IMG/VR virus record: IMGVR_UViG_3300047547_000492 | Direction: 5' to 3' (one strand) | From: an uncultured virus (IMG/VR IMGVR_UViG_3300047547_000492) | Lineage: Duplodnaviria > Heunggongvirae > Uroviricota > Caudoviricetes | Length of the DNA: 64,000 nt | The notes under the pieces: model-generated | Databases searched by the model: none | Told to the model about the DNA's origin: nothing | Seen by the model: only the letters and a program-made list of their open reading frames with translations | Program-made: the position numbers and the translations under genes | Shown: positions 1 through 64,000 of the stretch, one piece after another | Layout of the letters: each line of letters begins with the position of its first letter | Position numbering within the stretch: the stretch's first letter is position 1

Positions 1-117
1 GTCGCGCCTCATCCGACCGTCGCGCCTCATCCGACCGTCGCGCCTCATCCGACCGTCGCGCCTCATCCGACCGTCGCGCCTCATCCGACCGTCGCGCCTC
101 ATCCGACCGTCGCGCCT
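1..117 (+). repeat. 18-bp tandem repeat GTCGCGCCTCATCCGACC, about 6.5 visible copies
   Basis: Direct reading; truncated by the window edge. Confidence 0.97.
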
Positions 118-231
118 GTTCTCGAACGTCAAATCGATGAGATGTTCGACAGGATGGGCGTTCCCAAGGGAGATCGGATGTGGCGCATGGGATGGCTGGA
201 GGGTCGGCACTCACAGCGCAACAGCGGCTGA
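1..231 (+). CDS. Partial hypothetical protein (5' end outside window) with (VAPHPT)n repeat
   Basis: Frame 1 is open from base 1 to TGA 229-231: six VAPHPT units, then VAPVLERQIDEMFDRMG... Confidence 0.55.
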   Translation, partial: VAPHPTVAPHPTVAPHPTVAPHPTVAPHPTVAPHPTVAPVLERQIDEMFDRMGVPKGDRMWRMGWLEGRHSQRNSG

Positions 232-243
232 TGGCTGCCACAT

Positions 244-1173
244 GTGGTCAGTGATACACAAGGTGTGAGGGTGAACATGCTGTTGATGAATCTGAAGACG
301 GGTAGATTGGCCAACGGGCACAATGTGGTTGAAGATGGCCACTGGGTTCCAGTCGCTGAGGCGGAGCCCTTCTTCACCCAGGAAGTCGTCTCCAAGGCGT
401 CTCCCGTCGAGAGGACTTCCGACGGCAAGTTCGACAGGTCTCACCTGTCGCCGGAACACGCCTATCGGATCGGCAGGGACTACTTGGCCCATTGCATCAG
501 GTACGGATGGCCGATGAAGGTCATCAAGGAACGGTTTGGGGTCGGAGCTCGGATCCTGGAGCTCGGATGCGGCAAAGAGCTCCCGATGTTCCGGACCTTG
601 ACGTGCGACCACTCGGCCACCACGCACTACAAGCCGTCGAGGTATGTAGGCATCGATCTGAATCGCGTCAAGTACAACCCCAACGTCAATGGCATCAGAA
701 CGACGATCCTCTCAGAGGTAAACGTCGTCACTCAACCGGAGAAGATCCCCGACGAGGTGTTCGATCTGGTGGCCTCGTTCGAGGTGGTCGAGCACATGGG
801 CAAGGATGACGGCACCAGGTTCCTCGACGCGATCATTTCGTCTGCCAGGCGTAAGATCCTCAGGGAGGACAAGGTCGGCGTGGCGTTGATTTCGACGCCG
901 GTGAATGGCGGAACGATCGCCAAGAACCACATCTATGAGTGGCAGAGGGGAGAACTCCGCAGGGCCATCGAGGCGTTGGGAGGTACGGTCGTGGGAGAAC
1001 ACGGCACGTTCTCCAACATCAAGGAGTTGGTCAACGTCCTGACTCCGGTGGAACGTCAATTGTGGAATTCGCTTGCTGACTACCACACCCCTCACGTTTT
1101 GTCGTGCCTGTTCTCTGCGAATCATCCTGAAGCCGCCAGGAACGTGGCGTGGCTCGTGGAGGTGAGGTCGTGA
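244..1173 (+). CDS. Class I SAM-dependent methyltransferase
   Basis: Motif I ILELGCG, acidic motif II YVGIDL, and FDLVASFEVVEH; true start may be a few codons downstream. Confidence 0.85.
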   Translation: MVSDTQGVRVNMLLMNLKTGRLANGHNVVEDGHWVPVAEAEPFFTQEVVSKASPVERTSDGKFDRSHLSPEHAYRIGRDYLAHCIRYGWPMKVIKERFGVGARILELGCGKELPMFRTLTCDHSATTHYKPSRYVGIDLNRVKYNPNVNGIRTTILSEVNVVTQPEKIPDEVFDLVASFEVVEHMGKDDGTRFLDAIISSARRKILREDKVGVALISTPVNGGTIAKNHIYEWQRGELRRAIEALGGTVVGEHGTFSNIKELVNVLTPVERQLWNSLADYHTPHVLSCLFSANHPEAARNVAWLVEVRS

Positions 1174-1874
1174 TCTTCGCTCTTCTGTCGGTGTGCGTCG
1201 CGTGGTCTACGAACTTCTTGGAGCTCGGCGACTCCAACGCGAGAGGGACCATTAGAGACACCTTGAAGGGCGGTCAACCAGTCCCGTTGGGATACAGGTT
1301 CTTCGATTCCGGCGTCGAACAGACGACGTGGCCCAACACGCACAATCCGAGCGTAGGCAAACTGCCCTATCTCGTGGACCTCGCCGTCGCGGACGGCGAA
1401 ACCACCGGATGGATCGTCAGACGTGGCACCTACGGCGCGACGCTCAATTGGCCCGGCGTCCTCGAGGGTCAGTGGCTCGGGGCCATTCATGATGTATCCC
1501 AGCTGGGAGGCGAGCCTGACGTCGTGATCCTCACGTACGGCGCCAACGATGGTAGGACCGAGGCCCAGGCCCTCGAGTTCGAGGAGAACGGCGAGTACAT
1601 CGTCTCTCTGATACAGTCCGAGTGGGAATACGCGACGATCGTGTGGGCCAAGGAGGGAACCAGTGCGTCTGGTGCCTTGGGAACGTATCGGTATCTGGAG
1701 CCGATCGTGTATCCCTCCATCGAAGTGATCGACCTGACTCACGAGAATGTCGTGACCGCCGATGGATCTCAGTGCGAGAGGGCGGACGAGATCCATTGGT
1801 CGCCGGTGGCCAGAGGTAGGCACGGCGGTCAGAGGTGCGTCGCTCAGGCCATCTACGCCGTGGTGTTTCCGTGA
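1170..1874 (+). CDS. SGNH/GDSL-family hydrolase with N-terminal hydrophobic segment
   Basis: Block I LGDS, block III YGAND, block V DEIH; GTG start overlaps the upstream TGA. Confidence 0.8.
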   Translation: MIFALLSVCVAWSTNFLELGDSNARGTIRDTLKGGQPVPLGYRFFDSGVEQTTWPNTHNPSVGKLPYLVDLAVADGETTGWIVRRGTYGATLNWPGVLEGQWLGAIHDVSQLGGEPDVVILTYGANDGRTEAQALEFEENGEYIVSLIQSEWEYATIVWAKEGTSASGALGTYRYLEPIVYPSIEVIDLTHENVVTADGSQCERADEIHWSPVARGRHGGQRCVAQAIYAVVFP

Positions 1875-2449
1875 TCGTGGTCCTGGAGGGTCCAGACGGA
1901 GTCGGCAAGACCAGTCTGGCGCACTGGATCAAGGCAACCATCGGTGACAAGCGCGTCGAGATGAAATCTTTCGGTCCGCCTGGTGATGACCCCATGCAGG
2001 AGTACCTTCTGGCAGTCCAGGAGGCCGAGTATGACCGCAACAGCTGTCGATACAGCACGGTATTCGACAGATTGCACGTCGGTGAACTGGTGTACGGTCC
2101 GATCTTCAGGGGTGGATCGGGCATCACGGTGGACGACGCCAACAGGATCGACTCAACGTTGAGCTCGATCGGGGCATTGACCGTGCACTGCACGGCCCCT
2201 GCGGCGACCGTGAAATCCAGGCTGATGAGCAGGGACGGAGGCAAACCCGACAGCAAGAGCGGAGCGTCGGTCGAGCACGTGGAGGCGGTCAGGCGGTCAT
2301 ACATCGCCTACCTGGGCGCCGAAACCGGTGGCGAAAGGGTGTTGACGCATCAGTGGATGGTGGTCGACACAACCGGAAGATTGGATTCGATCGCAACCGC
2401 GATCGTGAGGGCGGCGAATAGGCTCGACGCGTCGATCAGGCGCGCCTAG
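1871..2449 (+). CDS. Thymidylate-kinase-like dNMP kinase
   Basis: N-terminal VLEGPDGVGKT P-loop and FDR...GELVYGPIFRG; GTGA-coupled start. Confidence 0.82.
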   Translation: MIVVLEGPDGVGKTSLAHWIKATIGDKRVEMKSFGPPGDDPMQEYLLAVQEAEYDRNSCRYSTVFDRLHVGELVYGPIFRGGSGITVDDANRIDSTLSSIGALTVHCTAPAATVKSRLMSRDGGKPDSKSGASVEHVEAVRRSYIAYLGAETGGERVLTHQWMVVDTTGRLDSIATAIVRAANRLDASIRRA

Positions 2450-2491
2450 CGCCGCGGAGATATACGATGAACAACAACGGGAGAAGTTCTC

Positions 2492-2764
2492 ATGGTGATC
2501 TCGTACAAAGAGCTCCAGGGTCTGCCGCCGCGGGTCAGGAAGGCGGCGGAGAAACTGCTCAGCCACGCGGGGCTGGAGATCAGGGAGGGATCGTCTGTGA
2601 CCCTCTCCAAGGAGGCGAGGGCCAAGCTCGATTCGGAGGAGTGGAGTCGCAAGGGGATCCGTCTGGTGAGCAAGGAACTGGATCGCCTGAGGGCATCGGA
2701 GACCGCGGCGCCGGAGGAGCCCAAAACGTCGTCGGCCAAGAAGAAGGTCGACGCGTCCAGCTGA
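2492..2764 (+). CDS. Small basic hypothetical protein
   Basis: ATG preceded by GGGAGA; fills the gap between the kinase and the ThyA-like gene. Confidence 0.6.
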   Translation: MVISYKELQGLPPRVRKAAEKLLSHAGLEIREGSSVTLSKEARAKLDSEEWSRKGIRLVSKELDRLRASETAAPEEPKTSSAKKKVDASS

Positions 2765-2811
2765 ATTCGGTCAGCGGTCCGCTCGTCGGATCGTTCAGCA
2801 CTGGACAGGGC

Positions 2812-3669
2812 ATGTTCATGGCGGCTCTGGATGGGTGCATGTCCAGCAGAGCCAGACTGTCCTCGCCTCGAGGTATGAACGTTCTCGAGCTGACCAAGCC
2901 GTGCCTTCTCACGCTCACGGATGTCAGGCGTCCGTTCGTGGTCTCTCCGGCCAGAAGAGCGAAGTATAGGTTCGGTCTGGTGGAAGCCGCGTGGATCCTG
3001 GCTGGACTCGACGATCTCGAGACGGTGGCCAGGGTCAATGGCAGGATGAGGGACTTCAGCGACGACGGAAAGACGCTGTGGGGAGCCTACGGCCCCAGAG
3101 TGATGGGTCAACTGCAGCATGTCGTGTCTTCACTCAAGAATGACCGCGACACCCGACAGGCCGTGTTGACCACGTGGAGATCGCCTGAACCTGGTCAGAT
3201 CGTCAGAAGCAAGGATGTGCCGTGCACGGTCGCGTGGCATTTCACCGTGAGGGACGACCGACTGGAGTTGGTGGTCTTCATGCGTTCGAATGACGCGTGG
3301 CTCGGTCTACCCTATGACACGTTGTCGTTCACAACCGTGCAGAGGGTCCTGGCGTCCATGCTCGGGATGAAGCTGGGGCATTACACGTTGGTGGCGTCCA
3401 ACCTTCATCTGTACGAAACGCATTGGGAGCAGGCCGCCGAGACGGTGCTGAATGACGCGCATTCCGATCTGAACGTTCCAGATCTGCCCGATCTCGGACA
3501 TCTACTCCAGAGCATGAGCGTGGATGATGTCATCGACACATTCAGATCGGTGTTGAGGGGAGAGCGGACCTGCCAACCGCTGGAACCTTTCAGGTGCGCG
3601 GCCCTCGGGTCGATGACGGACCAGACTTACGCCGAGCTAGTGAGGATCGGGTCTAGGCGGTCCAAGTGA
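2812..3669 (+). CDS. Thymidylate synthase-fold enzyme, probable dCMP hydroxymethylase/methylase
   Basis: WGAYGPR, DTRQAV, KDVPC (catalytic Cys), MRSNDAWLGLPYD and NLHLYE; start position uncertain. Confidence 0.85.
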   Translation: MFMAALDGCMSSRARLSSPRGMNVLELTKPCLLTLTDVRRPFVVSPARRAKYRFGLVEAAWILAGLDDLETVARVNGRMRDFSDDGKTLWGAYGPRVMGQLQHVVSSLKNDRDTRQAVLTTWRSPEPGQIVRSKDVPCTVAWHFTVRDDRLELVVFMRSNDAWLGLPYDTLSFTTVQRVLASMLGMKLGHYTLVASNLHLYETHWEQAAETVLNDAHSDLNVPDLPDLGHLLQSMSVDDVIDTFRSVLRGERTCQPLEPFRCAALGSMTDQTYAELVRIGSRRSK

Positions 3670-6002
3670 GCGCCGCGAGGATCGTGTGGACCATGGATGA
3701 TTGGATCCAGGTCCTCAGAGAGGCCTTGGGGTCTGACAGGGTGGGCCTGGACTTCGAGACCAGGCCCAACGGAGCATCTGAAGAGACCACGTCGGCCCTG
3801 CGCGCTGAGGAGGGAGCCCAGATCGTTGGAGTGGCACTCGCATGGAGGATTCCAGGAACCCAGTCAGACATCAAATCGGCGTACGTTCCAATTCGACACG
3901 ACGTGAGGTTCGCGGGCGGCAGACAGCCTGAGGCCAGAGGTGTCCTGAGGGCCCTATCCGATTTCATGGATGAGAGAGCCCCAGGGTCGCTGGTGGTGGT
4001 GGCGAACCTCTCCATGGAGCTCTCCATGATGCTCGGAGAGGGAGTGTCGTGGCCGAGGCCTGGAGAGATCCACGACGTTCAAATCGCAGCTCGAGTGTTG
4101 AACAAGGGCGTTGGGCCGAAGGAGCTGATCGGTCTCAAGCCCATGCAGGCTTCGATCCTCAACAAGGACATGGAGACCAAGAACGATCTCGACAGGTGGC
4201 TGGCTGGTCACGGGTTCAAACCTGGCAAGGATATCTGGCATGCTCCGGTGGCCATAGCTGGGGCGTACGCTCAGGATGACGCCGCTGATGCGCTGAAGAT
4301 TTGGCTGATGTGGGAGAGCCAGGTGTACGCTCCGAAGTCCGACCCGACACCGTGGTGGTGGACGAGAGCTCCAAATAGGATGTCTCGGCACGACCTCTAC
4401 GAGATGGAGGTAGAGGTCGCCATCGACTGTCTGATCGCCTGTCTCAGAGGGATCAGAGTGGACACCGGACTAACCGACAGGCGCGCCAATGCGGCTGAGA
4501 TCCTTCAGGAAGCGTGCACCAGATGGATCAGAGATCGATTCAACATGCCGACGTTGAATCCGGGGAGTCAGACCCAACTCCGGGGGATCCTATTCGGCTC
4601 CAACGAATACGCGTTCAAGGTGACGACAGCGCATTTGACCGACAGCTTCAAGAAGATGTCGGAGCGCGACCAGCTCAAGATCATGGCGACCACCAAGGGT
4701 CAACCTGTGGACTACGCGTCTTTGGACGTGGAGGCGTTGGAGTACTACGCCGAGGAGTATCCGCAGCACTCTGACCTCATGTTCATGCTGGCCGTCTACA
4801 GGAAGTGCAACACGGCCATCTCGTGGTTCAGGGACAGGGTTCTCGAGTACGGCCAAAGGCCGTGTCCAGACCCGTGGTGGGACATCGACAGATGTCCCCA
4901 CGAAGTGGGTCTGGTGAATCTGATCTTCCATCGCCTCAGGACCGTGGCCACCGTCTCAGGTCGAAAATCTTCAACCGATTACAACATGCAGCAGGTTCCG
5001 AAACGGTTCAAGATGTTGATAGACTCGGCCAGGGTGATGGACATCTTGGCGGCGTTCCTGCCGTCCAACCAGATGGAGCAGCTGAAGAACGCCGTGGATG
5101 TAGTCGAGGTTCAAGCTGGGGACGAGGCCAAGGCCCTCGGGTTGGACGCCGGATCATGGGCTATCGACTTCTCCGTGAGGGCCATGTTCATTCCGAGGGA
5201 GGAATTGAACCTGAGGACGTTCGACCTCTCTCAGGTGGAGATGCGCGGATTTGCGCATTTCAGCGGCAATCCGATGCTGTGCGCCGGTTACGGCGATCCT
5301 ATGTCTGATCAGGATGTGGACCTCGCCCTGTCTCAGGTCGTCGGATTCATGCGTGACGGATCGTGGGGAGAGGTGGATTGGGATCGACATCATCGCTTGG
5401 AGAGGAACACATTCGACATCCATTCGTTCGTAGCTGATCAGCTCGGGATCAGCCGCAAGAAGGCCAAGGGCGTGAACTTCGGCATCGTGTACGGAATGGG
5501 GAAGCGCAAGTTGGCTCGAGAGCAGGGGTGGACGCCTGACGTGGGCGCCAAATACCTGAAGGACTACTACTCCAAGTTGCCTGAGATCCTGCAGCTTCAG
5601 ACGAAGATCAAGGCGACCCTGAGGAGCAGGGGGTACATCTTCGATCCCTTCGGTCGACGTTACTATCTCCCCATGAACAGGTCATACGTCGGGTTGAACC
5701 GTCTGATCCAGGGGTGGGCCGCATCGGTCTTCAAGGTCGGCGTCGTGAGGATGTGCGACGTCTTCGAGTCTATGGGTGATAGGTCCGTCCATCCGGTTAC
5801 CAAGCGGATGATGCCGACGGGTCCGCGGCTTCTGACGTGCGTGCACGACGAGGCGATGGTTGAGGTTCCCAAGGGATCGGACACCCCGGAATTCGATTGG
5901 ACCGTGAGGACCTGCATGACGGCCGTGCACGGACTGAGAGGTCCGTTGGGAACTTCGTCTGAGAGATCATCTGTGTCATGGGACGCCGTCAAGGCGGTCT
6001 GA
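3666..6002 (+). CDS. polA: Family A DNA polymerase with 3'-5' exonuclease domain
   Basis: ExoI GLDFET, ExoIII YAQDD, motif A DLSQVEMR, motif B KGVNFGIVYG, motif C VHDE. Confidence 0.95.
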   Translation: MSAARIVWTMDDWIQVLREALGSDRVGLDFETRPNGASEETTSALRAEEGAQIVGVALAWRIPGTQSDIKSAYVPIRHDVRFAGGRQPEARGVLRALSDFMDERAPGSLVVVANLSMELSMMLGEGVSWPRPGEIHDVQIAARVLNKGVGPKELIGLKPMQASILNKDMETKNDLDRWLAGHGFKPGKDIWHAPVAIAGAYAQDDAADALKIWLMWESQVYAPKSDPTPWWWTRAPNRMSRHDLYEMEVEVAIDCLIACLRGIRVDTGLTDRRANAAEILQEACTRWIRDRFNMPTLNPGSQTQLRGILFGSNEYAFKVTTAHLTDSFKKMSERDQLKIMATTKGQPVDYASLDVEALEYYAEEYPQHSDLMFMLAVYRKCNTAISWFRDRVLEYGQRPCPDPWWDIDRCPHEVGLVNLIFHRLRTVATVSGRKSSTDYNMQQVPKRFKMLIDSARVMDILAAFLPSNQMEQLKNAVDVVEVQAGDEAKALGLDAGSWAIDFSVRAMFIPREELNLRTFDLSQVEMRGFAHFSGNPMLCAGYGDPMSDQDVDLALSQVVGFMRDGSWGEVDWDRHHRLERNTFDIHSFVADQLGISRKKAKGVNFGIVYGMGKRKLAREQGWTPDVGAKYLKDYYSKLPEILQLQTKIKATLRSRGYIFDPFGRRYYLPMNRSYVGLNRLIQGWAASVFKVGVVRMCDVFESMGDRSVHPVTKRMMPTGPRLLTCVHDEAMVEVPKGSDTPEFDWTVRTCMTAVHGLRGPLGTSSERSSVSWDAVKAV

Positions 6003-6012
6003 GGGAGGGTAC

Positions 6013-6366
6013 GTGGCTGCCAATCCGGCGTGGTTCGGCGAAGACGAGATCTTGCTCGTGATCAACAAGTCCAAGACGATGGAGGTCCAAGTCAGAACGA
6101 AGATGGTCAAGGTCGGCGGCAAACCGGCGATCAAGTGGACCGATGTCAGAGAGTTCTGGAAGAGAAAGTCGTCAACTGAAGCGGTGCATACCAGAAAGGG
6201 CATCATGCTGTCAGACGGAGTCTGGTTTCAGTTGATCTCCGGGGTGCTCAGCGGACTCTCGAGGGAGGAACTGCTGAAGTGCGGCGTGTCCGACGACGAG
6301 TTGGATTCGACGATCTCTCTCATGGAGAACCATCTGCAGAGGCTCAGGTCGGAGCGTCAGCCTTGA
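6013..6366 (+). CDS. PC4/YdbC-like ssDNA-binding protein
   Basis: WTDVREFW...TRKGIML pattern typical of the PC4 fold. Confidence 0.65.
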   Translation: MAANPAWFGEDEILLVINKSKTMEVQVRTKMVKVGGKPAIKWTDVREFWKRKSSTEAVHTRKGIMLSDGVWFQLISGVLSGLSREELLKCGVSDDELDSTISLMENHLQRLRSERQP

Positions 6367-6779
6367 GCAAGGCCAACCCGGAGAGCGTGTCCACCAAGGA
6401 GTTCAGGCGCCTGTTGGAGGCCAGAGGCGCCTTCACGCTGAAGCTCAGTGACTCGTTCACCAGGGGCGTCCCGGATCTCCTCGTCTCCACGAACAGGGTT
6501 GTGATGGTCGAGATGAAGCAGGACTTCGGCACTGGGTCCCATAGGTCCTACAAGACCCTCGGAATGTCCGGCGCTCAAGACCAGGGGATCAGAGAGTTGT
6601 GCAGACGCAACCCTCATTCTGCGTGTGTGGTCGGCGCGGATCCTGGAAACGAGATGAGGTGTAAGCTCTGGTCTCCGGTGGTTCCTGAGAGGTCAGGCGG
6701 TCCATTCGTGTGGTACGCTTTGGCGGCTGTCGGATTCGAGGAGGTGTGGTCGTGGCTGACGATCGGATCCCGGATCTGA
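6363..6779 (+). CDS. VRR-NUC-like PD-(D/E)XK nuclease / Holliday junction resolvase
   Basis: GVPDLLV...VEMK and a downstream Q; TTG start overlapping the upstream stop. Confidence 0.7.
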   Translation: MSKANPESVSTKEFRRLLEARGAFTLKLSDSFTRGVPDLLVSTNRVVMVEMKQDFGTGSHRSYKTLGMSGAQDQGIRELCRRNPHSACVVGADPGNEMRCKLWSPVVPERSGGPFVWYALAAVGFEEVWSWLTIGSRI

Positions 6780-7228
6780 GGATCCTCCTCATGGAATTGC
6801 TCAGACACGGCGTGAAGGCATGGCCCGAACTCGTTCAACCGTCAGACGTTGATCGAATCGCCAGGGCAGACGACGTTATGTTGGTGTCGGCCAGGGTGGC
6901 TGCGTCGATCGCCAAGAGGGCCGGTATGACCGACGCCGAACTCCTGAGGGTTGTGGAGTCGGCCAAGACCGTGCTCCCATCGTCGGCCAAAGTGGATGAC
7001 TTCGACCCTGACGTTCAGCGAAACGACGTTCCTGAGCCCAATAGACTCATGTGGCGGATCGATGAGTGTCTGTCCGACGTATCCAGACGAGGTTCTGTTC
7101 CGTCGTGGTTCGTCGATTCGTTCTGGCCGCAGTTCCTGATGCGGGTGGCGTCTGGTAACAAGCCGACGTCAAGAGACTGCTCCATCATGATGACCGTCCT
7201 CGAGGCGGCCGGAGGGAAGCGTGGCTGA
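6752..7228 (+). CDS. Hypothetical protein
   Basis: GAGGAGG RBS before GTG 6752; coupled to neighbouring genes. Confidence 0.6.
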   Translation: MADDRIPDLRILLMELLRHGVKAWPELVQPSDVDRIARADDVMLVSARVAASIAKRAGMTDAELLRVVESAKTVLPSSAKVDDFDPDVQRNDVPEPNRLMWRIDECLSDVSRRGSVPSWFVDSFWPQFLMRVASGNKPTSRDCSIMMTVLEAAGGKRG

Positions 7229-7682
7229 GAGACGACGCCAGACGAGGGACATCCACTTCATGGGCATGGCGTGGTACGTGGCCAGCATGGGAACATGTGA
7301 CAGGCGAAGGGTGGGATGCGTCTTGGTGGATGAGGACCATCACGTCCTGTCGACTGGATACAATGGAGCTCCACCCGGGAAACCTCACTGTGACGAAGTT
7401 GGCCATCTGATGCACAAGGAAAGCTGTGTCAGGACGGTGCACGCCGAGGCCAACGCCGTGGGACGAGCGGCGAAGAAGGGCAACGCCCTCAATGGATGCA
7501 CGGCGTACGTCACGGCTCATCCGTGCATCGAGTGCATCAAGCTGCTCATCGCGGCTGGGTGTCAGAGGGTCGTGTACGGAGAACCGTATCACGAGGATAA
7601 GGACGAGATATCGTCGACCATCGCCCACGGTCTCCTGAAGATCGAGTTTCTGGAAATCAGAGGAGGTGTTCAGTGCGGATAG
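7221..7682 (+). CDS. dCMP deaminase family protein
   Basis: STGYNG, HAEANA and PCIEC zinc-binding motifs. Confidence 0.93.
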   Translation: MAERRRQTRDIHFMGMAWYVASMGTCDRRRVGCVLVDEDHHVLSTGYNGAPPGKPHCDEVGHLMHKESCVRTVHAEANAVGRAAKKGNALNGCTAYVTAHPCIECIKLLIAAGCQRVVYGEPYHEDKDEISSTIAHGLLKIEFLEIRGGVQCG

Positions 7683-8311
7683 CGATGATCGGAGCCAGTG
7701 GTACCGGAAAGACGACGATCGCCAGGTTGATCTCTGAACGACACGATGTTCCGTTGAATCCGGTGGGATCCAGGTCCGTGAGCGCGTCCATGGGATTCAG
7801 GACCCCGTACTGCGTGGACAAAGCCGACAAGACGACGTATCTTCAAGAGATCTTGGTCGGTACTGATCCAAAAGTGGCCGCGCACAGAGCCATGCTGATG
7901 CACCATCCGAACAAGGATAACGTGAGATCCACGTTTCAACTCAGACTTCAGCGCGAGAAGATCAAGTGGGAACTCGAGAACGATTCGTTCGTCACGGACA
8001 GAACCACTGTCGACGACGTGGTGTACTCGCTGCTGCACTGTCCTCAGGGGGTCACGCCGGACCAGATGTCGACCGCGGCGATGCATCTGTCCACGTATGA
8101 CCTGGTGGTGAAGACCCCCATGATCAACTTCTTCAACACCGATGGAGACCGGTCTCGAGTGGAGGACAGGGATTACAACGCCAAGTTCGAGATGGTCGCA
8201 TTCGCCTTGGTGGATTCCTGGCTCGCGGCGCTGGGACTGCTTCACAGGGTGGTGTGGGCTCCGTCCGGATCTCCCGAGGGACGGTTCGAAGCTGTGATGG
8301 CGCATCTGTAA
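7673..8311 (+). CDS. NadR-type P-loop ATPase / nucleotide kinase
   Basis: IAMIGASGTGKTT and FVTDRT..D motifs. Confidence 0.7.
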   Translation: MRIAMIGASGTGKTTIARLISERHDVPLNPVGSRSVSASMGFRTPYCVDKADKTTYLQEILVGTDPKVAAHRAMLMHHPNKDNVRSTFQLRLQREKIKWELENDSFVTDRTTVDDVVYSLLHCPQGVTPDQMSTAAMHLSTYDLVVKTPMINFFNTDGDRSRVEDRDYNAKFEMVAFALVDSWLAALGLLHRVVWAPSGSPEGRFEAVMAHL

Positions 8312-8421
8312 CGAATATCGGATCCCCGTCTGAGATAACGATGGATCGGTCGTTGGCTCAGGGCTGTGGGCCTGGATACCAGATTTGAGCGCCTGGTCCC
8401 CCCAGGCTCTGGAGGTGTCGA

Positions 8422-9084
8422 TTGCAGACGAACAAGCGGTCTGAGGAGCAGGTGTCCCCCGAGCCGACGAGCGTTCCCAGTCTCAGCGTCTTGGAAGGCG
8501 CTGCGCCTGTGAAGATCCTGGTCCGCAATGAAGCCTCCGGATACTCGTGGAAATTCGTCTCAGAGTCCCAGACCTTCGGCCCATTCTTCGGACAGGTCGC
8601 GCCCAAGATCGGGGATGCGGTCAGCATCCCGACGAAACCTCCGATCGATGTGGTCGTGGCTGAGGTCGGCGACCATCTGAACATAACGGCCGGAGATCTC
8701 GCGGCGCGCGACAAATTCGATCCTCGAAGGGTGTACACCACCACGAACGGAACATCGGTGGTGTACAAGAGGACGGAGGGAACCCGAGTGGTCCTCTGGT
8801 CCTACAAGATCAACGGCGAGATCATGGTCTCAAATTCAGTCGAGATGTCCGCCTCAGACAGGGTGGCCGAACCAGTCGCGTCGGGAAGACGCCCGACCCA
8901 GAAGCTCCTGGCTGCATATCTGATCGGTCAAAATCCCGTGATCACGCCTCAGGAGCTGACGGCGCAACTCGCTGAGGCGTTTCCGGAGGCCGGCGTCGGA
9001 AAGCGCCATGGTCCGCATTACCTCTCGCAGAGCCGTCGAGGACGCTTGCCCGAACCCCCTGACAGCGATCCTCGAGACTGGTGA
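8422..9084 (+). CDS. Hypothetical protein; C-terminal domain shared with 61228-61794
   Basis: GGAGG RBS; C-terminal LAEAFPEAGVGKRHGPHYLS. Confidence 0.7.
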   Translation: MQTNKRSEEQVSPEPTSVPSLSVLEGAAPVKILVRNEASGYSWKFVSESQTFGPFFGQVAPKIGDAVSIPTKPPIDVVVAEVGDHLNITAGDLAARDKFDPRRVYTTTNGTSVVYKRTEGTRVVLWSYKINGEIMVSNSVEMSASDRVAEPVASGRRPTQKLLAAYLIGQNPVITPQELTAQLAEAFPEAGVGKRHGPHYLSQSRRGRLPEPPDSDPRDW

Positions 9085-9162
9085 CTTGTAAGGCGTTGAA
9101 CTGGCACAACGCGCGGCCAGTCGAGGCAAGATACCAGGAAGAGGTGAGCAAAGGAGGGTGTC

Positions 9163-10242
9163 ATGGTGATGCAGTCTGAGATGACGATCGGCGATTTTGC
9201 GGAAAAGGTGGCCGAGGTCTCTCCCATCGTGGATGCCGCGTTGAACCTGGACTGGAGGTTCTCCGTAGAGGGGTCTGGCCAGACCACCGAATTGACGTAC
9301 GGCGAAATGCCGGTCAACGCGCTGGTCACGTATCAGGCCAAGTCTGCTCTGGGAATGAACGCGGACATCACGAGGTTGAGCTCCACGCTGAAGTCTGCTC
9401 GTAGCGGCGATGAGGACAGCCTGAAGAGGTTGACCATGATCGCCGGTCTGTTCAACGGAGCCCTGGCGAACAACAGAGACATCGTCTCGAGCCACCTCAT
9501 CAGGACCTACGCCGATCAATCCGGTAGGGTCCACGTGGGCGGCTTCGTGTCGAAACAGTACTCTCCGTTGCGCCATCAGGACCTGGTGGAGGCGGTGCTC
9601 GAGGCGCCGGCGTTCAAGGACGCTAGGGTCGTGAAGTTCGACGTCAACCAGTCGCACCTGTCCGCGATGGTGTTGCTCGACGGCACGTCGTGGGAAGTGG
9701 ACGGTGGTTTGCGAGCCGGCATCACGCTGCGCAATGGTCAGTTCGGGGATAGGTCGTACGGGTATACCGCCATGCTGTTTCGGCTGCTGTGCACCAACGG
9801 AGCCATGGACGTCCACGCGAAGGAGGGTGCCACGGGGCGCCACTATGGTCTGATCGACGTGAAGTCCGACGTGGTATCCTCCCTCGAGAGGACAGACGCC
9901 CTGCACTCGAAGGTCAAGGCGGCCATGGAGACCGAGGTCGACGTGATGGGATCATTGATCGAGTTCCATCGTCGGAAACTGATGGGCCGCGGACCGCTGC
10001 GAGAGGCCGCCGATCGTCGGCGAGATCTGGGTGGTGGAGGCGAAGGTGGCAATGATGTGTGGTCGCTGTCTCAGGCGGTCTCTGCGGCGGCTCGCAGGTA
10101 TTCGTTCGGACAAGCCGAAGACCTGACGAAGCTGTCCGGCAGGATCCTGATGGACGGCGTGGACCGCATCGTCGCGTCCTCCCCTTTGCCCAAGGACGCG
10201 CCGTCCAAGGACGAGGTCATCGAGTATCTCCAGGCAGTGTGA
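9163..10242 (+). CDS. DUF932-like protein
   Basis: AAGGAGG RBS; VSKQYSPLRH and LRNGQFG...LFRLLCTNG patterns. Confidence 0.7.
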   Translation: MVMQSEMTIGDFAEKVAEVSPIVDAALNLDWRFSVEGSGQTTELTYGEMPVNALVTYQAKSALGMNADITRLSSTLKSARSGDEDSLKRLTMIAGLFNGALANNRDIVSSHLIRTYADQSGRVHVGGFVSKQYSPLRHQDLVEAVLEAPAFKDARVVKFDVNQSHLSAMVLLDGTSWEVDGGLRAGITLRNGQFGDRSYGYTAMLFRLLCTNGAMDVHAKEGATGRHYGLIDVKSDVVSSLERTDALHSKVKAAMETEVDVMGSLIEFHRRKLMGRGPLREAADRRRDLGGGGEGGNDVWSLSQAVSAAARRYSFGQAEDLTKLSGRILMDGVDRIVASSPLPKDAPSKDEVIEYLQAV

Positions 10243-10264
10243 GTCAGGTGACGTCAATTTATTA

Positions 10265-10621
10265 ATGGAGGGGTTGAACATGTGGAACAAGGTCGCCAAG
10301 GACACGCTGCCCAGGAAGGGTGAGGTGGTCATCGCGAGGCTCAAGGCTCGGTCTGCACCGATCGATGTGGACGTGAACCTGAACAGGGACAAGCACGACA
10401 AGGTGAGGGTCAGCTTGAACTGCGTGATGGCCGTGATGACCACCATCGTTGACGGCTTCGGCAACGAGTGTCCCATCGGATGGAAGGTGCTCGCTCCCAG
10501 CGCCGGTAGCGACGAGTATTGGCTCGGGACAACGGTGAGATTGGAGCTCTCGCTCACCGACATCACGGAGTGGATCTCGTTGGACCATCATTTCAGCGCA
10601 TCCGCGCTGGCCGCGAAGTAG
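10265..10621 (+). CDS. Hypothetical protein
   Basis: Open frame between DUF932-like and topoisomerase genes; likely start is ATG 10280 after GGAGG. Confidence 0.6.
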   Translation: MEGLNMWNKVAKDTLPRKGEVVIARLKARSAPIDVDVNLNRDKHDKVRVSLNCVMAVMTTIVDGFGNECPIGWKVLAPSAGSDEYWLGTTVRLELSLTDITEWISLDHHFSASALAAK

Positions 10622-10629
10622 AGCCAGAC

Positions 10630-13233
10630 GTGGCCAGAGCGTTTCATCAAAATGCGAGATGGTTCAGCCTGTTCGATCCCGCTGAATTGGTCAAACTCTG
10701 CGGCGTGCCTCAGAGCAGGTGGCCGTTGTACGTCCTCAAGGAGTTGTTGGACAACGCCTTGGCCGCGTTGGAGGACCACGCAGTCGTCAATCCGATGGTT
10801 TGGGTGGAGGTGACCCCAGAGTATGTGGCCGTGTCTGATAACGGCCCTGGGATCACCGATGCGATCCTGGACAAGGTGCTCCAATTCGAGAACTTCGGAG
10901 GATCCAACCGCCATCACAAACTTCCCACTCGAGGTGCCCAAGGCAACGCGTTCGCGACCATAGTCGGCATCGCATCGGCGTGGTCAGAATCTCCGTTCAT
11001 CGTGGTGTCCAGACCGTCGGGTCCGGAGTTGACATTGGAGATCAATGTCGACAACGTCAAGCAGGCCGTGAATATCGAAAGGATCCAGTCCGGCGGAAAT
11101 GGCAGGTCGAGGATCGAGATCCCGATTCCGACATTGCCCTGGAAGAGGGGAGGGTCGACGCTCGAGGACCTCGAAACCGTGGTCAAGACGATGAGCCACG
11201 TAAACCCCCACGTGACGTTCACGGTGACGTCGAGTGTTGGTCGGTCAGTCACCGTGTCTGAATTCGGTTCAGAGGCCGCGATGGCTGGAACACCGATGTG
11301 TGGTGCGGCGTCGTGGTTCACCAAGGAGGAGTTCGCGTCGAGACTGGCGGCTGACCTGAGGGCCAGGCCTCAGATGGAGTTGGGCGCCTGGTTGTCGGAG
11401 TTCCACGGCACGGCCAGACGATTCGTTCATCCGTGGGGGAACACAGCGTCGCTCGAGCGGCTGTTCGATGAAGTGGGCGAGGCCGTGTTCTCGGCCAAGG
11501 CTGAACAGCTGAGACAGTTCGCATTGCAGAATGCCGACGTCAAGAGATGTGATGACCCGAAATTCGCCCCTGTGGGCGAAGACAGGCTGAAGGCCTATCT
11601 GGTGGACGTGGCTGGAGCCGATCCGAACATGGATGCCCAGTACCATTCCAAGAAGGGTACGTTCGGTCCAGGCGTGCCGTTTCTGCTGGAGACCTGTCTT
11701 CTGCAGATGCCTGAAGGAGTCAAACAGGCGCCAGATCCGCTGGTCTGCATGAACCGCACCGCGTTGTACGGTCAGCCCCAGTTCAAGTCGATCGAGTGGC
11801 GTGAGAAGGTCAGAGGACCGTGGCACACCATGTCTGGAGACCTGTCGGGGTTGTCCAGAGCGTATCAGATCGACCATGGGAAAACGCCGTGCGCCGTGGT
11901 GGTTCACGTGACGTGTCCCAGCCCAGGATACTCCGGATACGGCAAACAATCATTCGACACGTCTTGGCTGGCCGAGCCCATGGCCGAGTGTTTCGAGCGG
12001 ATCACGCTCTCTGCCAGGCGGCAGCGTGCGGGCGAGATCAGGCGGAACAAGCCAGACGTGTCTGAACAGTCCATCCGAGACACCCTGTGGGAGTTGCTGC
12101 CGGGCGTTCTCGACAGAGACACCGAAGGTGGCAAGCTGCCGATCATGCTGCGCCAGTTGTATTACGGTGTACGCAAGATCTGGGCGTTGCACCACTCCAA
12201 GACCCTCGAGTACGCCACGTACTGCGCGTACGTGGACCTCTACGAGACTCAGATCGCGGGCAAGGCGATCTGCCTCAAGGACCCTCGAGGAACGCTGATC
12301 GAGCCACACTCCGGCAGGGAGTTGAGACTCGGCACTGACGCGGTGGCCAAGTACGAGCCCAAAAGATGGGAAGGCCACACCATCATCTTCTGCGAGAAGG
12401 AGCAGTTTGCACACGTCCTGAAGGCGTACGGCGTCACCAAGCGATACGACGCGATCATCGTCGGTTCGAAGGGATTCGCGGTGGAGGCCACTCGAGAGGT
12501 GCTCCAGAAGTACAGACGTCTGCTCGGAGACGTCGTGAACATCGTGGCACTCCATGACGCTGACCCGGCAGGGTACATGATCGGATATGACTTGGCCAAC
12601 AACCTGCCGAGGTTCGGCGAGAACGTGGACGTCAGGGTCATCGACGTCGGTCTGACGATCACCGAGGCTACGGCCATGGGACTTCAGGACGAACCATTCG
12701 ACCTGAAGAAGTCCGTGTGGTCCATGGTGAAGGGCATGAGAGTCAAGACCGTGACGGACCCCAATGGAAGCAAACGGCCGTTGATGGAGGACGCGGCCTG
12801 GGACTTCTTCATGCCGAAGATGCTTCGTGGAGACCAGTATCCAGACTGGGTCGCTGACCCCAAGGGTCGACGAACTGAGCTGAACGCCATGGCTCCTCGC
12901 CAATTCATCGAATGGCTTGAGACGCACCTCGACAGACACGGATGCAAGAAGGTTCGACCTCCGGACGATGTCGTCGCTGACGAGCTCAAGAAGGCTCGTG
13001 AGAACAAGATCAAGAACGAGGTCGGGGCCTACCTGATGGAGATCATGGGTGGAGACGCAGTACTCGAGATCATACGTCAGGTAGGAGTGCCATCGTTTGA
13101 CCTGGACAAGGTTCTCGAAGCCAAGCCTGAGCAGTCGTGGGCCTACCTGACCGAGAGGGCTGGCCAGACCGGCATGGATCTGAGGCCGCTGCTCGACAGG
13201 GTGATCGGTGACAAACTGAGAGGTGGCAAGTGA
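10630..13233 (+). CDS. Fused type IIB topoisomerase (TopoVI-B GHKL ATPase + TopoVI-A/Spo11 WHD-TOPRIM), Topo VIII-like
   Basis: KELLDNA, DNGPGI, RGAQGNA, transducer GYGKQ, catalytic LRQLYY, TOPRIM CEKE, GSKGF, HDADPAG. Confidence 0.85.
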   Translation: MARAFHQNARWFSLFDPAELVKLCGVPQSRWPLYVLKELLDNALAALEDHAVVNPMVWVEVTPEYVAVSDNGPGITDAILDKVLQFENFGGSNRHHKLPTRGAQGNAFATIVGIASAWSESPFIVVSRPSGPELTLEINVDNVKQAVNIERIQSGGNGRSRIEIPIPTLPWKRGGSTLEDLETVVKTMSHVNPHVTFTVTSSVGRSVTVSEFGSEAAMAGTPMCGAASWFTKEEFASRLAADLRARPQMELGAWLSEFHGTARRFVHPWGNTASLERLFDEVGEAVFSAKAEQLRQFALQNADVKRCDDPKFAPVGEDRLKAYLVDVAGADPNMDAQYHSKKGTFGPGVPFLLETCLLQMPEGVKQAPDPLVCMNRTALYGQPQFKSIEWREKVRGPWHTMSGDLSGLSRAYQIDHGKTPCAVVVHVTCPSPGYSGYGKQSFDTSWLAEPMAECFERITLSARRQRAGEIRRNKPDVSEQSIRDTLWELLPGVLDRDTEGGKLPIMLRQLYYGVRKIWALHHSKTLEYATYCAYVDLYETQIAGKAICLKDPRGTLIEPHSGRELRLGTDAVAKYEPKRWEGHTIIFCEKEQFAHVLKAYGVTKRYDAIIVGSKGFAVEATREVLQKYRRLLGDVVNIVALHDADPAGYMIGYDLANNLPRFGENVDVRVIDVGLTITEATAMGLQDEPFDLKKSVWSMVKGMRVKTVTDPNGSKRPLMEDAAWDFFMPKMLRGDQYPDWVADPKGRRTELNAMAPRQFIEWLETHLDRHGCKKVRPPDDVVADELKKARENKIKNEVGAYLMEIMGGDAVLEIIRQVGVPSFDLDKVLEAKPEQSWAYLTERAGQTGMDLRPLLDRVIGDKLRGGK

Positions 13234-13424
13234 CGGATGATGAAATGGGTGGTGTCGTGTGTCCTGCGTGTGGTGGCGAAATGTTCCACTTCGGAATCTG
13301 GTCGTGCACCAGGTGCGGATGGGATGCCGGTGAACAGATCGAGGCCGAGGTCTACGGTGTTCAGGACGCTCGAGAACCCGATGAGAGCGAGGTCATGGAT
13401 GAGGATGACGGGGAGATCGATTGA
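13230..13424 (+). CDS. Small Zn-ribbon protein with acidic tail
   Basis: CPAC...CTRC and a D/E-rich C-terminus; overlaps neighbours by 4 nt. Confidence 0.6.
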   Translation: MTDDEMGGVVCPACGGEMFHFGIWSCTRCGWDAGEQIEAEVYGVQDAREPDESEVMDEDDGEID

Positions 13425-13723
13425 ATCAGGTCCATGACGTCAAGTGTCCGGTCCACGGATCGTCCATGCATCATAGCGTGACGTTTGAAACGTACGCCTG
13501 TCAGGACCAGGCGTGTATCTACGCCCACGGCGTCACACTGGGGCGCATGATAGAGGATGCCGTCGGTGAGGTCACCAGATTGAGAACCAAGGCCAACGCC
13601 GCGTTTCAGATCATGGTGGACGCCGACTACGCCCACATGAAGTCCGTCGAAACGTTGACCAGGCTCAGCGGCGTTCAAGACATGATCGAGAGACACAATT
13701 TTAGAACGAGAGGACATCGATGA
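13421..13723 (+). CDS. Small hypothetical protein (Cys/His-rich N-terminus)
   Basis: CPVH...CQDQAC; coupled start and stop. Confidence 0.55.
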   Translation: MNQVHDVKCPVHGSSMHHSVTFETYACQDQACIYAHGVTLGRMIEDAVGEVTRLRTKANAAFQIMVDADYAHMKSVETLTRLSGVQDMIERHNFRTRGHR

Positions 13724-14292
13724 CGTGGATCCAGACCAGAAGCGGAACTGCCCTCAATCTGATCGACCCTCAGCCCAATCAGGTGGTGGTCGACGACATC
13801 GCTCATTCTCTGTCCCAGCTGTGCAGGTTCAACGGGCACACCAAGCGCCACTACAGCGTGGCGGAGCACTGCGTTCTGATCGCTTGGCATCTTCGGGAAA
13901 AGGGCCGTTCGCCCGTCATCCAGCTCGACGGTCTGCTTCACGACGCCAGAGAGGCCTACATCGGCGATATCACTTGGCCGATGCAGCAGGCTCTCGGAAT
14001 GTCGTTCCGAGCCAGGTACAAGGAGATCAGCAACAAGATCCATGAGGCGATCTTGTCCAAGCTCGGCCTGTCTGACATCATCGCGCTGCGCACCGAATCT
14101 CACATCGTGAAGATGGCAGACCTCGGGATTCTCATCGACGAACGTGACGAGCTGCTCGGGCCACCACCACGAGCGTGGGAGTGCGAGGATCTGGGACCGA
14201 TCGGCGCCAAGCCGGTGGGATGGGATCCAGACACGGCGAAGACCATGTGGCTCATCGCACTCGATGAACTCCTGAAGGAGGTGAGGGCGTGA
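13720..14292 (+). CDS. HD-domain 5'-deoxynucleotidase (YfbR-like)
   Basis: RFNGH, YSVAEHC, LLHDAREAYIGD and KMAD motifs. Confidence 0.88.
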   Translation: MTWIQTRSGTALNLIDPQPNQVVVDDIAHSLSQLCRFNGHTKRHYSVAEHCVLIAWHLREKGRSPVIQLDGLLHDAREAYIGDITWPMQQALGMSFRARYKEISNKIHEAILSKLGLSDIIALRTESHIVKMADLGILIDERDELLGPPPRAWECEDLGPIGAKPVGWDPDTAKTMWLIALDELLKEVRA

Positions 14293-15839
14293 GTTCGATC
14301 TGGTCCGACTACGTCCCTGAGTTCGGCCTCAGGCCTCAGCAGTCAGACGCGTTGGACCAGGTCTGGTCGGCGTATGAGCGCGGAGTCGAAACGGTGATGC
14401 TCGAGGCGCCGACTGGCGTTGGCAAGTCGATCGTCCAGATCGCGATCTGCAGAAGGATGTTGGCCGAAAGGGGAGTCAGGTCGTTCATCGTCACTCCACA
14501 ACGCGCTCTTCAGGACCAGCTGAGGGCGTGGACCGATCTGGCGATCATGAAGGGCAGGGCCGCCTACAAGTGCTCGTTGCTAGACGACGGAACGACGGCC
14601 GCGATGGCTCCGTGCACGGAATCTGGAGCCATTCGGGACGAACATCCGGAGTGCTCAGACAAGCGGTGTCCGTTCTATTCTGCGCTCACCAGGGCCGTCG
14701 CCACGCCGATCGTCGTGCACAATTACATGAGCCTCCTGTCACAGGCATACATGGTTCAGCACTTCTCTCCCAGAGGATTGCTGTGCATGGATGAGGGACA
14801 CACCGCTGCGGGGTGGGTCAGGAACTTCGGCACGTTCGAACTGACGTATGAACAGGTGGAGGAACTCGGATGTGGCGATCCTGAGTCTCAGATCCCTGAG
14901 AGGTTCATGCGATGGTTCTCGGACTCCATCAGGGCCATGGACGTTTTGCCAACCGGTCTCAGCGACCAGTTGAAGCTTACGGTCATGCGAGCCATGGCGT
15001 TCAAGTCCATGCTGCCGTTGGACGGAGAATCCGACGTGCCATGGACGGCCATCAAGGATGATCACGAACAGTCATGGTCTGTCATACCTCTGAAGACGTC
15101 CAAGATGTCGGGGATCCTGACGAGGCTTGGTGACAAGAAGATGATCGTGACTGCGACCGTGTTGGACAAGCGATTGATGGGAGCCGAACTGGGTCTCACG
15201 GATGCGAATAGCGTTCTGGTGAGGATCTCGTCAGCGTTCGACCCGAAAAACAGACCGGTCGTGAAGCGCTATGTGGGCAGCATGAGCGCTTCCAAGGCCA
15301 AGTTCAACGAACACAAGCTCATCAACGAGATCGTGAAGATCGCGAATCGTCACAGGGACGAGCCGGGACTGATTCACACCGTCAGCCACCGGATGTCCAA
15401 GATGGTTGTGGAATCCATTCGACCGCAGATCCAGAATAGGTCTGTCGAATGTCTTCCGTTCGGATCGGACAGGGATGAAGCGATCAGGTCGTTTCTGTCT
15501 GGAGGGATGGGACCCAACGCGATCCTCGTTGGACCGTCGATGATGGAAGGACTCGACGGAAAAGACGACAGCTGCAGATGGCAGGTCATGGCCAAGGTGC
15601 CGTGGCCATCCATGGGGGATCCCGTGGTATCCATGCTCATGGCCAACAAAGGCGATGCGTTGAAGTGGGCCAACGCCTGGTACACCTGGAAGACGGCGCA
15701 GCAGACCGTCCAGGGCATCGGAAGGGTGTGCAGAACGCCCAACGACCACGGGGTCACGTACCTGCTGGACAGCGGATTTCAGCGGATACTCGACAGTGGA
15801 TACGTGCCACAATACGTGTTGGACGCATTGCGCAGCTGA
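14289..15839 (+). CDS. DinG/XPD-like SF2 helicase
   Basis: Q motif LRPQQ, APTGVGKS, four Cys in the FeS-cluster region, DEGH, TAT, QGIGRVCR. Confidence 0.88.
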   Translation: MSSIWSDYVPEFGLRPQQSDALDQVWSAYERGVETVMLEAPTGVGKSIVQIAICRRMLAERGVRSFIVTPQRALQDQLRAWTDLAIMKGRAAYKCSLLDDGTTAAMAPCTESGAIRDEHPECSDKRCPFYSALTRAVATPIVVHNYMSLLSQAYMVQHFSPRGLLCMDEGHTAAGWVRNFGTFELTYEQVEELGCGDPESQIPERFMRWFSDSIRAMDVLPTGLSDQLKLTVMRAMAFKSMLPLDGESDVPWTAIKDDHEQSWSVIPLKTSKMSGILTRLGDKKMIVTATVLDKRLMGAELGLTDANSVLVRISSAFDPKNRPVVKRYVGSMSASKAKFNEHKLINEIVKIANRHRDEPGLIHTVSHRMSKMVVESIRPQIQNRSVECLPFGSDRDEAIRSFLSGGMGPNAILVGPSMMEGLDGKDDSCRWQVMAKVPWPSMGDPVVSMLMANKGDALKWANAWYTWKTAQQTVQGIGRVCRTPNDHGVTYLLDSGFQRILDSGYVPQYVLDALRS

Positions 15840-15925
15840 TCGAACGTTCGAGTCACCTGTCTGCTGGAACGGCCCCACGGTCTGGTTACCTTAGATCGTG
15901 GGTATTGTAGTCTTCGGAGGTTGGC

Positions 15926-16801
15926 TTGAAGTTCGTCCGAATCGATGGAAGGATCCGACTCGTCAACGCCGAGGTCGGTCGTTCAGCGGGACACGTGGAC
16001 GTGGAGATCGTCGCTGGATCCCGTGAGGTCAAGGGTGTCGCCGGCAAGGCTCCGGGTCCGGGATGGCGGAAGGATCCCTCGAGGCCGAGAGGATGGATCA
16101 AGACCACCTCCGTGGTGGAAGTCGTGACGGTCCTGGCTTCCCAGATCTTCGAGTCGGAGGACTGGCCGTCAGGACTTCGACGCAACAAGTTCACCGTCGA
16201 TGAACTGGCGGAAGCCGTCAAGTCGGTCGTCGAACGTGGAACCCACGCGTCTGGATCCCTCGGAAAGCGCCAGGCGCCGTGTCTGACGCTGAACTCCGTC
16301 GAGGCTCAGATCAAGGGCGCCGGACTCGCGATGCCGACCGAAGAGGAACTCAAGGAGGCGGTCGAACTCGCCTGGAGCGGCGGCAGAGCTCCGGCTCTGA
16401 AGCGCAAGCCGACCCAGGTCGCGGCCAAGGGCAGGGAGATCATCCCCGAGCAGCCGCCCGTCGAGCAGCCGCCCGTCGAGCAGCCGCCCGTCGAGCAGCC
16501 GCCCGTCGAGCAGCCGCCCGTCGAGCAGCCGCCCGTCGAGCAGCCGCCCGTCGAGCAGCCGTTCCCCGCTGGAACCGTTGGGTTCGCGGGAGTTCCAGAG
16601 GGATGCTTCTGGAGTTCTGCTCTCAAGTGCGTTCTGCCCAACAACGATGAAGGTGTCCTGATGCATTCGGCGGCCCTCAAGGGATGGCCGGCCGAATCGA
16701 TGGTCGACGCCAAGAAGACGGTCAAGGGTGCGTTCGGGTACAACCTGACGTTCATGGCCAAGACCCAGTTCGATATGAAGAAGCACCAGAAGAAGGCCTG
16801 A
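15926..16801 (+). CDS. Hypothetical protein with (EQPPV)n linker
   Basis: GGAGG RBS before TTG; repeat is in frame. Confidence 0.7.
   Translation: MKFVRIDGRIRLVNAEVGRSAGHVDVEIVAGSREVKGVAGKAPGPGWRKDPSRPRGWIKTTSVVEVVTVLASQIFESEDWPSGLRRNKFTVDELAEAVKSVVERGTHASGSLGKRQAPCLTLNSVEAQIKGAGLAMPTEEELKEAVELAWSGGRAPALKRKPTQVAAKGREIIPEQPPVEQPPVEQPPVEQPPVEQPPVEQPPVEQPPVEQPFPAGTVGFAGVPEGCFWSSALKCVLPNNDEGVLMHSAALKGWPAESMVDAKKTVKGAFGYNLTFMAKTQFDMKKHQKKA
16448..16561 (+). repeat. 15-bp tandem repeat GAGCAGCCGCCCGTC, 7 full copies plus a partial
   Basis: Direct reading. Confidence 0.97.
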
Positions 16802-16804
16802 CAT

Positions 16805-17680
16805 ATGAGCGTGCCGGAGCTACGATTCTACGAGGCGATAGTGATGAACGGGGCTCCGGATCCCGAACTGCCTGGCCATTTGTCGGTCATGATCCCAGGA
16901 TTGTACGGCGCCAACGAGGTGCCGGTCCTCGTGCCGCCTCTGTATCCAGGATGTCACGCCGGAGGTTGGCAGTCCAATCCCACAGAGGTGAATCCAGACG
17001 ACCCAGATGGAGGGCTCGAGGGGAATCCACCGAGGGTGACCGTGGTTCAGTTCGGATATGAGTCGTTCTTTTGGATCGGCACGTCTCAGGCCTGGGATTT
17101 CATCTCGGCCAAACCTGGCAAGAGGGCTGGGGCCAGATCGGGAGATGGCCGTCACTCAGTGTACATCGACGATGAGCTGGGCGTGTACATCACCGCCGGG
17201 TCAGATTCCGAGGAAGAGACCAGAAATTTCATCGGTGTCGGAACTGACGACACGGTACAGATGAGGAACGCCACCGGTGGAATGGCATCGATATCCACCA
17301 ACCAGGCTCTCCTGATGAGCCCCGGTGGAGACGTTCTCTGCATGGACGACAACGGTGTGCTCCTGCTCCACAGGGGCGGATTGGCGGGTCTCTCCCTGAG
17401 AAACGGAGATCTGGCTGCGCTCAACGCCAAGGCCGCCCAGATCAACGCCGGCACCATAGAGCTTGGAGGGGGATCTGCGCCACCCATCCATCCGTACATG
17501 CTCACCCTCGAATTCTTGGCCGATATGCTGACCGTGCTAACCGATGTGATCGCCATCGGAGCCGCCATACCGACTCTGACGGCCTACGTCGCCACTAACG
17601 CTACGACCATGGCATCGAAGATCGGAACTTCTCTGAGCACCGGTGCCCCGTATCTCTCGAAGAGGATCAAGGGGGACTGA
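16805..17680 (+). CDS. Baseplate central spike (gpV/gp5-like)
   Basis: N-terminal OB-fold-like DPELPGHLSVMIPGLYG followed by a beta-rich region; lies upstream of gp25-like and J-like genes. Confidence 0.65.
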   Translation: MSVPELRFYEAIVMNGAPDPELPGHLSVMIPGLYGANEVPVLVPPLYPGCHAGGWQSNPTEVNPDDPDGGLEGNPPRVTVVQFGYESFFWIGTSQAWDFISAKPGKRAGARSGDGRHSVYIDDELGVYITAGSDSEEETRNFIGVGTDDTVQMRNATGGMASISTNQALLMSPGGDVLCMDDNGVLLLHRGGLAGLSLRNGDLAALNAKAAQINAGTIELGGGSAPPIHPYMLTLEFLADMLTVLTDVIAIGAAIPTLTAYVATNATTMASKIGTSLSTGAPYLSKRIKGD

Positions 17681-18057
17681 TGAGCCTCTGCAGGGTGCCT
17701 CAGATCCCGATCCCCAGTCTGAACGTCGACCTGCCGATCCCCGATCTGCCGCCCATCCCATCGATCCCGGTGTTGAACATCGAGCTGAAGTGCCCCCTCG
17801 AGGACCAGAGCCTCTGCAGGGTGCCTCAGATCCCGATCCCCAGTCTGAACGTCGACCTGCCGATCCCCGATCTGCCGCCCATCCCATCGATCCCGGTGTT
17901 GAACATCGAGCTGAAGTGCCCCCTCGAGGACCAGAGCCTCTGCAGGGTGCCTCAGATCCCGATCCCCAGTCTGAACGTCGACCTGCCGATCCCCGATCTG
18001 CCGCCCATCCCATCGATCCCCGTGTTGAACATCGAGCTGAAGTGCCCCCTCGATTAG
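17680..18057 (+). CDS. Pro/Ile-rich protein made of three 42-aa repeats
   Basis: TGATG-coupled to the spike gene; unit SLCRVPQIPIPSLNVDLPIPDLPPIPSIPVLNIELKCPLEDQ. Confidence 0.65.
   Translation: MSLCRVPQIPIPSLNVDLPIPDLPPIPSIPVLNIELKCPLEDQSLCRVPQIPIPSLNVDLPIPDLPPIPSIPVLNIELKCPLEDQSLCRVPQIPIPSLNVDLPIPDLPPIPSIPVLNIELKCPLD
17682..18052 (+). repeat. 126-bp tandem repeat x3
   Basis: Copies appear identical except one synonymous CCG/CCC difference in copy 3. Confidence 0.95.
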
Positions 18058-18066
18058 GAGGTCGCC

Positions 18067-18393
18067 GTGAGAACCATGGAATGGCCGCCCGTGATCAAGA
18101 ACGGTCGACTGGGATACGTGGATGGCAAGGAGGCGGCCGGTGTCATCATTCTGATGACGGTCAGCGACCTGTCGCAGAACCCGTTCAATTCTGAGGACCT
18201 CTCACTCGGAGACATCACCTTTCGAGTACAATCCAGCAACAGGTCCCGCATCGAGAACGCCCTGAGGCGTCTCAGTCCGATCATATCGATAGAAGCGATA
18301 CACGAGACGAGGGGCGAGGACGGTTCAGATGAATACCAGGTGATCTACGTCGACAGAGAGTCCAGAGCTCAAGGATCCATACGAGTGACCTGA
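18067..18393 (+). CDS. gp25/W-like baseplate wedge subunit
   Basis: About 108 aa with RIENALRRL helix; sits between the spike and J-like genes. Confidence 0.6.
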   Translation: MRTMEWPPVIKNGRLGYVDGKEAAGVIILMTVSDLSQNPFNSEDLSLGDITFRVQSSNRSRIENALRRLSPIISIEAIHETRGEDGSDEYQVIYVDRESRAQGSIRVT

Positions 18394-18404
18394 GGGAGGT
18401 TGCG

Positions 18405-20633
18405 TTGGCCGAAATCCCGAGGGATCTCAGGTTCCCGCCGGCTGCCGTCGTGGACTATGACGACGTGTTCAGGGAGCTCGTCAGGATCAAGGAGCTGAAC
18501 TTTCCCGAACATACGGTTCGCGACATGGCGGATCCGTACATGCAGATCCTGGCGCTTCTGGCTTCGCTGGGTCAGCATGCGCTTGGGCGGATGAATCACG
18601 CCCTGTTGCAATTCTCGCCTAAGACCGCCAATTCCAGACAGGCCCTCATAGGCCTCCTCGAGATCGTGAACAGGCCGCTGGAACCGATGTCGCCGGCCCA
18701 GGGGCCGGTGTACGCCAGGGTGAAGGGAACGTCGTACTCGGCCGGCGATCTGTTGGTGGAAGCCGGACAGCGCATCGCTCCTCCATCCACCCAGGATCCC
18801 ATGTTCTCGGTGGACGAGACCGTGGAATTTCCGACCATCTCGACGTTTCACGTGTCGCATCACGACGTATCTGATGGCGAGCTGAACGCGTTGAGCGCTC
18901 CGTATACGGCTTCGGTGTCAGAAGGCGACTCCATGGTCGTCGAGATGGACACTCTGGCGTTCAACTCAGTCGCCTTGACCTTCGACACGCCGTTTGTAGA
19001 CCCGGCCGGCATCATCGTGGAACACTACAACGAGGAGTACGGCTCAGTCGACTCGGTGTCCGACGAGGGTGCTCTGTTGGTGTTCGTGCTCGACGGGTAC
19101 CTGTGGCACGACGAGCTGTCCATCCAGCCCAGGGGGTTGGAGGTCAGGATCCGACACAAGCCGTCCGGTGTGGCCGAGGATACCACGGTGATACTCCACG
19201 CCGGTTCCCTCAAGGCCACGACATCGTTCATGGGCCAGGCGTCTCCAAGCGTGTCAGCCAGCGACTATGAAGTCCTCGCCGAGTGGCGTCCGGTGAGAGG
19301 ATTCGTGGACAACACCGTCGGATTCACTACCGACGCGGCTATTGACGTCGATTTCTCCAAGCTGATGGACGAGGACGTCCTGTGGTCGAAGAACGCGTCA
19401 GGAAGATTCGCCCTGAGGTTCAGGGTGGTCGACATGGGGGCGAACTCCGACCCGTCGAACCTTGTCATCGACGGGGCGACGTCAGACGACAACCTGTGGG
19501 TGGTCACGTCTGTATCCCAGGGCGTGAGGATCGTCAGCAACATCGGACAGACCGACGGGACGACGTTCCAATTCATGCCGGTGTCCAGTCCACCGATACG
19601 AGAACCGGTGGAAGATCCGGCGATCGTGATCAAGGTTGGCAATGACGATGAGTGGTTTGTCGTCGAGGATTTCTCCAATTCCGATTCCACGTCGAAACAC
19701 GCCCTGTTCATTGAGGACCCGGACGATGGGTGGGGGATCCTGTTCGGCGATGGAGCTGTCGGCCAAGTGCCGCCTGAGGGAGATTCGGTTCGAGTAACCA
19801 TGAGGACGGCTTCCGTGGAGGCCGGCGATCTGGCTGCATTCGCGGAGATCAGAGCGATCGGTGGCCTCGGAGAGCTCGACACGTGGACGTTGTTCAGAGG
19901 AACCGATGGCTACGCCAAGAGAGAGGTGGACGACAGAGAGTCGGCGCTGAGATTCAGGAAGGCCGTGCTTCCTCAACTCTCGTTAAGAGCCGAGAGCGTC
20001 GTTACAAGAACGGAGATCGTCACCGCGCTCACCGGCGGCGCGCCGTACAGAGCCACTTTCGAGACAGAGGATGGGCGTAGGCCGTTCTCCAGAGCGTTTT
20101 ACACCCTGGAGGGCGCCGGAGATCGTCAGTACAGGATCGTGACGGTCGGGTCTGAGGCCGACGCGGACGGAGCCGTGAGCAGTTCTGACCTCACGGAGGC
20201 CGAAGAGTGGTTGAACGGGGTGGAGATCGGCATAGAGATCATCGGCGGTCACGGTCCAAACAACACGCAGGCGATCGTCACACAATTCGTACCGAGGACG
20301 CTCATCCCCACGATCACGGTCACCATCGCCAATCCCAACGGCGTGAAGGACCAGGTCAATCAGATCGTCAGGTCGTTCTTCAAGCCCCACGCTCGAGATT
20401 CGGACCAACAGTTCATGTTCGACATGGGTGGGTTGGTTCCGCTGCCCATCCTGTTCGGTCAGCTCTGGGCTGGCATTCCCGGGAGAGTCTACATCGAGAT
20501 ATCGGTCACAGACGGAACGGACACGTACGGGTCAGGGGATGTCGTACAACTGTTGGAAGGCGAGCTTCCTACGCTCGATCCGACGTTTGACCCGACCGTA
20601 AACGTGATCGTAAGGAGGCCGGATGAGCTTTGA
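18405..20633 (+). CDS. Baseplate J-like wedge protein
   Basis: N-terminal DYDDVFREL...DPYMQIL, ILFGDGAVGQVPPEG motif, RAESVVT. Confidence 0.8.
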   Translation: MAEIPRDLRFPPAAVVDYDDVFRELVRIKELNFPEHTVRDMADPYMQILALLASLGQHALGRMNHALLQFSPKTANSRQALIGLLEIVNRPLEPMSPAQGPVYARVKGTSYSAGDLLVEAGQRIAPPSTQDPMFSVDETVEFPTISTFHVSHHDVSDGELNALSAPYTASVSEGDSMVVEMDTLAFNSVALTFDTPFVDPAGIIVEHYNEEYGSVDSVSDEGALLVFVLDGYLWHDELSIQPRGLEVRIRHKPSGVAEDTTVILHAGSLKATTSFMGQASPSVSASDYEVLAEWRPVRGFVDNTVGFTTDAAIDVDFSKLMDEDVLWSKNASGRFALRFRVVDMGANSDPSNLVIDGATSDDNLWVVTSVSQGVRIVSNIGQTDGTTFQFMPVSSPPIREPVEDPAIVIKVGNDDEWFVVEDFSNSDSTSKHALFIEDPDDGWGILFGDGAVGQVPPEGDSVRVTMRTASVEAGDLAAFAEIRAIGGLGELDTWTLFRGTDGYAKREVDDRESALRFRKAVLPQLSLRAESVVTRTEIVTALTGGAPYRATFETEDGRRPFSRAFYTLEGAGDRQYRIVTVGSEADADGAVSSSDLTEAEEWLNGVEIGIEIIGGHGPNNTQAIVTQFVPRTLIPTITVTIANPNGVKDQVNQIVRSFFKPHARDSDQQFMFDMGGLVPLPILFGQLWAGIPGRVYIEISVTDGTDTYGSGDVVQLLEGELPTLDPTFDPTVNVIVRRPDEL

Positions 20634-21825
20634 CGATCTGGATCGCAAGGGACTGGTATCGCTGGGAAGAAGGTGGACGCCCAAGGGACTGGTGTCCGAC
20701 CCGGTGGCCAAGCGGATGGTGGAGTCCCTGATCCAGGCGGCGGCTCACGCGCTCAACCCTCTGCTCGACATGGAGTCGTATCTACCGATCATCTTGAATC
20801 CGCGCCGATGCGCCGACGGAGACCTGTACAGGTCTCTCGAAATGAACGGCATCGACGTGAGGGGGGGATCGCTCAGTTTCGACAAACTTCGACGTCTGGC
20901 CATGCTCGCGCCAGACCTCAGGTCATGGCGTGGGTCGTTCAGAGCCCACAGAACGGTGGCATCGGCCCTGACGGCCGGTCCCGTGATCGTCAGGTCATGG
21001 ATATCACAGCGGGTGATCACGGGATCGTCCACCATGGCCGTGACGCTGTTGTATCCTGAAAACGTTGACGAGACGTTGTTATTCGTGTTGGGTCAGGGTC
21101 CCAGCGCGGAGGACTTCGTGATCGGAGAGGTGGAGGATAGGATCGACGAGCTCGCCAAGCCTGTGCTCGATTCGGTGGACGTCGTGGAGACGTTCGCGCT
21201 GACATCGTGGAGGAACGGCGTTGGCGGATGGGTTCCAGTCGCTGACCCGGGATTTCCAGACGAGGTCGAGAGCGACGTGCCGTACGAGTTCGAGGCCATG
21301 GCTCTGGGCCCCGGCGTATCGGCCACGGTGATCCAATTTCTGATGTCTCCCACGGCTGCTCCTGAGGAGGATGGAGACGCATCGTGTTGGTGGACGACGG
21401 TCTTCTTCAAGACGGCTGGCGCCGCCGAAGGAGACGTCTGGGAACACTGGGTTTACTCCGATCCAACCGGACCGTTCGGCGCCGGGGACGGGTACGTCGT
21501 GAGGATCCCAGTGGGAACGTCCCAAAATCTCACCGTGCACAGGGTGGTGGGAGGAGTGCCGACTCAGTTTGGCTCTCATCCGTTCACGATCTGCAACAGT
21601 CCAACGTCCGGCGGATACCATCGACTCGACGTAGTTTGTTCGAAGAGTGCGAATACGTCGGCCAGGGTTAGAGTGTATGTGGACCACGATCCAAGTCCGT
21701 GGTTCGACGATTCGGGATCGGTGATGACTCGTCCGGCAGGGGTCAGGACGTTCACCGGACTTCGGACCTCCCTATTCACCACAGGCAGACTGAGGGTGGC
21801 CGCGATCACGGCCGCCTCGAGGTGA
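20623..21825 (+). CDS. Baseplate wedge / tail protein I-like
   Basis: ILNPRRC...LRRLAMLAPDLRSWRGS resembles P2 gpI-type proteins; follows the J-like gene. Confidence 0.6.
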   Translation: MSFDDLDRKGLVSLGRRWTPKGLVSDPVAKRMVESLIQAAAHALNPLLDMESYLPIILNPRRCADGDLYRSLEMNGIDVRGGSLSFDKLRRLAMLAPDLRSWRGSFRAHRTVASALTAGPVIVRSWISQRVITGSSTMAVTLLYPENVDETLLFVLGQGPSAEDFVIGEVEDRIDELAKPVLDSVDVVETFALTSWRNGVGGWVPVADPGFPDEVESDVPYEFEAMALGPGVSATVIQFLMSPTAAPEEDGDASCWWTTVFFKTAGAAEGDVWEHWVYSDPTGPFGAGDGYVVRIPVGTSQNLTVHRVVGGVPTQFGSHPFTICNSPTSGGYHRLDVVCSKSANTSARVRVYVDHDPSPWFDDSGSVMTRPAGVRTFTGLRTSLFTTGRLRVAAITAASR

Positions 21826-21828
21826 CGA

Positions 21829-24800
21829 GTGGCCGACAGGAACATCTACGCCGGATTCTTCAACCGAGCCATTCTGGGCGCAAGGACCCTCGAGGACAAC
21901 ATCTTCGAAGCCGTACGTCAAACGGTCAGAGATCTCGGTGGTAGGATCATCGGCGAATGCGTGGTGGACGGGTCTGGCACCGGCCTGGAGATCGTCGATG
22001 ACGCAGCCGCGATCAACGAGCGGAAGTTGACGGTCGAGGGCAACCTCCCGTGTCTGTCCGACTCCGGGGAGGTGTTCATCGGCATGGGCAGCAACTCGGC
22101 CCTCGTGACCTCTGTGGAGGGATCGAGAACCATCGTACTCCACGATCCGGCGTGGTTCGAGGATCTGCCGTACGAGAATGACGACGGCACGACGTACAGG
22201 GTATACCTGCACAACACCAGGTTTCCGATCGATGTCGGGATCGGTGACAACGGCTCGAGGGGATACTCCAGATGGGTGGACGCGCCCGGCGTGACGGTCG
22301 CCCCATCGGCCGTCAGCGACGGCGGGTCCGGTCTGCGCCTGAGGGTGACCACCGGTCTGACGGGATTGGGGGTTCAAGAGTGGCTCACGTCCAACGATGA
22401 GGATGACGACTGGTCGTACGACTGCATCGTGTACCTCGACACAGACGTTGCGGGCGTGACCATCTCCGATGATGATCCTGATGTGGCCATCGCATTCGGC
22501 GCCAAACTCACGAGACTGGCGATCGGCGGGTGGGTGGTGGACATCACCGGGATTGGCGACGGATATCTCGGTCAGGCGTCGCCGTCTCTCGTGGCTGCCA
22601 GGTACAAGATCGTGGTGCTCGGGCCAGTCATAACTACTACGAACTTCGACTCGAACAGGAGTTACATCTTCCTCGGCACGGTGGAATCCGACACGGTCGC
22701 CGAGATCATCGACATGACCGGACAGCACGTCATCGAGTCCGTCTCGCAGACCCTCAACGATCTCTCAGGCGTTCCAGAGACCGTGATCGCCAAGGGATGG
22801 ACCGACAGACCGACCCTCACCATCAACGCCGACGACCTGGACATCGGAGTGGGCGAGGCGTACGTCGATGGTGCTATCACCGTGACGTCTCTGGACACCG
22901 TCGGTCCGTTCGCTCCGTCAAGCACGACGTACGTGTACTGGGACAACACGGCTCCAGGGTGGGACTTCTCGACGTCGTTCAGCACGGCGGCCGGGGCTTC
23001 GGCAGTTCCAGCGTACAGGGTGGAGACCGACGGAGCTTCCCAGATCACGCTCGTGACGACCATCATGAAGATGGTCAACGAGTTCAACGAGCAGCTCGTT
23101 CTGTCTGTCAGCGGAACGTCGGCGCATCGAGCGATGTTCAATACCCTTGAGGGTGCGTTGGCGTTCGCAGCGGCACTCAATACCACGGCGACCAATCGCA
23201 GAGGGTACGTCATCGAGCTGTTGGGCAACGTCACGGTCAGCGCGTCGATCTCCGATGCTGACCTTGTGGGCGTCCCCAACGTGACGTTCAGAGCACGCGG
23301 CGGCAGGATGATCGCCTCATCCGCCGGAGCGGCCATCGACGGCTCGAAGGTCGCGTGGAGCTTCGACGATCCGTTGTTCAGGGTCGCGTCCGGCGCCACC
23401 CTCAGGAATTGGCGATTCGAGGGGGTCTACTTCGACTACAACGGCACTGGAACCGCGGCTGACACGGCCGTGGTCGCCAACTTCGGAGACGTGGACGGAC
23501 TCGAGTTCGTCGAGTGTACCGTGGACGGCAATGACGTGCTCGGAAGCAACGTGTATCTGCCCCACGTGGTGTACTCTGAGGCCAATGAGGTCAAGAGGCT
23601 CACGTTCGACAGATGTAGGCTGTACTCGGCCGAGTCGGTCCTGTGGGTGACCGCGGCGGCTGAGGCCAGCTCGTTCCTGTTGGTGAGGGACTGTGTGGTC
23701 GAAAACGACTCGGCCGCAACCGTGCTCAGCCAAGCCGGATTCCTGACGGACATCGGAGCGGCCGGTGGGACCCAGACCAAATGGACGATCAGGGGCAACA
23801 AGGGAACGGCTCTTCAGGGCAACGGCATCAGATCCCGAAAGCTCTCTGACTCCAGGATCCACGACAATGACCTGGACGTCACCGGCAACTTCTCGGTCGT
23901 TCACCTCGGCAACGACTCGGATATGACGGATGTCGTCCGCATCAATATACGAGACAACTTCTTCAGACGGAATGACGGCACGACCGCTCCGCTCATGAAG
24001 TTGACCGGTGCCGACACGACATCCGCGTTCAGAACGTGTTGGTTCATCCATGACAATCTGATTGACGGCAGGACCGCTCCGGCTGGATCGGTCGGGATCG
24101 ACCTGAACGTCGATGACATCGTCGGCCTCGGGGAGACCAGCGGCAACAACCTCATCCACGACAACGCCGTGGTGAACGTTGAGACCGGCATCACGGTGAA
24201 GAGCCTCCACAGATCCCTGGTCCACTCCAACGTGGTGGTCGCCGAGGCCGCCGGTATCGCGGTGAGCATGGAGGATGAGTGCACCGTGTCGGTGTACGGC
24301 AACGTGATCGCGCTGGACGGGGCTGACCCCAGCGGGATTGTCCTCGACGCTCAGGGTGGAACCGACGAGCGAGGGTTCATGGCCTTCGGCAACGTCATCG
24401 ACATGGTCGATGCGGCGTCCGGAACTCCGATCGGCATCAATTGCCTGCCGAGTGGCGCGTCATCGGCGAGCTCCGACTCTCCGGCCGTCTTCGCGTTGAA
24501 CGTGATCCTGGGGGACTCCGGGTTGACGTGTAGGGGACTCCTGTTCCAGGGCTCCACGGCCGTCGTGATCGGCAACGTCATGAGGGATTGCGGAGTCAGA
24601 TTCGATGAAGGTCTGGGAGGCGTGGACAGCAGCGAGATCGTCTTCGCTCTGAACATCCTCGAGTCTGGAGACGATGTCACTGGCGACGACATCAGCGGAT
24701 CCGCATTCGTGGGCAACGTGTTGACGTCTGGCAACTTCACGTTCGAACTCGCGGCCCACATGGTGGTGACCGGAAACCACATCAACAACGCGATCTTCGG

Positions 24801-25149
24801 CATCGACGGAGGCACCGGCGGAGGGGTGGTCCTCACGGGCAATATGATCCTGAACAACATCGGATTCGACACTCCTGACGGTCAGGACAGCGTGATCGTC
24901 GGCAATGTGGTCGGCGGTACGATGAACGATGGAGTTGCGTCTCAATCCGTCGTGGCTGTCGGCAACTACTGGACTGACACCAGCGCAGCCCACTCGTTCA
25001 GTGTTCTCAGCGGGGTGTACGTCGGCAACAAGTTCAATGACGATGTCACCCTCGAGGCGTCATCCATCAACGGTGTATTCGTGGGGAATAGGATCGACGG
25101 GTCCCTCACCAACAGCGGCGGTGATACCGTGGCCAACAACGACACCTGA
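21829..25149 (+). CDS. Tail fibre/tailspike with right-handed parallel beta-helix
   Basis: Dense IHDN/VGNV/TGN repeats throughout the C-terminal half; 1106 aa. Confidence 0.8.
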   Translation: MADRNIYAGFFNRAILGARTLEDNIFEAVRQTVRDLGGRIIGECVVDGSGTGLEIVDDAAAINERKLTVEGNLPCLSDSGEVFIGMGSNSALVTSVEGSRTIVLHDPAWFEDLPYENDDGTTYRVYLHNTRFPIDVGIGDNGSRGYSRWVDAPGVTVAPSAVSDGGSGLRLRVTTGLTGLGVQEWLTSNDEDDDWSYDCIVYLDTDVAGVTISDDDPDVAIAFGAKLTRLAIGGWVVDITGIGDGYLGQASPSLVAARYKIVVLGPVITTTNFDSNRSYIFLGTVESDTVAEIIDMTGQHVIESVSQTLNDLSGVPETVIAKGWTDRPTLTINADDLDIGVGEAYVDGAITVTSLDTVGPFAPSSTTYVYWDNTAPGWDFSTSFSTAAGASAVPAYRVETDGASQITLVTTIMKMVNEFNEQLVLSVSGTSAHRAMFNTLEGALAFAAALNTTATNRRGYVIELLGNVTVSASISDADLVGVPNVTFRARGGRMIASSAGAAIDGSKVAWSFDDPLFRVASGATLRNWRFEGVYFDYNGTGTAADTAVVANFGDVDGLEFVECTVDGNDVLGSNVYLPHVVYSEANEVKRLTFDRCRLYSAESVLWVTAAAEASSFLLVRDCVVENDSAATVLSQAGFLTDIGAAGGTQTKWTIRGNKGTALQGNGIRSRKLSDSRIHDNDLDVTGNFSVVHLGNDSDMTDVVRINIRDNFFRRNDGTTAPLMKLTGADTTSAFRTCWFIHDNLIDGRTAPAGSVGIDLNVDDIVGLGETSGNNLIHDNAVVNVETGITVKSLHRSLVHSNVVVAEAAGIAVSMEDECTVSVYGNVIALDGADPSGIVLDAQGGTDERGFMAFGNVIDMVDAASGTPIGINCLPSGASSASSDSPAVFALNVILGDSGLTCRGLLFQGSTAVVIGNVMRDCGVRFDEGLGGVDSSEIVFALNILESGDDVTGDDISGSAFVGNVLTSGNFTFELAAHMVVTGNHINNAIFGIDGGTGGGVVLTGNMILNNIGFDTPDGQDSVIVGNVVGGTMNDGVASQSVVAVGNYWTDTSAAHSFSVLSGVYVGNKFNDDVTLEASSINGVFVGNRIDGSLTNSGGDTVANNDT

Positions 25150-25151
25150 GG

Positions 25152-27197
25152 TTGGCCGTGTCTGACGACGGATTCGACAGGTTGGGAGACTCGGGGGTCA
25201 AACGCCGAGCCATGGAGGCCGTGGCCGATAAGATGGGGCTCGATTCGGCGTCTGATCTCAGGAGGGTGCTGAAGGAGCGCCTGACGGATGCCAGGTCTGG
25301 AACCCTCACAGATGCCAGACTCGACGCGTTGGATTCGGCCGTTGACTGCATCCAGAGGCTCGACGCCTTGGACCACCCCTGGGTGTTCGCTCAGAGGTAT
25401 CTCAGACACAAGTTCATCTCAACCGATCCGATCTGTCCCAATTGCGACAATGAGGTCCCCCACCGAACGATCCTCATGTGTCCATCATGCGGCAAACCCG
25501 GGCCGTGGGACATGAGGGAACACGCGGTCAGGAGCTCGTACGTCCACTACTACTTGGCCCACCAAGTCTCGCTGCTGGTCAAGGCGTCACTTTTGATGCC
25601 AGGCGGCGAGAGCTACGCGGACGGCATGGCCACGGCGTTAGCTCGAGGTGGAGCAAAATCGACGTGGCTGCTGGAAATCACTGGTCTGTGGCTGGTCCTG
25701 ACACTCAGGAGCAGGTGCCTGTTGGTGCTGTCCAACACGACGGATCAGGTGGCAGAACGTTGCAACGAGATCAAGACGGAACTCGAGGAGAACACCAAGA
25801 TCATTGAGGATTTCGGAGAACAGATCGCCAGACGAGCGGACCAGAGGGTGTGGACCAGAGACGAGTTCATCCTACCCAACAGGTCTCGGGTCATCGGCAA
25901 GGGCGCCATGCAATCGATGCGTGGCGTGAAGAACAATGAGTATCGTCCAGATGCCGTGATCAGCGACGACTCCGACGATGACAAGTTCATCAATACCCCT
26001 GAGATGGCCAACAAGATGTGGGGATGGTGGGATCAGCGCGTCGTTCCGGCGTGTCATCCCAATGCGATCTTCATGTTTCACGGCACGGTCATCGGAGAGA
26101 TGGGTCTTCTGTGGCAGATCCTCACGGGTCATAGAGGAGCCACGTTCAGACGCCAGACATTCGAGGCAATCCAAGAACGCCCCGGATGTTCGCAGTGCGG
26201 CATGCCGTCGAGAAGCGTCGGTCCGATGGACTGTCCGGTGTGCAACGAGCGCACATCGGCGATAGAACCGTGTTCTTATTGGGGTGCGAGGTTCACGGTC
26301 CAAGCCCTCGAGACGATCAGAAACAAGATCGGCCATTGGGCGTGGCAAACCGAATTCAAGAACAAACCCCATGACGATTCGACGTCATGGTTCAAGAAGG
26401 ACTGGATCGACGGAGCGTTGAGACACGACCTTGCCCCGTTGACGAAACAGGCCAGACGGGTGATACCTGGAAGCATCATCGAGTGCACACTGAGCGGTGA
26501 GGAGGCCGTCAAGATCTCCACCATGGCGGACCCGGAGATGAAGCAGTCTCCAGGAGATCTCGGACCCTATCAACTGATCGTCCAGTCATGGGACCCCGCG
26601 TGGGCCAGAAAGACGGGCAAGGACCAGTTGACCGCGTGGATGGCCGGATGCGGAATGGGTCTCACCTGGGACGACAAGTTCGATCTGTTCTGGATCGATA
26701 GAGACAAGGGTCTGACTGGAACGTCGGCATACAGGGAATGGATGTACCGCACGTGGAATGATGACATCGTTCCATCCAAACCTGCGGATCGACCAGGTCA
26801 GATCGGCATGATCATCGAGAGGAACGGTGCAGGCGTATTGTTCCAGTCGGGTGTCGAGGAATACTGGGGATCGATACCCGTGATCGATCATCAGACCGGC
26901 ACTGAGAAACACGATCTGACAGACGGCGTTCCGGGCATGGCGTCGGATTTTTGCGCCGGCAAATTCATTATTCGATATAACGGTTCAGAGAAATACAAGC
27001 AGTGCATCGACGAGTTGGTGTACGAACTGAAGAACTCTGGCACGAGTCTGCACACTGACCTGATGATGTGCACCTGGTTCGCATGGGCGTACATCAGGCG
27101 CTGGATGAGAGACGTCAGAGATCCTGGCAGATACGAGGAACTCGTCAGACGACGCACTTTGGAGATGGCCCGCGGTAGACAGCGAAGGAACACCTAA
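25152..27197 (+). CDS. terL: Terminase large subunit
   Basis: Walker A ARGGAKST, RPDAVISDD Walker B, HGT coupling motif, nuclease SWDPA, IIERNG and HTDLMM. Confidence 0.88.
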   Translation: MAVSDDGFDRLGDSGVKRRAMEAVADKMGLDSASDLRRVLKERLTDARSGTLTDARLDALDSAVDCIQRLDALDHPWVFAQRYLRHKFISTDPICPNCDNEVPHRTILMCPSCGKPGPWDMREHAVRSSYVHYYLAHQVSLLVKASLLMPGGESYADGMATALARGGAKSTWLLEITGLWLVLTLRSRCLLVLSNTTDQVAERCNEIKTELEENTKIIEDFGEQIARRADQRVWTRDEFILPNRSRVIGKGAMQSMRGVKNNEYRPDAVISDDSDDDKFINTPEMANKMWGWWDQRVVPACHPNAIFMFHGTVIGEMGLLWQILTGHRGATFRRQTFEAIQERPGCSQCGMPSRSVGPMDCPVCNERTSAIEPCSYWGARFTVQALETIRNKIGHWAWQTEFKNKPHDDSTSWFKKDWIDGALRHDLAPLTKQARRVIPGSIIECTLSGEEAVKISTMADPEMKQSPGDLGPYQLIVQSWDPAWARKTGKDQLTAWMAGCGMGLTWDDKFDLFWIDRDKGLTGTSAYREWMYRTWNDDIVPSKPADRPGQIGMIIERNGAGVLFQSGVEEYWGSIPVIDHQTGTEKHDLTDGVPGMASDFCAGKFIIRYNGSEKYKQCIDELVYELKNSGTSLHTDLMMCTWFAWAYIRRWMRDVRDPGRYEELVRRRTLEMARGRQRRNT

Positions 27198-27247
27198 GGA
27201 CGGCTGACACCGAACTCGATATGTTAGCCACGTGGTGAGGTGCGCGG

Positions 27248-27649
27248 TTGTTGATGTTCCCCCACTCCGGCGCTACGCTCGCACTGTCCAGGATCCTCGA
27301 CGGGTTGGAGCTCGAGTTGAAGCTCTACACTGAGGTCGTGGGTGGAATCGTCAAGGAGACCGTGGCCTCCGACTTCGTGGAGGCCACGTTTCCTGGGTAC
27401 ATCTTCAAGGCGTTGAGATCCGAACTTTGGCATCCACCGCGGATCACTGGCGATCAGACGTATTCCGAGTACAGGTTGCCGCAGGTGTTCACGAGGACCA
27501 GCACCGGCGCGTCTGAGTCTCTCCTGGGATATTACGTGGTGACTGTCGAAGACGGGACGTTGTTGTACGCGGAATCGTTTGGACAGGAGGTGCCGTTGAC
27601 GTTGGTCAACGACTCCATCGAGTTCACCCCCAAGATATACCTGAGGTGA
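27248..27649 (+). CDS. Hypothetical, likely virion protein
   Basis: GAGGT RBS; LKLY...EATFPGY...GYYVV pattern like phage structural beta proteins. Confidence 0.55.
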   Translation: MLMFPHSGATLALSRILDGLELELKLYTEVVGGIVKETVASDFVEATFPGYIFKALRSELWHPPRITGDQTYSEYRLPQVFTRTSTGASESLLGYYVVTVEDGTLLYAESFGQEVPLTLVNDSIEFTPKIYLR

Positions 27650-27652
27650 CCA

Positions 27653-28672
27653 GTGTCGATGGAGTACTGGAACGGATTTGAGACGGACGTGACTATCCTC
27701 GCCGCGGAGGGGATCATTCTCACGGCCGGGCCGACCATATCGAGCGCTCAAGCCCATCAGACCATATCTCTGGCCGGTGGCGTCAGGTCGCTGTTGATGA
27801 GCGCAGCGGCGCATTCGGTCAGGATACCGGTCAAGGGCACTCCTGGAACCAAGGACATCGGATTCGCCGTCAGATTCGACACCGGTTCAGAGTTGAACGT
27901 GGACTTCGACATCTCGCTGTCCACCAACTGCAGAGTCAGGATATCCACGGACGGATTCGTCCGCCTGTACAGAGGGGCTGGAGCCGTGTTGCTTCAGACC
28001 TCGGCCGCGACCCTATCGGCCGCGACGTGGTATTGGGTCAAGATCGCCGTGTCGGCGTTGGAAGCTGGGTCTGGTGGACGCATCCAGGTGTTCATCAACG
28101 GATCTACGAGCGCCTTCGTGGATACAGGAGCCGGAGTCGACTGCAGAGCTCAGACGACCGATCATTTCGACACCGTGTTCTTCGACAACGGCGTCAACAC
28201 CAACGTCTATCTCGACGATTACCATCAGGGGACTTTGGGATCGTTCCCGAACAAACAGCTCTACGTGTGGCTCAACCGGCCAACGGCCGAACACGGCACA
28301 CCAGACGGAACCCCCAGCACAGGGACCGACAACGCGCTGACCATCGATGAGGACCCGGTGAACACCGGGGACTACAACGAGCTCGTCGGATCCGGTGATC
28401 GAGATATGTTCACGATGAGCAATCCGTCATTCGCCCCATTGGAGGTCGTCGGGATCAGAACGCTCTTCATGGCCACCTCAGAAGGGTCGATCACCCAAGG
28501 CAAGGGCGTGATCGAGAGCAACGGCAACGTGGCCACAGGGACGAACCAATCGCTGTCCACAGGCGGTGCGTACTCGGTGGTCGGCGACACGTTCCTGTTG
28601 GATCCAGACGGCAACGTCGCGTGGACAGGGACGAAGGCGAATGCTCACAAGTCCGGGTATGAGGTGACCTGA
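27653..28672 (+). CDS. Putative virion protein with LamG/ConA-like domain
   Basis: TWYWVKI...IQVFING...YLDDY pattern; Thr/Gly-rich. Confidence 0.6.
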   Translation: MSMEYWNGFETDVTILAAEGIILTAGPTISSAQAHQTISLAGGVRSLLMSAAAHSVRIPVKGTPGTKDIGFAVRFDTGSELNVDFDISLSTNCRVRISTDGFVRLYRGAGAVLLQTSAATLSAATWYWVKIAVSALEAGSGGRIQVFINGSTSAFVDTGAGVDCRAQTTDHFDTVFFDNGVNTNVYLDDYHQGTLGSFPNKQLYVWLNRPTAEHGTPDGTPSTGTDNALTIDEDPVNTGDYNELVGSGDRDMFTMSNPSFAPLEVVGIRTLFMATSEGSITQGKGVIESNGNVATGTNQSLSTGGAYSVVGDTFLLDPDGNVAWTGTKANAHKSGYEVT

Positions 28673-29322
28673 TGGCCGACAGCAAGATCAGCGGCCTGAC
28701 GCAGGTCACCACTCCGACGGCGACGGTGGAGTTCGGGGTCAACGACGCCGGTACATCGAAGCGGCTGACGCTGTCCCAGGTGGGGGATTACCTCACCAAG
28801 AGGACCGCCGCAGCCACGGTGGCCTACGGCGATTTCATGACATGGCTGGTGCTCGCCGCCAATTCGACCGACATCACCGGTACCGGCCTGACCACGGTGA
28901 TGTCGATCACCGGAATTCCGACCGGTAGATACCACTTCAAGTGCGTCCTGATATATCAGACCACGGCGACCACCACCGGCATAGACGTGGCGGTCAACTT
29001 TACCGGCACTCTGACCCAGTTTCTCCCTGAGCACAGGTTCGCATCGACTGGACAGACGGCCGCAACTGCGGCCGCTAGCCAAACTGCCAATAACGCGGCT
29101 GGAAACACCTATGAGGCCCAAGGTACAAGAACCTTGAACGCGGTCATCGGGTCTGGGTCTGTATCGGTAGACGCGGCCAACACGGACATGATGAGCACCA
29201 TCGAGGGGTTCATGGTGGTATCCGTATCTGGAGATCTCCAGATCAAGCTCGCCGCTGAATCCGCTGGTCTGGTGTGCAGAGCCATGCAGGGGTCGTTTCT
29301 CGAATTGAAGAAGCTGAGCTGA
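28672..29322 (+). CDS. Putative tail-associated structural protein
   Basis: MADSKISGL N-terminus typical of fibre-type proteins; Thr/Ala-rich. Confidence 0.6.
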   Translation: MADSKISGLTQVTTPTATVEFGVNDAGTSKRLTLSQVGDYLTKRTAAATVAYGDFMTWLVLAANSTDITGTGLTTVMSITGIPTGRYHFKCVLIYQTTATTTGIDVAVNFTGTLTQFLPEHRFASTGQTAATAAASQTANNAAGNTYEAQGTRTLNAVIGSGSVSVDAANTDMMSTIEGFMVVSVSGDLQIKLAAESAGLVCRAMQGSFLELKKLS

Positions 29323-29325
29323 ACC

Positions 29326-30174
29326 ATGGCTGACAGGTACCTGCTGGAATCCGGATCTCCGGACGGGTACCTCCTGGAGGACGGCTCTGGCGTACTCCTG
29401 TTGGAGTCTGGATCGACGGGAAAGGCCAAGATCGCCTATCTGGGTACCAGCGTTTCGGCGACATCCGATGTAAATAGGGCACGGGTCGACTACCTCATGT
29501 CAGAGGTGTCCGGTCCGTTAGAAAACAGGGCGTGGATACCGTATCATGGCACCGAAGTATCGGCTTCATCGGATGTCAACAGGGCGCGGATCGCTTATCT
29601 CGGAACTGAAGTTTCGGCCGGAATGGATGATCTGGCCAGGATCGCGTATCTGGCCACAGAAGTATCGGGCTACGAACCCGACGCTCCGGTCTTCGATCCA
29701 GTCAATTTCGTATTTGAGACCCTCGAGACCGGGATGGAGTTGTACGGGAAGACTCCCGTCAGACCGTTCGTGCTCGTGGTCAACGCCGTCAACATCAGAA
29801 CGGCGACCGAAGAGGTCATTAGGATAGACTCCAGAACAGATGAGGTCGCGTCGATAATCGTGACCGTGGGAGGCCCAGTGTACGTTGGACAGCAGATGAA
29901 GCTGGTCGCCACGTTCAGGAACGACGGCGAATTGTTCGATCCCAGCGTGGTCAAGCTCACGTACAGACTTCCCAACATATTCGGCAGATTGTCCTCGATA
30001 CCCAGAGTGGTCGTCTACGGCGTAGACCAGGTGGTCAGAGAATCCATAGGCGTGTACTATTACCTTGTGACGTCAGAACACCAGGGCGTGGCGGAGGGCT
30101 TCTGGTCGTCCAACGGAGTCGGAGAGATAGCGGCAAAGGCGTTCAAGGTGACTGTGTTGCCGTTCCCGACATGA
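29326..30174 (+). CDS. Putative virion protein with internal repeats and Ig-like C-terminus
   Basis: YLLEDGSG-type repeats and five ARIAYLGTEVS-like repeats. Confidence 0.6.
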   Translation: MADRYLLESGSPDGYLLEDGSGVLLLESGSTGKAKIAYLGTSVSATSDVNRARVDYLMSEVSGPLENRAWIPYHGTEVSASSDVNRARIAYLGTEVSAGMDDLARIAYLATEVSGYEPDAPVFDPVNFVFETLETGMELYGKTPVRPFVLVVNAVNIRTATEEVIRIDSRTDEVASIIVTVGGPVYVGQQMKLVATFRNDGELFDPSVVKLTYRLPNIFGRLSSIPRVVVYGVDQVVRESIGVYYYLVTSEHQGVAEGFWSSNGVGEIAAKAFKVTVLPFPT

Positions 30175-30240
30175 TGCTCGGGCGGCGACGAAGAAGCGGT
30201 CAGTCAGACAGCCTGTGGGTGTGATAATAAACAGTGTGGG

Positions 30241-32130
30241 TTGGAGTTGACCTTGGAATTGATCGTTGCTCGGTTGAAGAAGGCTCGAGATTCCTACTAC
30301 TCCACTGGCGAGTCCGAGTTCACCGACGACGAGTATGATGCCCTCAAGTCGAAGTACGCGCATGACCTATCGGAGGCTCACGATCTTCCTTCCGCGTGGA
30401 AGAAGGTCAAACATCTGAAGCACATGGGGTCCATGTCGCTTCAATTGAGGAGTCAGAGCGACGTCTTGAGCCGCATGCCTGAAGACGTCATGGTGTCGTT
30501 GAAATACGATGGTCTGTCTCTAGAGGTTGTATACGAGAACGGCGAGATCTTGAGGGCTGCGCTCAGAGGCAATGGAGATGAGGGAGAGGACGTCCTATTC
30601 AACGCCTGTCACGTTCCGTCCATACCTCGAACTGTAGCCTCCAAGGATCTGTTCGCGGTGTACGGTGAGCTGGTGATCTCCTGGAACAACCTTCAGGCTC
30701 TCAACGAGATGAGAGCAGATGACGGGTTGGAGCCGTACAAGACCCCTCGCAACGCCGTATCGTGCGTCAGGGCTCTGAATCTGTCTCAACGTGGTAGAGT
30801 GATGGCGTTGATGTCGTTCAAGGCCTTTGACGCACATCCGAGGCCGTCATCGGATCAGGTGGAACTCACCAGGTGGTTGGTCGATTCGAACTTCTCGGCG
30901 GCCGCATGTCAAGCGGTGGACAACGCTGACGTCTGGCAGAAGATCGAAAGGATGGACGCGGCCGTCTCTCAGGGATCGTTGCAGTATCAATGTGATGGAA
31001 TCGTGGTCAGAAGCAAATTCGATTTCGACCATGTGGCCAAGGTCAAACTGCCGCCCAGAGCCGCTATCACGACAGTAATCAGGATCATCGATAGCCTGGG
31101 GAGAACGGGCGTTGTCAGCCCGGTGGTGGAGATCGAACCGGTGGTGCTCGGTGGTGTGACGGTCTCGAAGGTGACCGGTCACAACTTCAAGCTGATGGAG
31201 GACCGTCTTTTCGGGTTGGGGATTGGCGCGACGGTCCTCATTTCCAGGCGCGGAGATGTCATTCCGCATATCGAATCGGTGATGGAAGCATCGAGTACCC
31301 CATACGCTCATCCTGCGCTGTGCCCGTCGTGCGAATCTGAGCTGGAATGGTCAGGTGCACATCTGCTGTGTTCTGCTGATCCATCCGAGTGCTCTGGAAC
31401 GAGCTTGGGACTTCTGGTCAAGTACTGTAGGTCGGTTGGGATCGACGGAGTGGGCCCTGTCGTAGCCGACGTTTTGGTCAAATCGGGATTGGCCGTCCAA
31501 CCTGCCGATCTGTACTCGTTGGATCCTGTGATCTTGTCGTCGATACCCATGACCAACGGAGAGATGGGGGAGAAGATCGCAACGAGGATCGTGAACTCTG
31601 TGTGGTCGCATTCCACGATGACGTTTGGTCAGCTCCTTGGCGCCGTTGGGGTGAGGGGATGCGCGACGTCGGTGATGGAGTCAGTGGCGTTGGCATTTCC
31701 AGACGTCGAGTTGCTCGAGTCGGCTACGGTGGAAGAACTCTCGAATGTCGATGGCGTTGGTTCGGTCAGGGCTCAGGCGATCAGAGATTTTATCGACAGC
31801 AGATGGGAGGTCGTGACCGGACTGCTGGAACACGTCGATATTCGACGTACGATCGGTCCGCTCACCGGTATGACGTTCTGCATCACTCTCGGACTGTCCA
31901 TCCCACGTACTGAGATGGAATCCAAGATCCGATCAGCCGGTGGATTGGTGAAGTCATCCGTTTCGAGATCTGTGACCCACGTCGTGTGTAATGCGCCTGG
32001 AGAGTCAACGTCCAAGCTGTCCAAGGCTAAGGAGCTTGGGATACCGGTTGTTTCTGAATCCTGGGTATCGAAGCTGATCGGGGCATTTGAGTCTGAGATC
32101 GTCGAGCACACCGAGGATGACCAGTTCTAG
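30241..32130 (+). CDS. ligA: NAD-dependent DNA ligase
   Basis: TDDEYDAL, KYDGLS, RGNGDEGEDV, GRTG, RRGDVIP, C4 Zn finger, HhH and BRCT. Confidence 0.96.
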   Translation: MELTLELIVARLKKARDSYYSTGESEFTDDEYDALKSKYAHDLSEAHDLPSAWKKVKHLKHMGSMSLQLRSQSDVLSRMPEDVMVSLKYDGLSLEVVYENGEILRAALRGNGDEGEDVLFNACHVPSIPRTVASKDLFAVYGELVISWNNLQALNEMRADDGLEPYKTPRNAVSCVRALNLSQRGRVMALMSFKAFDAHPRPSSDQVELTRWLVDSNFSAAACQAVDNADVWQKIERMDAAVSQGSLQYQCDGIVVRSKFDFDHVAKVKLPPRAAITTVIRIIDSLGRTGVVSPVVEIEPVVLGGVTVSKVTGHNFKLMEDRLFGLGIGATVLISRRGDVIPHIESVMEASSTPYAHPALCPSCESELEWSGAHLLCSADPSECSGTSLGLLVKYCRSVGIDGVGPVVADVLVKSGLAVQPADLYSLDPVILSSIPMTNGEMGEKIATRIVNSVWSHSTMTFGQLLGAVGVRGCATSVMESVALAFPDVELLESATVEELSNVDGVGSVRAQAIRDFIDSRWEVVTGLLEHVDIRRTIGPLTGMTFCITLGLSIPRTEMESKIRSAGGLVKSSVSRSVTHVVCNAPGESTSKLSKAKELGIPVVSESWVSKLIGAFESEIVEHTEDDQF

Positions 32131-32139
32131 GAGGCGGAG

Positions 32140-32367
32140 ATGATGAAGGGTAGCTATGACGCCGCGATGTTCATGATCTTCGCTGTCGCAGGTGTTTTGC
32201 TGGTTTTCGTATTCGTGGTCTACGTGATGCATTCGGCCATCACATGCACCGAATGGGAGACGATTCCAGTCAAATCCACGGAGTGCTTGACCATTGGAGA
32301 CACGATAACCTGCGCAGAGAGGATCACCCGTCAATCCCGCTGCATCTCCTGGGAGAAGAAGGAGTGA
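32140..32367 (+). CDS. Small membrane protein with Cys-rich C-terminus
   Basis: GGAGG RBS; one hydrophobic helix and four Cys. Confidence 0.6.
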   Translation: MMKGSYDAAMFMIFAVAGVLLVFVFVVYVMHSAITCTEWETIPVKSTECLTIGDTITCAERITRQSRCISWEKKE

Positions 32368-32624
32368 AGCGCCCCCGTCCATCTCAGGAAGAGTTGGCCG
32401 CGTTCAGCGCGTCTGTGGCGTCGGTTGGAGTCGCTCTGAGCATGATGGCGTTGACCGTGGTGCCATACGTTTGGGCCGTGGGTTATGTCTGGTGGACCGT
32501 CTCGTCGTGCCATGTCGAGACTTTCGGCGTAGCGACTTCCAGGTGTGAATCCAACGGGTCGGTGGTCGTATGCGAATATTCTATGGGATCATCGTTCGAC
32601 TGCAACAACGAGAGGAAGCCATGA
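32364..32624 (+). CDS. Small membrane protein with Cys-rich C-terminus
   Basis: GTGA-coupled start; hydrophobic segment and four Cys. Confidence 0.55.
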   Translation: MKRPRPSQEELAAFSASVASVGVALSMMALTVVPYVWAVGYVWWTVSSCHVETFGVATSRCESNGSVVVCEYSMGSSFDCNNERKP

Positions 32625-33751
32625 GCGACATGTTCGATCCCGATCCCAGCAAGCCGTCCAATGAAGGACCGAACAAGCCGTACAAGTGGCTGGTGGTCGA
32701 CGGAGGAGGGTTGGCCACCACGGCATGGTCGACCCACAAGGATCTCGAGAGCAGAGAGCTGAGGATCAAGGCCACAGTGTACGTATTCACAACGACCCTG
32801 GCGAGTCTCTCCAGGCTGATCGAGGTTGGCGGCAGGATCGTCGTCGCCTGGGACGGCTATGACAACCGCAGATGGCGGCGCGGGCTCCATCCGTGGTACA
32901 AGCACGGTCGTGGAAGCATCGTCAACCGTATCGAAGTCCGAGAGGCCATGGGTCTCATCGACAAGCTCCTGGATGTGATCGGAGCCGCCGTGACTTCGGT
33001 GGATGGTAGAGAGGCTGATGATGTTGTGGCGTCCATCTGCACCAAGATCGCAGAAGATGGAGAGGGCCCATCTCTGATCTTCAGCGATGACAAGGACTAC
33101 ATCCAGATGATCAGCGACGACATCCATCTGTGTCGCAGGTCGCTGCAGGGTATCGTGTTGACGCCCAACCAGTGCCAGATCATGGGAATCCCGTACGGCA
33201 TCGATTATCTCCATCAGAAGGCCATGATGGGCGACAGCGGAGACAACATTCGAGGCCTCTCCGGGATCGGAGAGGCGAAGGCCATCGCTCTGGTGAACGC
33301 GGTACCAGATGCCATGGACTTGGCCAGATCTGATCCAGACCTGGTGGACTGGAGAGCCGTACCAGACGCCGTACGCAACGCGTTCGTCAGGGCTGGGCGC
33401 AAGCTGCTGCCCACGCCGGATTGTGACAGAGAGTTCGCGGACGAATTCTCGAAGCGTCGTGGCACATCCAGGGCGTCGGACTATGATGTGGAGGAGCGGG
33501 ACTGCCTGACGGCGGCGATGGTCGAGGCAGTACGGTGTCTGGATCTTGTCGAACTAGACACCGACATGATCGTCAATCTGGAATTCTCAGAGCCGAATGT
33601 CGAGAGACTGCCATCGGTGGTCGAGGAGATCGGCCTGAAGGACGAGCACGACCTGATGTCGTCGCTGTACCGGCTTGCCGGACATGCGTCGGCGAGGTCC
33701 AACCCCACCAGAACGTCGGCACTCAGGGCCGGCGATTCCGTAGAGTTCTGA
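32621..33751 (+). CDS. 5'-3' exonuclease / flap endonuclease (T4 RNase H/T5 exo-like)
   Basis: LVVDG, VAWDG, YK..R, EADD, SDDKD and GDSGDNIRGLSGIG. Confidence 0.93.
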   Translation: MSDMFDPDPSKPSNEGPNKPYKWLVVDGGGLATTAWSTHKDLESRELRIKATVYVFTTTLASLSRLIEVGGRIVVAWDGYDNRRWRRGLHPWYKHGRGSIVNRIEVREAMGLIDKLLDVIGAAVTSVDGREADDVVASICTKIAEDGEGPSLIFSDDKDYIQMISDDIHLCRRSLQGIVLTPNQCQIMGIPYGIDYLHQKAMMGDSGDNIRGLSGIGEAKAIALVNAVPDAMDLARSDPDLVDWRAVPDAVRNAFVRAGRKLLPTPDCDREFADEFSKRRGTSRASDYDVEERDCLTAAMVEAVRCLDLVELDTDMIVNLEFSEPNVERLPSVVEEIGLKDEHDLMSSLYRLAGHASARSNPTRTSALRAGDSVEF

Positions 33752-33762
33752 GGGAGAGTCGA

Positions 33763-35286
33763 ATGAGCGAGGCAGAGCCGACCGTCGAATTCGAGATCGT
33801 CGATCCGGTGTCGAAGATGGAACAGGAGCTGGTCAACAGGGGATTCATCGTGGAGCACGGCCAGGCGTTGGTCGTGCGAGGTCTCTCGGAAGAGACCGTA
33901 GCGATGTTGTTCGCCATGTATTCGAGGAGCAATGTCGGGCTCAAGACGACGCTGGCGAAGATGATCGTCGACGGCGAGGTCGCTCTGCCTGAGTTCGATC
34001 CTCAGGGAATCGACGGAAAGACCAGATCCTTCCACGAGAGAGTGACGGTCGGCTATAATCACAAGTCAGTGGCGGATCACGCCACGGTTCATTGGGCCCT
34101 CGAAGGGGTGTCCATGGTGGCCGAGAGGGACTTTCTGTCGGCTAGACTTCTGGCGGCCACGGCCCAGTCCACGAGGTATGTGGATTTCCGATCCGCGGGA
34201 TTCGTCACTCCGGAGGACTGGCCGGCGATCGTAGACAAGGACGAGTACGAATCGTACTGCTCCAGACTCATCGACGAGTACGCCGCTATGGTTCCGATGG
34301 CCGTGGAGGCCATCAGAGACGTCGAGCCGTTCGACGACGCCGTCTGGAAGCACAGGGCCTGGGAGGTTGCCACCGAGAAGCGGGCTCTCGACATGGTCAG
34401 GGACATCCTTCCATCCGGGGTGAGAACGAGATTCGGCGCCACCTGCAGCGCTACGGCACTGCGAGAGATCCTGGACAAGCGTCAGACCGGCGCGGAGTGG
34501 CAGTCGGCTGAAGTGTCCAAATGTGCCGAGGATTTGAGAATGGTCGGGTCCTCGGCTCTGCCGACGCTGTTGACAGATTCTCATAGGAGAACACCCAGAC
34601 ATCTGAAGAAGACGGCCAAATGGGTCATGGAGCAACCCAACGACTTCACGACACGACGTCTTCGACGTCACAGCGTCTCTGTGGTGATGCAGCCGAATTG
34701 GCACGCAGTCCAACAGTTGACCGAAAGCTCCATCATGGAGTTGATCCCCAGATGGATCCATGAGCGTGGTCATCACATGGTCCCAGACCGAACGGCTGAG
34801 TCCGCCATCTACGGGTTCATCCTGACGCTGCCGTTCGCGATCCACCGTGACCTCGAACGACATCGCATGAAAACCGGACTGGACTCCACGTTGCATCCGG
34901 CCATGGGATACGGTGCTGACCCGCTGCTTTTGAGCATGATGAGTCTGGCGAAGTATCCGAGACTGAGAGCCCTGAACTCCTACAGGGACGGGGTGATCAG
35001 GCGCGTTGATGCCACACTGACCAAATGGGTCTCCAGCGGCGTACCCACCTTCGCCGTTCAATACGCGTGTCCCATGGCGACCATGGTCAAGGCCAAATGG
35101 GTCGTCAACATCAGAGAGCTGGTCCACATTCTTGGTCTGAGAACGACCAAACAAGGTCATCCGTCGTACAGATCGGTGATCCAGGACCTGGCCGTGGCCG
35201 TCAGGACCGTGGATCCCATCATCGCTCCATTGATCAACGAGGTCACCGACTTCTCCGACGTCGTGGTGGGAAGACCAGGGACCTGA
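33763..35286 (+). CDS. thyX: Flavin-dependent thymidylate synthase, tandem two-domain type
   Basis: AMYSRS, YNHKSVADHA, QSTRYV, RDLERHR and LRTTKQGHPSYR; about 507 aa. Confidence 0.88.
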   Translation: MSEAEPTVEFEIVDPVSKMEQELVNRGFIVEHGQALVVRGLSEETVAMLFAMYSRSNVGLKTTLAKMIVDGEVALPEFDPQGIDGKTRSFHERVTVGYNHKSVADHATVHWALEGVSMVAERDFLSARLLAATAQSTRYVDFRSAGFVTPEDWPAIVDKDEYESYCSRLIDEYAAMVPMAVEAIRDVEPFDDAVWKHRAWEVATEKRALDMVRDILPSGVRTRFGATCSATALREILDKRQTGAEWQSAEVSKCAEDLRMVGSSALPTLLTDSHRRTPRHLKKTAKWVMEQPNDFTTRRLRRHSVSVVMQPNWHAVQQLTESSIMELIPRWIHERGHHMVPDRTAESAIYGFILTLPFAIHRDLERHRMKTGLDSTLHPAMGYGADPLLLSMMSLAKYPRLRALNSYRDGVIRRVDATLTKWVSSGVPTFAVQYACPMATMVKAKWVVNIRELVHILGLRTTKQGHPSYRSVIQDLAVAVRTVDPIIAPLINEVTDFSDVVVGRPGT

Positions 35287-35385
35287 TCGCCACCGGTCGA
35301 ATGTCGTCCCTGGGTGCCATCCACGTCGTCTTGATAGATTGAAGATCTGCTTCTTAGAATCCCCTCTTTCAACCTGGAGTCTCAG

Positions 35386-37806
35386 ATGTCGGTTCCCGAC
35401 AACGCCTACGAAGTCAATCTGTTCGAACAGAGATACAAGGCGCCGGGAAGCGACGAGCGAGGTTGGGGGGACGTGTTCGAGCGCGTGGTAAACGTTGTCG
35501 TGAACCACGCCGAGAACATCGGTGTGAACGTGACCGGCATGAAGTCCGAATTCTTGACCGCGATGGCCATGGCCCTCTTCGTGCCTGGATCACCGCAGCT
35601 GTGGAACTACGGCACGAAGAGACGGTCAGCCCGAAACGGGTCGTCGTGCTACGTCGGTCCGATGGGGGACACCCTCAAGGAGTTCAGACAGGCCGATTCC
35701 GATGCTGAGGACGTCTACACGTCTTCTGGCGGATATGGCCTGAACGTCTCCTCAGTCAGGCCGAGGGGGACGAAGATCAAGCACTGTTCCGAAGGGGCGA
35801 TGGGCTCGATGTGCGAGGGCGGGCCTGCCCTGCGCATCGAAGGGACGACTGGATACATCACTGGGTCAGGCAGAGCGAGAGGAGCTCTGATGCTCCAGAT
35901 CGACGACCGCCATCCCGACGTTCTGGAGTTCATTCTGGCCAAGAGTCCCAGTGTCCTCGGATGGCTGGACGACTGGCCGACGAACGCCGAGGCGGTCTTG
36001 GTCGCGAGCGACGCTCAGGTCCTGTCACCATTCGTGCATCGGTTCAGCACCCTGTTTCTCAAAGGCAAGGAGTGGCCGACCTGGGAAGAGGCCATGGACC
36101 ACATGCTCCATCAGGACCTCGACGAGGCCATCGGCGCGAAAATCGTGTCTCTGATCGACGGACGGGTCGTCCCGATGGTGACGGATTGGAGCACCGGTCA
36201 GTCGAGGGAAGCCAATCGGGACTGGGAACTCCCGCTGCAGAACTGCAACATGAGCGTCAGGTTCTCCGATGCGTTCATGTCAGCGAAGGACACTGGGGGA
36301 GACTGGACTTTCGCGTGGTGGTCCAAAGATTCCGTGAAGGACGGCGAACTCCCGTGGACCAAGACCGACGCTCTCGGAGAGGGCCTGAGGGAGTACGACA
36401 AGGCGTTCGACGTCGACGAGGACTACTCCTCGGTCACGGAGAGCGAGTCCTGCAGGGCCAGATACGCAGTGATCATCACGACCTGGGAGGGCCTGAGGGC
36501 GAACCTCGCTCCGAACCAAAACCAGTGGCGAGACACGAAGTACGCCAGGTTCTATCGCACGAAGATCCTCCCTGCCATCGGACACCTGAAGGGCAGGATC
36601 AAGGCCGCTCAGATCTGGGACCTGTTCTGCTTCAACGCGTGGAACCATGCGGATCCCGGAGCGGTGTTCCGCGACACGTACGAGAGGTTCCAACCGGTCG
36701 ACAGTTCGGTGTACGGAGAACGGTTGTCCAATCCATGTTCGGAGTACACCAACAGTCCGGGAGGATCCTGCAACCTGGCGTCGGTCAACTTGAGGGCGTG
36801 CGCGGACCCGGTCGATACGTCCAGTTTGGGGCGCTGGCCGGATTGGAGGGACGTCGGCTTTCACGACGAGATCCACTGGACGTGGCTGGCCAAGTCTCCA
36901 GAGTTTGAAGCGTTTCTGGGCAACGTCAAGCACGCCGCGACGTTGACGGCCAGGTACATCGCGATGGCGATGGAGCACAATGAGTGTCCGGTGGAGTTCA
37001 TCGACAGGATGAGTCGCGAGCACTTCAGGACCGTGGGCGTGGGGATCATGGGCCTCGTCGAGGCGATGATCAAGTTCCACGTGAAGTACGGTTCCAAGTG
37101 CGCCGAAGGATTTGCGGCGACCGTCATGTCTGAGGTCGCTCTGGCCGCGTGGGAAGAGTCGTTCAGACTCGCCAAGGTCGGGTTGAGCACTCCCAAGGCG
37201 TGGAACGGAACAAAGATGACCGAGATCTTTCTCCGGCGCGAGTGGTTAGCCAGGGACTACAAGGTAGCCGACAACCACGACGTCAGATGGAGGGATCTAT
37301 CGTTCAGGGCGGCTCAAGGTGAGGTCGCCGCGCACACCTGCGTCACGTCGGTGGCTCCGACCGGCACGATCTCGATGATCGCCTCATGGGTGTCGTCGAG
37401 ATTGAACGAAGCCAAGACCACCGTGACGTCTGGGGTGGAGCCCCCATATTCCTGGGGGGTGGGACGCAAGGACAACTCCGGCGAAGATGTCACGAGTCAC
37501 GACATGTGGGCCAATCCGGAACATCGGGCCAAGCCGTGGATGGTCACGGCTATGGACGGAGTGTCGCCGGAGGCGCACATCGCTGTTCATGGGGCCGTGT
37601 GCGCGTTCTGCTGCATGTCCGTGAGCAAGACCGTGAATCTCCCAAAGAGCGCCACGGTCCATGATATCAGCGATGCGTACACGAAGTCGTGGTCCCTGGG
37701 GATCCCCGGAACTTCCGTGTACAGGGATCAATCCAAGCCCATGCAAGTCTTGACGGCACTCGAGTGTCCGTCGGGAGAGTGCAAGATCGACTGGGGGACC
37801 AAGTGA
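35386..37806 (+). CDS. nrdJ: Ribonucleotide reductase, probably class II (B12-dependent)
   Basis: SSC, RGALM, HPDVLEFI, NPCSE, CNLASVNL, VAPTGTIS, SKTVNLP and C-terminal CPSGEC; no beta subunit gene seen. Confidence 0.88.
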   Translation: MSVPDNAYEVNLFEQRYKAPGSDERGWGDVFERVVNVVVNHAENIGVNVTGMKSEFLTAMAMALFVPGSPQLWNYGTKRRSARNGSSCYVGPMGDTLKEFRQADSDAEDVYTSSGGYGLNVSSVRPRGTKIKHCSEGAMGSMCEGGPALRIEGTTGYITGSGRARGALMLQIDDRHPDVLEFILAKSPSVLGWLDDWPTNAEAVLVASDAQVLSPFVHRFSTLFLKGKEWPTWEEAMDHMLHQDLDEAIGAKIVSLIDGRVVPMVTDWSTGQSREANRDWELPLQNCNMSVRFSDAFMSAKDTGGDWTFAWWSKDSVKDGELPWTKTDALGEGLREYDKAFDVDEDYSSVTESESCRARYAVIITTWEGLRANLAPNQNQWRDTKYARFYRTKILPAIGHLKGRIKAAQIWDLFCFNAWNHADPGAVFRDTYERFQPVDSSVYGERLSNPCSEYTNSPGGSCNLASVNLRACADPVDTSSLGRWPDWRDVGFHDEIHWTWLAKSPEFEAFLGNVKHAATLTARYIAMAMEHNECPVEFIDRMSREHFRTVGVGIMGLVEAMIKFHVKYGSKCAEGFAATVMSEVALAAWEESFRLAKVGLSTPKAWNGTKMTEIFLRREWLARDYKVADNHDVRWRDLSFRAAQGEVAAHTCVTSVAPTGTISMIASWVSSRLNEAKTTVTSGVEPPYSWGVGRKDNSGEDVTSHDMWANPEHRAKPWMVTAMDGVSPEAHIAVHGAVCAFCCMSVSKTVNLPKSATVHDISDAYTKSWSLGIPGTSVYRDQSKPMQVLTALECPSGECKIDWGTK

Positions 37807-38192
37807 TCACCTTGATGACCGTCCTCTCGACCGCCATGGCCGCCGACCAACCATCCACCGTGGCCGTGGAGGCGGGTCAGACCGTCACGGCCACGGTGGA
37901 TTCGCTGCTCGTGGCGCGTGAGCGAATGGACACCCTCGTGTCATTGGCGCAGCTCGGACTTCAGGTCCCTCAGATCAAGGAAGGATGGCAATCAACCGTG
38001 GTCGCCTTGGACAGATGCGCCGACGACCACAGGGCCATGGCTGAATCCGCCGAGGCCTCTCGACTCGCTGTAGATGTGGCTGTCGCTCGAGCCGATGCCA
38101 TGGCCAGACAGCGCAACATCGCCATATGGACGACCATCATCGTGGGTGGACTGTCAGCAGCCGTGGTGACCGGAATAGCGGTCGCTGACTGA
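37803..38192 (+). CDS. Secreted/membrane coiled-coil protein (possible spanin-like lysis protein)
   Basis: Signal-like N-terminus, helical middle, C-terminal TM helix; converges on holin-like genes. Confidence 0.45.
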   Translation: MITLMTVLSTAMAADQPSTVAVEAGQTVTATVDSLLVARERMDTLVSLAQLGLQVPQIKEGWQSTVVALDRCADDHRAMAESAEASRLAVDVAVARADAMARQRNIAIWTTIIVGGLSAAVVTGIAVAD

Positions 38193-38489
38193 TCAGTCGG
38201 TCAACCTGTCGACGTCCTTGGCCAGGTCCTTGTTGGACCTGGCCTTCGATTTTTGACGTGCAGAGTCCAGGTCAGAGACGTTGGAGATCTTCGTCTTCGC
38301 CCTGGCAGACTCGTCCTCCGAAGCTCTGATGCTTGCATTGGCGTCGGCAACCGTCGTGATCCCGAATGATGCCATGACCAAAGCGATCGCCTGAGGCAGA
38401 CTCGGCAGTTGACCCGCCAAAAATGACGCGACGATGACGACCGCGAGTGCGACCACTGCCACCAGAATCAACTTCTGTTTGATGCTCAT
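38193..38489 (-). CDS. Membrane protein (two TM helices plus charged tail), possible lysis accessory
   Basis: MSIKQKLILVAVV...; AAGGGGAG RBS. Confidence 0.55.
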   Translation of the reverse strand: MSIKQKLILVAVVALAVVIVASFLAGQLPSLPQAIALVMASFGITTVADANASIRASEDESARAKTKISNVSDLDSARQKSKARSNKDLAKDVDRLTD

Positions 38490-38710
38490 TGACTGCTCCC
38501 CTTGAAGGCCGTGGTCGAAGACCCTGATGGTCTGACGGTGTCGCCGACCACCGCCACGCCTATGGCGACGATCAACTTTTCGAAGGCCGAAAAGACGACC
38601 TCCTGGGAGAGTCCAGGAAACTTGGCGCAGACCAACATGGCGCCGAAGTAACACGCGACGGCCGCGATCACAAAGCTGACCCTCACTCCGACGAACTGCC
38701 TCTGGAGCAT
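38486..38710 (-). CDS. Putative holin
   Basis: 74 aa, two hydrophobic segments, GGAGG RBS, at the end of the late operon. Confidence 0.5.
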   Translation of the reverse strand: MLQRQFVGVRVSFVIAAVACYFGAMLVCAKFPGLSQEVVFSAFEKLIVAIGVAVVGDTVRPSGSSTTAFKGSSQ

Positions 38711-38752
38711 CAGGCACCTCCATCTGGAATAGGGATCTCGATGCTATAAATT

Positions 38753-38770
38753 GCCCCTAGACATAGGGGC
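38753..38770. terminator. Hairpin GCCCCTA-GACA-TAGGGGC, possible terminator
   Basis: Perfect 7-bp stem in an AT-rich intergenic gap; weak U tract. Confidence 0.4.
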
Positions 38771-38842
38771 TACCAAGTGGTGGTCAGCAATAAAGATGCT
38801 GTAATTCGATGAATCTGAGGTCAATCTGGATGAACCGTTGAT

Positions 38843-40054
38843 TTATCGACCGTTCTTCTTGGGTTTGGCCCCAGACACGAATCCACCGGGATCCACCGGA
38901 GTGATCACGGCCTCATCCACCACTCTAATCGACCTACACTCGCACCGCCAGCCTCCCTGGTCGACGACATGTTCGATCGTGATCGGCAACCACGTTCCCT
39001 TGTCCATGTTCGCCAAGTTGCCGTCTATCTCAAACGACGTATACGGCAACAAGTCAGCGTTGCCGTCCACGGTGACATTGGACCATCTGCTGAGTTTCTC
39101 TCGCAAAATGAACCATCGTCTGGCGAGGTCCACAGCGTCAGTCTCGTTGAGATACTTCCCGCTGCTGAGGACATCGACTCGGTCGCTCTTGTTTTGACCC
39201 TTGTGTTCGATGACTGCGAGGACGAGACCCTGCGTCGTTGCCTCATCCTTCAACGCTTTGGTGGAAGGTTTCCCCTCATAGACGATCTTCGGATCGCCGC
39301 CGAACTCATCAGCCTCGAAATCCGTCTCGACGAATTCCTTCTTCTCTGGGTCCCAACCCACGATGGCGACGCGCGTGGTCATCGCGCCGCCTTCTCTGTT
39401 GACCTGTATGCTGTGCAGTCTTCGATGTTCTCCAGACTTGGTGGGGATCCCTCTGGCGAATTTTAGGTCACCGACTCCTGGACTTGGCATCAGAAGGACC
39501 TTGTCTCTGGTCAGTCGAGGTCCGCCGAGGACGGCCTCCTTGGCGATCCGCTTGAGCAGCTCCAGATCCGACTTGCCGTTTTCCTTCAGCCTGGCCGTCG
39601 ATTTGGCCAGCTCTCCGGTCACACCGTTAGTCCAACCGTACGATGCGCAGATCTCATCGATGACGCTCTTGTCATCGCCCTTGAACGCTCGATGATTTTT
39701 GTTGCGAGCGGCTCTGGCGAGATCAGAGACCCCTCTGACCGTCATCTCCTCCTCACCGTCCGCCCCATACTCAACCGTGGTGGAGACCACCTCGAATTCT
39801 TGGATGAGGTCCAAGTCGCCGTTATAGCCCATCTTGAGGACCAGATTGGCGCCGACCTGCCACACAGGCATGTCGGATCTCCACAGACCATCGAGGATTT
39901 GAGCCGGCATCACGACCGTGAGTTCATCGGCCGCGTTGATCTGCAGTCTGGCCTTGATCGACGATAGACCGGACAGGTCGAGCTCAAATCCACCCGTAGT
40001 GAACAGCCCGGCTCTGTTTCCGAGCTCCTTCATCGGATCGACGTACTTTCCCAC
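38843..40054 (-). CDS. Baseplate hub / late control D-like tail protein
   Basis: LKMGY, KSDLELLKRIA, VDGNADL and IEHVVDQGGW patterns. Confidence 0.75.
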   Translation of the reverse strand: MGKYVDPMKELGNRAGLFTTGGFELDLSGLSSIKARLQINAADELTVVMPAQILDGLWRSDMPVWQVGANLVLKMGYNGDLDLIQEFEVVSTTVEYGADGEEEMTVRGVSDLARAARNKNHRAFKGDDKSVIDEICASYGWTNGVTGELAKSTARLKENGKSDLELLKRIAKEAVLGGPRLTRDKVLLMPSPGVGDLKFARGIPTKSGEHRRLHSIQVNREGGAMTTRVAIVGWDPEKKEFVETDFEADEFGGDPKIVYEGKPSTKALKDEATTQGLVLAVIEHKGQNKSDRVDVLSSGKYLNETDAVDLARRWFILREKLSRWSNVTVDGNADLLPYTSFEIDGNLANMDKGTWLPITIEHVVDQGGWRCECRSIRVVDEAVITPVDPGGFVSGAKPKKNGR

Positions 40055-40057
40055 GGA

Positions 40058-40735
40058 TCACAATCCTGGTATGGGATCGCCCTGATACGGAGCGATCGGC
40101 GTCACGTTGGACACCAGACCGGATTTTCTGCGCGGAAGTTCGAGCCTGCTACCGAGGAGCACGCCCTGATTGTAGATCGCCAAAGTCTGACACAGTCTGG
40201 CGTCGCCGTACTGTGATTTACAGACGTCCTCGAATTCCACGTCCTCCGTGTACGGCACGTACGACGTCTTGAGGGAGATCTCCATCGGATCTTTGGGAAG
40301 CCGAGTGATCGTGATCCTCACGGGTCCGATCTGACGAACGATCCTGGAGCGGATCGCGTTGTCGCCTCCCCAGTATTCGAACGGAGCCTCGGGAAGCGAC
40401 GTGATGAATCCCTCAGCCACCATGGGTCCGTGAGCGAACGCGATCCTCGGCGGATGACCGAGCGCCTCATCGTTGGCGGCCAACTCGTTCAACCTCATCC
40501 ATGCCAACAACGGGTATGGGTCTAGGACCGTGGTTCCGATCGCCAAGAACTCAAACGACATCGTGGAGATGTTCACGCCGGTGTATTTGATGAACGGCTG
40601 AGCGCCGGCCACGCCTGGCTTCACCTGCCAGATCGGTTGACCCTTGTCCTCCTGGATCCTCGGGTCGAACTGTCCAACGACGGGAAGACTCAGGACATTG
40701 TCCATGTTGATCATGGTCCAGGTCGGAAGACTCAC
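40058..40735 (-). CDS. Tail tube initiator with C-terminal LysM-like domain
   Basis: Follows the tape measure; HPPRIAF and YGDARLCQTLAIYN. Confidence 0.6.
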   Translation of the reverse strand: MSLPTWTMINMDNVLSLPVVGQFDPRIQEDKGQPIWQVKPGVAGAQPFIKYTGVNISTMSFEFLAIGTTVLDPYPLLAWMRLNELAANDEALGHPPRIAFAHGPMVAEGFITSLPEAPFEYWGGDNAIRSRIVRQIGPVRITITRLPKDPMEISLKTSYVPYTEDVEFEDVCKSQYGDARLCQTLAIYNQGVLLGSRLELPRRKSGLVSNVTPIAPYQGDPIPGL

Positions 40736-40736
40736 G

Positions 40737-43178
40737 TCAACTACCCCCCGCCACCTCGTTGAGACTCACGGGTCGTATCCTGGAATTGCCCTCGAGAACG
40801 AATCCAAGCTCCTCCGGGCTCATCGGGTCTCCTCCTCTGCCCGAGTTTCTGGCGCGCATCTCGGTCTGAACGGTGGTGTCGGCGATCTTCTGACCGTCGA
40901 TCTTGACCTCCACTGGAGCGGAGGCCTTGATCTCCATGTCCGGCATCTTGACCTCGACGCCATTTTTGAACAGCTGATCGGTCTTGAGGAACCCCTCTCT
41001 GATCACATCTCCAGCCGTTTCGAACCCCGCTGCAGCGCCGGCGATCTGATCCGCGGCCCATTGATTGTACGGACGAACAGCGTCGGCCAAGGACATCAAT
41101 CCGGCACCAGCCACATCCGTGATCGTCGAGAAGAACACCCTGAACGGCAGTAGGAGGGTATCGGCCACTCCGCCCAGGGTGGTCTTCAGGACGTTGCCCA
41201 GGGTCCCGGTGCCCGACACGAAGTCGAAGAACGCCTTGCCCACCCTGTAGATGTCGCTCACAAGATGTTTGAAGTGGGGCTGAAGTATGTGCGAGATCAG
41301 CCATCCGATGGTGTTGAACACGGCGACCACGGCAGAGGACGAGAACCATATGCCGTACCACAAGACGTTCGCGACATCCTGACCGAGGGTAGCCCACTTG
41401 TCCAAGTTGGTTTGACCGGCCTGGCCGAACATGATCCCAAACAACCCAAGGAGTTCCCCGAACGGAGCGACCATCCCCTTAAAGGCGGTCGAGATGTGGT
41501 CAACGGCCGCTGAGATCGCCGGACCTATGACACCGTAGAATGGGCGCCAGAACGCCATGAAGATCTCGACGGCCTTGAGAACACCGTCCTTGATCGACAC
41601 CGCAAATCGCCACATGGCTTGAGTCGCGCTCTCGCTATCGCGCTGATACGCCTTGAACGAGGCGTAGCCGATCACCAACGCGCCGGTCAAGGCCGTTATG
41701 GCGAAGATCGTGGCCGTCAGTCCCATCTGAAATAGTCCGAGCACCACGATGAGCACGGGCACGATGATACCAGACAGAGACGCTATGATCCCACCCACAG
41801 CCGTCGCTCCGCCGAGGACCAACGCCATGATCGGACCGATGGCGCTGCCTCCGACCGCCATGACACCCATCGCGACGCCGAACCCCATGATCGCCTTGTG
41901 CCAGCCCACGCCGACCTCGATCAGCGTCATGACCATGGGCTTGACGGCGGGCATGAAATATTCCCGCCATTCCTCGATCTTGTGCAGACCGTCGACGATC
42001 TTCTTCACAACGTTCACGATGTTCGGATCCAACTTGAGCATATCCTCGAGAGAGACATCCTCCGAGTGACCCATGAATATCGTGAAGGCCTTGCCGAACT
42101 GGTCGAAGAAGTCGATGGCTCCCTGGACCACCTCCTTCATGTCGAAGATCTCGATGAGCTTCTCTCCGATCATGTCGCCGATGATCTCAAGACTGTCTTG
42201 GAGCGTGGACACCTTGCCGAGCAGCGATTCGCCCAGCGCCCCAACGAGGTCGCGACCGCCTGTCTTGCTCTTGAACTGTCTCTCGATCTCGCTCAACACG
42301 GCCTTGGTGTAGGACTTGCTGCCAGCCGTGCCGGCGTCCTCGAACATCTTGGCGTTGAGCATGAGGCCGAAGGAGCTCTTGAGGATCTCGAATTCACCCA
42401 CGGTGGCCTGGACGATGCCCATACCGACATCTTCGACTTTGGATCCAGGACGCAGCGCCGATATATTGCCGGCCATCTTGAACAAGCGCTCGTTTTCGTT
42501 GACGTCGGTTCCGGTGATGTTGAGGAGCCTTTTGGACGCACCAATGACGTCGGCTCGAGCGAACGGGGTCGCGGCCGAGTATTGCGTGATCCGCTTCATG
42601 AGATCCTTGCTCTTGCTCTGATCACCCAACATGGCGTCGAAAGTGAGCTTGGATTGCTCCGTCACGGCTGCTGACTTGATCCACTCAGCGATGATTCCAG
42701 CGTCGCCGTGACCCCCGCCGCCACCCTCACCGTGCCCGCCCATAGCCCCGGCCAGCGCGTGCGCCGACGCCTCCTGAAGGAACGCTCTGAGACCACCGTG
42801 AGCCTCCTTGGTCGTATGAACGATCCCCTTCAGAATCCCATGGGTCTTTTGAAGATGCGCGTGGTGGCCGCCACGGACAGGCGTTCCGTTGAGCTGGTTG
42901 ATGGCGATCCGCGCCTCATGCACGAACCTCGTGAACGAGCTGAGGGTCTGAGAGGCGATCCTGACGTTTCGCTGCCAGGGACTGACCGGAATCGGCTTGA
43001 GCTTGAGCTCCATGGCGCGAAGGAAGTCCTTCACGCTCATGCCGGTCTTCTTCGCTTGCTGCTGAACCATCGTCATCTCTTTGTCGGTCGCCTTCAACAG
43101 CCGAACGAATCTCTGGTTCGCCAGAGTCGCACCCTGGGTGTTGAATATCAGCTGGGCGGCTATGGTGAACAGTCCCAC
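40737..43178 (-). CDS. Tape measure protein
   Basis: FDAMLG...YSAATPF and STLQD motifs; helical and hydrophobic; follows the chaperone genes. Confidence 0.88.
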   Translation of the reverse strand: MGLFTIAAQLIFNTQGATLANQRFVRLLKATDKEMTMVQQQAKKTGMSVKDFLRAMELKLKPIPVSPWQRNVRIASQTLSSFTRFVHEARIAINQLNGTPVRGGHHAHLQKTHGILKGIVHTTKEAHGGLRAFLQEASAHALAGAMGGHGEGGGGGHGDAGIIAEWIKSAAVTEQSKLTFDAMLGDQSKSKDLMKRITQYSAATPFARADVIGASKRLLNITGTDVNENERLFKMAGNISALRPGSKVEDVGMGIVQATVGEFEILKSSFGLMLNAKMFEDAGTAGSKSYTKAVLSEIERQFKSKTGGRDLVGALGESLLGKVSTLQDSLEIIGDMIGEKLIEIFDMKEVVQGAIDFFDQFGKAFTIFMGHSEDVSLEDMLKLDPNIVNVVKKIVDGLHKIEEWREYFMPAVKPMVMTLIEVGVGWHKAIMGFGVAMGVMAVGGSAIGPIMALVLGGATAVGGIIASLSGIIVPVLIVVLGLFQMGLTATIFAITALTGALVIGYASFKAYQRDSESATQAMWRFAVSIKDGVLKAVEIFMAFWRPFYGVIGPAISAAVDHISTAFKGMVAPFGELLGLFGIMFGQAGQTNLDKWATLGQDVANVLWYGIWFSSSAVVAVFNTIGWLISHILQPHFKHLVSDIYRVGKAFFDFVSGTGTLGNVLKTTLGGVADTLLLPFRVFFSTITDVAGAGLMSLADAVRPYNQWAADQIAGAAAGFETAGDVIREGFLKTDQLFKNGVEVKMPDMEIKASAPVEVKIDGQKIADTTVQTEMRARNSGRGGDPMSPEELGFVLEGNSRIRPVSLNEVAGGS

Positions 43179-43192
43179 TCGTCACTCCAGCA

Positions 43193-43423
43193 TCAACCGA
43201 CGATCTTGTCCCAGTCCTTGGACAGCCTCTTCAACCAGTATTTGACGTATGTCCAGCGCTGATTTTTCAAGGTCTCGGGGTCCATCATCTGGAATCCCCC
43301 CGACGATCCTCCTCTCCCTGGGATGCCTCGCATGAACGTGTACGCCAGATCGGCGTAGTCCTGAAGCTCTATCCCAAAGAAATCGGTCTCGGTGATCGGC
43401 CTCAGAGACCCTGGTCGAAAGGG
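43193..43423 (-). CDS. Tail assembly chaperone, frameshifted (GT-type) extension
   Basis: Overlaps the upstream ORF in the -1 frame at the slippery site; no obvious RBS of its own. Confidence 0.65.
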   Translation of the reverse strand, partial: PFRPGSLRPITETDFFGIELQDYADLAYTFMRGIPGRGGSSGGFQMMDPETLKNQRWTYVKYWLKRLSKDWDKIVG

Positions 43424-44214
43424 ATCGACGCCTCCGTACCGCACTGCGGACACGGGAAGTCGAAGCTCCTGTTCAGATGCGGCACAACCCTGTCCATCGC
43501 CTCGCTGATCTCCTCGATGAGCTTCATGCGCATCTGCATGGCTTCGCCTTGTCGAGAGAGCATCCGTGGAGGACCGTCAGCGATGGATCCGTCCGGCTTC
43601 CGGGCGCGAACCCTGAGGCACGAGACGACGCGGTTGGTCCTGACGACCTCGTGATTGGTCCAGGAATTGTCTGGAACGTGGATCCTCGCCGCCATCCACG
43701 TCGGATCGACGATGTAGAGCTCCGCCGACTGGATGGTCGGCGGAAGGATCGACCTGTCCGCTGGCTCGAACGGGAACACTGCGTCTGGCCCACCGATCGG
43801 TGCAGCCCTGTGCAGCACCTCGATGCCACCGAACGGGATCTCCGTGTGGGGATGACCGCACACCGGACAGTTGACCCCGCCCTCCTTCAGACGCACCGAC
43901 GTGCCACTGTTCTGAGCGGTCCAGGCCATGGACAGGAATTGGACATCGGAATCGAGCATCGATCCCATGAAGTCGACCTGGTCCTTGACCTTCATGCCGA
44001 GAAACTCGTGGCCAGCCACCGATTTGGTGGTGATGCACGCTTGTCGAGCCTTCCTCTTCCAGGGCACCTTCTCGTCGACCTCGGAGACCTTCAACCCGAT
44101 GCCGACGGTGTCAGGCATGAGTTCGAATTCGTTGCCGGAAGGAAGCCTGCCCTCCCTGAACATGTCTTCGAATTTCGCCCTGGCGAGATGTTCCACGATA
44201 CCCTCCTGAGACAC
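43402..44214 (-). CDS. Tail assembly chaperone with two CxxC motifs
   Basis: Between tube and tape measure; CPVCG and CPQCG. Confidence 0.7.
   Translation of the reverse strand: MSQEGIVEHLARAKFEDMFREGRLPSGNEFELMPDTVGIGLKVSEVDEKVPWKRKARQACITTKSVAGHEFLGMKVKDQVDFMGSMLDSDVQFLSMAWTAQNSGTSVRLKEGGVNCPVCGHPHTEIPFGGIEVLHRAAPIGGPDAVFPFEPADRSILPPTIQSAELYIVDPTWMAARIHVPDNSWTNHEVVRTNRVVSCLRVRARKPDGSIADGPPRMLSRQGEAMQMRMKLIEEISEAMDRVVPHLNRSFDFPCPQCGTEASIPFDQGL
43417..43423 (-). other. -1 programmed ribosomal frameshift heptamer C CCT TTC
   Basis: XXXYYYZ in the correct phase, shortly before the chaperone stop; the -1 frame stays open to 43193. Confidence 0.75.
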
Positions 44215-44232
44215 GGATTCAACTGCGCATCA

Positions 44233-44673
44233 TCACGGGCCGATGCGCTTGGCCCTCGAGTACGAGATGGTGAAGGTGTTCACGGCGACCTCGGCTCCGT
44301 CGAGCTTCATCCCCGTTGCCTCGAACTGCTTGCAGATGCAGTTCGACAGCTCGAAGATCTCCACAGGAACGTCCCCGGAGGTCATGATCGTCACGGTGCC
44401 GGTGGCTTGATGACCGGCCGCACCATTCTCGCACTTCTCCTTCCATGCGTGGAAGAGAGCGTTGGCCGGGTCATGGATCGGGATCGCGACGGTCAGGTCC
44501 TTCCGCATGGCCTTGCCGGTGGAATATCCTCGGCCGTCCGGACCGTCGACCACCTCCACCTCGTCGCCGAGCCCATCCACCGACGTCGCGTTGGCCTCGA
44601 CGACATGAGGAGAAAAGCTCACCGCAAAGTGGTTTGAGATCGCCGCGCCATCCGGAATTACGCGTGCAGACAT
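44233..44673 (-). CDS. Tail tube protein (T4 gp19-like)
   Basis: 146 aa directly after the sheath; FHAW...TGTVT...ELSNC...LDG. Confidence 0.8.
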   Translation of the reverse strand: MSARVIPDGAAISNHFAVSFSPHVVEANATSVDGLGDEVEVVDGPDGRGYSTGKAMRKDLTVAIPIHDPANALFHAWKEKCENGAAGHQATGTVTIMTSGDVPVEIFELSNCICKQFEATGMKLDGAEVAVNTFTISYSRAKRIGP

Positions 44674-44684
44674 GTGTTGACTCC

Positions 44685-47438
44685 TCAGCCGTTGGCGGTG
44701 AGCTCAGTCGGCGACAGGATGATCTTGAGATCCTCGAGCGCCGGCCTTGGACGATACTTCACGGATGCCGTGACCTGACCCTCGAGCAACGCCTCGGGAG
44801 GGTTCAGCGCCAGAGGAACTTCGACGAGCACCTGCTGCTCGAACCCCGGTGCCGTACCGCCGAGATCGCTGAACCAGCCGTCGTTGTAGTACGACTTCAT
44901 CTTGGTCCGCAGCGCCACCTGAACGTCGCCCAACCGCCGCGCCGAGATGCTCTTGAAGATGAACGGCCTGGTGGTCACGAACATGTCGCGCGCGATGTGA
45001 TAGTGGACGGAGCGCTCGGTGATGGTGTAGCGCCTGCCCTCCGGAGTTCGGCCGGCGGAGTACATCCTGTTGCCGAACAGATACACGTCCGGTCCCGACC
45101 AGATGACCGGAACGATGCCGTTGTCGTTGAGCAGCTTGATCGGCGGGGTCCACCTGCCCAGCTCGTCGGACAGCCCCTTGACTCGGGGGCTGAGCTTCCC
45201 CTGGGGATTGTTGTTCGCGGTCGCGATGTGGTAGCCCTTCTCTCCATCGATGCCGACGTTGGCCATTCGCGACCTGAGACCGAGCCACATGCCCGACAGC
45301 GACCGGGTCACGAGTCGAGTCTTGTCCACGGAGAGGAACTTGGCCCTCGACGGGAAAAGGTGCAGCACGAAGTCCGACTCCGACTCATTGGTCACCATGT
45401 CGTCGACCGCCCCTTCTCCCGGAGAGGCGAGCGACTCGATGGACGACGCGAATTCAGCGACGTACTGCCATCCGTTCTTGGCCACCAGAGCCCCGGCGGC
45501 GTCCTTGACGGCGGTAGCGTTCACGCCCGGAGTGGCGACGGTGACCAGACCGAGGTTCCTGTTCATGTGACACTGGAACAGGGACGAGTCCAGGTCCAGT
45601 CCGATGACATATCGAGCCGTGGCCGGCGCAGCACCGTCGTAGCCGCCCCACATGGGCCACCGAGCTTCGATGCGGAACGGAACACCGTCGGAGCCGAGGT
45701 GAGTGGTCGCGTTCGTGATACCGAGCGCGGTGTGGCCGGTTCCGGCTCCGGTGAGAATACTGGTCCTCGTCCCGTACGATCCGTTGAGCCTGATCCTCAG
45801 GAAGTTGTTCCCGGTACCTCCAGCCGAGAACACGAAGATGGAATTCGTGTCGAGAGCGGTCAATGCCGCGGCGATGAGCGTGGCTCCGAGGACGGCGGTG
45901 CTGAAGGTCAGGGTGACAGCCGGCATGCCGTCCGGAGTCAGGATCACCGTGTGTCCGATCGTCGACGTGACGGCCGAGAGGTTCTGCGTACACACGAAGT
46001 CAGGAGACGCCCCGGCTTCGGAATCGTAATCAGCCAGGTCCAGGTCCGACCTGACGGTCACGCTGTTGTACGTGTTGCTGACGATCCTGAGCCGCTGGTT
46101 GCTGTTGCCGTCGGCGGACAACAACACCGGGTACAGGTACGCCTCGCGACGATACAGATCATGCGGGAGCGAGTTGATCCGGAGCTTCAAGGTGTCGCCA
46201 GCGATGAACGCCACGCCGCCGGCGATCACGTTGAACCCTGCGAGCTGCGGATGGCCGGGGCTGTACGGAGTGGCGACGGTTCCGGAGGTGAGCGTCTGGC
46301 TGGTGCCGTCGGGCCACGTCACGGCCACGTCGAACGTGGTGGCAGCGGTGAAGGTCAGAACGTAGACGTGCGGTTCTACGGATCCAGCGTCGACCGGCGA
46401 CACGCTGATGATCCGGCCGGTGCCAGTGGATCCCGCGCCTCGACTCCATCGATACCACTGGTAGGTGAGAGTCGCACCGGATACGGCGGTGGGAACCTCG
46501 GAGAAGTTGCATGGCAGGAACGTCTCGACGGTCTCGCCGGCGTACGCGGTCTCGATCTCGAGCTGGTACTTGTTCTCCTCGCCATCGGAGATCGTCCTGA
46601 TCCAGGGTCGATCATCCGACTGGGACAGGGCCAGTCCATCGTACCGACTGACCACCTCGAAGTCCGACCCCGTCTTGAACTTCCGCATCGCGGTCAGCGA
46701 GAACCTGCTGCCGACCACGGTGTCCTGAGCGACGACAACGCTCAGTTCCTTGTCGTGGTCAAGAACGATTCTGAACCGTCCGTCGATGGCTCCGGATCCG
46801 GTGGCATCCTGAGCCGCCTGAGAGAACTCGCCCTTGATCGTCGCGATCCCTGCCGTCGTGTTCGACACGATCTCGTACGGACTCGAGGTATCTCCCTCGA
46901 GATAGAGCAGAGCGCCAGCCAGAACGTTTTCCAGCATGGTGGCCGGAATCTCGGCGGCCGTCGCCAGATCCACCGTGGTGGAGGTCAGGTCCGTCGCGAT
47001 GGCGTTCAGGTCTCCAACCAGGACCCGCTTGCGCCCGCCCCATCGACCACCGTTCTGAGCGAAGGCCTGGGCCAATGGGGCCCTGTCGGTGTTGAGGGCC
47101 GGACTTCCACGACTGAACGACCTGCTGGGATTGCGATCCCACAGGTCAGCGCGGGCCTTGACTTCCAGCCCATCGGTCACGCGTGCGATCAGGACAGTCG
47201 GCGTGTCCAACGAATACACGTCATCGAGGGCCAGAGACGCCTCGAAGTTGTCGTCAGGATCACCCGAGATCAGCCTGGACAGCGCCGGGGTGGCGGAGAT
47301 GGCCGCCCGGGTCACCGGACCAGACGCGAACTGACCGACCAGGGCGGACGTTCCGCGAGGCGCCGGAGGAAGACCCTGGGCGGCCTCGCGCAGCTCCACC
47401 GTGGTGCCCGGTCCGTCGGGAATGAGAACGAGTGACAT
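44685..47438 (-). CDS. Contractile tail sheath protein (long, 917 aa)
   Basis: PGTTVE, ALVGQFASGP, GRWG, LNDNGIVPV...FGNRM and YRPRPALE. Confidence 0.9.
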   Translation of the reverse strand: MSLVLIPDGPGTTVELREAAQGLPPAPRGTSALVGQFASGPVTRAAISATPALSRLISGDPDDNFEASLALDDVYSLDTPTVLIARVTDGLEVKARADLWDRNPSRSFSRGSPALNTDRAPLAQAFAQNGGRWGGRKRVLVGDLNAIATDLTSTTVDLATAAEIPATMLENVLAGALLYLEGDTSSPYEIVSNTTAGIATIKGEFSQAAQDATGSGAIDGRFRIVLDHDKELSVVVAQDTVVGSRFSLTAMRKFKTGSDFEVVSRYDGLALSQSDDRPWIRTISDGEENKYQLEIETAYAGETVETFLPCNFSEVPTAVSGATLTYQWYRWSRGAGSTGTGRIISVSPVDAGSVEPHVYVLTFTAATTFDVAVTWPDGTSQTLTSGTVATPYSPGHPQLAGFNVIAGGVAFIAGDTLKLRINSLPHDLYRREAYLYPVLLSADGNSNQRLRIVSNTYNSVTVRSDLDLADYDSEAGASPDFVCTQNLSAVTSTIGHTVILTPDGMPAVTLTFSTAVLGATLIAAALTALDTNSIFVFSAGGTGNNFLRIRLNGSYGTRTSILTGAGTGHTALGITNATTHLGSDGVPFRIEARWPMWGGYDGAAPATARYVIGLDLDSSLFQCHMNRNLGLVTVATPGVNATAVKDAAGALVAKNGWQYVAEFASSIESLASPGEGAVDDMVTNESESDFVLHLFPSRAKFLSVDKTRLVTRSLSGMWLGLRSRMANVGIDGEKGYHIATANNNPQGKLSPRVKGLSDELGRWTPPIKLLNDNGIVPVIWSGPDVYLFGNRMYSAGRTPEGRRYTITERSVHYHIARDMFVTTRPFIFKSISARRLGDVQVALRTKMKSYYNDGWFSDLGGTAPGFEQQVLVEVPLALNPPEALLEGQVTASVKYRPRPALEDLKIILSPTELTANG

Positions 47439-47450
47439 TGCGCTCTCCTC

Positions 47451-48716
47451 TCAGTGGTGGCAACTGCGGTCTTCGACGGCTTCGTTGTCGACGGTCTCTT
47501 GGACACCGTCTGGAAGCTCGACATCGACCGTAGTCCGAACAGGTTGCATGTCGTCCGTACGAGACCGCCGGATCTGCCTGGCAGACACGTACTCCATGAA
47601 CGCGCAGTTGACCTTGCCGCTGGTCATGGGGAGATTGCCTCCCCCCTGGACAGCGACATCTACCAGCGAATCGACAAATCCGAACACCTGACGGCCACTC
47701 GGCATCGTGACCGGCACCCCATAGGCCGTGGCCTGCTGCAGAGCCGCGCGCATGGCCAGCGCGTCCACTGTCCTGGAGGCCACGCCGTTGATGGTCATGC
47801 GGAGTTCCACTCTTCGTACGGCCACCTCGTACCCACCGATCGACACCTTGGTGGTGAACCCGTTCATGGCCTGGTCCGCTCCGACCAGGTTCTGGACCCA
47901 CCACGCTGGAACCTGATGGAGGACGTCGACGTGCTCGGTGCGTCGAACGGTGATGTTCGGTTTGAACTTCGCCGCGATCTCGATGGTTTGGCCCTTGCGT
48001 CCCGGTGGGCCGACGAGAGTGACGATACCGTCGGCGAGAGTGGCGCTCTTGTGAGATCCGTCGAGCGTCACCTGGACCAGTTCCACGACGTTGAGGTTGA
48101 TCTCCGTGTACGGTTCACCGATCTTCCATGACTGTTGGTCCTCAGATAGAACCTCGGAATGAACCATCAGTGGATGAACGCTGGACACGAACTCAGCGAC
48201 GCTTCTGACCGCGTGTGCCGTGGCACCGTGCCACGTCGGCAGGTCCATCAACACTCTGATCTCGACGACTCGAGGATTTCGATCGAATTCGGTTCTCACC
48301 AGGTGAACCGAGAATCCCAGGTTCGGACTGGTCCACAGATCGAGGTTGTTGAGGAGCGAAGCTTCAGACCACTGGACGTCCCATTGAGACGGGTCGTCCA
48401 CCTCGGTGACCTCCAGATTGTTCTCCTCGTCGAAGAAGTACGTCTTCACGCCGTCGGTCAGGCGCACTCTGACGGAATCCTGAGCAAAATCGCCAACGAT
48501 CTCTGCGGCCATCCATCTGACCATCTTGGATGGGTGAACGAGCTCGAACGACATAGTGCCTTCGGCGCTCTCGAGAGGATGACCGGAGATGGACACGACG
48601 CCGAATCTGGCCTCCAGATCTCCAGACTTCGACGCGTCGAGCGCTTTGAGATTCACTACCTCGACGGTCACAGGTGCCCCACATCGTCGATCGGAGTGAA
48701 GAACTTCGGCGTCCAC
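47451..48716 (-). CDS. Putative tail terminator / neck protein
   Basis: Position directly before the sheath; real start probably near 48671. Confidence 0.45.
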   Translation of the reverse strand: MDAEVLHSDRRCGAPVTVEVVNLKALDASKSGDLEARFGVVSISGHPLESAEGTMSFELVHPSKMVRWMAAEIVGDFAQDSVRVRLTDGVKTYFFDEENNLEVTEVDDPSQWDVQWSEASLLNNLDLWTSPNLGFSVHLVRTEFDRNPRVVEIRVLMDLPTWHGATAHAVRSVAEFVSSVHPLMVHSEVLSEDQQSWKIGEPYTEINLNVVELVQVTLDGSHKSATLADGIVTLVGPPGRKGQTIEIAAKFKPNITVRRTEHVDVLHQVPAWWVQNLVGADQAMNGFTTKVSIGGYEVAVRRVELRMTINGVASRTVDALAMRAALQQATAYGVPVTMPSGRQVFGFVDSLVDVAVQGGGNLPMTSGKVNCAFMEYVSARQIRRSRTDDMQPVRTTVDVELPDGVQETVDNEAVEDRSCHH

Positions 48717-49417
48717 GGCACGTTGGCCGGACGCTGGCTGGAGATCGATTTGGGGTCGAACTTTCCCCTGATGACGGCCTCGGCCACCAGACCGAGGACC
48801 TTGCCCATCCTCTCAGACGTGAGGAAGTGGGCGTGAGGACGGGCCGGAACCAGCCAGATGCCCTGGGTACCGAATCCTTCGCTGAGGAAGTGCTCCTTCC
48901 CTCCGGCGATATCGGATGCCTGATGGAACAGGTGGTTCTTCTGCTGCTCCGTGGGCACGAATGCGTACCCGCGGTCATGCAGGAATGCGATGGTCGCCCA
49001 GTCCTTGTGCCACGTGATGACTGTGGGGCGCCGATTTCTCACACCTCCGGTCCGTCCGGCCTTGATGACCACGATGTAGTCGGCCAGTCCAGACAAAGGC
49101 GGGTGGACGCCATGGATGATCTGGGTGAGGACGGAATTCTCAGGGTCGATCCCCTCGCGAATGAACGCCTGGTACATGGCGGCCATGATCATGGCTGCGG
49201 CGTCTTGAACATCGTGGGTGCATCGTCTCCACGCATTCGACAGACCGCCGAGTCGACCGATGAACCTGCCCCACTCCTTCCGCCAGTCTCCGCTTCCGCC
49301 GATCTTGAAGTGGAGTTGTCGGGTCAGCGCCGGATCAGCCAGAGAACCGTCCGTCCCCTTGACGGTTCCACTACCCGCCTCGGACATCTCTGGCAACATG
49401 TTCGGCAGCTTGGCCAA
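48668..49417 (-). CDS. Putative neck / virion morphogenesis protein
   Basis: IAFLHDRG...VPARPH resembles tail-completion proteins; synteny. Confidence 0.5.
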   Translation of the reverse strand: MAKLPNMLPEMSEAGSGTVKGTDGSLADPALTRQLHFKIGGSGDWRKEWGRFIGRLGGLSNAWRRCTHDVQDAAAMIMAAMYQAFIREGIDPENSVLTQIIHGVHPPLSGLADYIVVIKAGRTGGVRNRRPTVITWHKDWATIAFLHDRGYAFVPTEQQKNHLFHQASDIAGGKEHFLSEGFGTQGIWLVPARPHAHFLTSERMGKVLGLVAEAVIRGKFDPKSISSQRPANVPWTPKFFTPIDDVGHL

Positions 49418-49484
49418 CTCGACACTCCGACCCTGATAGAATAACTGGGACGGCGAGTGTCCGCCAGCGGTTCACCGCCGCGCG

Positions 49485-49916
49485 TCAATCGTTTCGCGTC
49501 GAAGGCCTCAACACAGGATCCTGATTGGCGAGGAGCAACCTGTATCCGGCGAATCCACCGGAAGGATTCCTCTTTGAGGCCTTGATCGGGTAGGCCGGCT
49601 GAACGTCGATGATGAAGAGCTTTTGGCCATCGGCCAACTCGATCAGATCGTTGAATCTGGGCGTCCAATCAGATCCGGCAGGAACATCCATTGTCCTGAA
49701 AATGGCGATCGCTCTGACATCACGTTCACGTCCCGGAGCGCCTGACCTGGGGCCGGTCCCTGACACGTAGGAGACCTGCATCTTCAACGGGCCGATCGCC
49801 GGTCCCCTGACATCTCTGGTGATCGCCGAAGCATCACCGAAGACATCGCCTTCGGACGGTTTGATCGGCCTGACCGTGATCTTTTGAGCCCTGACGACCC
49901 TCGGTCTCACGGACAC
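49485..49916 (-). CDS. Putative head closure protein
   Basis: 143-aa beta-rich protein after the adaptor; synteny. Confidence 0.5.
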   Translation of the reverse strand: MSVRPRVVRAQKITVRPIKPSEGDVFGDASAITRDVRGPAIGPLKMQVSYVSGTGPRSGAPGRERDVRAIAIFRTMDVPAGSDWTPRFNDLIELADGQKLFIIDVQPAYPIKASKRNPSGGFAGYRLLLANQDPVLRPSTRND

Positions 49917-51205
49917 ACCTTGTGAGCCCAGGGCGGAACGTCGATCCTGTATTGGGCGAGCACTCTGTCGATGGTCGGGTCGCCCGTGATTCCCATGCCG
50001 ATCGCGGACTCATGATAGTCCTGTCTGGAATCGCGGGTACCCTCGTAGTTGATCCTATGCATGGTGGCCTGATCTCTGGCGTCATCGCCGTCGACGCCTA
50101 GACTGAGCGAGTGCCATCGGATCAGACCCACGATGGCCTGCTTGACCCTGTCCGGCGTCTGAGTTCGTGGTCCGACCATGCCCCACGTCGCCGACACTTT
50201 CACATCGCAGTCTCGATCCCAGACCCCACCGACCATCTCGACATACGGTTGCTTGGCGTCTCTGGAATTAACCCTCCACGCCAACCACTCCAGATTGACC
50301 TCCTGTTGAAGCTGCTGGGATCCCTCTCTGGAGACGTACCTCACCTCCAGATCAGACCCTCCGTTGACAGGCAGGACCACCGGCATGGGAAGATACAGCC
50401 TGGATCCCTGCGCCCGCATCCCAGACCATGTTCCGATCCAAGATGGCACCCAACAGTTGGTCTCCGAGATCCACGTGTCGATGGCCAATCGCCTGAGATC
50501 CCTGAGGTCCTCGTCGTTGACCATGGCCGCCGACCAGCCGGTCCATCGCCTGATGTAGCTCAGGGACACCCACGATGATGGAACCAGGGCGGCGTCTGGC
50601 GTCCATCCCTGAGAATGGGCAAATCCCACCGAGCCGGCCGGCTCGTGCACCGACGCAACGTCGTTCCTGATGGGGCCGTCTGACGGAGCGAACGACAGTC
50701 CGTACCGACCACCCTCGCTGAACGTCACAGATTCCCAGTACCATGCATCGGCGTACCCTGGGACCTGCGCCATCTCCTCCGGCCAGGACACCGCCTCACC
50801 AGAGTCGCTCAGACCGGCCAGAGCCCCATTCCTGTCGGTCACCGTCAACTGAACGGACGATGGAGAATCTGGGGCCGTCAATGCCACGGTGTACGGGATT
50901 CCAACTTCGGCGTCCTCGGTCGTGAACCCGTCAGGTTCCACCCTGATGACCGTCGGGTCCAGATCGACGCCGTCCACCGAGAATCTGGTCCAATAGACGC
51001 CGGCCTGTAGCACAACAAGCGTGGAGTAGACCCCAGGCGAGACCTCCTCCATCGCGACTGGAAAGGACAGGTCTTCACCGTCTTCGTTCGATCCTACGCC
51101 AGACCCGTCGATGCCGTGGATGACCACCAGAAGGACGTCAGATCCAGGCGACGATGGTGAAGTCGCGCAGACGAGATCGAAGGCCTGAAGCTCGGTGACC
51201 CTCAC
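49907..51205 (-). CDS. Head-tail adaptor (gp6-like C-terminus) with N-terminal Ig-like extension
   Basis: WVSLSYIR...TWG...PDRVKQAI...TGDPTIDRVLAQYR. Confidence 0.65.
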   Translation of the reverse strand: MRVTELQAFDLVCATSPSSPGSDVLLVVIHGIDGSGVGSNEDGEDLSFPVAMEEVSPGVYSTLVVLQAGVYWTRFSVDGVDLDPTVIRVEPDGFTTEDAEVGIPYTVALTAPDSPSSVQLTVTDRNGALAGLSDSGEAVSWPEEMAQVPGYADAWYWESVTFSEGGRYGLSFAPSDGPIRNDVASVHEPAGSVGFAHSQGWTPDAALVPSSWVSLSYIRRWTGWSAAMVNDEDLRDLRRLAIDTWISETNCWVPSWIGTWSGMRAQGSRLYLPMPVVLPVNGGSDLEVRYVSREGSQQLQQEVNLEWLAWRVNSRDAKQPYVEMVGGVWDRDCDVKVSATWGMVGPRTQTPDRVKQAIVGLIRWHSLSLGVDGDDARDQATMHRINYEGTRDSRQDYHESAIGMGITGDPTIDRVLAQYRIDVPPWAHKVCP

Positions 51206-51208
51206 GTC

Positions 51209-52237
51209 TCACCCCGTTCTGTAGCCAGGGTTGACGGTCAGTTCCACGGTCCTGACCCAGGACAGAACGGCGGCCTGGTCCCACTTCGGTCCGTCACCGC
51301 TCATCAGCGTGATCGCAGACATCCTGAAGGTCGCCCGGCGCTGTGATACGGACAGATAGTCATCCACGCTCAGATCGACGAATCCGACGTACACGCCGGA
51401 ACCTTCCACTACCTCCAGGGTGTCGCCATCAACGATGTCGAACTGACCTTCGTGAGCGTGCAGCCTCAGGATTCCAGACCCCTTACCGACCACCCGGTGA
51501 ACGAGCCCCTGACCATCTGGCTTTCTGACACCTCTCACGAGGTCACCGATCTCGAAGTCCGTCGAGTCGTCCACCGGAACCTCGTAAACGTCCTCGTCCT
51601 GAGGACCGCCCTCAGCCTCGAAGACGGGATCACCGGTCACCGATGCCGTGGCACCGCCGTCGACAGGAGACGCTGATTCGACCATCGTCGGCATCTCGAC
51701 GCCATCGTCCTCGAGGTCGATGACCCCATCATCGTCCTCACCGACGCACAGCAACATTTCGCCGAGCAACCACGCCCCGGCCTTGCCACTGACAGGCGGA
51801 GTGGTGGTCACCGTTACGACGATCCTGGCTGTGGATCCGGAGTCGACCCTCAAGACGTCCTGGGACTGAAGCGCCACCGGGATGGCCTCCTGGTACACCG
51901 GATCGTCGGATCCTCCATCGATCGGCGTGATCACGAGGAGTTCTCTGACGGAGTTGACCGACTCCGTCATGGCGACCTCGTACCCCTCCGCTCCCAGCTC
52001 CATGTCGAGAAACTCGGAGTTCAGGTCCACCCTATAAAGGCCAGGAAGATTCACCTGGTCCACCTCCGTCATATCGATGGAGGTGGATCCCACGGCAAAC
52101 TCGGCGCCATCCCAGAACTTCCCGTCTGAGACGCGCCGGATGATGGCGGTCGGCGTGAGGCCGGTTTGCGGCACCCCGGAGGCCTCGACCTCCAGGGCGG
52201 CAAAGATGCGGTCCCTGCGTTGGGTCTCGTAACGCAC
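51209..52237 (-). CDS. Putative virion structural protein
   Basis: GGAGG RBS before GTG 52237; acidic and beta-rich. Confidence 0.55.
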   Translation of the reverse strand: MRYETQRRDRIFAALEVEASGVPQTGLTPTAIIRRVSDGKFWDGAEFAVGSTSIDMTEVDQVNLPGLYRVDLNSEFLDMELGAEGYEVAMTESVNSVRELLVITPIDGGSDDPVYQEAIPVALQSQDVLRVDSGSTARIVVTVTTTPPVSGKAGAWLLGEMLLCVGEDDDGVIDLEDDGVEMPTMVESASPVDGGATASVTGDPVFEAEGGPQDEDVYEVPVDDSTDFEIGDLVRGVRKPDGQGLVHRVVGKGSGILRLHAHEGQFDIVDGDTLEVVEGSGVYVGFVDLSVDDYLSVSQRRATFRMSAITLMSGDGPKWDQAAVLSWVRTVELTVNPGYRTG

Positions 52238-52257
52238 GACGCCTCCACCGGCGCCGA

Positions 52258-53214
52258 TCAGCGCCGGACGAACCGCTTCAGAACGACGCGCAGGGTTCCC
52301 GATCCAGCCGTGAAGTCGGTGCCGGTGTTGTCGGTCTCGACGTCGAGAGTGGCGCCGGCCTTGAACTTGTTCGCCGCCGTGATCGCGGTCGCCGCCACCG
52401 GGGTCGGGATCACCGCGTTCGCGAGGGTCAGGGTGAGCACGCCTCCCGTCAGAGCGGTCCCGTCGATGCCAAGGACGACGTCCTGAGTGGCACCGGCCCC
52501 GGTTCCGTTCACGGCCGGGATGTAGTGCATCGACTCGATCTTGCCGCCGAAGGGCCAGGCGGGAAGCGGGATGCCGTCCATGTACAGTGATCCGGCGGCC
52601 ACGCCGGACATTTGCACGAGGCCCACCTGGACCTCGATGGTGGATCCGGCGACCTCCGCCATGTTGCTCTGATCGCTCTCGTCGTACACGATCTCGGTCT
52701 TGTTGGCCGAGTCGACGTACGCGGGTCGCTGCACGTCCGACGCCGCGTGGACGATCACCAGGTCCGACACCCGGTAGAACCGCAGGCTTCCGCAGATCAC
52801 GTACGATGGACGGTCGTCGAGGTCCAGCGCGTCGACGATCTGAGCGTGGGTGGGCTTGGCCACGCTCGCCAGCGCAGCCACGGTGCCGGGCACCCAGATG
52901 AGGTTGATCGCCGAGGACGGACGATGCTGCACGGCCACCAGCGTGAACCACACCGCTTGGCCGGAGGTCAGGTAGCCGTTCTGCGACACGAGGGTCGCCT
53001 CGGCGCCCGCCACGTCGGCCACTCGACCGTTCATCTTCACCCGACCCGCCGTGTACGCGGCTCGGAGCACGGTGGCTCCTGCGGCTCCGGTGGCCTGGCT
53101 GGAGCGCGTCTGGACCGGCGGCTCCACGAAGACGCCCTCGACCCAGAACGGCGGGGGCTGATAGTTCTCGCCTGCGTTGCACAGGGCGAGCGCTGCGACG
53201 ACGTCGAGGGACAT
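52258..53214 (-). CDS. Putative capsid decoration protein
   Basis: Follows the major capsid gene; Ala/Thr/Gly-rich with strongly GC3-biased codons. Confidence 0.55.
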   Translation of the reverse strand: MSLDVVAALALCNAGENYQPPPFWVEGVFVEPPVQTRSSQATGAAGATVLRAAYTAGRVKMNGRVADVAGAEATLVSQNGYLTSGQAVWFTLVAVQHRPSSAINLIWVPGTVAALASVAKPTHAQIVDALDLDDRPSYVICGSLRFYRVSDLVIVHAASDVQRPAYVDSANKTEIVYDESDQSNMAEVAGSTIEVQVGLVQMSGVAAGSLYMDGIPLPAWPFGGKIESMHYIPAVNGTGAGATQDVVLGIDGTALTGGVLTLTLANAVIPTPVAATAITAANKFKAGATLDVETDNTGTDFTAGSGTLRVVLKRFVRR

Positions 53215-53221
53215 CTGCTTC

Positions 53222-53518
53222 TCACTGGTTGGGGTTGCTCGCTCTGTTGCGGATCTTCGCGATGATGTCGGCCTGATGGGGCAGGACCTCGTCGATCTTC
53301 TGCTGTTCCTCCGGCGCCTTCGTCTGCACCGGCTTGAGATCCTCTGGCTTGACGCCGTCCTCCGTCCACGCCCCTGAACGCCTGAGCCTGTTGACCAACA
53401 GCCTGTGCTTCGGGAATCTGTCCGGCTCCAATACCAGTCGATATCCCCTACTCACCATCAGGCCCGGGGTGACCGGGCTCACAGCCCTCTCGTGCCTGAC
53501 GGTGAACGTGACGAGCAT
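53222..53518 (-). CDS. Small hypothetical protein downstream of capsid
   Basis: GGAGTGAGG RBS before ATG. Confidence 0.55.
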   Translation of the reverse strand: MLVTFTVRHERAVSPVTPGLMVSRGYRLVLEPDRFPKHRLLVNRLRRSGAWTEDGVKPEDLKPVQTKAPEEQQKIDEVLPHQADIIAKIRNRASNPNQ

Positions 53519-53573
53519 CGGGTCCTCACTCCAAAATCCCTGAACTCTGCCGCCGTTCAGTTCAGCCGTCTCC

Positions 53574-55022
53574 TCAGAGCGCCGGAAGGACGGAGAACCT
53601 GGGCGTGATGAGATCATCCGTCAAGGAGACGCCGTCGTAGTCGACCACGAGGAAGTCGAGGTCGATGTGAACGATCACCTCGATCTTCTCGTCGTGGGGG
53701 TAGAAGACCGTGTAGATACGCATGCCGTTCCGGACCACCATGGTCAGGAACGGGAACACGCCGAGCATGATGGGCTGGACGTCGGCCCACTTGACGTAGT
53801 AGTCGGCCGCGGTGGTCGACACGACGGTCTGGCCGAGCAGGCCGGCCGTCGTGACGGTGTTGTTGGGCGCGGAGTAGGCGACCGCGAGGGTCTCCTCGAC
53901 GCCGGTGGATAGCCGACCCACGGTCACGTAGCGCTGTCCGTCCGCACCGCTGTCGGAGCGGTTGACGCCGGAGGTCGCCAGGGTGTTGATGTTGATGGTC
54001 AGCGTCCCGTCGCCGTTGTTCACCAGGGACGTCGGCGCCATGCCGTCGTAGCCCTCGTCGGTGCTGTGACCGTCGTCGATCAGCTGAGGGATGACGACGC
54101 CGGGCTTGCCCATCGGATTCGCCTGAGCGCCCATCGCATTGAGCAGGTTGCTCCCGAGGCTGTTCACGATGCTCGGGTGGGCGTTGCTCGGCGAGTCTCC
54201 GGTCGCGGTCAGCTCGGTCAGCCAGCGCGACCCGATGCTGTCGGTGATGCCCCACGCGAGGCCGGGATGCGATCGGTAGGACTTGTCGAGCTGCTGGATC
54301 ATGCCGGCCCAGATGCCGTTGTGGTACGAGAACCCGGCGTCGCGACCCTGGTAGTTCGCCGAGTTGGCCCGGATCTTGGTGAGCCACCCGTCGACAGCCG
54401 AGCGCTGTATGTTCAGGTCGGTGTCGGTCGGCAGGGCGGTCGAACCATTGATCCCGAGGTCGGCCAGCACGTTGCCGATGCCGGTGGCGATGCCCCGACG
54501 CACCAGCTGGTTCACGTCCTGGCCGGCGCGCTTGGCCGCCTTGATGGCGGTCAGGCGGATGCCGAACGCCCCCGAGATGGTCCGGGTCTGGTACTGGCTG
54601 GCGTCGACATCCGGCTTGTGGATCGGGATGCCGCTGCGGACGCCCTCGGTGGGCATCGGATGCATCCGGAAGCTCCGATCATCCCACGTGTCGAGGTACC
54701 CGGACTGCTCCGTGACCGGCGCGAACGTGGTGAAACGCAGCCAGTCGGACTCCTTCCGGATCCGCGCGAAGATCCCGAGCTGCGCCTCGGGGTTGAGAGC
54801 CGTCCCGGCGGGCTCCGAGTCAGCCTCGAGGTAGCCCGATCCCCTGGTGGAGACCGACACGCCGCCGTCGAGGCCAGCGGACCTCACGGTGCGCTGCGGG
54901 GTGGCCGGGGACCGGTTCTGCTCGACCCGGACCTCCATCACCTGGTTCGACCGCCCGGTCGCCGGGGTTCCGGCGACCAGGCCCTGCACGGCCTTGAGGG
55001 CCTGTTCGACGATCGGATCCAT
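53574..55022 (-). CDS. Major capsid protein (HK97 fold)
   Basis: GTALNPEAQ..., LADLGINGST, DGWL, LDKSYR; follows the scaffold gene; biased codons. Confidence 0.82.
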   Translation of the reverse strand: MDPIVEQALKAVQGLVAGTPATGRSNQVMEVRVEQNRSPATPQRTVRSAGLDGGVSVSTRGSGYLEADSEPAGTALNPEAQLGIFARIRKESDWLRFTTFAPVTEQSGYLDTWDDRSFRMHPMPTEGVRSGIPIHKPDVDASQYQTRTISGAFGIRLTAIKAAKRAGQDVNQLVRRGIATGIGNVLADLGINGSTALPTDTDLNIQRSAVDGWLTKIRANSANYQGRDAGFSYHNGIWAGMIQQLDKSYRSHPGLAWGITDSIGSRWLTELTATGDSPSNAHPSIVNSLGSNLLNAMGAQANPMGKPGVVIPQLIDDGHSTDEGYDGMAPTSLVNNGDGTLTININTLATSGVNRSDSGADGQRYVTVGRLSTGVEETLAVAYSAPNNTVTTAGLLGQTVVSTTAADYYVKWADVQPIMLGVFPFLTMVVRNGMRIYTVFYPHDEKIEVIVHIDLDFLVVDYDGVSLTDDLITPRFSVLPAL

Positions 55023-55083
55023 CTGGAATCCCCGAGGGTTGGGCTGTTGCGTCGTAGGGTTGAAGGACTGGACGCGGCTTGGG

Positions 55084-56319
55084 TCAGCCGCGGGCGCCGA
55101 CCATCCGGTTGAGCGCGGGCATCTCGACCTCCAGCGGGTCGCCGTCGTCCTCCTCGGGGGCGAACCCGAAGGCTCCGGCGGGATCGCCCTGCGGGGTCGG
55201 CGAGGAGTAGAACGCCTTCATGGTCTGGACCATCGCCTCGGCGACGGACGGGGCGACCATCTCCTTGATGGCGTTCGCGAGGTCTCCCGAGGGGTTGGCC
55301 TTGATCTCGGCGGCGATGGTCTTGGCGAAGGCCGCGCGCGCCGCCGACTTCATGGCGGAGTTGACCTTCGGCGTACCAGAGATCGAAGCCGCGGCGTCCA
55401 CGTCGACGCTCGAGACCGCGCTCGCGATCATGCCGAGGATGGCCTCTCCGCCCTGAAAGTCGCGGAGCTGACGGATGAACTCCTGGGGGTCGAACTGCTC
55501 GACGCCGGTGTCTCCCCAGGCGAACTTCTTCGCGGCTTCGGGGAACTTGGCGGCCGCATCCTTCCGGGCCTGGTCGACGACCTCGAGGAACCCGACGGGA
55601 TCCTCCTTCGCCAGGGCAGCGAGCATGACGATGGTGAGCACTGGAGCCTCCTGAGGTGTTGACGACGACTTGGCGGCGACCCCGACGACGCCGTCGCGGA
55701 TCTCAGACGCCCACTGAGCGAACAGACAGCCGACCTCTGAGAAGATGCCGAGGATGGTCTCCGTCGATGATCCCTCGCCTCCAGCGGCGAGCACGGACAC
55801 CACGGAGTCCCTGAGGTGCACCTTGGCCTGGCCGAGCGACCTGACGAAGGCATTCCGATCGATCTGCGTCTCGGTATTCGCCTCGAGGCGCATGTGAGGT
55901 TGGAGGTCGACGCGACGTTGGGACGCGACCTCCGCCATCTTGGCGTGTCCGACCGCCACCGCGAGGGCCGCCACGCGCGCGGCCGCCTGGTTGGTGCAGG
56001 CGATCACCCGAGCGGCCCTGTCCGACGCGGCGATCGGACGGTCGAGCACGTCGATGAGGACGGTCTCCCACGCGTCGAGGGTCTCGTCGATGAACCCCAC
56101 CAGCTCGTCCGCCGAGGCACCGGCCCGTTGGATCGCCTGGGGTCCCGGCGGATCCCTGAGGACGTCACCAGGCGGTGAGGCGGACTTCCACGACGACGCG
56201 GGCCGGTCGTTCGCGCCCCAGTCGACGATCGAGAGGTGACGCGGTATCGGATTGGTGAGCAGCACCACCTCCGCCGTCCCGTCCGGCCCGACGTTCAGCT
56301 GACGACGGCTCCTCCTCAC
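55084..56319 (-). CDS. Protease-fragment/scaffold protein
   Basis: N-terminal HLSIVDWGAN, helical Ala/Lys/Glu-rich C-terminus; GTGA-coupled start. Confidence 0.6.
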   Translation of the reverse strand: MRRSRRQLNVGPDGTAEVVLLTNPIPRHLSIVDWGANDRPASSWKSASPPGDVLRDPPGPQAIQRAGASADELVGFIDETLDAWETVLIDVLDRPIAASDRAARVIACTNQAAARVAALAVAVGHAKMAEVASQRRVDLQPHMRLEANTETQIDRNAFVRSLGQAKVHLRDSVVSVLAAGGEGSSTETILGIFSEVGCLFAQWASEIRDGVVGVAAKSSSTPQEAPVLTIVMLAALAKEDPVGFLEVVDQARKDAAAKFPEAAKKFAWGDTGVEQFDPQEFIRQLRDFQGGEAILGMIASAVSSVDVDAAASISGTPKVNSAMKSAARAAFAKTIAAEIKANPSGDLANAIKEMVAPSVAEAMVQTMKAFYSSPTPQGDPAGAFGFAPEEDDGDPLEVEMPALNRMVGARG

Positions 56320-57290
56320 GTTGCCTCCTCGAGGTGACCACGAAGGTGAGCCTCCGCCCCGGGCCTGAGCTCCGGGGGAATCGAGTCGAGCCTGGACATC
56401 GCCTCGAGGACACCCGCCCTGGAGGTCATCATGGCGCCGGACCTGACTCTGTGGTGTGGGAGCCAAGCGTCTGCGCCCCTGCAGGCGGCGAACGCCTCTC
56501 TCCCGAGGATCGAACCCGATGCCGAACCTGCGCGAACGCCGACCGACTCGAGGGACCTCACGGCGTCATCCCGATCCCAAGGGGAGTGGTCCGTGGGCCA
56601 CCTCGACGCCGCCCTGGTGAGGGTCGGAGACTCGAACAGGGCGGCTGCCAGGCCGGCCCACGGGCCGTCGGACACGCCAGACACCTCGATGGTGTCGGCA
56701 TCCACGGCGATGGCCAGAGGCATGCCGTGCGACCTGACCGCGACGAACAGGCCTGGAGAGACCTCCCTGACGGCCTGGACTCCCTCATAGCCGCATGAGG
56801 CGATCTCCGCAGCCCACTCCGAGAGGGTGGAGGGGAGCGCCACGGGCCGTGGCGCTCCGCGGCCCGTGGCCACCGGCAACCTGACGACCTTGTTGAAGGT
56901 CAGAGCGTCGAGGCTGACGCTGTTGAGCTTCCCGCTCCTGAGGCCGTCCATGGCCTCCTTGGACTGATGGACGTCTAGACGAGCCGCGTGGCTGTTGATC
57001 GGGAACGCCGGCGATGCGATCTCTGGCGCGTTGAAGAACGACTCGACGGCCCTGACATTTCGACCGATCCCGTCGTGCTGGATGTCCACCGACGGTCCAA
57101 ACGCCAGCCACCTGTGGGCGAACAGCTCCACGTCGGTGGGCAGCATCCCGGTGCCGTGCAGATCCAGGTCCTCCGCCCTGACTGCGCCCGGGTCGAGAGC
57201 CGCATAGTTGACGAACCACACGAGGCCGCGGACTAGGTCCGACCTCATCTGGTCCATCATCATGGCGATCTTCACCGAGCTCGCTTCCAT
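56316..57290 (-). CDS. XkdF-like prohead serine protease
   Basis: DLHG...VELFAHRW...DIQHD...VESF...GKLNSVS. Confidence 0.72.
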   Translation of the reverse strand: MEASSVKIAMMMDQMRSDLVRGLVWFVNYAALDPGAVRAEDLDLHGTGMLPTDVELFAHRWLAFGPSVDIQHDGIGRNVRAVESFFNAPEIASPAFPINSHAARLDVHQSKEAMDGLRSGKLNSVSLDALTFNKVVRLPVATGRGAPRPVALPSTLSEWAAEIASCGYEGVQAVREVSPGLFVAVRSHGMPLAIAVDADTIEVSGVSDGPWAGLAAALFESPTLTRAASRWPTDHSPWDRDDAVRSLESVGVRAGSASGSILGREAFAACRGADAWLPHHRVRSGAMMTSRAGVLEAMSRLDSIPPELRPGAEAHLRGHLEEAT

Positions 57291-57360
57291 TTCTTTGAAT
57301 TAACAGCGCCACGTCGACTCAGCCACGGGAGAGTTGGCCCGACGGGTTCGACGGACGTCG

Positions 57361-57786
57361 TCAGAGACAGTCCGCCGTGACGTCATCCCAGTCCGCGAGG
57401 GTCGCGACCCCGTCCGGCGTGGCCTCCCAAACGGAGCGCCGCCTCTGGTTGTCACCGATGATCTTGCCCTCGGAGAACAGGGCCACCAGGCCCACGTCGG
57501 ACATGGCCTGGAGCATCCTCCACAGCCTCGTCTCGGCCTGAGGGGTCACGGCGAGCAGGCCGTCGGCCGTGGAGAAGTCCTCGATGGCGTCCAGCGCGCC
57601 ACGCCGGGCCAGCTCGACGCACGATTTGATGGACAGTGGGCACGCACGACGATTGGGAGTCGCCGTCAGGATCCTCAGCATCTCAGCCCATCTGTGGTGT
57701 TCCGCCTTGGTCTTCACCAACCTGACCGACGGCGAAACCATCGGTCCGTGCATCCACAGGCCGGCGAACCCCCTCGACGTGTCCAC
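57361..57786 (-). CDS. Hypothetical protein (possible winged-helix)
   Basis: GAGGTGA RBS; WEATPDG C-terminal wing-like motif. Confidence 0.5.
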   Translation of the reverse strand: MDTSRGFAGLWMHGPMVSPSVRLVKTKAEHHRWAEMLRILTATPNRRACPLSIKSCVELARRGALDAIEDFSTADGLLAVTPQAETRLWRMLQAMSDVGLVALFSEGKIIGDNQRRRSVWEATPDGVATLADWDDVTADCL

Positions 57787-57789
57787 GGC

Positions 57790-58068
57790 TCACCTCACGA
57801 GCGGCGTCTGGTACACCCAGTGCAGCGTGGACGGCGACCCGCTCGACTGCACGAAGTGGACGGCCTGCTTCTCGCACGGGCCGTCCATCGACAATCCCTC
57901 GCCCGAGGCGATGGGGAACCCGGTGGCCGCGTCGGCCTCCGACGTCCCCATCTTCCACGCGATGGACTCCTCCATGCGGAACAGGTGACCCTTGGAGTTG
58001 GCCGGCAGGATCACGGTCGCGTCGACCCCGCTGACCATGGCGATCTTGATGTGGCATAACCTGAACAC
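57790..58068 (-). CDS. Small hypothetical beta protein
   Basis: GFPIASGEGLSMD; start uncertain (GTG 58068 or ATG 58038). Confidence 0.45.
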   Translation of the reverse strand: MFRLCHIKIAMVSGVDATVILPANSKGHLFRMEESIAWKMGTSEADAATGFPIASGEGLSMDGPCEKQAVHFVQSSGSPSTLHWVYQTPLVR

Positions 58069-58118
58069 TCCCCCAGGGTATCGACCCCGCGTGACACCGG
58101 CCACTCGGGGTCGGGTCG

Positions 58119-58757
58119 TCAACGGTCGATCAGCCTCGGCTCCAGCGACACCCGGGCCGCCTCGACGACCATCCTGATGGTCGACGGATGGGCCTTGGAG
58201 CGACGGTCGTCGATGTCGCACGGCGCGCCCGCTGACACGACGCGCTTCTTGACCGTCAGGTCCGGCGCGTCGACCTTGAGCACCTCCACCGTCACGCCGT
58301 TCAGGTCGTACGCGGGGGTTACCCGCCTGAACGTCCCCCGAGGGAAGAGGTACGACTCGCCAGCGGACACGTGCACGACGACCTCGACGGGCGTCACGGT
58401 CCCAGGCAGGCGGACGTTGACCTGGCCCCTGTCAGACGGCTCGACCTCCCACACGCTGAATTGGCCGTTGGGCATCGGCCAGGCCGACACCTCGATGTTG
58501 ACCAGCTGGCCCGCGATGACGGTCGACGAGAATCCGAAGCGATGATCCCTGATCTCGCGCGTGACGAACGGTTCCACCTGGAGCGACCGATGCCACACCT
58601 TGACCCTCGGCCGATCGTTCGGCGACAGTCCGACCACGAACCCCCTCGGGTCGTGGCGCCACTCGACGCTGGGGTCGTCGAAGGCGAACACGGCATCCAC
58701 GACGACGCGTCGAACCGCCGTGGCGGTGGCTGGACGTCGCTTCGTGACGGGCCTCAC
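58119..58757 (-). CDS. Cupin-fold (double-stranded beta-helix) protein
   Basis: IRDHRFGFSSTVIAGQL.N and AGESYLF. Confidence 0.6.
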   Translation of the reverse strand: MRPVTKRRPATATAVRRVVVDAVFAFDDPSVEWRHDPRGFVVGLSPNDRPRVKVWHRSLQVEPFVTREIRDHRFGFSSTVIAGQLVNIEVSAWPMPNGQFSVWEVEPSDRGQVNVRLPGTVTPVEVVVHVSAGESYLFPRGTFRRVTPAYDLNGVTVEVLKVDAPDLTVKKRVVSAGAPCDIDDRRSKAHPSTIRMVVEAARVSLEPRLIDR

Positions 58758-59494
58758 GGATGTCCGCTCAGGTCAGTCGGGCCGTAGGACTCGGGGTCGT
58801 TCATGCACGCCACCAGGATGGACTTGTACTTCTTGATGTATGCCCTCCACGGCATACGTTCGGCCGGCGCGTGGACCATGACGGCGTGGCGCTGCTCCGG
58901 CGTGGGGTCGGTCGGCGGGACGAACTCCGGCATCCAGCTCGGCCTCGGTCTCTCCGGCCGGTCCCAGCCTAGTCTGCCGAGGAGACCGGTCGGCATCTGA
59001 CCGCATCTGAGGCCGGCCATCTTGGCCAGGACCATGCGCCTGGCCATCTCGAGCTCCGCCTTGTGGTACTGGGCCCTGTAGGTAGACACCGGATCGCCTG
59101 GGATCTTGCATCGGTTGTGGGTCAGCTGGGGGATCTCCAGCGTAGACCCGGGCTCGAGGGGGGCGAGCCCGGTCGGAGCGTTGTCAAGCGCCCACCACAT
59201 CAGCCGTTCGGACGGGTAGACCTTCATGAATCTGAACCTCCTCTCGACCACGGTCGCCCTGCAGTGATCCACCATCCACTCCCACGCCTCTGAGGAGGAC
59301 AGGACCCACTGAACCAGCGTAGATCCGGCCCACGCGGCGTTGATCGGACACCCCTCAGCCCCGGCGTGGGCCGCGGCATTCGTCAGCACGAGGCTCAACA
59401 CCATGCCCTGGCGCCAGACGTGCATGTCGGCCAGGTACTTGGCTGACGTCCTGTGGTCATCATCGAGCATCCAAAGATCCAACCCGTCGCTCAT
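58754..59494 (-). CDS. Pyrimidine-dimer DNA glycosylase (DenV-like) family protein
   Basis: LWMLDDDHRTSAKYLADMHV and GDPVSTYRAQY. Confidence 0.6.
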   Translation of the reverse strand: MSDGLDLWMLDDDHRTSAKYLADMHVWRQGMVLSLVLTNAAAHAGAEGCPINAAWAGSTLVQWVLSSSEAWEWMVDHCRATVVERRFRFMKVYPSERLMWWALDNAPTGLAPLEPGSTLEIPQLTHNRCKIPGDPVSTYRAQYHKAELEMARRMVLAKMAGLRCGQMPTGLLGRLGWDRPERPRPSWMPEFVPPTDPTPEQRHAVMVHAPAERMPWRAYIKKYKSILVACMNDPESYGPTDLSGHP

Positions 59495-59586
59495 CTTGTG
59501 TCTCCGGGCGCCTGACCACCTGAGGCCAGACGTTCAACACAGGATAACCCGGCCGGCGCGTCGGTGACACAGACCGCATGATCGTG

Positions 59587-59762
59587 GGGCCCGTTTGAGC
59601 GCCGATCAGCCGAGTCTGGGCCCGTTTGAGCGCCGATCAGCCGAGTCTGGGCCCGTTTGAGCGCCGATCAGCCGAGTCTGGGCCCGTTTGAGCGCCGATC
59701 AGCCGAGTCTGGGCCCGTTTGAGCGCCGATCAGCCGAGTCTGGGCCCGTTTGAGCGCCGATC
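59587..59762. repeat. 31-bp tandem repeat GGGCCCGTTTGAGCGCCGATCAGCCGAGTCT, 5 full copies plus a partial
   Basis: Direct reading; non-coding; no spacers. Confidence 0.97.
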
Positions 59763-59826
59763 GTCAAAAAATTTTGAAAAAGTGGGTCGAAGCGCGCGCC
59801 GATCGTCAAAAAATTTTGAAAAAGTG
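59754..59826. repeat. Duplicated AT-rich element GCGCCGATCGTCAAAAAATTTTGAAAAAGTG
   Basis: Two copies 42 bp apart. Confidence 0.93.
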
Positions 59827-59867
59827 CGCTCATTTCATCGGATATTCCCCTCTGACAAGGAGATCCG

Positions 59868-59975
59868 CAGGATCTTCGATAATCTGAGCAATGCGTAATT
59901 CGGGGATCCTCAGGATCTTCGATAATCTGAGCAATGCGTAATTCGGGGATCCTCAGGATCTTCGATAATCTGAGC
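59868..59975. repeat. 43-bp tandem repeat CAGGATCTTCGATAATCTGAGCAATGCGTAATTCGGGGATCCT, 2.5 copies
   Basis: Direct reading. Confidence 0.95.
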
Positions 59976-60364
59976 GGGTGGTTTGGGGCGAGAGGCGGGG
60001 GGCCACGGTCACGGAGCCGAGCCCCCCGGCACTGCGTTCTCTGAAATCCCGATACCGATTCGTCAGCGGCACACTAGGTGCCTGGTCCGCGACCCCCTTA
60101 ACCGAGGGGTCCATCCGACCGAACGCCGAATTTACGTGGTACGCTTAATTGCGTGGCGTAAACTAGCGTCGAGTTACACGGGGTGGACAGGTGGGGTTGG
60201 GCAGTAGCGACCTTGTATCACAACCTAATCGCTGACGACGATATCGTGCGCATAGTGGGCCAACGAAGGGGTACGAGCTTCCATCGCGCGGAGCGATCAG
60301 GCGACGACTACCGGACCGTTGGACAACCCACGACTGACCATGGGTAGACCGCCTGACAAGCGTC

Positions 60365-60453
60365 TATCCAATGGTTCAGCATGCCGCGCCTACGCTACGG
60401 CCCTTAGGAACATCGGCTCACCTCGTAGGCGCGGCATCCTCAACCATTGGATA
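60365..60453 (+). promoter_or_regulatory. 30-bp imperfect inverted repeat (long RNA hairpin) abutting an RBS
   Basis: TATCCAATGGTT-cagc-ATGCCGCGCCTACG pairs with CGTAGGCGCGGCAT-cctc-AACCATTGGATA. Confidence 0.8.
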
Positions 60454-60464
60454 AGGAGTGCATC

Positions 60465-60608
60465 ATGTTCGCCACCGTCTTCATCACCTGGGCCGCCGGC
60501 GTGGCCCTCGTCCCCGCAGCCCTGACCTACCGGAGCCGTAAGGCTGTCGAGCAGAAGGACCTCCAGACGAACTTCGATCGAGTCATGAACCAGACCGCCA
60601 ACAAGTGA
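60465..60608 (+). CDS. 47-aa single-TM protein
   Basis: TAAGGAG RBS; MFATVFITWAAGVALVPAALTYRSRK... Confidence 0.65.
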   Translation: MFATVFITWAAGVALVPAALTYRSRKAVEQKDLQTNFDRVMNQTANK

Positions 60609-60609
60609 G

Positions 60610-60858
60610 GTGAGCGTGAGAGGGTACATCGGTAAGATCCTAAAGAACGGCGAGGAGGAGTCGTTCAAAGTTATCGACTTCACCGCGGATGAGGTCAACG
60701 GCACCACGGAGGTGTTCGTAAGAGCGGTGTCCCACGACAGAGCCGTGTGGCTGTGGTGGGACACCTTCGAGGGCGACTTCCGCCTCTGCGATGCAGACGG
60801 AGAGGTCGTACCAACCGATCGGGGTGGCTTCTCCATCCGAGATACCGAGAGGGGTTAG
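60610..60858 (+). CDS. Small early hypothetical protein
   Basis: GAGGTGA RBS; its stop codon lies inside ribozyme-like element 1. Confidence 0.65.
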   Translation: MSVRGYIGKILKNGEEESFKVIDFTADEVNGTTEVFVRAVSHDRAVWLWWDTFEGDFRLCDADGEVVPTDRGGFSIRDTERG

Positions 60859-60890
60859 GCTCGGTGCGGCGGCCTCCGGGCCGCGTCCCC
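60844..60890 (+). ncRNA. Pistol-like self-cleaving ribozyme candidate, copy 1
   Basis: ACCGAG-A-GGGG-TTAGG-CTCGGT-GCG-[GCGGCC tccg GGCCGC]-GT-CCCC. Confidence 0.7.
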
Positions 60891-60907
60891 ACAGCGAGAG
60901 GTGTTTC

Positions 60908-61084
60908 ATGCGCGTTGTCATCCGCCACAGGATCTCCAACGGCGTCCACGACGGCTTCGAGGCCCTTCTGATCGACGGATGGGTCTCGAAACACTCCATC
61001 AGCGGCCCATCGCTCGAGAGGGTCGTCACGCAGGTCTCAACGATGTGGTCGGGGTACCCCGTGTACAACGACCTGCTCGGGTAG
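60908..61084 (+). CDS. Small early hypothetical protein (58 aa)
   Basis: GAGAGGTG RBS before ATG 60908. Confidence 0.6.
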   Translation: MRVVIRHRISNGVHDGFEALLIDGWVSKHSISGPSLERVVTQVSTMWSGYPVYNDLLG

Positions 61085-61151
61085 TTACACGCGCGGGCCC
61101 GAGGGTTACACGCGGTGCCCGCGGATCAGCGATGCAGAATATGATCTAGGA

Positions 61152-61205
61152 GCCGGGAGGGGTTAGGCCCGGTGCGGCTCGAGGACCAGTCCTCGAAGCG
61201 TCCCC
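61152..61205 (+). ncRNA. Pistol-like self-cleaving ribozyme candidate, copy 2
   Basis: GCCGGG-A-GGGG-TTAGG-CCCGGT-GCG-[GCTCGAGGA ccag TCCTCGAaGC]-GT-CCCC. Confidence 0.7.
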
Positions 61206-61227
61206 AACAACACGACAGGAGTCCACA

Positions 61228-61794
61228 ATGGCCAAGACCATCGACACGATCGCCACCGCCGCCCTCTTCGCCTCGTTCAAGCCCGAGGCGCTCGCGGAGG
61301 AGCTCGCGGCCCGCAAGCTGAAGCCCGTCGAGGACGTCGGCACCGCGAGCATGCTCCTCGCGAGCGGATGTAGGAGCCTCGACGACGTCACCACGACCGT
61401 CATCAACCTCTCGCACGGCCAGGTGTCCGGCAAGGACATGACCGACATGCTGGCGAAGTGCTTCCCGAACCATCAGATCGGGGACAGGCACGGTCCGCAC
61501 TACCTCAGCCTCGTGCGGACCGGCGACTCGGGCAGCAAGATCGAGTGCCGCTTCCGCGTGGCCAAGCGTCAGCGGGTCGCCAAGACCGAGCCTGAGGCGA
61601 AGGTCGTCGAGGTCGAGCGGACCTACGACCTCAGCTCGCTGGACCCGAAGCACCTCGACAGGATCGTGAAGGCCGTCAAGGGGACGCCCCTCGAGAACCT
61701 GATCGCCAAGTGCCTCGAGACCAAGGTCGAGCCGAAGCTCGAGCCCGAGGTCAAGGTTCATGACCAGGAGGAAGCCGCTCCGGCCGCCAAGTAG
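61228..61794 (+). CDS. Early hypothetical protein sharing the RHGPHYLS domain with 8422-9084
   Basis: CAGGAG RBS; strongly GC3-biased codons. Confidence 0.8.
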   Translation: MAKTIDTIATAALFASFKPEALAEELAARKLKPVEDVGTASMLLASGCRSLDDVTTTVINLSHGQVSGKDMTDMLAKCFPNHQIGDRHGPHYLSLVRTGDSGSKIECRFRVAKRQRVAKTEPEAKVVEVERTYDLSSLDPKHLDRIVKAVKGTPLENLIAKCLETKVEPKLEPEVKVHDQEEAAPAAK

Positions 61795-61804
61795 CCGAGT
61801 GACG

Positions 61805-61852
61805 ACCGGGAGGGGTTAGGCCCGGTGCGGCGGTCCGACGGACCGCGTCCCC
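61805..61852 (+). ncRNA. Pistol-like self-cleaving ribozyme candidate, copy 3
   Basis: ACCGGG-A-GGGG-TTAGG-CCCGGT-GCG-[GCGGTCC gac GGACCGC]-GT-CCCC. Confidence 0.7.
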
Positions 61853-61868
61853 AATCGAGAGGTGTTCA

Positions 61869-62318
61869 ATGAACGATGATGCGGTCCACCCGTTGATCGC
61901 TCTGGCCGTCCGTCTCATGGTCCAGGACGAGTCACAACGAGTAGAATGCGGTCTGATCAACGCTCCGTCGGAGTGCGTCGCGATCATCTCGAAGGCCAAC
62001 GCCATGGAGATGGCCGAGGCCGTGGCGACGAGCGACGAAGACTTCCAGAAGCTCGCCAAACTCGCCGGCGACGAGACGATCTCCGCCCTGATCGACGCGG
62101 AGAGAGCGCGCAGTCCGTTCCTGGACGATGCCGACACGTTCGACATGGACGAGCCCTGGCCCTCGGACCTCGCGGATCCCGAGCCGCTCTGGTCGATGCT
62201 CACGACCTGGGTGCACCACTGCGAGCTGGTCAAGGAGCTCGACGACTCGAGGATGGCCAATGCTGACCGCGGACCGAGGTTCGCCGAGTACATGAAGAGC
62301 GCCCCACTCGTCGACTGA
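61869..62318 (+). CDS. Acidic early hypothetical protein
   Basis: GAGAGGTG RBS; 149 aa, D/E-rich. Confidence 0.75.
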   Translation: MNDDAVHPLIALAVRLMVQDESQRVECGLINAPSECVAIISKANAMEMAEAVATSDEDFQKLAKLAGDETISALIDAERARSPFLDDADTFDMDEPWPSDLADPEPLWSMLTTWVHHCELVKELDDSRMANADRGPRFAEYMKSAPLVD

Positions 62319-62343
62319 ACCGCCAACCCTAGGAGACACGCCG

Positions 62344-62517
62344 ATGGCCGTCGGAGAGAGCAAGAACGCAGGATTCGCGAAGGAGTGTGCGTCGGGATCC
62401 CGCTCCCGACGGTTCGGCAAGAGAGCGAGGACGAGGTCGTTCCGCAGGGAGACGATCCCCGACGACGAGCTCGAATGCGCGGCGTTCGACGACGTCACGA
62501 CGACCGGGAGGGGTTAG
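62344..62517 (+). CDS. Small hypothetical protein (57 aa)
   Basis: AGGAGA RBS; MAVGESKNAG...; TAG stop lies inside element 4. Confidence 0.55.
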   Translation: MAVGESKNAGFAKECASGSRSRRFGKRARTRSFRRETIPDDELECAAFDDVTTTGRG

Positions 62518-62550
62518 GCCCGGTGCGGCTCCCGTCGAGGGAGCGTCCCC
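62503..62550 (+). ncRNA. Pistol-like self-cleaving ribozyme candidate, copy 4
   Basis: ACCGGG-A-GGGG-TTAGG-CCCGGT-GCG-[GCTCCC gtcga GGGAGC]-GT-CCCC. Confidence 0.7.
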
Positions 62551-62568
62551 AACAACGAGAGGTGTTCA

Positions 62569-62943
62569 ATGCCCAAGGTGGACCTCAACGAGATCGCCAG
62601 GGTCTGCTACGAGAACGATCAGGGGGTCGCCTACGCCTACGGCGATCACGCCTGGCCGGCGGGATGCCCGACGGGCACCGACGCGCTCAAGCTCATCGAC
62701 GAGAAGGTGCGGTTCATGGGGTTCGAGCCGGACCACCTCAGGTCGGACGTGTGGAATGCGAAGGAACACTGCCTCCGTCTGATGTCGTATCCGAGGCCCG
62801 CGGTCAAGGTGCCCGACGGCAAGACCTTCGAGGAATGGGCCGATGACGTCGTCTCGGGGAAGGCCGGCGTGTCCGACGGGTGTCTGGCAAGCAGCCTCGA
62901 CGAGTTCGTCAAGCTGAACGAGCGACTCAAACGTTCCGAGTGA
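62569..62943 (+). CDS. Early hypothetical protein
   Basis: GAGAGGTG RBS; 124 aa. Confidence 0.75.
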   Translation: MPKVDLNEIARVCYENDQGVAYAYGDHAWPAGCPTGTDALKLIDEKVRFMGFEPDHLRSDVWNAKEHCLRLMSYPRPAVKVPDGKTFEEWADDVVSGKAGVSDGCLASSLDEFVKLNERLKRSE

Positions 62944-62989
62944 CTCGGAGGGGTTAGGCCGAGTGCGGCGGTCGAGAGGCCGCGTCCCC
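62943..62989 (+). ncRNA. Pistol-like self-cleaving ribozyme candidate, copy 5
   Basis: ACTCGG-A-GGGG-TTAGG-CCGAGT-GCG-[GCGGTC gaga GGCCGC]-GT-CCCC. Confidence 0.7.
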
Positions 62990-63007
62990 AACAACGAGAG
63001 GTGTCAA

Positions 63008-63361
63008 ATGTCGAGTGTGAAGTCGGCCGTTCAGGCCGCGATCGATCATCTGCGTGGCCGCGGCGTCGGGATCCCCGAAGACATGATCGATGACGCCGTC
63101 AACGTGGCCGAGGAGGTCGAGTCCGACGCAAACGAGGACGCCTGGGACGCCTGGGATCCCGACGAAGACCCGATGTACGCGGGCGATGGAACGTGGTTCG
63201 CTCAGGAGGACTCGGCCCTCCGCGCCTCCGGACCGGGCAACCCCCGGAACCTGCCCTGCCCGACCTGCCGCGAGCCCAACCGCCTGACCCCGGCCGACCG
63301 CGCCAGGGGCTACCAGTGCGACAGCTGCGCGGACAAGGTCGAGCGCGGGTGGATGGAATGA
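63008..63361 (+). CDS. Early protein with acidic middle and C-terminal Zn finger
   Basis: GAGAGGTG RBS; CPTC...CDSC. Confidence 0.75.
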   Translation: MSSVKSAVQAAIDHLRGRGVGIPEDMIDDAVNVAEEVESDANEDAWDAWDPDEDPMYAGDGTWFAQEDSALRASGPGNPRNLPCPTCREPNRLTPADRARGYQCDSCADKVERGWME

Positions 63362-64000
63362 GCCCCGAGACGAAACAGTGGGTCCGGGACGTGGCCTACG
63401 CAGCGTGCTCGGACCTCGAGAGGATGGACAAGGGCGTCGCGTTCGGGCGCACGTCCTGGAGCGTCGCCATCAACACCCGATGGCCGGCCGATGCGCCCAC
63501 CAAGTTCGTGGAGCGCCAACAGATTGTGTTCGACACCCTCAACGAGCTGTACGCTGAGAGCGCGTTCGTCACGTTCCAGGACGGCACCGTGATGACGAAA
63601 TTCGCCCTGAGTCGGATCCCCCGGGTCCCGCGCCTCAACTCCAGGCGCGGTCAGGCCGTCCGACTCGTCGCCTGGCTGATGCACCACGGCGGGCCGATGG
63701 CCCGGCACGAGGTCGTGCGCGCCGCGCTCAGGCGAGGGGCGCACCTCGGGTCCTCCAGTCGCCCCTCGCACGCGTGGTTGCTGTCGTGGTCCGGCGGCCT
63801 GAAGGGTGACGGGAGGCTGTGGGTCGGGAAGCGCATCCAGACCATCCGGCACGCCGACGGGACGTGCCGGGTGCGGTTCGGCTACCAGCTGTTCTTCCCC
63901 GGACCAAAGATCGAGCTGGCACTGAACGACGGGTTCGTTCCCGACGATCGAGACCACGCCCAGCTCGAGAAACTCATCGTCGACAACGCTCACCTGCTCG
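63358..64000 (+). CDS. Partial hypothetical protein (runs off the window)
   Basis: ATGA-coupled start; frame open to the end of the window. Confidence 0.6.
   Translation, partial: MSPETKQWVRDVAYAACSDLERMDKGVAFGRTSWSVAINTRWPADAPTKFVERQQIVFDTLNELYAESAFVTFQDGTVMTKFALSRIPRVPRLNSRRGQAVRLVAWLMHHGGPMARHEVVRAALRRGAHLGSSSRPSHAWLLSWSGGLKGDGRLWVGKRIQTIRHADGTCRVRFGYQLFFPGPKIELALNDGFVPDDRDHAQLEKLIVDNAHLL

Follow-up and report, generated by a model that had tools for sequence, protein, structure and literature searches.

Pistol-like ribozyme candidates without stem P1 between small genes of an uncultured freshwater phage

Results

The window analysed here is the whole 64-kb stretch of DNA, whose source is an uncultured freshwater phage, and its last kilobases carry an array of nine small ORFs on the + strand (Table 1). 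None of these nine ORFs was assigned to a family above the cut-off in PHROG and Pfam, and the layout of the array suggests that it may be expressed early. Five of its eight junctions are occupied by copies of a repeated element of 47–54 nt, all of them on the coding strand. In every copy the same succession is read: a 6-nt arm (N6), one nucleotide, GGGG (5′ strand of P2), UUAGG, a second 6-nt arm (N6′), GCG, a hairpin (P3), GU and CCCC (3′ strand of P2).

Table 1. Coordinates of the small-gene array and of the five elements in the window, with their scores and predicted cuts
Feature	Coordinates	Strand	Parts	RF02679 score (bits)	Own covariance model (bits)	Predicted cut
Small-ORF array	60465..63999	+	Nine ORFs: 60465-60608, 60610-60858, 60908-61084, 61228-61794, 61869-62318, 62344-62517, 62569-62943, 63008-63361, 63358 to past the window end			
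Copy 1	60844..60890	+	N6 60844-49, linker 60850, P2 5′ strand 60851-54, UUAGG 60855-59, N6′ 60860-65, GCG 60866-68, P3 60869-84, GU 60885-86, P2 3′ strand 60887-90	21.2 (model positions 23-68)	65.3	G60885/U60886
Copy 2	61152..61205	+	N6 61152-57, linker 61158, P2 61159-62, UUAGG 61163-67, N6′ 61168-73, GCG 61174-76, P3 61177-99, GU 61200-01, CCCC 61202-05	18.1	52.9	61200/61201
Copy 3	61805..61852	+	N6 61805-10, linker 61811, P2 61812-15, UUAGG 61816-20, N6′ 61821-26, GCG 61827-29, P3 61830-46, GU 61847-48, CCCC 61849-52	22.1	66.2	61847/61848
Copy 4	62503..62550	+	N6 62503-08, linker 62509, P2 62510-13, UUAGG 62514-18, N6′ 62519-24, GCG 62525-27, P3 62528-44, GU 62545-46, CCCC 62547-50	24.2	63.8	62545/62546
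Copy 5	62943..62989	+	N6 62943-48, linker 62949, P2 62950-53, UUAGG 62954-58, N6′ 62959-64, GCG 62965-67, P3 62968-83, GU 62984-85, CCCC 62986-89	17.5	67.1	62984/62985

The five elements and their layout had been described in an earlier note made from the letters of the sequence, and all of them were found where it had placed them. The four N6/N6′ pairs quoted there are correct to the letter, and the GAGA loop and the G-U pairs that it mentioned are present: the P3 hairpin of copy 5 has a GAGA loop and one U·G pair, and copy 2, whose P3 is 23 nt long with one internal mismatch, has a G·U pair at the first N6 position. As a control for chance, the pattern AGGGGTTAGG-N6-GCG gave five exact matches and one unrelated match with two mismatches in the window, against a mean of 1.01 in shuffled sequences, none of the 100 shuffles reaching six. 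Moreover, a covariance model built from 35 copies (those described below, the five of the window included) and run with the filters off scored these five at 52.9–67.1 bits and the best remaining match in the window at 12.3 bits; as the five fit this model by construction, the informative part is that no other near match exists in the 64 kb. The folding energy of single sequences gave the five copies no advantage over shuffles (z from −0.44 to +0.17), so that support comes from covariation and not from stability, and energy was not used as evidence. The minimum-free-energy fold consisted of the N6/N6′ hairpin and P3 in four copies, and a different fold was obtained for copy 1.

Regarding their placement, each window copy is followed by the next ATG after 21–27 nt, with GAGAGG or AGGAG in between. 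The TAG within the UUAGG of copy 1 (60856-58) is the stop codon of ORF 60610-60858, that of copy 4 (62515-17) is the stop codon of ORF 62344-62517, and the N6 of copy 5 shares one base with the TGA of ORF 62569-62943. Overall, 40 out of 42 copies, relatives included, have the end of an ORF (40 codons or longer) on their upstream side and a start codon preceded by a Shine-Dalgarno sequence on their downstream side, compared with 13.5% of 594 random positions on the same strand.

When the window was searched with the Rfam Pistol model (RF02679, 68 positions), no match reached the gathering cut-off of 34.5 bits, the five copies scoring 10–17 bits under it. Below that cut-off, all five align to model positions 23 to 68 only (17.5–24.2 bits), with every displayed pair being standard, and this alignment bears out the core order that the earlier note had given (P2, UUAgG, pseudoknot strand, GCG, P3, GU and second P2 strand). 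The other Rfam ribozyme families, including hammerhead, twister and hatchet, gave no match in 60000-64000 at E-values up to 10, and no canonical ribozyme was found in the window at the Rfam cut-offs. The Infernal-type comparison with Rfam that had been suggested thus leaves Pistol, below its cut-off, as the sole family for the five elements.

The P1 hairpin is missing, as had been claimed: N6 and one base directly precede P2 and, because only that base separates them, there is no space for a 3′ strand of P1. The canonical A-rich linker (consensus AUAAAuA) is also absent, with one nucleotide in its place. The single A proposed for this position is correct for the window, where it is found in all five copies, but not as a rule, since the base is A, U or G in the relatives and one parsed copy reads 0 or 1 nt. 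Furthermore, 12 of the 16 matches to RF02679 in five related contigs begin at model positions 22–24. Two others cover positions 1–68 by taking in a hairpin further upstream that is unrelated and has a loop unable to pair with N6′. The remaining two, at 13.1 and 9.2 bits, are weak matches located away from the copies.

Twenty other viral contigs have the same architecture, as does a 9-kb contig from a metagenome-assembled genome (MAG), and the flanks of the contigs with copies range from 37% to 72% G+C. All six N6/N6′ pairs are formed in every copy, with a linker of 1 nt apart from the ambiguous case. The strict pattern, applied to the fetched loci and the window, retrieved 41 distinct sequences, of which 35 (30 outside the window) had six out of six N6/N6′ pairs, while the remaining six had at most three and no closed P3 hairpin. 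A closed P3 was detected by script in 34 of the 35; at locus L142 the script had ended P3 at an internal GTCCCC, so the hairpin was seen by eye and the row lengthened by 7 nt in the alignment. In the resulting 35-row alignment, 99.5% of the cells were paired, compared with 37.6–53.8% when the partners were slid by 1–3 columns, and the proportion for P3 was 98.6%. Compensatory changes were observed at four of the six N6/N6′ pairs and at all six P3 pairs, and a G·U pair occupied the first N6 position in 16 of the 35 rows. The relatives also presented the P2 variants GGGA/UCCC, AGGG/CCCU and GGGG/CCCU (with a G·U pair); a scan for the compensated combination AGGG...CCCT yielded three real copies in five loci, and the uncompensated AGGG...CCCC yielded none in five. 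The pseudoknot proposed in the note is therefore supported by compensatory changes in N6/N6′, P3 and P2 of relatives lying on other contigs.

In cellular genomes, the strict pattern occurred at no fewer than 121 loci. Among the matches listed, the number of N6 pairs followed the distribution expected by chance (4, 24, 36, 36, 12, 6 and 5 matches with zero to six pairs, respectively), and only two were real copies, both located on the 9-kb contig from a Crocinitomicaceae MAG. Known ribozymes were found on the same strand as P1-less copies in two of the related loci, namely a Twister-P5 at L132 and two type II hammerheads at L142, all of them above the Rfam cut-offs and at about 0.4 to 1.4 kb from the copy. 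Comparison of 60000-64000 with GenBank phages by blastn gave no match, and copy 5 on its own gave one chance match of 18 nt (E = 4). The region is missing from the nearest record (G001, 43 kb), which has only an unrelated site with one mismatch. DNA contigs from three runs showed zero variants and zero joints when compared with the region, and they break at the repeated copies. No P1-less or minimal natural pistol was found in a literature search that had most subscription journals and supplementary alignments outside its coverage.

The residues described as functional in pistol in PMC6154101 and PMC6795133 are U29, a purine at 32, the pair G33-C41, G40, G42 and the G/U step, and every active-site letter named there is kept in the elements. 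The core letters checked (env25 numbering) were U29, U30, A31, purine 32, G33, G40, C41 and G42, with U30 and A31 added from the Rfam consensus, in a class that has ten residues conserved at >97%. The five window copies all have UUAGG and GCG, and the junction between their P3 and P2 is the dinucleotide GU, which is the usual one in pistols. Across all copies, position 32 is only G or A (A in two relatives), in agreement with the reported purine rule and the reported activity of the A32G mutant. As most relatives came from patterns that fix core letters, this conservation is partly built in, and searches with free letters lift the bias only in part. One scan of relatives left GU and CCCC free, and neither was lacking from any of the 30 rows listed with five or six N6 pairs (some of them duplicates from overlapping loci). 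In addition, a search for RCTCGG-N-GGGG-N5-CCGAGT, with the loop and GCG free, gave 13 matches, ten of them with exact UUAGG, GCG, P3 and GU-CCCC and the other three unrelated.

Discussion

The pistol self-cleaving ribozyme was reportedly described by Weinberg et al. in 2015. The window elements resemble the canonical form (RF02679; Harris et al. 2015, PMC4604425) in the order of their parts (P2 5′ strand, UUAgG, 6-nt pseudoknot strand, GCG, P3, GU and P2 3′ strand), in having a 6-bp pseudoknot helix, a 4-bp P2, a G-C pair closing the pseudoknot strand and a two-nucleotide cleavage junction, and in their location in phage DNA. They differ from it in lacking both the P1 stem and the 7-nt A-rich linker, with a single unconserved nucleotide there, and in that the 5′ pseudoknot strand is free instead of being held in a hairpin loop. 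Moreover, their P2 is nearly always GGGG/CCCC, they measure 47–54 nt compared with a model of 68 positions, and they score below the family cut-off.

Judging from the architecture, the covariation, the conserved core letters and the placement between genes, these elements are probably a P1-less variant of the pistol ribozyme, which would cleave itself at the G/U step and process the small-gene transcript of the phage. The canonical P1-loop strand would be replaced by the free 5′ strand N6, forming the 6-bp helix at the P2-P3 junction; since N6 stands one nucleotide before P2, there is neither a stem P1 nor an A-rich linker. The rest would correspond to a standard pistol core with a 4-bp P2, UUAGG, GCG, a variable P3 and the two-nucleotide GU junction. 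The predicted cut between G and U would take place through internal transesterification, so that the folded ribozyme, carrying a 2′,3′-cyclic phosphate, would form the end of the upstream message, and the downstream message would start with 5′-OH-UCCCC followed by the leader of 21–27 nt with its ribosome-binding site. In this way, the five copies would divide one presumed long transcript of small genes into separate messages, and RNA stability or translation may be affected. In copies 1 and 4, N6 and P2 would be unfolded by any ribosome that terminates at the UAG within the element, a point that was counted against this self-cleaving variant, as was the lack of the AUAAAuA linker.

Two known systems are worth comparing. 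The pistol has been likened to the hammerhead (PMC6795133): the active site lies at a three-way junction, a guanine serves as the general base, and the active fold is stabilised by a distal tertiary contact. Considering hammerheads, including the minimal forms without a loop-loop contact, the two type II examples share the strand with a copy in one related contig, but no hammerhead match exists in 60000-64000. The letters that we take to be the hammerhead core are absent from the window elements. On the other hand, the early mRNA of phages is processed between cistrons with the help of proteins, as at the RNase III sites of T7 or by RegB of T4. The cutting proposed here would likewise act on a polycistronic early transcript, between cistrons and near ribosome-binding sites; in contrast, the RNA itself would be the nuclease, with no host or phage protein needed.

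An alternative that we consider unlikely, though it deserves real weight, is a non-catalytic pseudoknot, either descended from the pistol fold or converged on it, that does not cut itself. It would serve as structural punctuation that protects the 3′ end, blocks ribosomes or exonucleases, or is recognised by an RNase or another protein of the phage or the host, and a stable GC-rich P3 together with a pseudoknot at gene ends could indeed shield RNA. The missing P1 speaks for it: in canonical pistols, a P1-disrupting mutant lost much of its activity and P1 was termed 'very important' (PMC4604425), so its absence could abolish catalysis in these elements. The RF02679 scores under the Rfam cut-off point the same way. 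However, such a pseudoknot leaves unexplained why U29, purine 32, G33, G40, C41, G42 and the 2-nt GU are invariant amid covarying helices and in flanks from 37% to 72% G+C, why position 32 admits only A or G, and why twister and hammerhead ribozymes lie on the same strand in two relatives.

Somewhat more doubtful is a reading in which the elements, at about 47 nt, are catalytically active, P1 being dispensable in nature, and in which they work as a cassette coupled to translation. Here the upstream gene stops at the conserved UAG of the catalytic loop, as in two of the five window copies and 10 of 42 overall, and a ribosome arriving there would unfold N6 and P2. Thus, the extent of upstream translation would set if and at what moment cleavage of the message frees the next cistron.

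A transcription signal before each gene, whether a phage promoter, an intrinsic terminator or an antitermination RNA, seems very improbable. The element does repeat just upstream of genes and its P3 is a GC-rich hairpin, but a scan of 59400-64000 covering two consensus types found no sigma-70-like promoter (−35/−10 hexamers) and no intrinsic terminator (hairpin followed by a T run). Furthermore, GUCCCC follows P3 where a terminator would have a U run, some of the covarying pairs are G·U, which work only in the RNA of this strand, and what the elements specifically match is the pistol core.

Even less credit can be given to a DNA-level repeat without a role in RNA (a protein operator, a recombination site or a small mobile repeat). 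The five near-identical cores in 2.2 kb and the assemblies breaking there would fit it, but the helices are kept through compensatory changes while the letters vary, the G·U pairs would be A·C mismatches on the opposite strand, and all copies lie on the coding strand from stop codon to ribosome-binding site. A pseudoknot stimulating stop-codon readthrough or frameshifting at the UAG of UUAGG is equally hard to credit: two of the five window copies, and 10 of 42 overall, supply the stop of the upstream ORF through their own UAG or UAA, but in the other 32 of 42 that ORF stops elsewhere (27 times ahead of the element and five times inside N6), the internal stop lies within the fold and not upstream of it, and each copy is followed by its own ribosome-binding site and start codon.

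The role of self-cleaving ribozymes in bacteria and phages is described as an open question in a review (PMC6765202). If they are P1-less pistols, the five copies placed from stop codon to ribosome-binding site in one operon, together with some 40 relatives in the same position, would offer a concrete candidate job for them, that is, the gene-by-gene cutting of a polycistronic phage message. Pistols are defined by three stems and, if true, the widespread occurrence of P1-less pistols in nature would change what counts as the minimal pistol fold, would mean that an entire branch of these ribozymes escapes the present Rfam model and would provide a smaller self-cleaving module for RNA engineering.

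Five elements in the window

On re-reading, the layout reported in the earlier note, N6-A-GGGG-TTAGG-N6'-GCG-hairpin-GT-CCCC, was exact in all five elements, where N6 and N6' are 6-nt arms forming the pseudoknot helix, GGGG/CCCC is P2, the internal hairpin is P3 and GT (GU in RNA) is the predicted cleavage junction. The core pattern had five exact matches in the window; at up to two mismatches, shuffles gave about one match, and none of 100 attained the observed six. The covariance model R1, built from 35 copies (these five and 30 from elsewhere), placed the five at 52.9-67.1 bits, far above everything else, the next best site in the 64 kb reaching 12.3 bits. Coordinates, layout and pattern counts confirmed the elements first described; since the five belong to the R1 training set, what R1 adds is the absence of any other comparable site in the window. 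Their folding energy was unremarkable by itself (z from -0.44 to +0.17).

Predicted pistol-type elements of the window
Element	Coordinates	Strand	Layout
Copy 1	60844-60890	+	N6, A, GGGG, TTAGG, N6', GCG, hairpin, GT, CCCC
Copy 2	61152-61205	+	same nine-part layout as copy 1; P3 has a mismatch
Copy 3	61805-61852	+	same nine-part layout as copy 1
Copy 4	62503-62550	+	same nine-part layout as copy 1
Copy 5	62943-62989	+	same nine-part layout as copy 1

The window (G+C ~61%) carries DNA polymerase, helicase, ligase, ribonucleotide reductase, thymidylate synthase and terminase genes on the + strand (244 to 37806), and tail sheath, tape measure and other virion genes on the - strand (38193 to 59494). 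Beyond a gap of roughly 970 nt, a + strand array of small ORFs was found from 60465 on, none of which matched a PHROG or Pfam family. Each copy begins at or just past the end of an ORF, and its own end is separated from the following ATG by 21-27 nt that contain GAGAGG or AGGAG; for copies 1 and 4, the UAG within UUAGG is the stop of the upstream ORF. Neither a sigma-70-like promoter nor an intrinsic terminator was predicted across 59400-64000, which fits, but does not prove, one long transcript.

Moreover, the leaders behind copies 3-5 were nearly identical (CCCC, AA(CAAC), GAGAGG, TGT(T)CAA, ATG; 61849-61871, 62547-62571 and 62986-63010), so that what this phage repeats is the predicted ribozyme plus a ribosome site; among these copies the P3 arms vary, with pairing retained. 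In public assemblies of the runs containing this phage, contig breaks or overlaps coincide exactly with copies 3 and 4 (61801-61831 and 62500-62528), the behaviour expected of short repeats in an assembly graph, and caution is advised when such arrays are assembled.

A long, nearly perfect inverted repeat (60353-60452; stem about 23-27 bp, loop about 29 nt) stops 13 nt short of the start codon (ATG at 60465) with which the small-gene array opens, adjoining that gene's AAGGAG ribosome site. There, Rfam gave only spurious mir-4659 matches on both strands (27 bits, cut-off 92), and the repeat might serve the array as a leader structure, as an RNase III-type site or as an operator at its head. Furthermore, the window has three occurrences of GTTACACG (60173-60180, 61084-61091 and 61105-61112), always on the + strand and inside one 1-kb stretch, the last two being 21 nt apart directly upstream of copy 2; shuffles had a mean of 0.75 occurrences, with 6 of 100 reaching three. 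Possibly it serves as a promoter or regulator site specific to this phage, in which case copy 2 would come after an internal start.

Relatives and covariation

IMG/VR contigs were scanned with a strict pattern and the matches pooled with those of a looser scan. A total of 41 distinct sequences matched the strict pattern, including the five of the window, of which 35 (30 outside the window) formed all six N6/N6' pairs. A closed P3 hairpin was returned by script in 34 of these; in the 35th (L142, a locus from a related contig), the script had ended P3 early at an internal GTCCCC, and the full hairpin was read by eye, its alignment row being extended by 7 nt. The remaining six had at most three N6/N6' pairs and no closed P3 hairpin, and were therefore considered chance matches. 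This split in pairing (6/6 vs. three or fewer, across 41 sequences) is unselected evidence for the N6 helix.

In the resulting 35-row alignment, standard pairs filled 99.5% of cells, compared to 37.6-53.8% with partners slid by 1-3 columns, and the covariation score was attained by none of 500 shuffles. Compensatory changes appeared at 4 of the 6 N6/N6' pairs, a helix inflated by the choice of rows with full N6 pairing, and at all 6 counted pairs of P3, which was free of selection. At the first N6 pair, 16 rows have G.U, 15 have A-U and 4 have G-C, a usage of G.U that fits RNA of this strand only. P2 was invariant because the search pattern fixed it; once left free, GGGA/UCCC, AGGG/CCCU and GGGG/CCCU were found, and these variants among relatives support the proposed closure of the pseudoknot by GGGG/CCCC. 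In particular, a scan for the compensated AGGG...GT-CCCT found three real copies in five loci, and one for the mismatched AGGG...GT-CCCC found none in five loci.

Variant copies were added by additional scans and by searching whole records with a model. In total, real copies were present in 20 viral contigs and in a single 9-kb contig assigned to a Crocinitomicaceae MAG, frequently with 2-6 per contig, on one strand and spaced 0.3-1.6 kb apart. The G+C content of their flanks ranged from 37% to 72%, which makes a diverse set of hosts probable. Across 596 Gb of cellular genomes, at least 121 loci matched the strict pattern; among the matches listed, N6 pairing was distributed as by chance, and no copies were real except the two on the Crocinitomicaceae MAG contig. 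By blastn, no match was found in GenBank phages.

Placement was analysed by script for 42 distinct copies, window copy 2 being left out owing to its P3 mismatch. In forty of them, an ORF of at least 40 codons ended before the copy and another began behind it at an SD-preceded start, compared to 13.5% for 594 positions drawn at random from the same strand of these loci. For 35 of 42 copies, the stop fell -6 to +12 nt from where N6 starts (13.8% for random positions), and a loop-internal UAG or UAA served as the stop in 10 of 42.

A second conserved hairpin (e.g. ...GACAC-NGT-GTC...), absent from the window, was seen between CCCC and the ribosome site in many related contigs, just 3' of the copies (L124, L127, L135, L140, L148, L152, L158, L190 and others) and often followed by a GTGAGAC-containing stretch; given the predicted cut, the message set free would carry it at the 5' end.

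Known ribozymes were sought at Rfam gathering thresholds in 20 related loci (81 kb). A Twister-P5 (L132 2471-2552 (-), 47.8 bits) lay about 0.4 kb from a copy, and two type II hammerheads (L142 528-602 (-) and 2881-2965 (-), 39.6 and 39.1 bits) flanked another, always on the same strand as the copy. Thus, equivalent positions within these gene arrays are taken by known self-cleaving ribozymes, an association originally used for discovering pistol, according to PMC4604425.

Relation to the pistol family

No family reached its Rfam gathering cut-off anywhere in the window. In the Infernal/Rfam search at an E-value threshold, Pistol (RF02679) was the only ribozyme family matching the five elements, over model positions 23-68 of 68 and at 17.5-24.2 bits, below the cut-off of 34.5. 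The aligned part comprises the last A of the linker, P2, UUAgG, the pseudoknot strand, GCG, P3, GU and P2', while positions 1-22, unmatched, hold the P1 hairpin (acUC, loop GUCuggGC, GAgu) and the linker AUAAAuA. P1 cannot exist in the window copies since N6 is followed by one base and then P2, in line with the absence of P1 and A-rich linker noted before; the strand pairing with N6' comes from N6 itself. The strand order (pseudoknot 5', P2 5', pseudoknot 3', P2 3') is common to these copies and canonical pistols, so the knot topology appears to be preserved with a shortened first link, of about 12 nt including a helix in canonical pistols vs. 1 nt here.

PMC6154101 and PMC6795133 name as functional in pistol U29, the pairing partner of the U that follows the cut, a purine at position 32 (A32G active, A32C dead), the G33-C41 pair, G40 as the general base, G42 and a GU junction of fixed length; all were present in the five window copies. 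Ascertainment bias was reduced by a scan fixing one common N6/N6' pair and GGGG, with loop and GCG free: 10 of 13 matches had exactly UUAGG, GCG, P3 and GU-CCCC, the other three being unrelated sequence. When GU and CCCC were left free in the first scan, both occurred in all 30 rows retained, some of them duplicates from overlapping loci. The sole core variation seen was G or A at position 32, in line with the published purine rule. In L311 1501-1552 (G014:C1:52855-52906, in a related virus record), UUAAG replaces UUAGG, P3 begins with U like the Rfam consensus, and P2 reads AGGG/CCCU with a 1-nt linker or GAGGG/CCCUC (5 bp) without one; in L316, UUAAG stands together with GGGG/CCCC.

Two related loci, L162 1501-1567 (-) and L163 1501-1572 (+), aligned to the Pistol model along its whole length, at 32.9 and 29.1 bits, because an unrelated upstream hairpin happens to align as P1; its loop is unable to pair with N6', whereas the adjacent N6 is able. 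Such near-threshold matches could pass for canonical pistols.

Proposed mechanism

The pistol class is known, as are pistols beside phage genes. Full-text searches, covering mainly the open literature and main texts, returned no natural pistol without P1. The elements are best classed as a pistol variant that keeps the core but departs from the present definition of the family in three features, namely P1, the linker and the Rfam score. The alignment to positions 23-68, the covariation and the core letters support in silico the earlier reading of a P1-less pistol variant, predicted to work like pistol.

Judged from sequence, self-cleavage of the elements is fairly probable. The main doubt is that a P1-disrupting pistol mutant was much less active (Harris et al., PMC4604425); purely hypothetically, the 1-nt tether might turn N6/N6' into a hairpin-like helix forming without P1.

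What the sequences show is an RNA pseudoknot, conserved in many phages, that has the core of pistol and sits between cistrons. Cleavage would occur between G and U through attack by the 2'-OH of G, after which the 4-bp P2 would let go. The upstream message would end in a 2',3'-cyclic phosphate and retain the folded element as its 3' end, and the downstream message, with a 5'-OH, would begin with UCCCC and bear the ribosome site. In this array, putatively early in timing, such cuts may affect message stability or translation.

Follow-up and report, generated by a model that had tools for sequence, protein, structure and literature searches.

Putative pistol-derived RNA elements lacking the P1 hairpin ahead of small phage genes: candidates for self-cutting of a polycistronic message

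INTRODUCTION

The early mRNA of phage T7 is cut by RNase III at intercistronic structures into gene-sized mRNAs, and these RNase III sites are long, roughly 20-bp imperfect duplexes or hairpins that are cut by a host protein. At the phage locus described here, the helices of the repeated intercistronic elements comprise 4, 6, and 6–10 bp rather than a roughly 20-bp imperfect duplex of the T7 type, and the RNA itself would catalyse the reaction, leaving 5'-OH and cyclic phosphate ends.

The idea that ribozymes process phage messages is itself not new, having been published for prophage hammerheads in 2011. According to Perreault et al. (2011, PMC3088659), clustered hammerheads flank genes in prophages and cleave both in vitro and in E. 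coli, and long phage transcripts were proposed to be cut in this way into gene-length mRNAs. The proposal was restated in a 2019 review, which treats the function of most bacterial and phage self-cleaving ribozymes as an open question (PMC6765202). The present locus resembles the prophage loci in that several motifs of a self-cleaving type bracket single genes or short blocks, but the ribozyme class is another one, and a strict stop/ribozyme/Shine–Dalgarno (SD) spacing is not found for the hammerheads in the accessible portion of that paper. A similar arrangement has been built by hand in RiboJ, in which a ribozyme is followed by a hairpin and a ribosome site, so that insulated genes all begin with one and the same 5' end, and which was engineered from a hammerhead-type satellite ribozyme (PMC6206723); many relatives of the element described here share the order ribozyme, hairpin, SD, whereas the leaders at our locus are short and have no hairpin. 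In fungal RNA viruses, intergenic hammerheads cut a few nucleotides before the start codon, and the resulting 5' ends were confirmed by RACE (bioRxiv 10.1101/2024.05.16.594327), though the hosts are eukaryotes, the genomes are RNA, and both the ribozyme class and the way in which translation is initiated are different.

The ribozyme class closest to our elements is the pistol ribozyme (RF02679), the consensus of which comprises three stems and a pseudoknot. A canonical pistol loses much of its activity when mutations disrupt P1 (Harris et al., 2015, PMC4604425). The roles of R32, G33, G40, C41, and G42, and the activity of the A32G form, are treated in a review, according to which G40 is also structural, as part of a base triple (PMC6154101).

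RESULTS

Five direct copies of the element lie on the + strand at 60844-62989 of the window, that is, the whole 64-kb stretch of viral DNA analysed. A 20-nt core pattern matched the window five times against 0.22 matches expected, and none of 100 shuffled sequences reached five; a covariance model scored the five copies at 53.8-67.4 bits and the next match in the window at 12.7 bits. From 5' to 3', each copy reads PKa(6)-N-P2a(4)-UUAGG-PKb(6)-GCG-P3 hairpin-G/U-P2b(4), and pairing of PKa with PKb and of P2a with P2b is predicted to form an H-type pseudoknot. In copy 1 (60844..60890; 21.2 bits with the Rfam Pistol model and 64.8 bits with the covariance model), the parts are PKa ACCGAG (60844-49), A (60850), P2a GGGG (60851-54), UUAGG (60855-59), PKb CUCGGU (60860-65), GCG (60866-68), P3 (60869-84), the G/U junction (60885/60886), and P2b CCCC (60887-90), and its pseudoknot differs from those of copies 2–4 by a compensatory change. 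Copy 2 (61152..61205; 18.1 and 53.8 bits, respectively) has PKa GCCGGG, a P3 of 23 nt with a bulged A, and G/U at 61200/61201. Copies 3 (61805..61852; 22.1 and 67.4 bits) and 4 (62503..62550; 24.2 and 63.0 bits) both have PKa ACCGGG, with P3 at 61830-46 and 62528-44 and G/U at 61847/61848 and 62545/62546, respectively. In copy 5 (62943..62989; 17.5 and 66.3 bits), PKa ACUCGG and PKb CCGAGU have again changed in a compensatory manner, P3 occupies 62968-83, and G/U lies at 62984/62985. The sequence of P3 is different in each of the five copies, with pairing kept.

The genes around the elements are small and are all encoded on the + strand. The ORF upstream of copy 1 (60610..60858, 82 aa) ends at the UAG inside the UUAGG of that copy. 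Behind copies 1, 2, and 3 lie genes of 58 aa (60908..61084, no family), 188 aa (61228..61794, no family above the cut-off), and 149 aa (61869..62318), the last followed by a 57-aa ORF (62344..62517) without an element between the two. This ORF stops at the UAG inside the UUAGG of copy 4, the gene behind copy 4 (62569..62943, 124 aa) shares the last base of its TGA with the first base of copy 5, and the gene behind copy 5 (63008..63361, 117 aa) overlaps by ATGA with a next gene, from 63358 onward, that has no element. Not every gene is preceded by an element: only 5/9 gene starts in 60.4-64 kb have one. Searches of PHROGs and Pfam with the nine small genes returned nothing above the curated cut-offs, and a scan of 59400-64000 for sigma-70-like promoters and intrinsic terminators, the scope of which does not extend to phage-specific promoters, found none. 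The operon may be an early one, to judge from its position and its small, family-less genes.

Start codons behind copies 1–5 are at 60908, 61228, 61869, 62569, and 63008, which places them 22, 27, 21, 23, and 23 nt from the U of G/U, respectively. The leaders accordingly span 60886..60907 (22 nt, UCCCCACAGCGAGAGGUGUUUC, SD GAGGUG), 61201..61227 (27 nt, SD AGGAG), 61848..61868 (21 nt), 62546..62568 (23 nt, UCCCCAACAACGAGAGGUGUUCA), and 62985..63007 (23 nt), all on the + strand. Counted from the end of UCCCCA, the start codons follow after 15-21 nt, in agreement with the approximately 16-22 nt initially annotated. The leader sequence that had been quoted for four copies is letter-for-letter that of copy 4 only, though its core CGAGAGGTGT recurs in copies 1, 3, 4, and 5, and the separate ending attributed to copy 2 (...ACGACAGGAGTCCACA) is indeed present. 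The leaders had also been described as unstructured, and the minimum free energies of leaders 1, 3, 4, and 5 (-2.5, -0.3, -0.8, and 0.0 kcal/mol, respectively) correspond to weak folds, copy 2 having been left out of the folding because the P3 filter removed it.

All five copies align to positions 23-68 of the 68 positions of the Rfam Pistol model, supporting the view that the elements are pistol-derived and correspond to the 3' two-thirds of that ribozyme. P2 is GGGG/CCCC in 5/5 copies, P3 stands directly before the predicted cleavage junction in the window copies, and the 6-bp pseudoknot is present in the canonical register with its strand directly 5' of GCG. Purine 32, G33, G40, C41, and G42 are present in 5/5 copies, as is the 2-nt G-U junction between P3 and P2b. 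The likeness thus extends over P2, P3, the pseudoknot, UUA-purine-G, G40-C41-G42, the junction, and the association with phages. The P1 hairpin, however, is absent: the Rfam alignments begin at model position 23 or 24, the gap from PKa to P2a is one nucleotide, and the upstream flank is coding sequence ending at a stop codon. The A-rich linker (canonical consensus AUAAAuA) is likewise replaced by a single nucleotide, A in the window and A, U, or G in relatives, and the 5' pseudoknot strand, a hairpin loop in the canonical form, is free. Because P1 and the linker are missing, all five copies (17.5-24.2 bits) fall below the Rfam gathering score of 34.5 bits, and P1-less relatives reach at most 32.9 bits. 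No conserved substitute for P1 was found in the upstream flanks. Full-length Rfam alignments of three relatives (L011, L021, and L026) put P1 on unrelated coding sequence, remained below the threshold, and were rejected.

Another phage (L016) carries a canonical pistol, scoring 49 bits over positions 1-68 and thus above the threshold. Its core, GGGG-UUAGG-CCCGGU-GCG, and its pseudoknot strands are the same as those of the window elements, the loop strand of its P1, ACCGGG, recurs unchanged as PKa in copies 3 and 4, and it is placed, as they are, ahead of an SD and AUG.

Among 61 distinct relatives, nearly all from phage contigs, compensatory changes occurred in all three helices. Double changes were found in 13/17 pairs (PK 4/6, P3 7/7, P2 2/4), and 99.3% of cells (100% in PK and 98.3% in P3) were paired, compared to 71.9% in shuffles, in sequences pre-filtered for at least 5/6 PK pairs plus P3 pairing. 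The retrieval patterns moreover fixed most core bases in relatives, including the G-U junction; these patterns and filters by themselves produce part of the pairing percentage as well as the invariance of the core outside G40 and P2. Among unfiltered matches in viral contigs, 34/43 passed as true elements; on cellular genome contigs, 10/121 reached 5/6 PK pairs, among the matches listed. In a search that admitted uncompensated forms of P2, and in which background matches had both forms, a changed P2a was accompanied by the matching P2b in 9/9 true elements (GGGA/UCCC in seven and AGGG/CCCU in two), with none uncompensated; the P2 variants GGAG and GAGG yielded no true elements. When G40 was left free in the search, the position was G in 34/34 true elements, compared to G in 9, A in 7, C in 4, and T in 3 of 23 non-elements. 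With a folding tool that does not model pseudoknots, nested-fold energies were no better than those of shuffles (z -0.48 to +0.89), and the minimum-energy fold differed from the element fold in 2/5 copies.

In the window and in relatives, the elements are placed strictly between cistrons and always in sense orientation. Among 62 filtered unique elements, one of which (L069) looks like a chance match, the stop of the upstream frame lay at -3 relative to the element in 27, at -4 in 6, at -2 in 5, at +2 in 6, and at the UAG of UUAGG in 19, and an SD and start codon followed 56/62 elements at 21-100 nt past the predicted cut (median 50). The motif is phage-specific: true elements accounted for 28/126 matches from metagenomes and 2/121 from cellular genome contigs, among the matches listed, beside those in viral contigs given above. 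Five other phages each carry three to five clustered copies and none elsewhere in their genomes, and the 24 elements in the six genomes or regions all have an intact core, with no degenerate copies. Between the window phage and other element-bearing phages, no common DNA polymerase or early proteins were detectable. Five related phages differ in the order of gene blocks that have elements at their boundaries, as would fit the initial suggestion that the repeats act as modules for swapping. A gene that follows an element in four phages has orthologues without an element in two others (L374 and L375); together with the 5/9 gene starts in the window, this indicates that the element is dispensable.

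GenBank phages, queried by BLAST with the 4-kb region and with single elements, yielded no copy of the element, and the best match (MT835574.1) was a chance GC-rich stretch without UUAGG or GUCCCC. The nearest record (G001) ends inside a 31-bp tandem array and does not contain the element region. Among the sequencing runs listed as containing this stretch, none is an RNA run. In four runs, the assembled DNA contigs end at the repeated core and at tandem repeats, and are uninformative on cassette swapping in this phage.

DISCUSSION

Considering the pistol core, the covariation of the helices, the placement, and the reordering of cassettes, we regard self-cutting of a polycistronic message by pistol-derived elements as the best reading of this locus, and as a reasonably probable one. 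Each element would represent a pistol-derived self-cleaving RNA after loss of the P1 hairpin and the A-rich linker. Each element, once transcribed as part of the + strand operon, would fold and cleave itself at the G/U junction, with predicted cuts at 60885/6, 61200/1, 61847/8, 62545/6, and 62984/5. The folded ribozyme would remain at the 3' end of the upstream piece, terminating in a 2',3'-cyclic phosphate, and the downstream piece would begin with 5'-OH-UCCCC, with 21-27 nt to the SD and AUG. Internal pieces are predicted to be 315, 647, 698, and 439 nt long, with one or two genes apiece, and ribozyme, leader, SD, and gene or genes would together form a cassette unit. Cleavage by a form without P1, its occurrence in vivo, and any consequence of it for stability or translation are inferred. 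The 5'-OH ends had been expected to protect the mRNA; such ends resist RNase E-type decay, but after cleavage by glmS they mark the RNA for degradation by RNase J1, and protection would thus depend on the host.

An alternative that we consider unlikely is that the fold descends from the pistol but has lost self-cutting at any useful rate, serving instead as a structured intercistronic module. Such a module might protect the 3' end of the upstream cistron, act as a barrier that uncouples translation, or be a site recognised by an RNase or another protein of the host or the phage, perhaps with partner-dependent cutting. The absence of P1 and the linker would fit this explanation, as disruption of P1 strongly lowers canonical activity, and covariation proves a fold, not catalysis; nor is the invariance of G40 decisive, because G40 is also structural in a base triple. 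However, the surroundings of the scissile bond (purine 32, G33, G40-C41-G42, and the exact 2-nt G-U), none of which a mere pseudoknot would need, are all kept, across phages with no detectable DNA polymerase or early proteins in common with the window phage, and a canonical pistol occupies the same kind of site before an SD and AUG.

That the elements are selfish repeats, relic ribozymes spreading within and between phage genomes without benefit to expression, appears improbable. They are multi-copy, occur in phages otherwise seemingly unrelated, and are missing before orthologous genes in some relatives, but the 24/24 intact cores, the strict stop-to-SD placement in constant sense orientation, and the P3 sequences in the window, fully diverged and yet paired, point to purifying selection on each copy. 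Least probable of all, in our view, is that the repeats act as DNA, whether as promoters or operators at each cassette, serving a polymerase of the phage or of the host, or only as recombination sites. Conserved 20-30-bp blocks ahead of genes and the change of cassette order at elements would suit DNA sites, and promoters at the elements were the refuting case named in the initial annotation. Compensation in three helices, including the pseudoknot, nevertheless fits an RNA fold rather than a DNA word bound by protein, every copy is on the coding strand, what the sequence matches is a ribozyme core, and the scan for sigma-70-like promoters and terminators, phage-specific promoters lying outside its scope, was empty.

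Returning to self-cutting, we propose tentatively, and as a doubtful extension, that a natural minimal pistol without P1 and the A-rich linker forms the front of a portable cassette of ribozyme, leader, SD, and gene, in which upstream translation times cutting and the 25-30-nt core provides homology for early-gene swaps. Because the element begins at the upstream stop, a terminating ribosome would cover the 5' pseudoknot strand, and cutting could be timed in this manner. With each swapped early gene would come a defined mRNA 5' end of its own.

The P1-less pistol form and the strict stop-ribozyme-SD placement appear to be new; a full-text literature search, in which subscription journals were thinly covered, found no description of a P1-less pistol. 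The locus is an unusually clean test case: five cuts with exact product sizes are predicted in 2.2 kb, dozens of phage contigs repeat the fixed stop-ribozyme-SD layout, and natural variants with and without the element exist before orthologous genes. If the P1-less form does not cut, a ribozyme fold would have been turned to another use. If it does, the pistol consensus of three stems and a pseudoknot would be too narrow, an entire sub-family would be escaping annotation that relies on score thresholds, and phages would possess a very small natural ribozyme-plus-leader module like the hand-built RiboJ.

Five copies of a P1-less pistol-like element

Between 60844 and 63010 of the window, one element occurs in five direct copies, all on the same (+) strand as the genes. 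The 20-nt core pattern matched at five sites in the 64-kb window, where 0.22 matches were expected, and five or more matches were obtained in none of 100 shuffles. A covariance model built later recovered the same five copies at 53.8–67.4 bits, with the rest of the window scoring at most 12.7 bits. Each copy has the layout 5'-[6 nt]-A-GGGG-UUAGG-[6 nt]-GCG-[hairpin]-G-U-CCCC, in which the two 6-nt blocks are mutually complementary: ACCGGG/CCCGGU in copies 3 and 4, GCCGGG/CCCGGU in copy 2 and, with compensatory changes, ACCGAG/CUCGGU in copy 1 and ACUCGG/CCGAGU in copy 5. The hairpin sequence differs in each of the five copies, pairing being kept throughout. Pairing between GGGG and CCCC is possible across the first helix and would give an H-type pseudoknot.

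At its 3' end, every copy reads G-U-CCCC-A, followed by a short leader, a Shine-Dalgarno sequence (SD) and ATG. The start codons behind copies 1–5 (60908, 61228, 61869, 62569 and 63008, all +) lie 22, 27, 21, 23 and 23 nt from the U, respectively, confirming for all five copies the initial annotation of a repeated element, a short leader and a start codon. The leader that it quoted agrees letter for letter only with copy 4, the sequence common to copies 1, 3, 4 and 5 being CGAGAGGTGT; it was right in giving copy 2 a separate leader, which contains AGGAG. The elements stand ahead of five of the nine gene starts in 60.4–64 kb, and the observation is corrected to that extent. Leader folding is near nil (0 to -2.5 kcal/mol in the four copies scored, copy 2 having been dropped by the P3 filter).

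No Rfam match was obtained anywhere in the window at the gathering threshold. In a permissive scan, all five copies aligned to positions 23–68 of the 68 positions of Pistol at 17.5–24.2 bits (gathering score, 34.5 bits). The aligned portion includes P2, UUA-purine-G, the pseudoknot strand directly 5' of G-C-G, P3 and the two-nucleotide G-U junction that is the pistol cut position. Passages of a review describe an active site lined by purine 32, G33, G40, C41 and G42, retention of activity in the A32G variant and six pairs in the pseudoknot (PMC6154101). The window copies keep all five of these residues and the six-pair pseudoknot in unchanged register. They are without model positions 1–22, which make up the P1 hairpin and conserved A-rich linker, and their 5' pseudoknot strand is free-standing, one nucleotide ahead of P2, where P1 and the linker would be. 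The pattern search also picked up a full-length canonical pistol (49 bits) on another phage contig, L016, with the core GGGG-UUAGG-CCCGGU-GCG and a P1 loop strand, ACCGGG, identical to that of copies 3 and 4. Because of these identities, the window form reads like an L016-type ribozyme minus the P1 arms and linker. The L016 pistol lies at 125–197 of a 60-kb contig, with an SD and ATG downstream. Its two pseudoknot strands and its core are those of copies 3 and 4, and it may represent the form from which the P1-less family arose.

Relatives and tests of the fold

A single core pattern was run on IMG/VR viral, metagenome and cellular genome contigs, a true element being defined by at least five of six pseudoknot pairs and at least four closing P3 pairs. 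IMG/VR viral contigs gave 43 matches, of which 34 (30 unique) were true. Metagenome contigs gave at least 126 matches, with at least 28 true among the matches listed; cellular genome contigs gave at least 121, with at least two true among the matches listed, both on the same 9-kb metagenome-bin contig. Pseudoknot pairing centred on 2–3 of six pairs in chance matches and on six of six in the true set. When 61 distinct sequences were aligned to the model, 99.3% of cells were in standard pairs, compared with 71.9% for column shuffles and 39–58% for slid partners, in a set pre-filtered on pairing and an alignment fitted to a model containing the pseudoknot and P3. Changes on both sides were found in 13 of 17 pairs (pseudoknot, 4/6; P3, 7/7; P2, 2/4).

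Core bases other than G40 and P2 were preset by the search patterns; the tests of P2 and G40 escape this bias because the tested positions were left variable. In four scans, each with an altered P2a and either a matching or a non-matching P2b permitted, all nine true elements carried the compensating base (GGGA/UCCC, n = 7; AGGG/CCCU, n = 2), and the background included both matching and non-matching P2b. Position 40 was G in 34 of 34 true elements, and G, A, C and T in nine, seven, four and three, respectively, of 23 non-elements. Nested-fold energies of the five copies, from a tool that cannot represent pseudoknots, were not better than those of shuffles.

Placement between stop codon and SD

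The window ORFs 60610–60858 and 62344–62517 stop at the UAG of the conserved UUAGG. Since the ribozyme 5' strand and GGGG-UUAG encode the last residues, the same bases serve the protein C-terminus and the RNA fold; these C-termini, TERG and TGRG before the stop, are encoded at 60844–60858 and 62503–62517, respectively. The TGA of ORF 62569–62943 includes the base with which copy 5 begins, the ORF ahead of copy 3 stops 13 nt short of the element, and a 68-nt spacer precedes copy 2. Within this spacer, GTTACACG lies at 61084 and 61105 inside a direct repeat of about 21 nt. With a third occurrence at 60173, all are on the + strand in this part of the window, and they may represent an operator or internal promoter region; the count is statistically weak, three or more matches occurring in six of 100 shuffles.

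Placement was scored in 62 filtered unique elements, a set that includes L069, a likely chance match, and omits window copy 2 for its P3 bulge. With upstream frames counted if open for at least 27 codons, stops relative to the first base of the element lay at -3 (n = 27), -4 (n = 6), -2 (n = 5), +2 (n = 6) and the UAG of UUAGG (n = 19), so that the sharing of bases between protein C-terminus and fold recurs in these 19. An SD and start followed the predicted cut in 56 of the 62, 21–100 nt away (median, 50). Short leaders like those of the window were found in ten elements, and the AACAACGAAAGG leader was nearly matched in one other phage; the remaining relatives mostly carry one or two hairpins between the predicted cut and the SD. 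A conserved GCUGACAnnnUGUCAGC-type hairpin stands directly 3' of the predicted cut (GUCCCC) in L005, L018, L031, L041 and other relatives' contigs, often followed by a second hairpin, GCAGGCGUGAGACCCUGC, ahead of the SD. These hairpins may stabilize the 5' end of cut mRNA. In about half of the relatives, AG forms the two bases 5' of the pseudoknot strand (alignment A2, columns 1–2), even where TAA or TGA stops one base further upstream; this AG is not common to the window copies.

Genomic context and cassette order

In the window, the + strand carries replication genes and the - strand those for tail and head, and small genes of no known family follow a repeat-rich divergent region; the label 'early' is inferred from this position and gene content. 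Three repeat sets occupy the divergent region (59587–59975), which separates the structural genes of the - strand from the small-gene operon of the + strand: 5.7 perfect tandem copies of a 31-bp unit (59587–59762), 2.7 copies of a 43-bp unit (59862–59975) and a 31-bp A/T-rich block present at both 59754 and 59796. Public contigs and the nearest record (G001) terminate within this region, which may serve as an iteron-containing origin or in regulation. A 30-bp inverted repeat (60365–60453; 93% complementary, 29-nt loop) stops just 5' of the AGGAG and ATG (60465) of the first operon gene. This gene thus has a long hairpin ahead of it in place of a pistol-like element, and the hairpin may act in processing or in translation control.

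Five other phage records of 50–73 kb, one with terminal repeats, carry 3–5 copies each, clustered in 2.3–4 kb, the rest of those genomes having none. Their G+C content is about 51%, against 61% in the window phage, and no DNA polymerase or early proteins common to them and the window phage were detectable. In the gene-family map of these five (L064–L068, equivalent to G002–G006), element-bounded blocks are permuted, as in element-L-element-B-A in G002 versus element-B-A-element-L in G004. Family B is immediately 3' of an element in all five, and families K, L, P and Q in two of two each; no element precedes the family B orthologues of two further contigs (72% and 55% identity). The element thus accompanies the gene behind it, yet is dispensable. 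The reordering fits the initial proposal of cassette exchange marked or mediated by the repeats, their use as recombination sites being putative.

Predicted cleavage and its alternatives

Self-cutting between G and U during operon transcription is the best-supported reading of these sequences, and we consider self-cleavage fairly probable. Each element would cut as the operon is transcribed, leaving internal pieces of 315, 647, 698 and 439 nt; the upstream piece would keep the folded ribozyme as its 3' end, and the downstream piece would begin with a 21–27-nt 5'-OH leader. However, P1-breaking mutations caused substantial loss of activity in a canonical pistol, according to portions of Harris 2015, and the absence of the conserved linker from the window elements likewise counts against self-cutting. 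A folded module that does not cut, or that depends on a partner, is an alternative, and we regard it as unlikely. The interpretation in the initial annotation, protein-free processing of early mRNA, is partly supported, with cleavage as a prediction. Its argument that 5'-OH ends resist decay is limited by sections of a report on Bacillus subtilis, in which the 5'-OH end left by glmS ribozyme cleavage is a target of RNase J1 (PMC3328962), so that protection would depend on the host RNases.

Ribozyme cutting of phage polycistronic RNA is an idea already published: clustered prophage hammerheads flank genes and cleave in vitro and in E. coli, as excerpts of PMC3088659 state, and a 2019 review restates the suggestion and regards the purpose as open (PMC6765202). 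Parts of two further sources describe RiboJ, an engineered counterpart in which a ribozyme is followed by a hairpin and then a ribosome site (PMC6206723), and intergenic hammerheads of fungal RNA viruses a few nucleotides ahead of the start codon (bioRxiv 10.1101/2024.05.16.594327). Neither a P1-less pistol nor a fixed stop-ribozyme-SD layout was found in a full-text literature search, and both appear to be new. With cleavage predicted, the element family offers a testable case of genuine interest.
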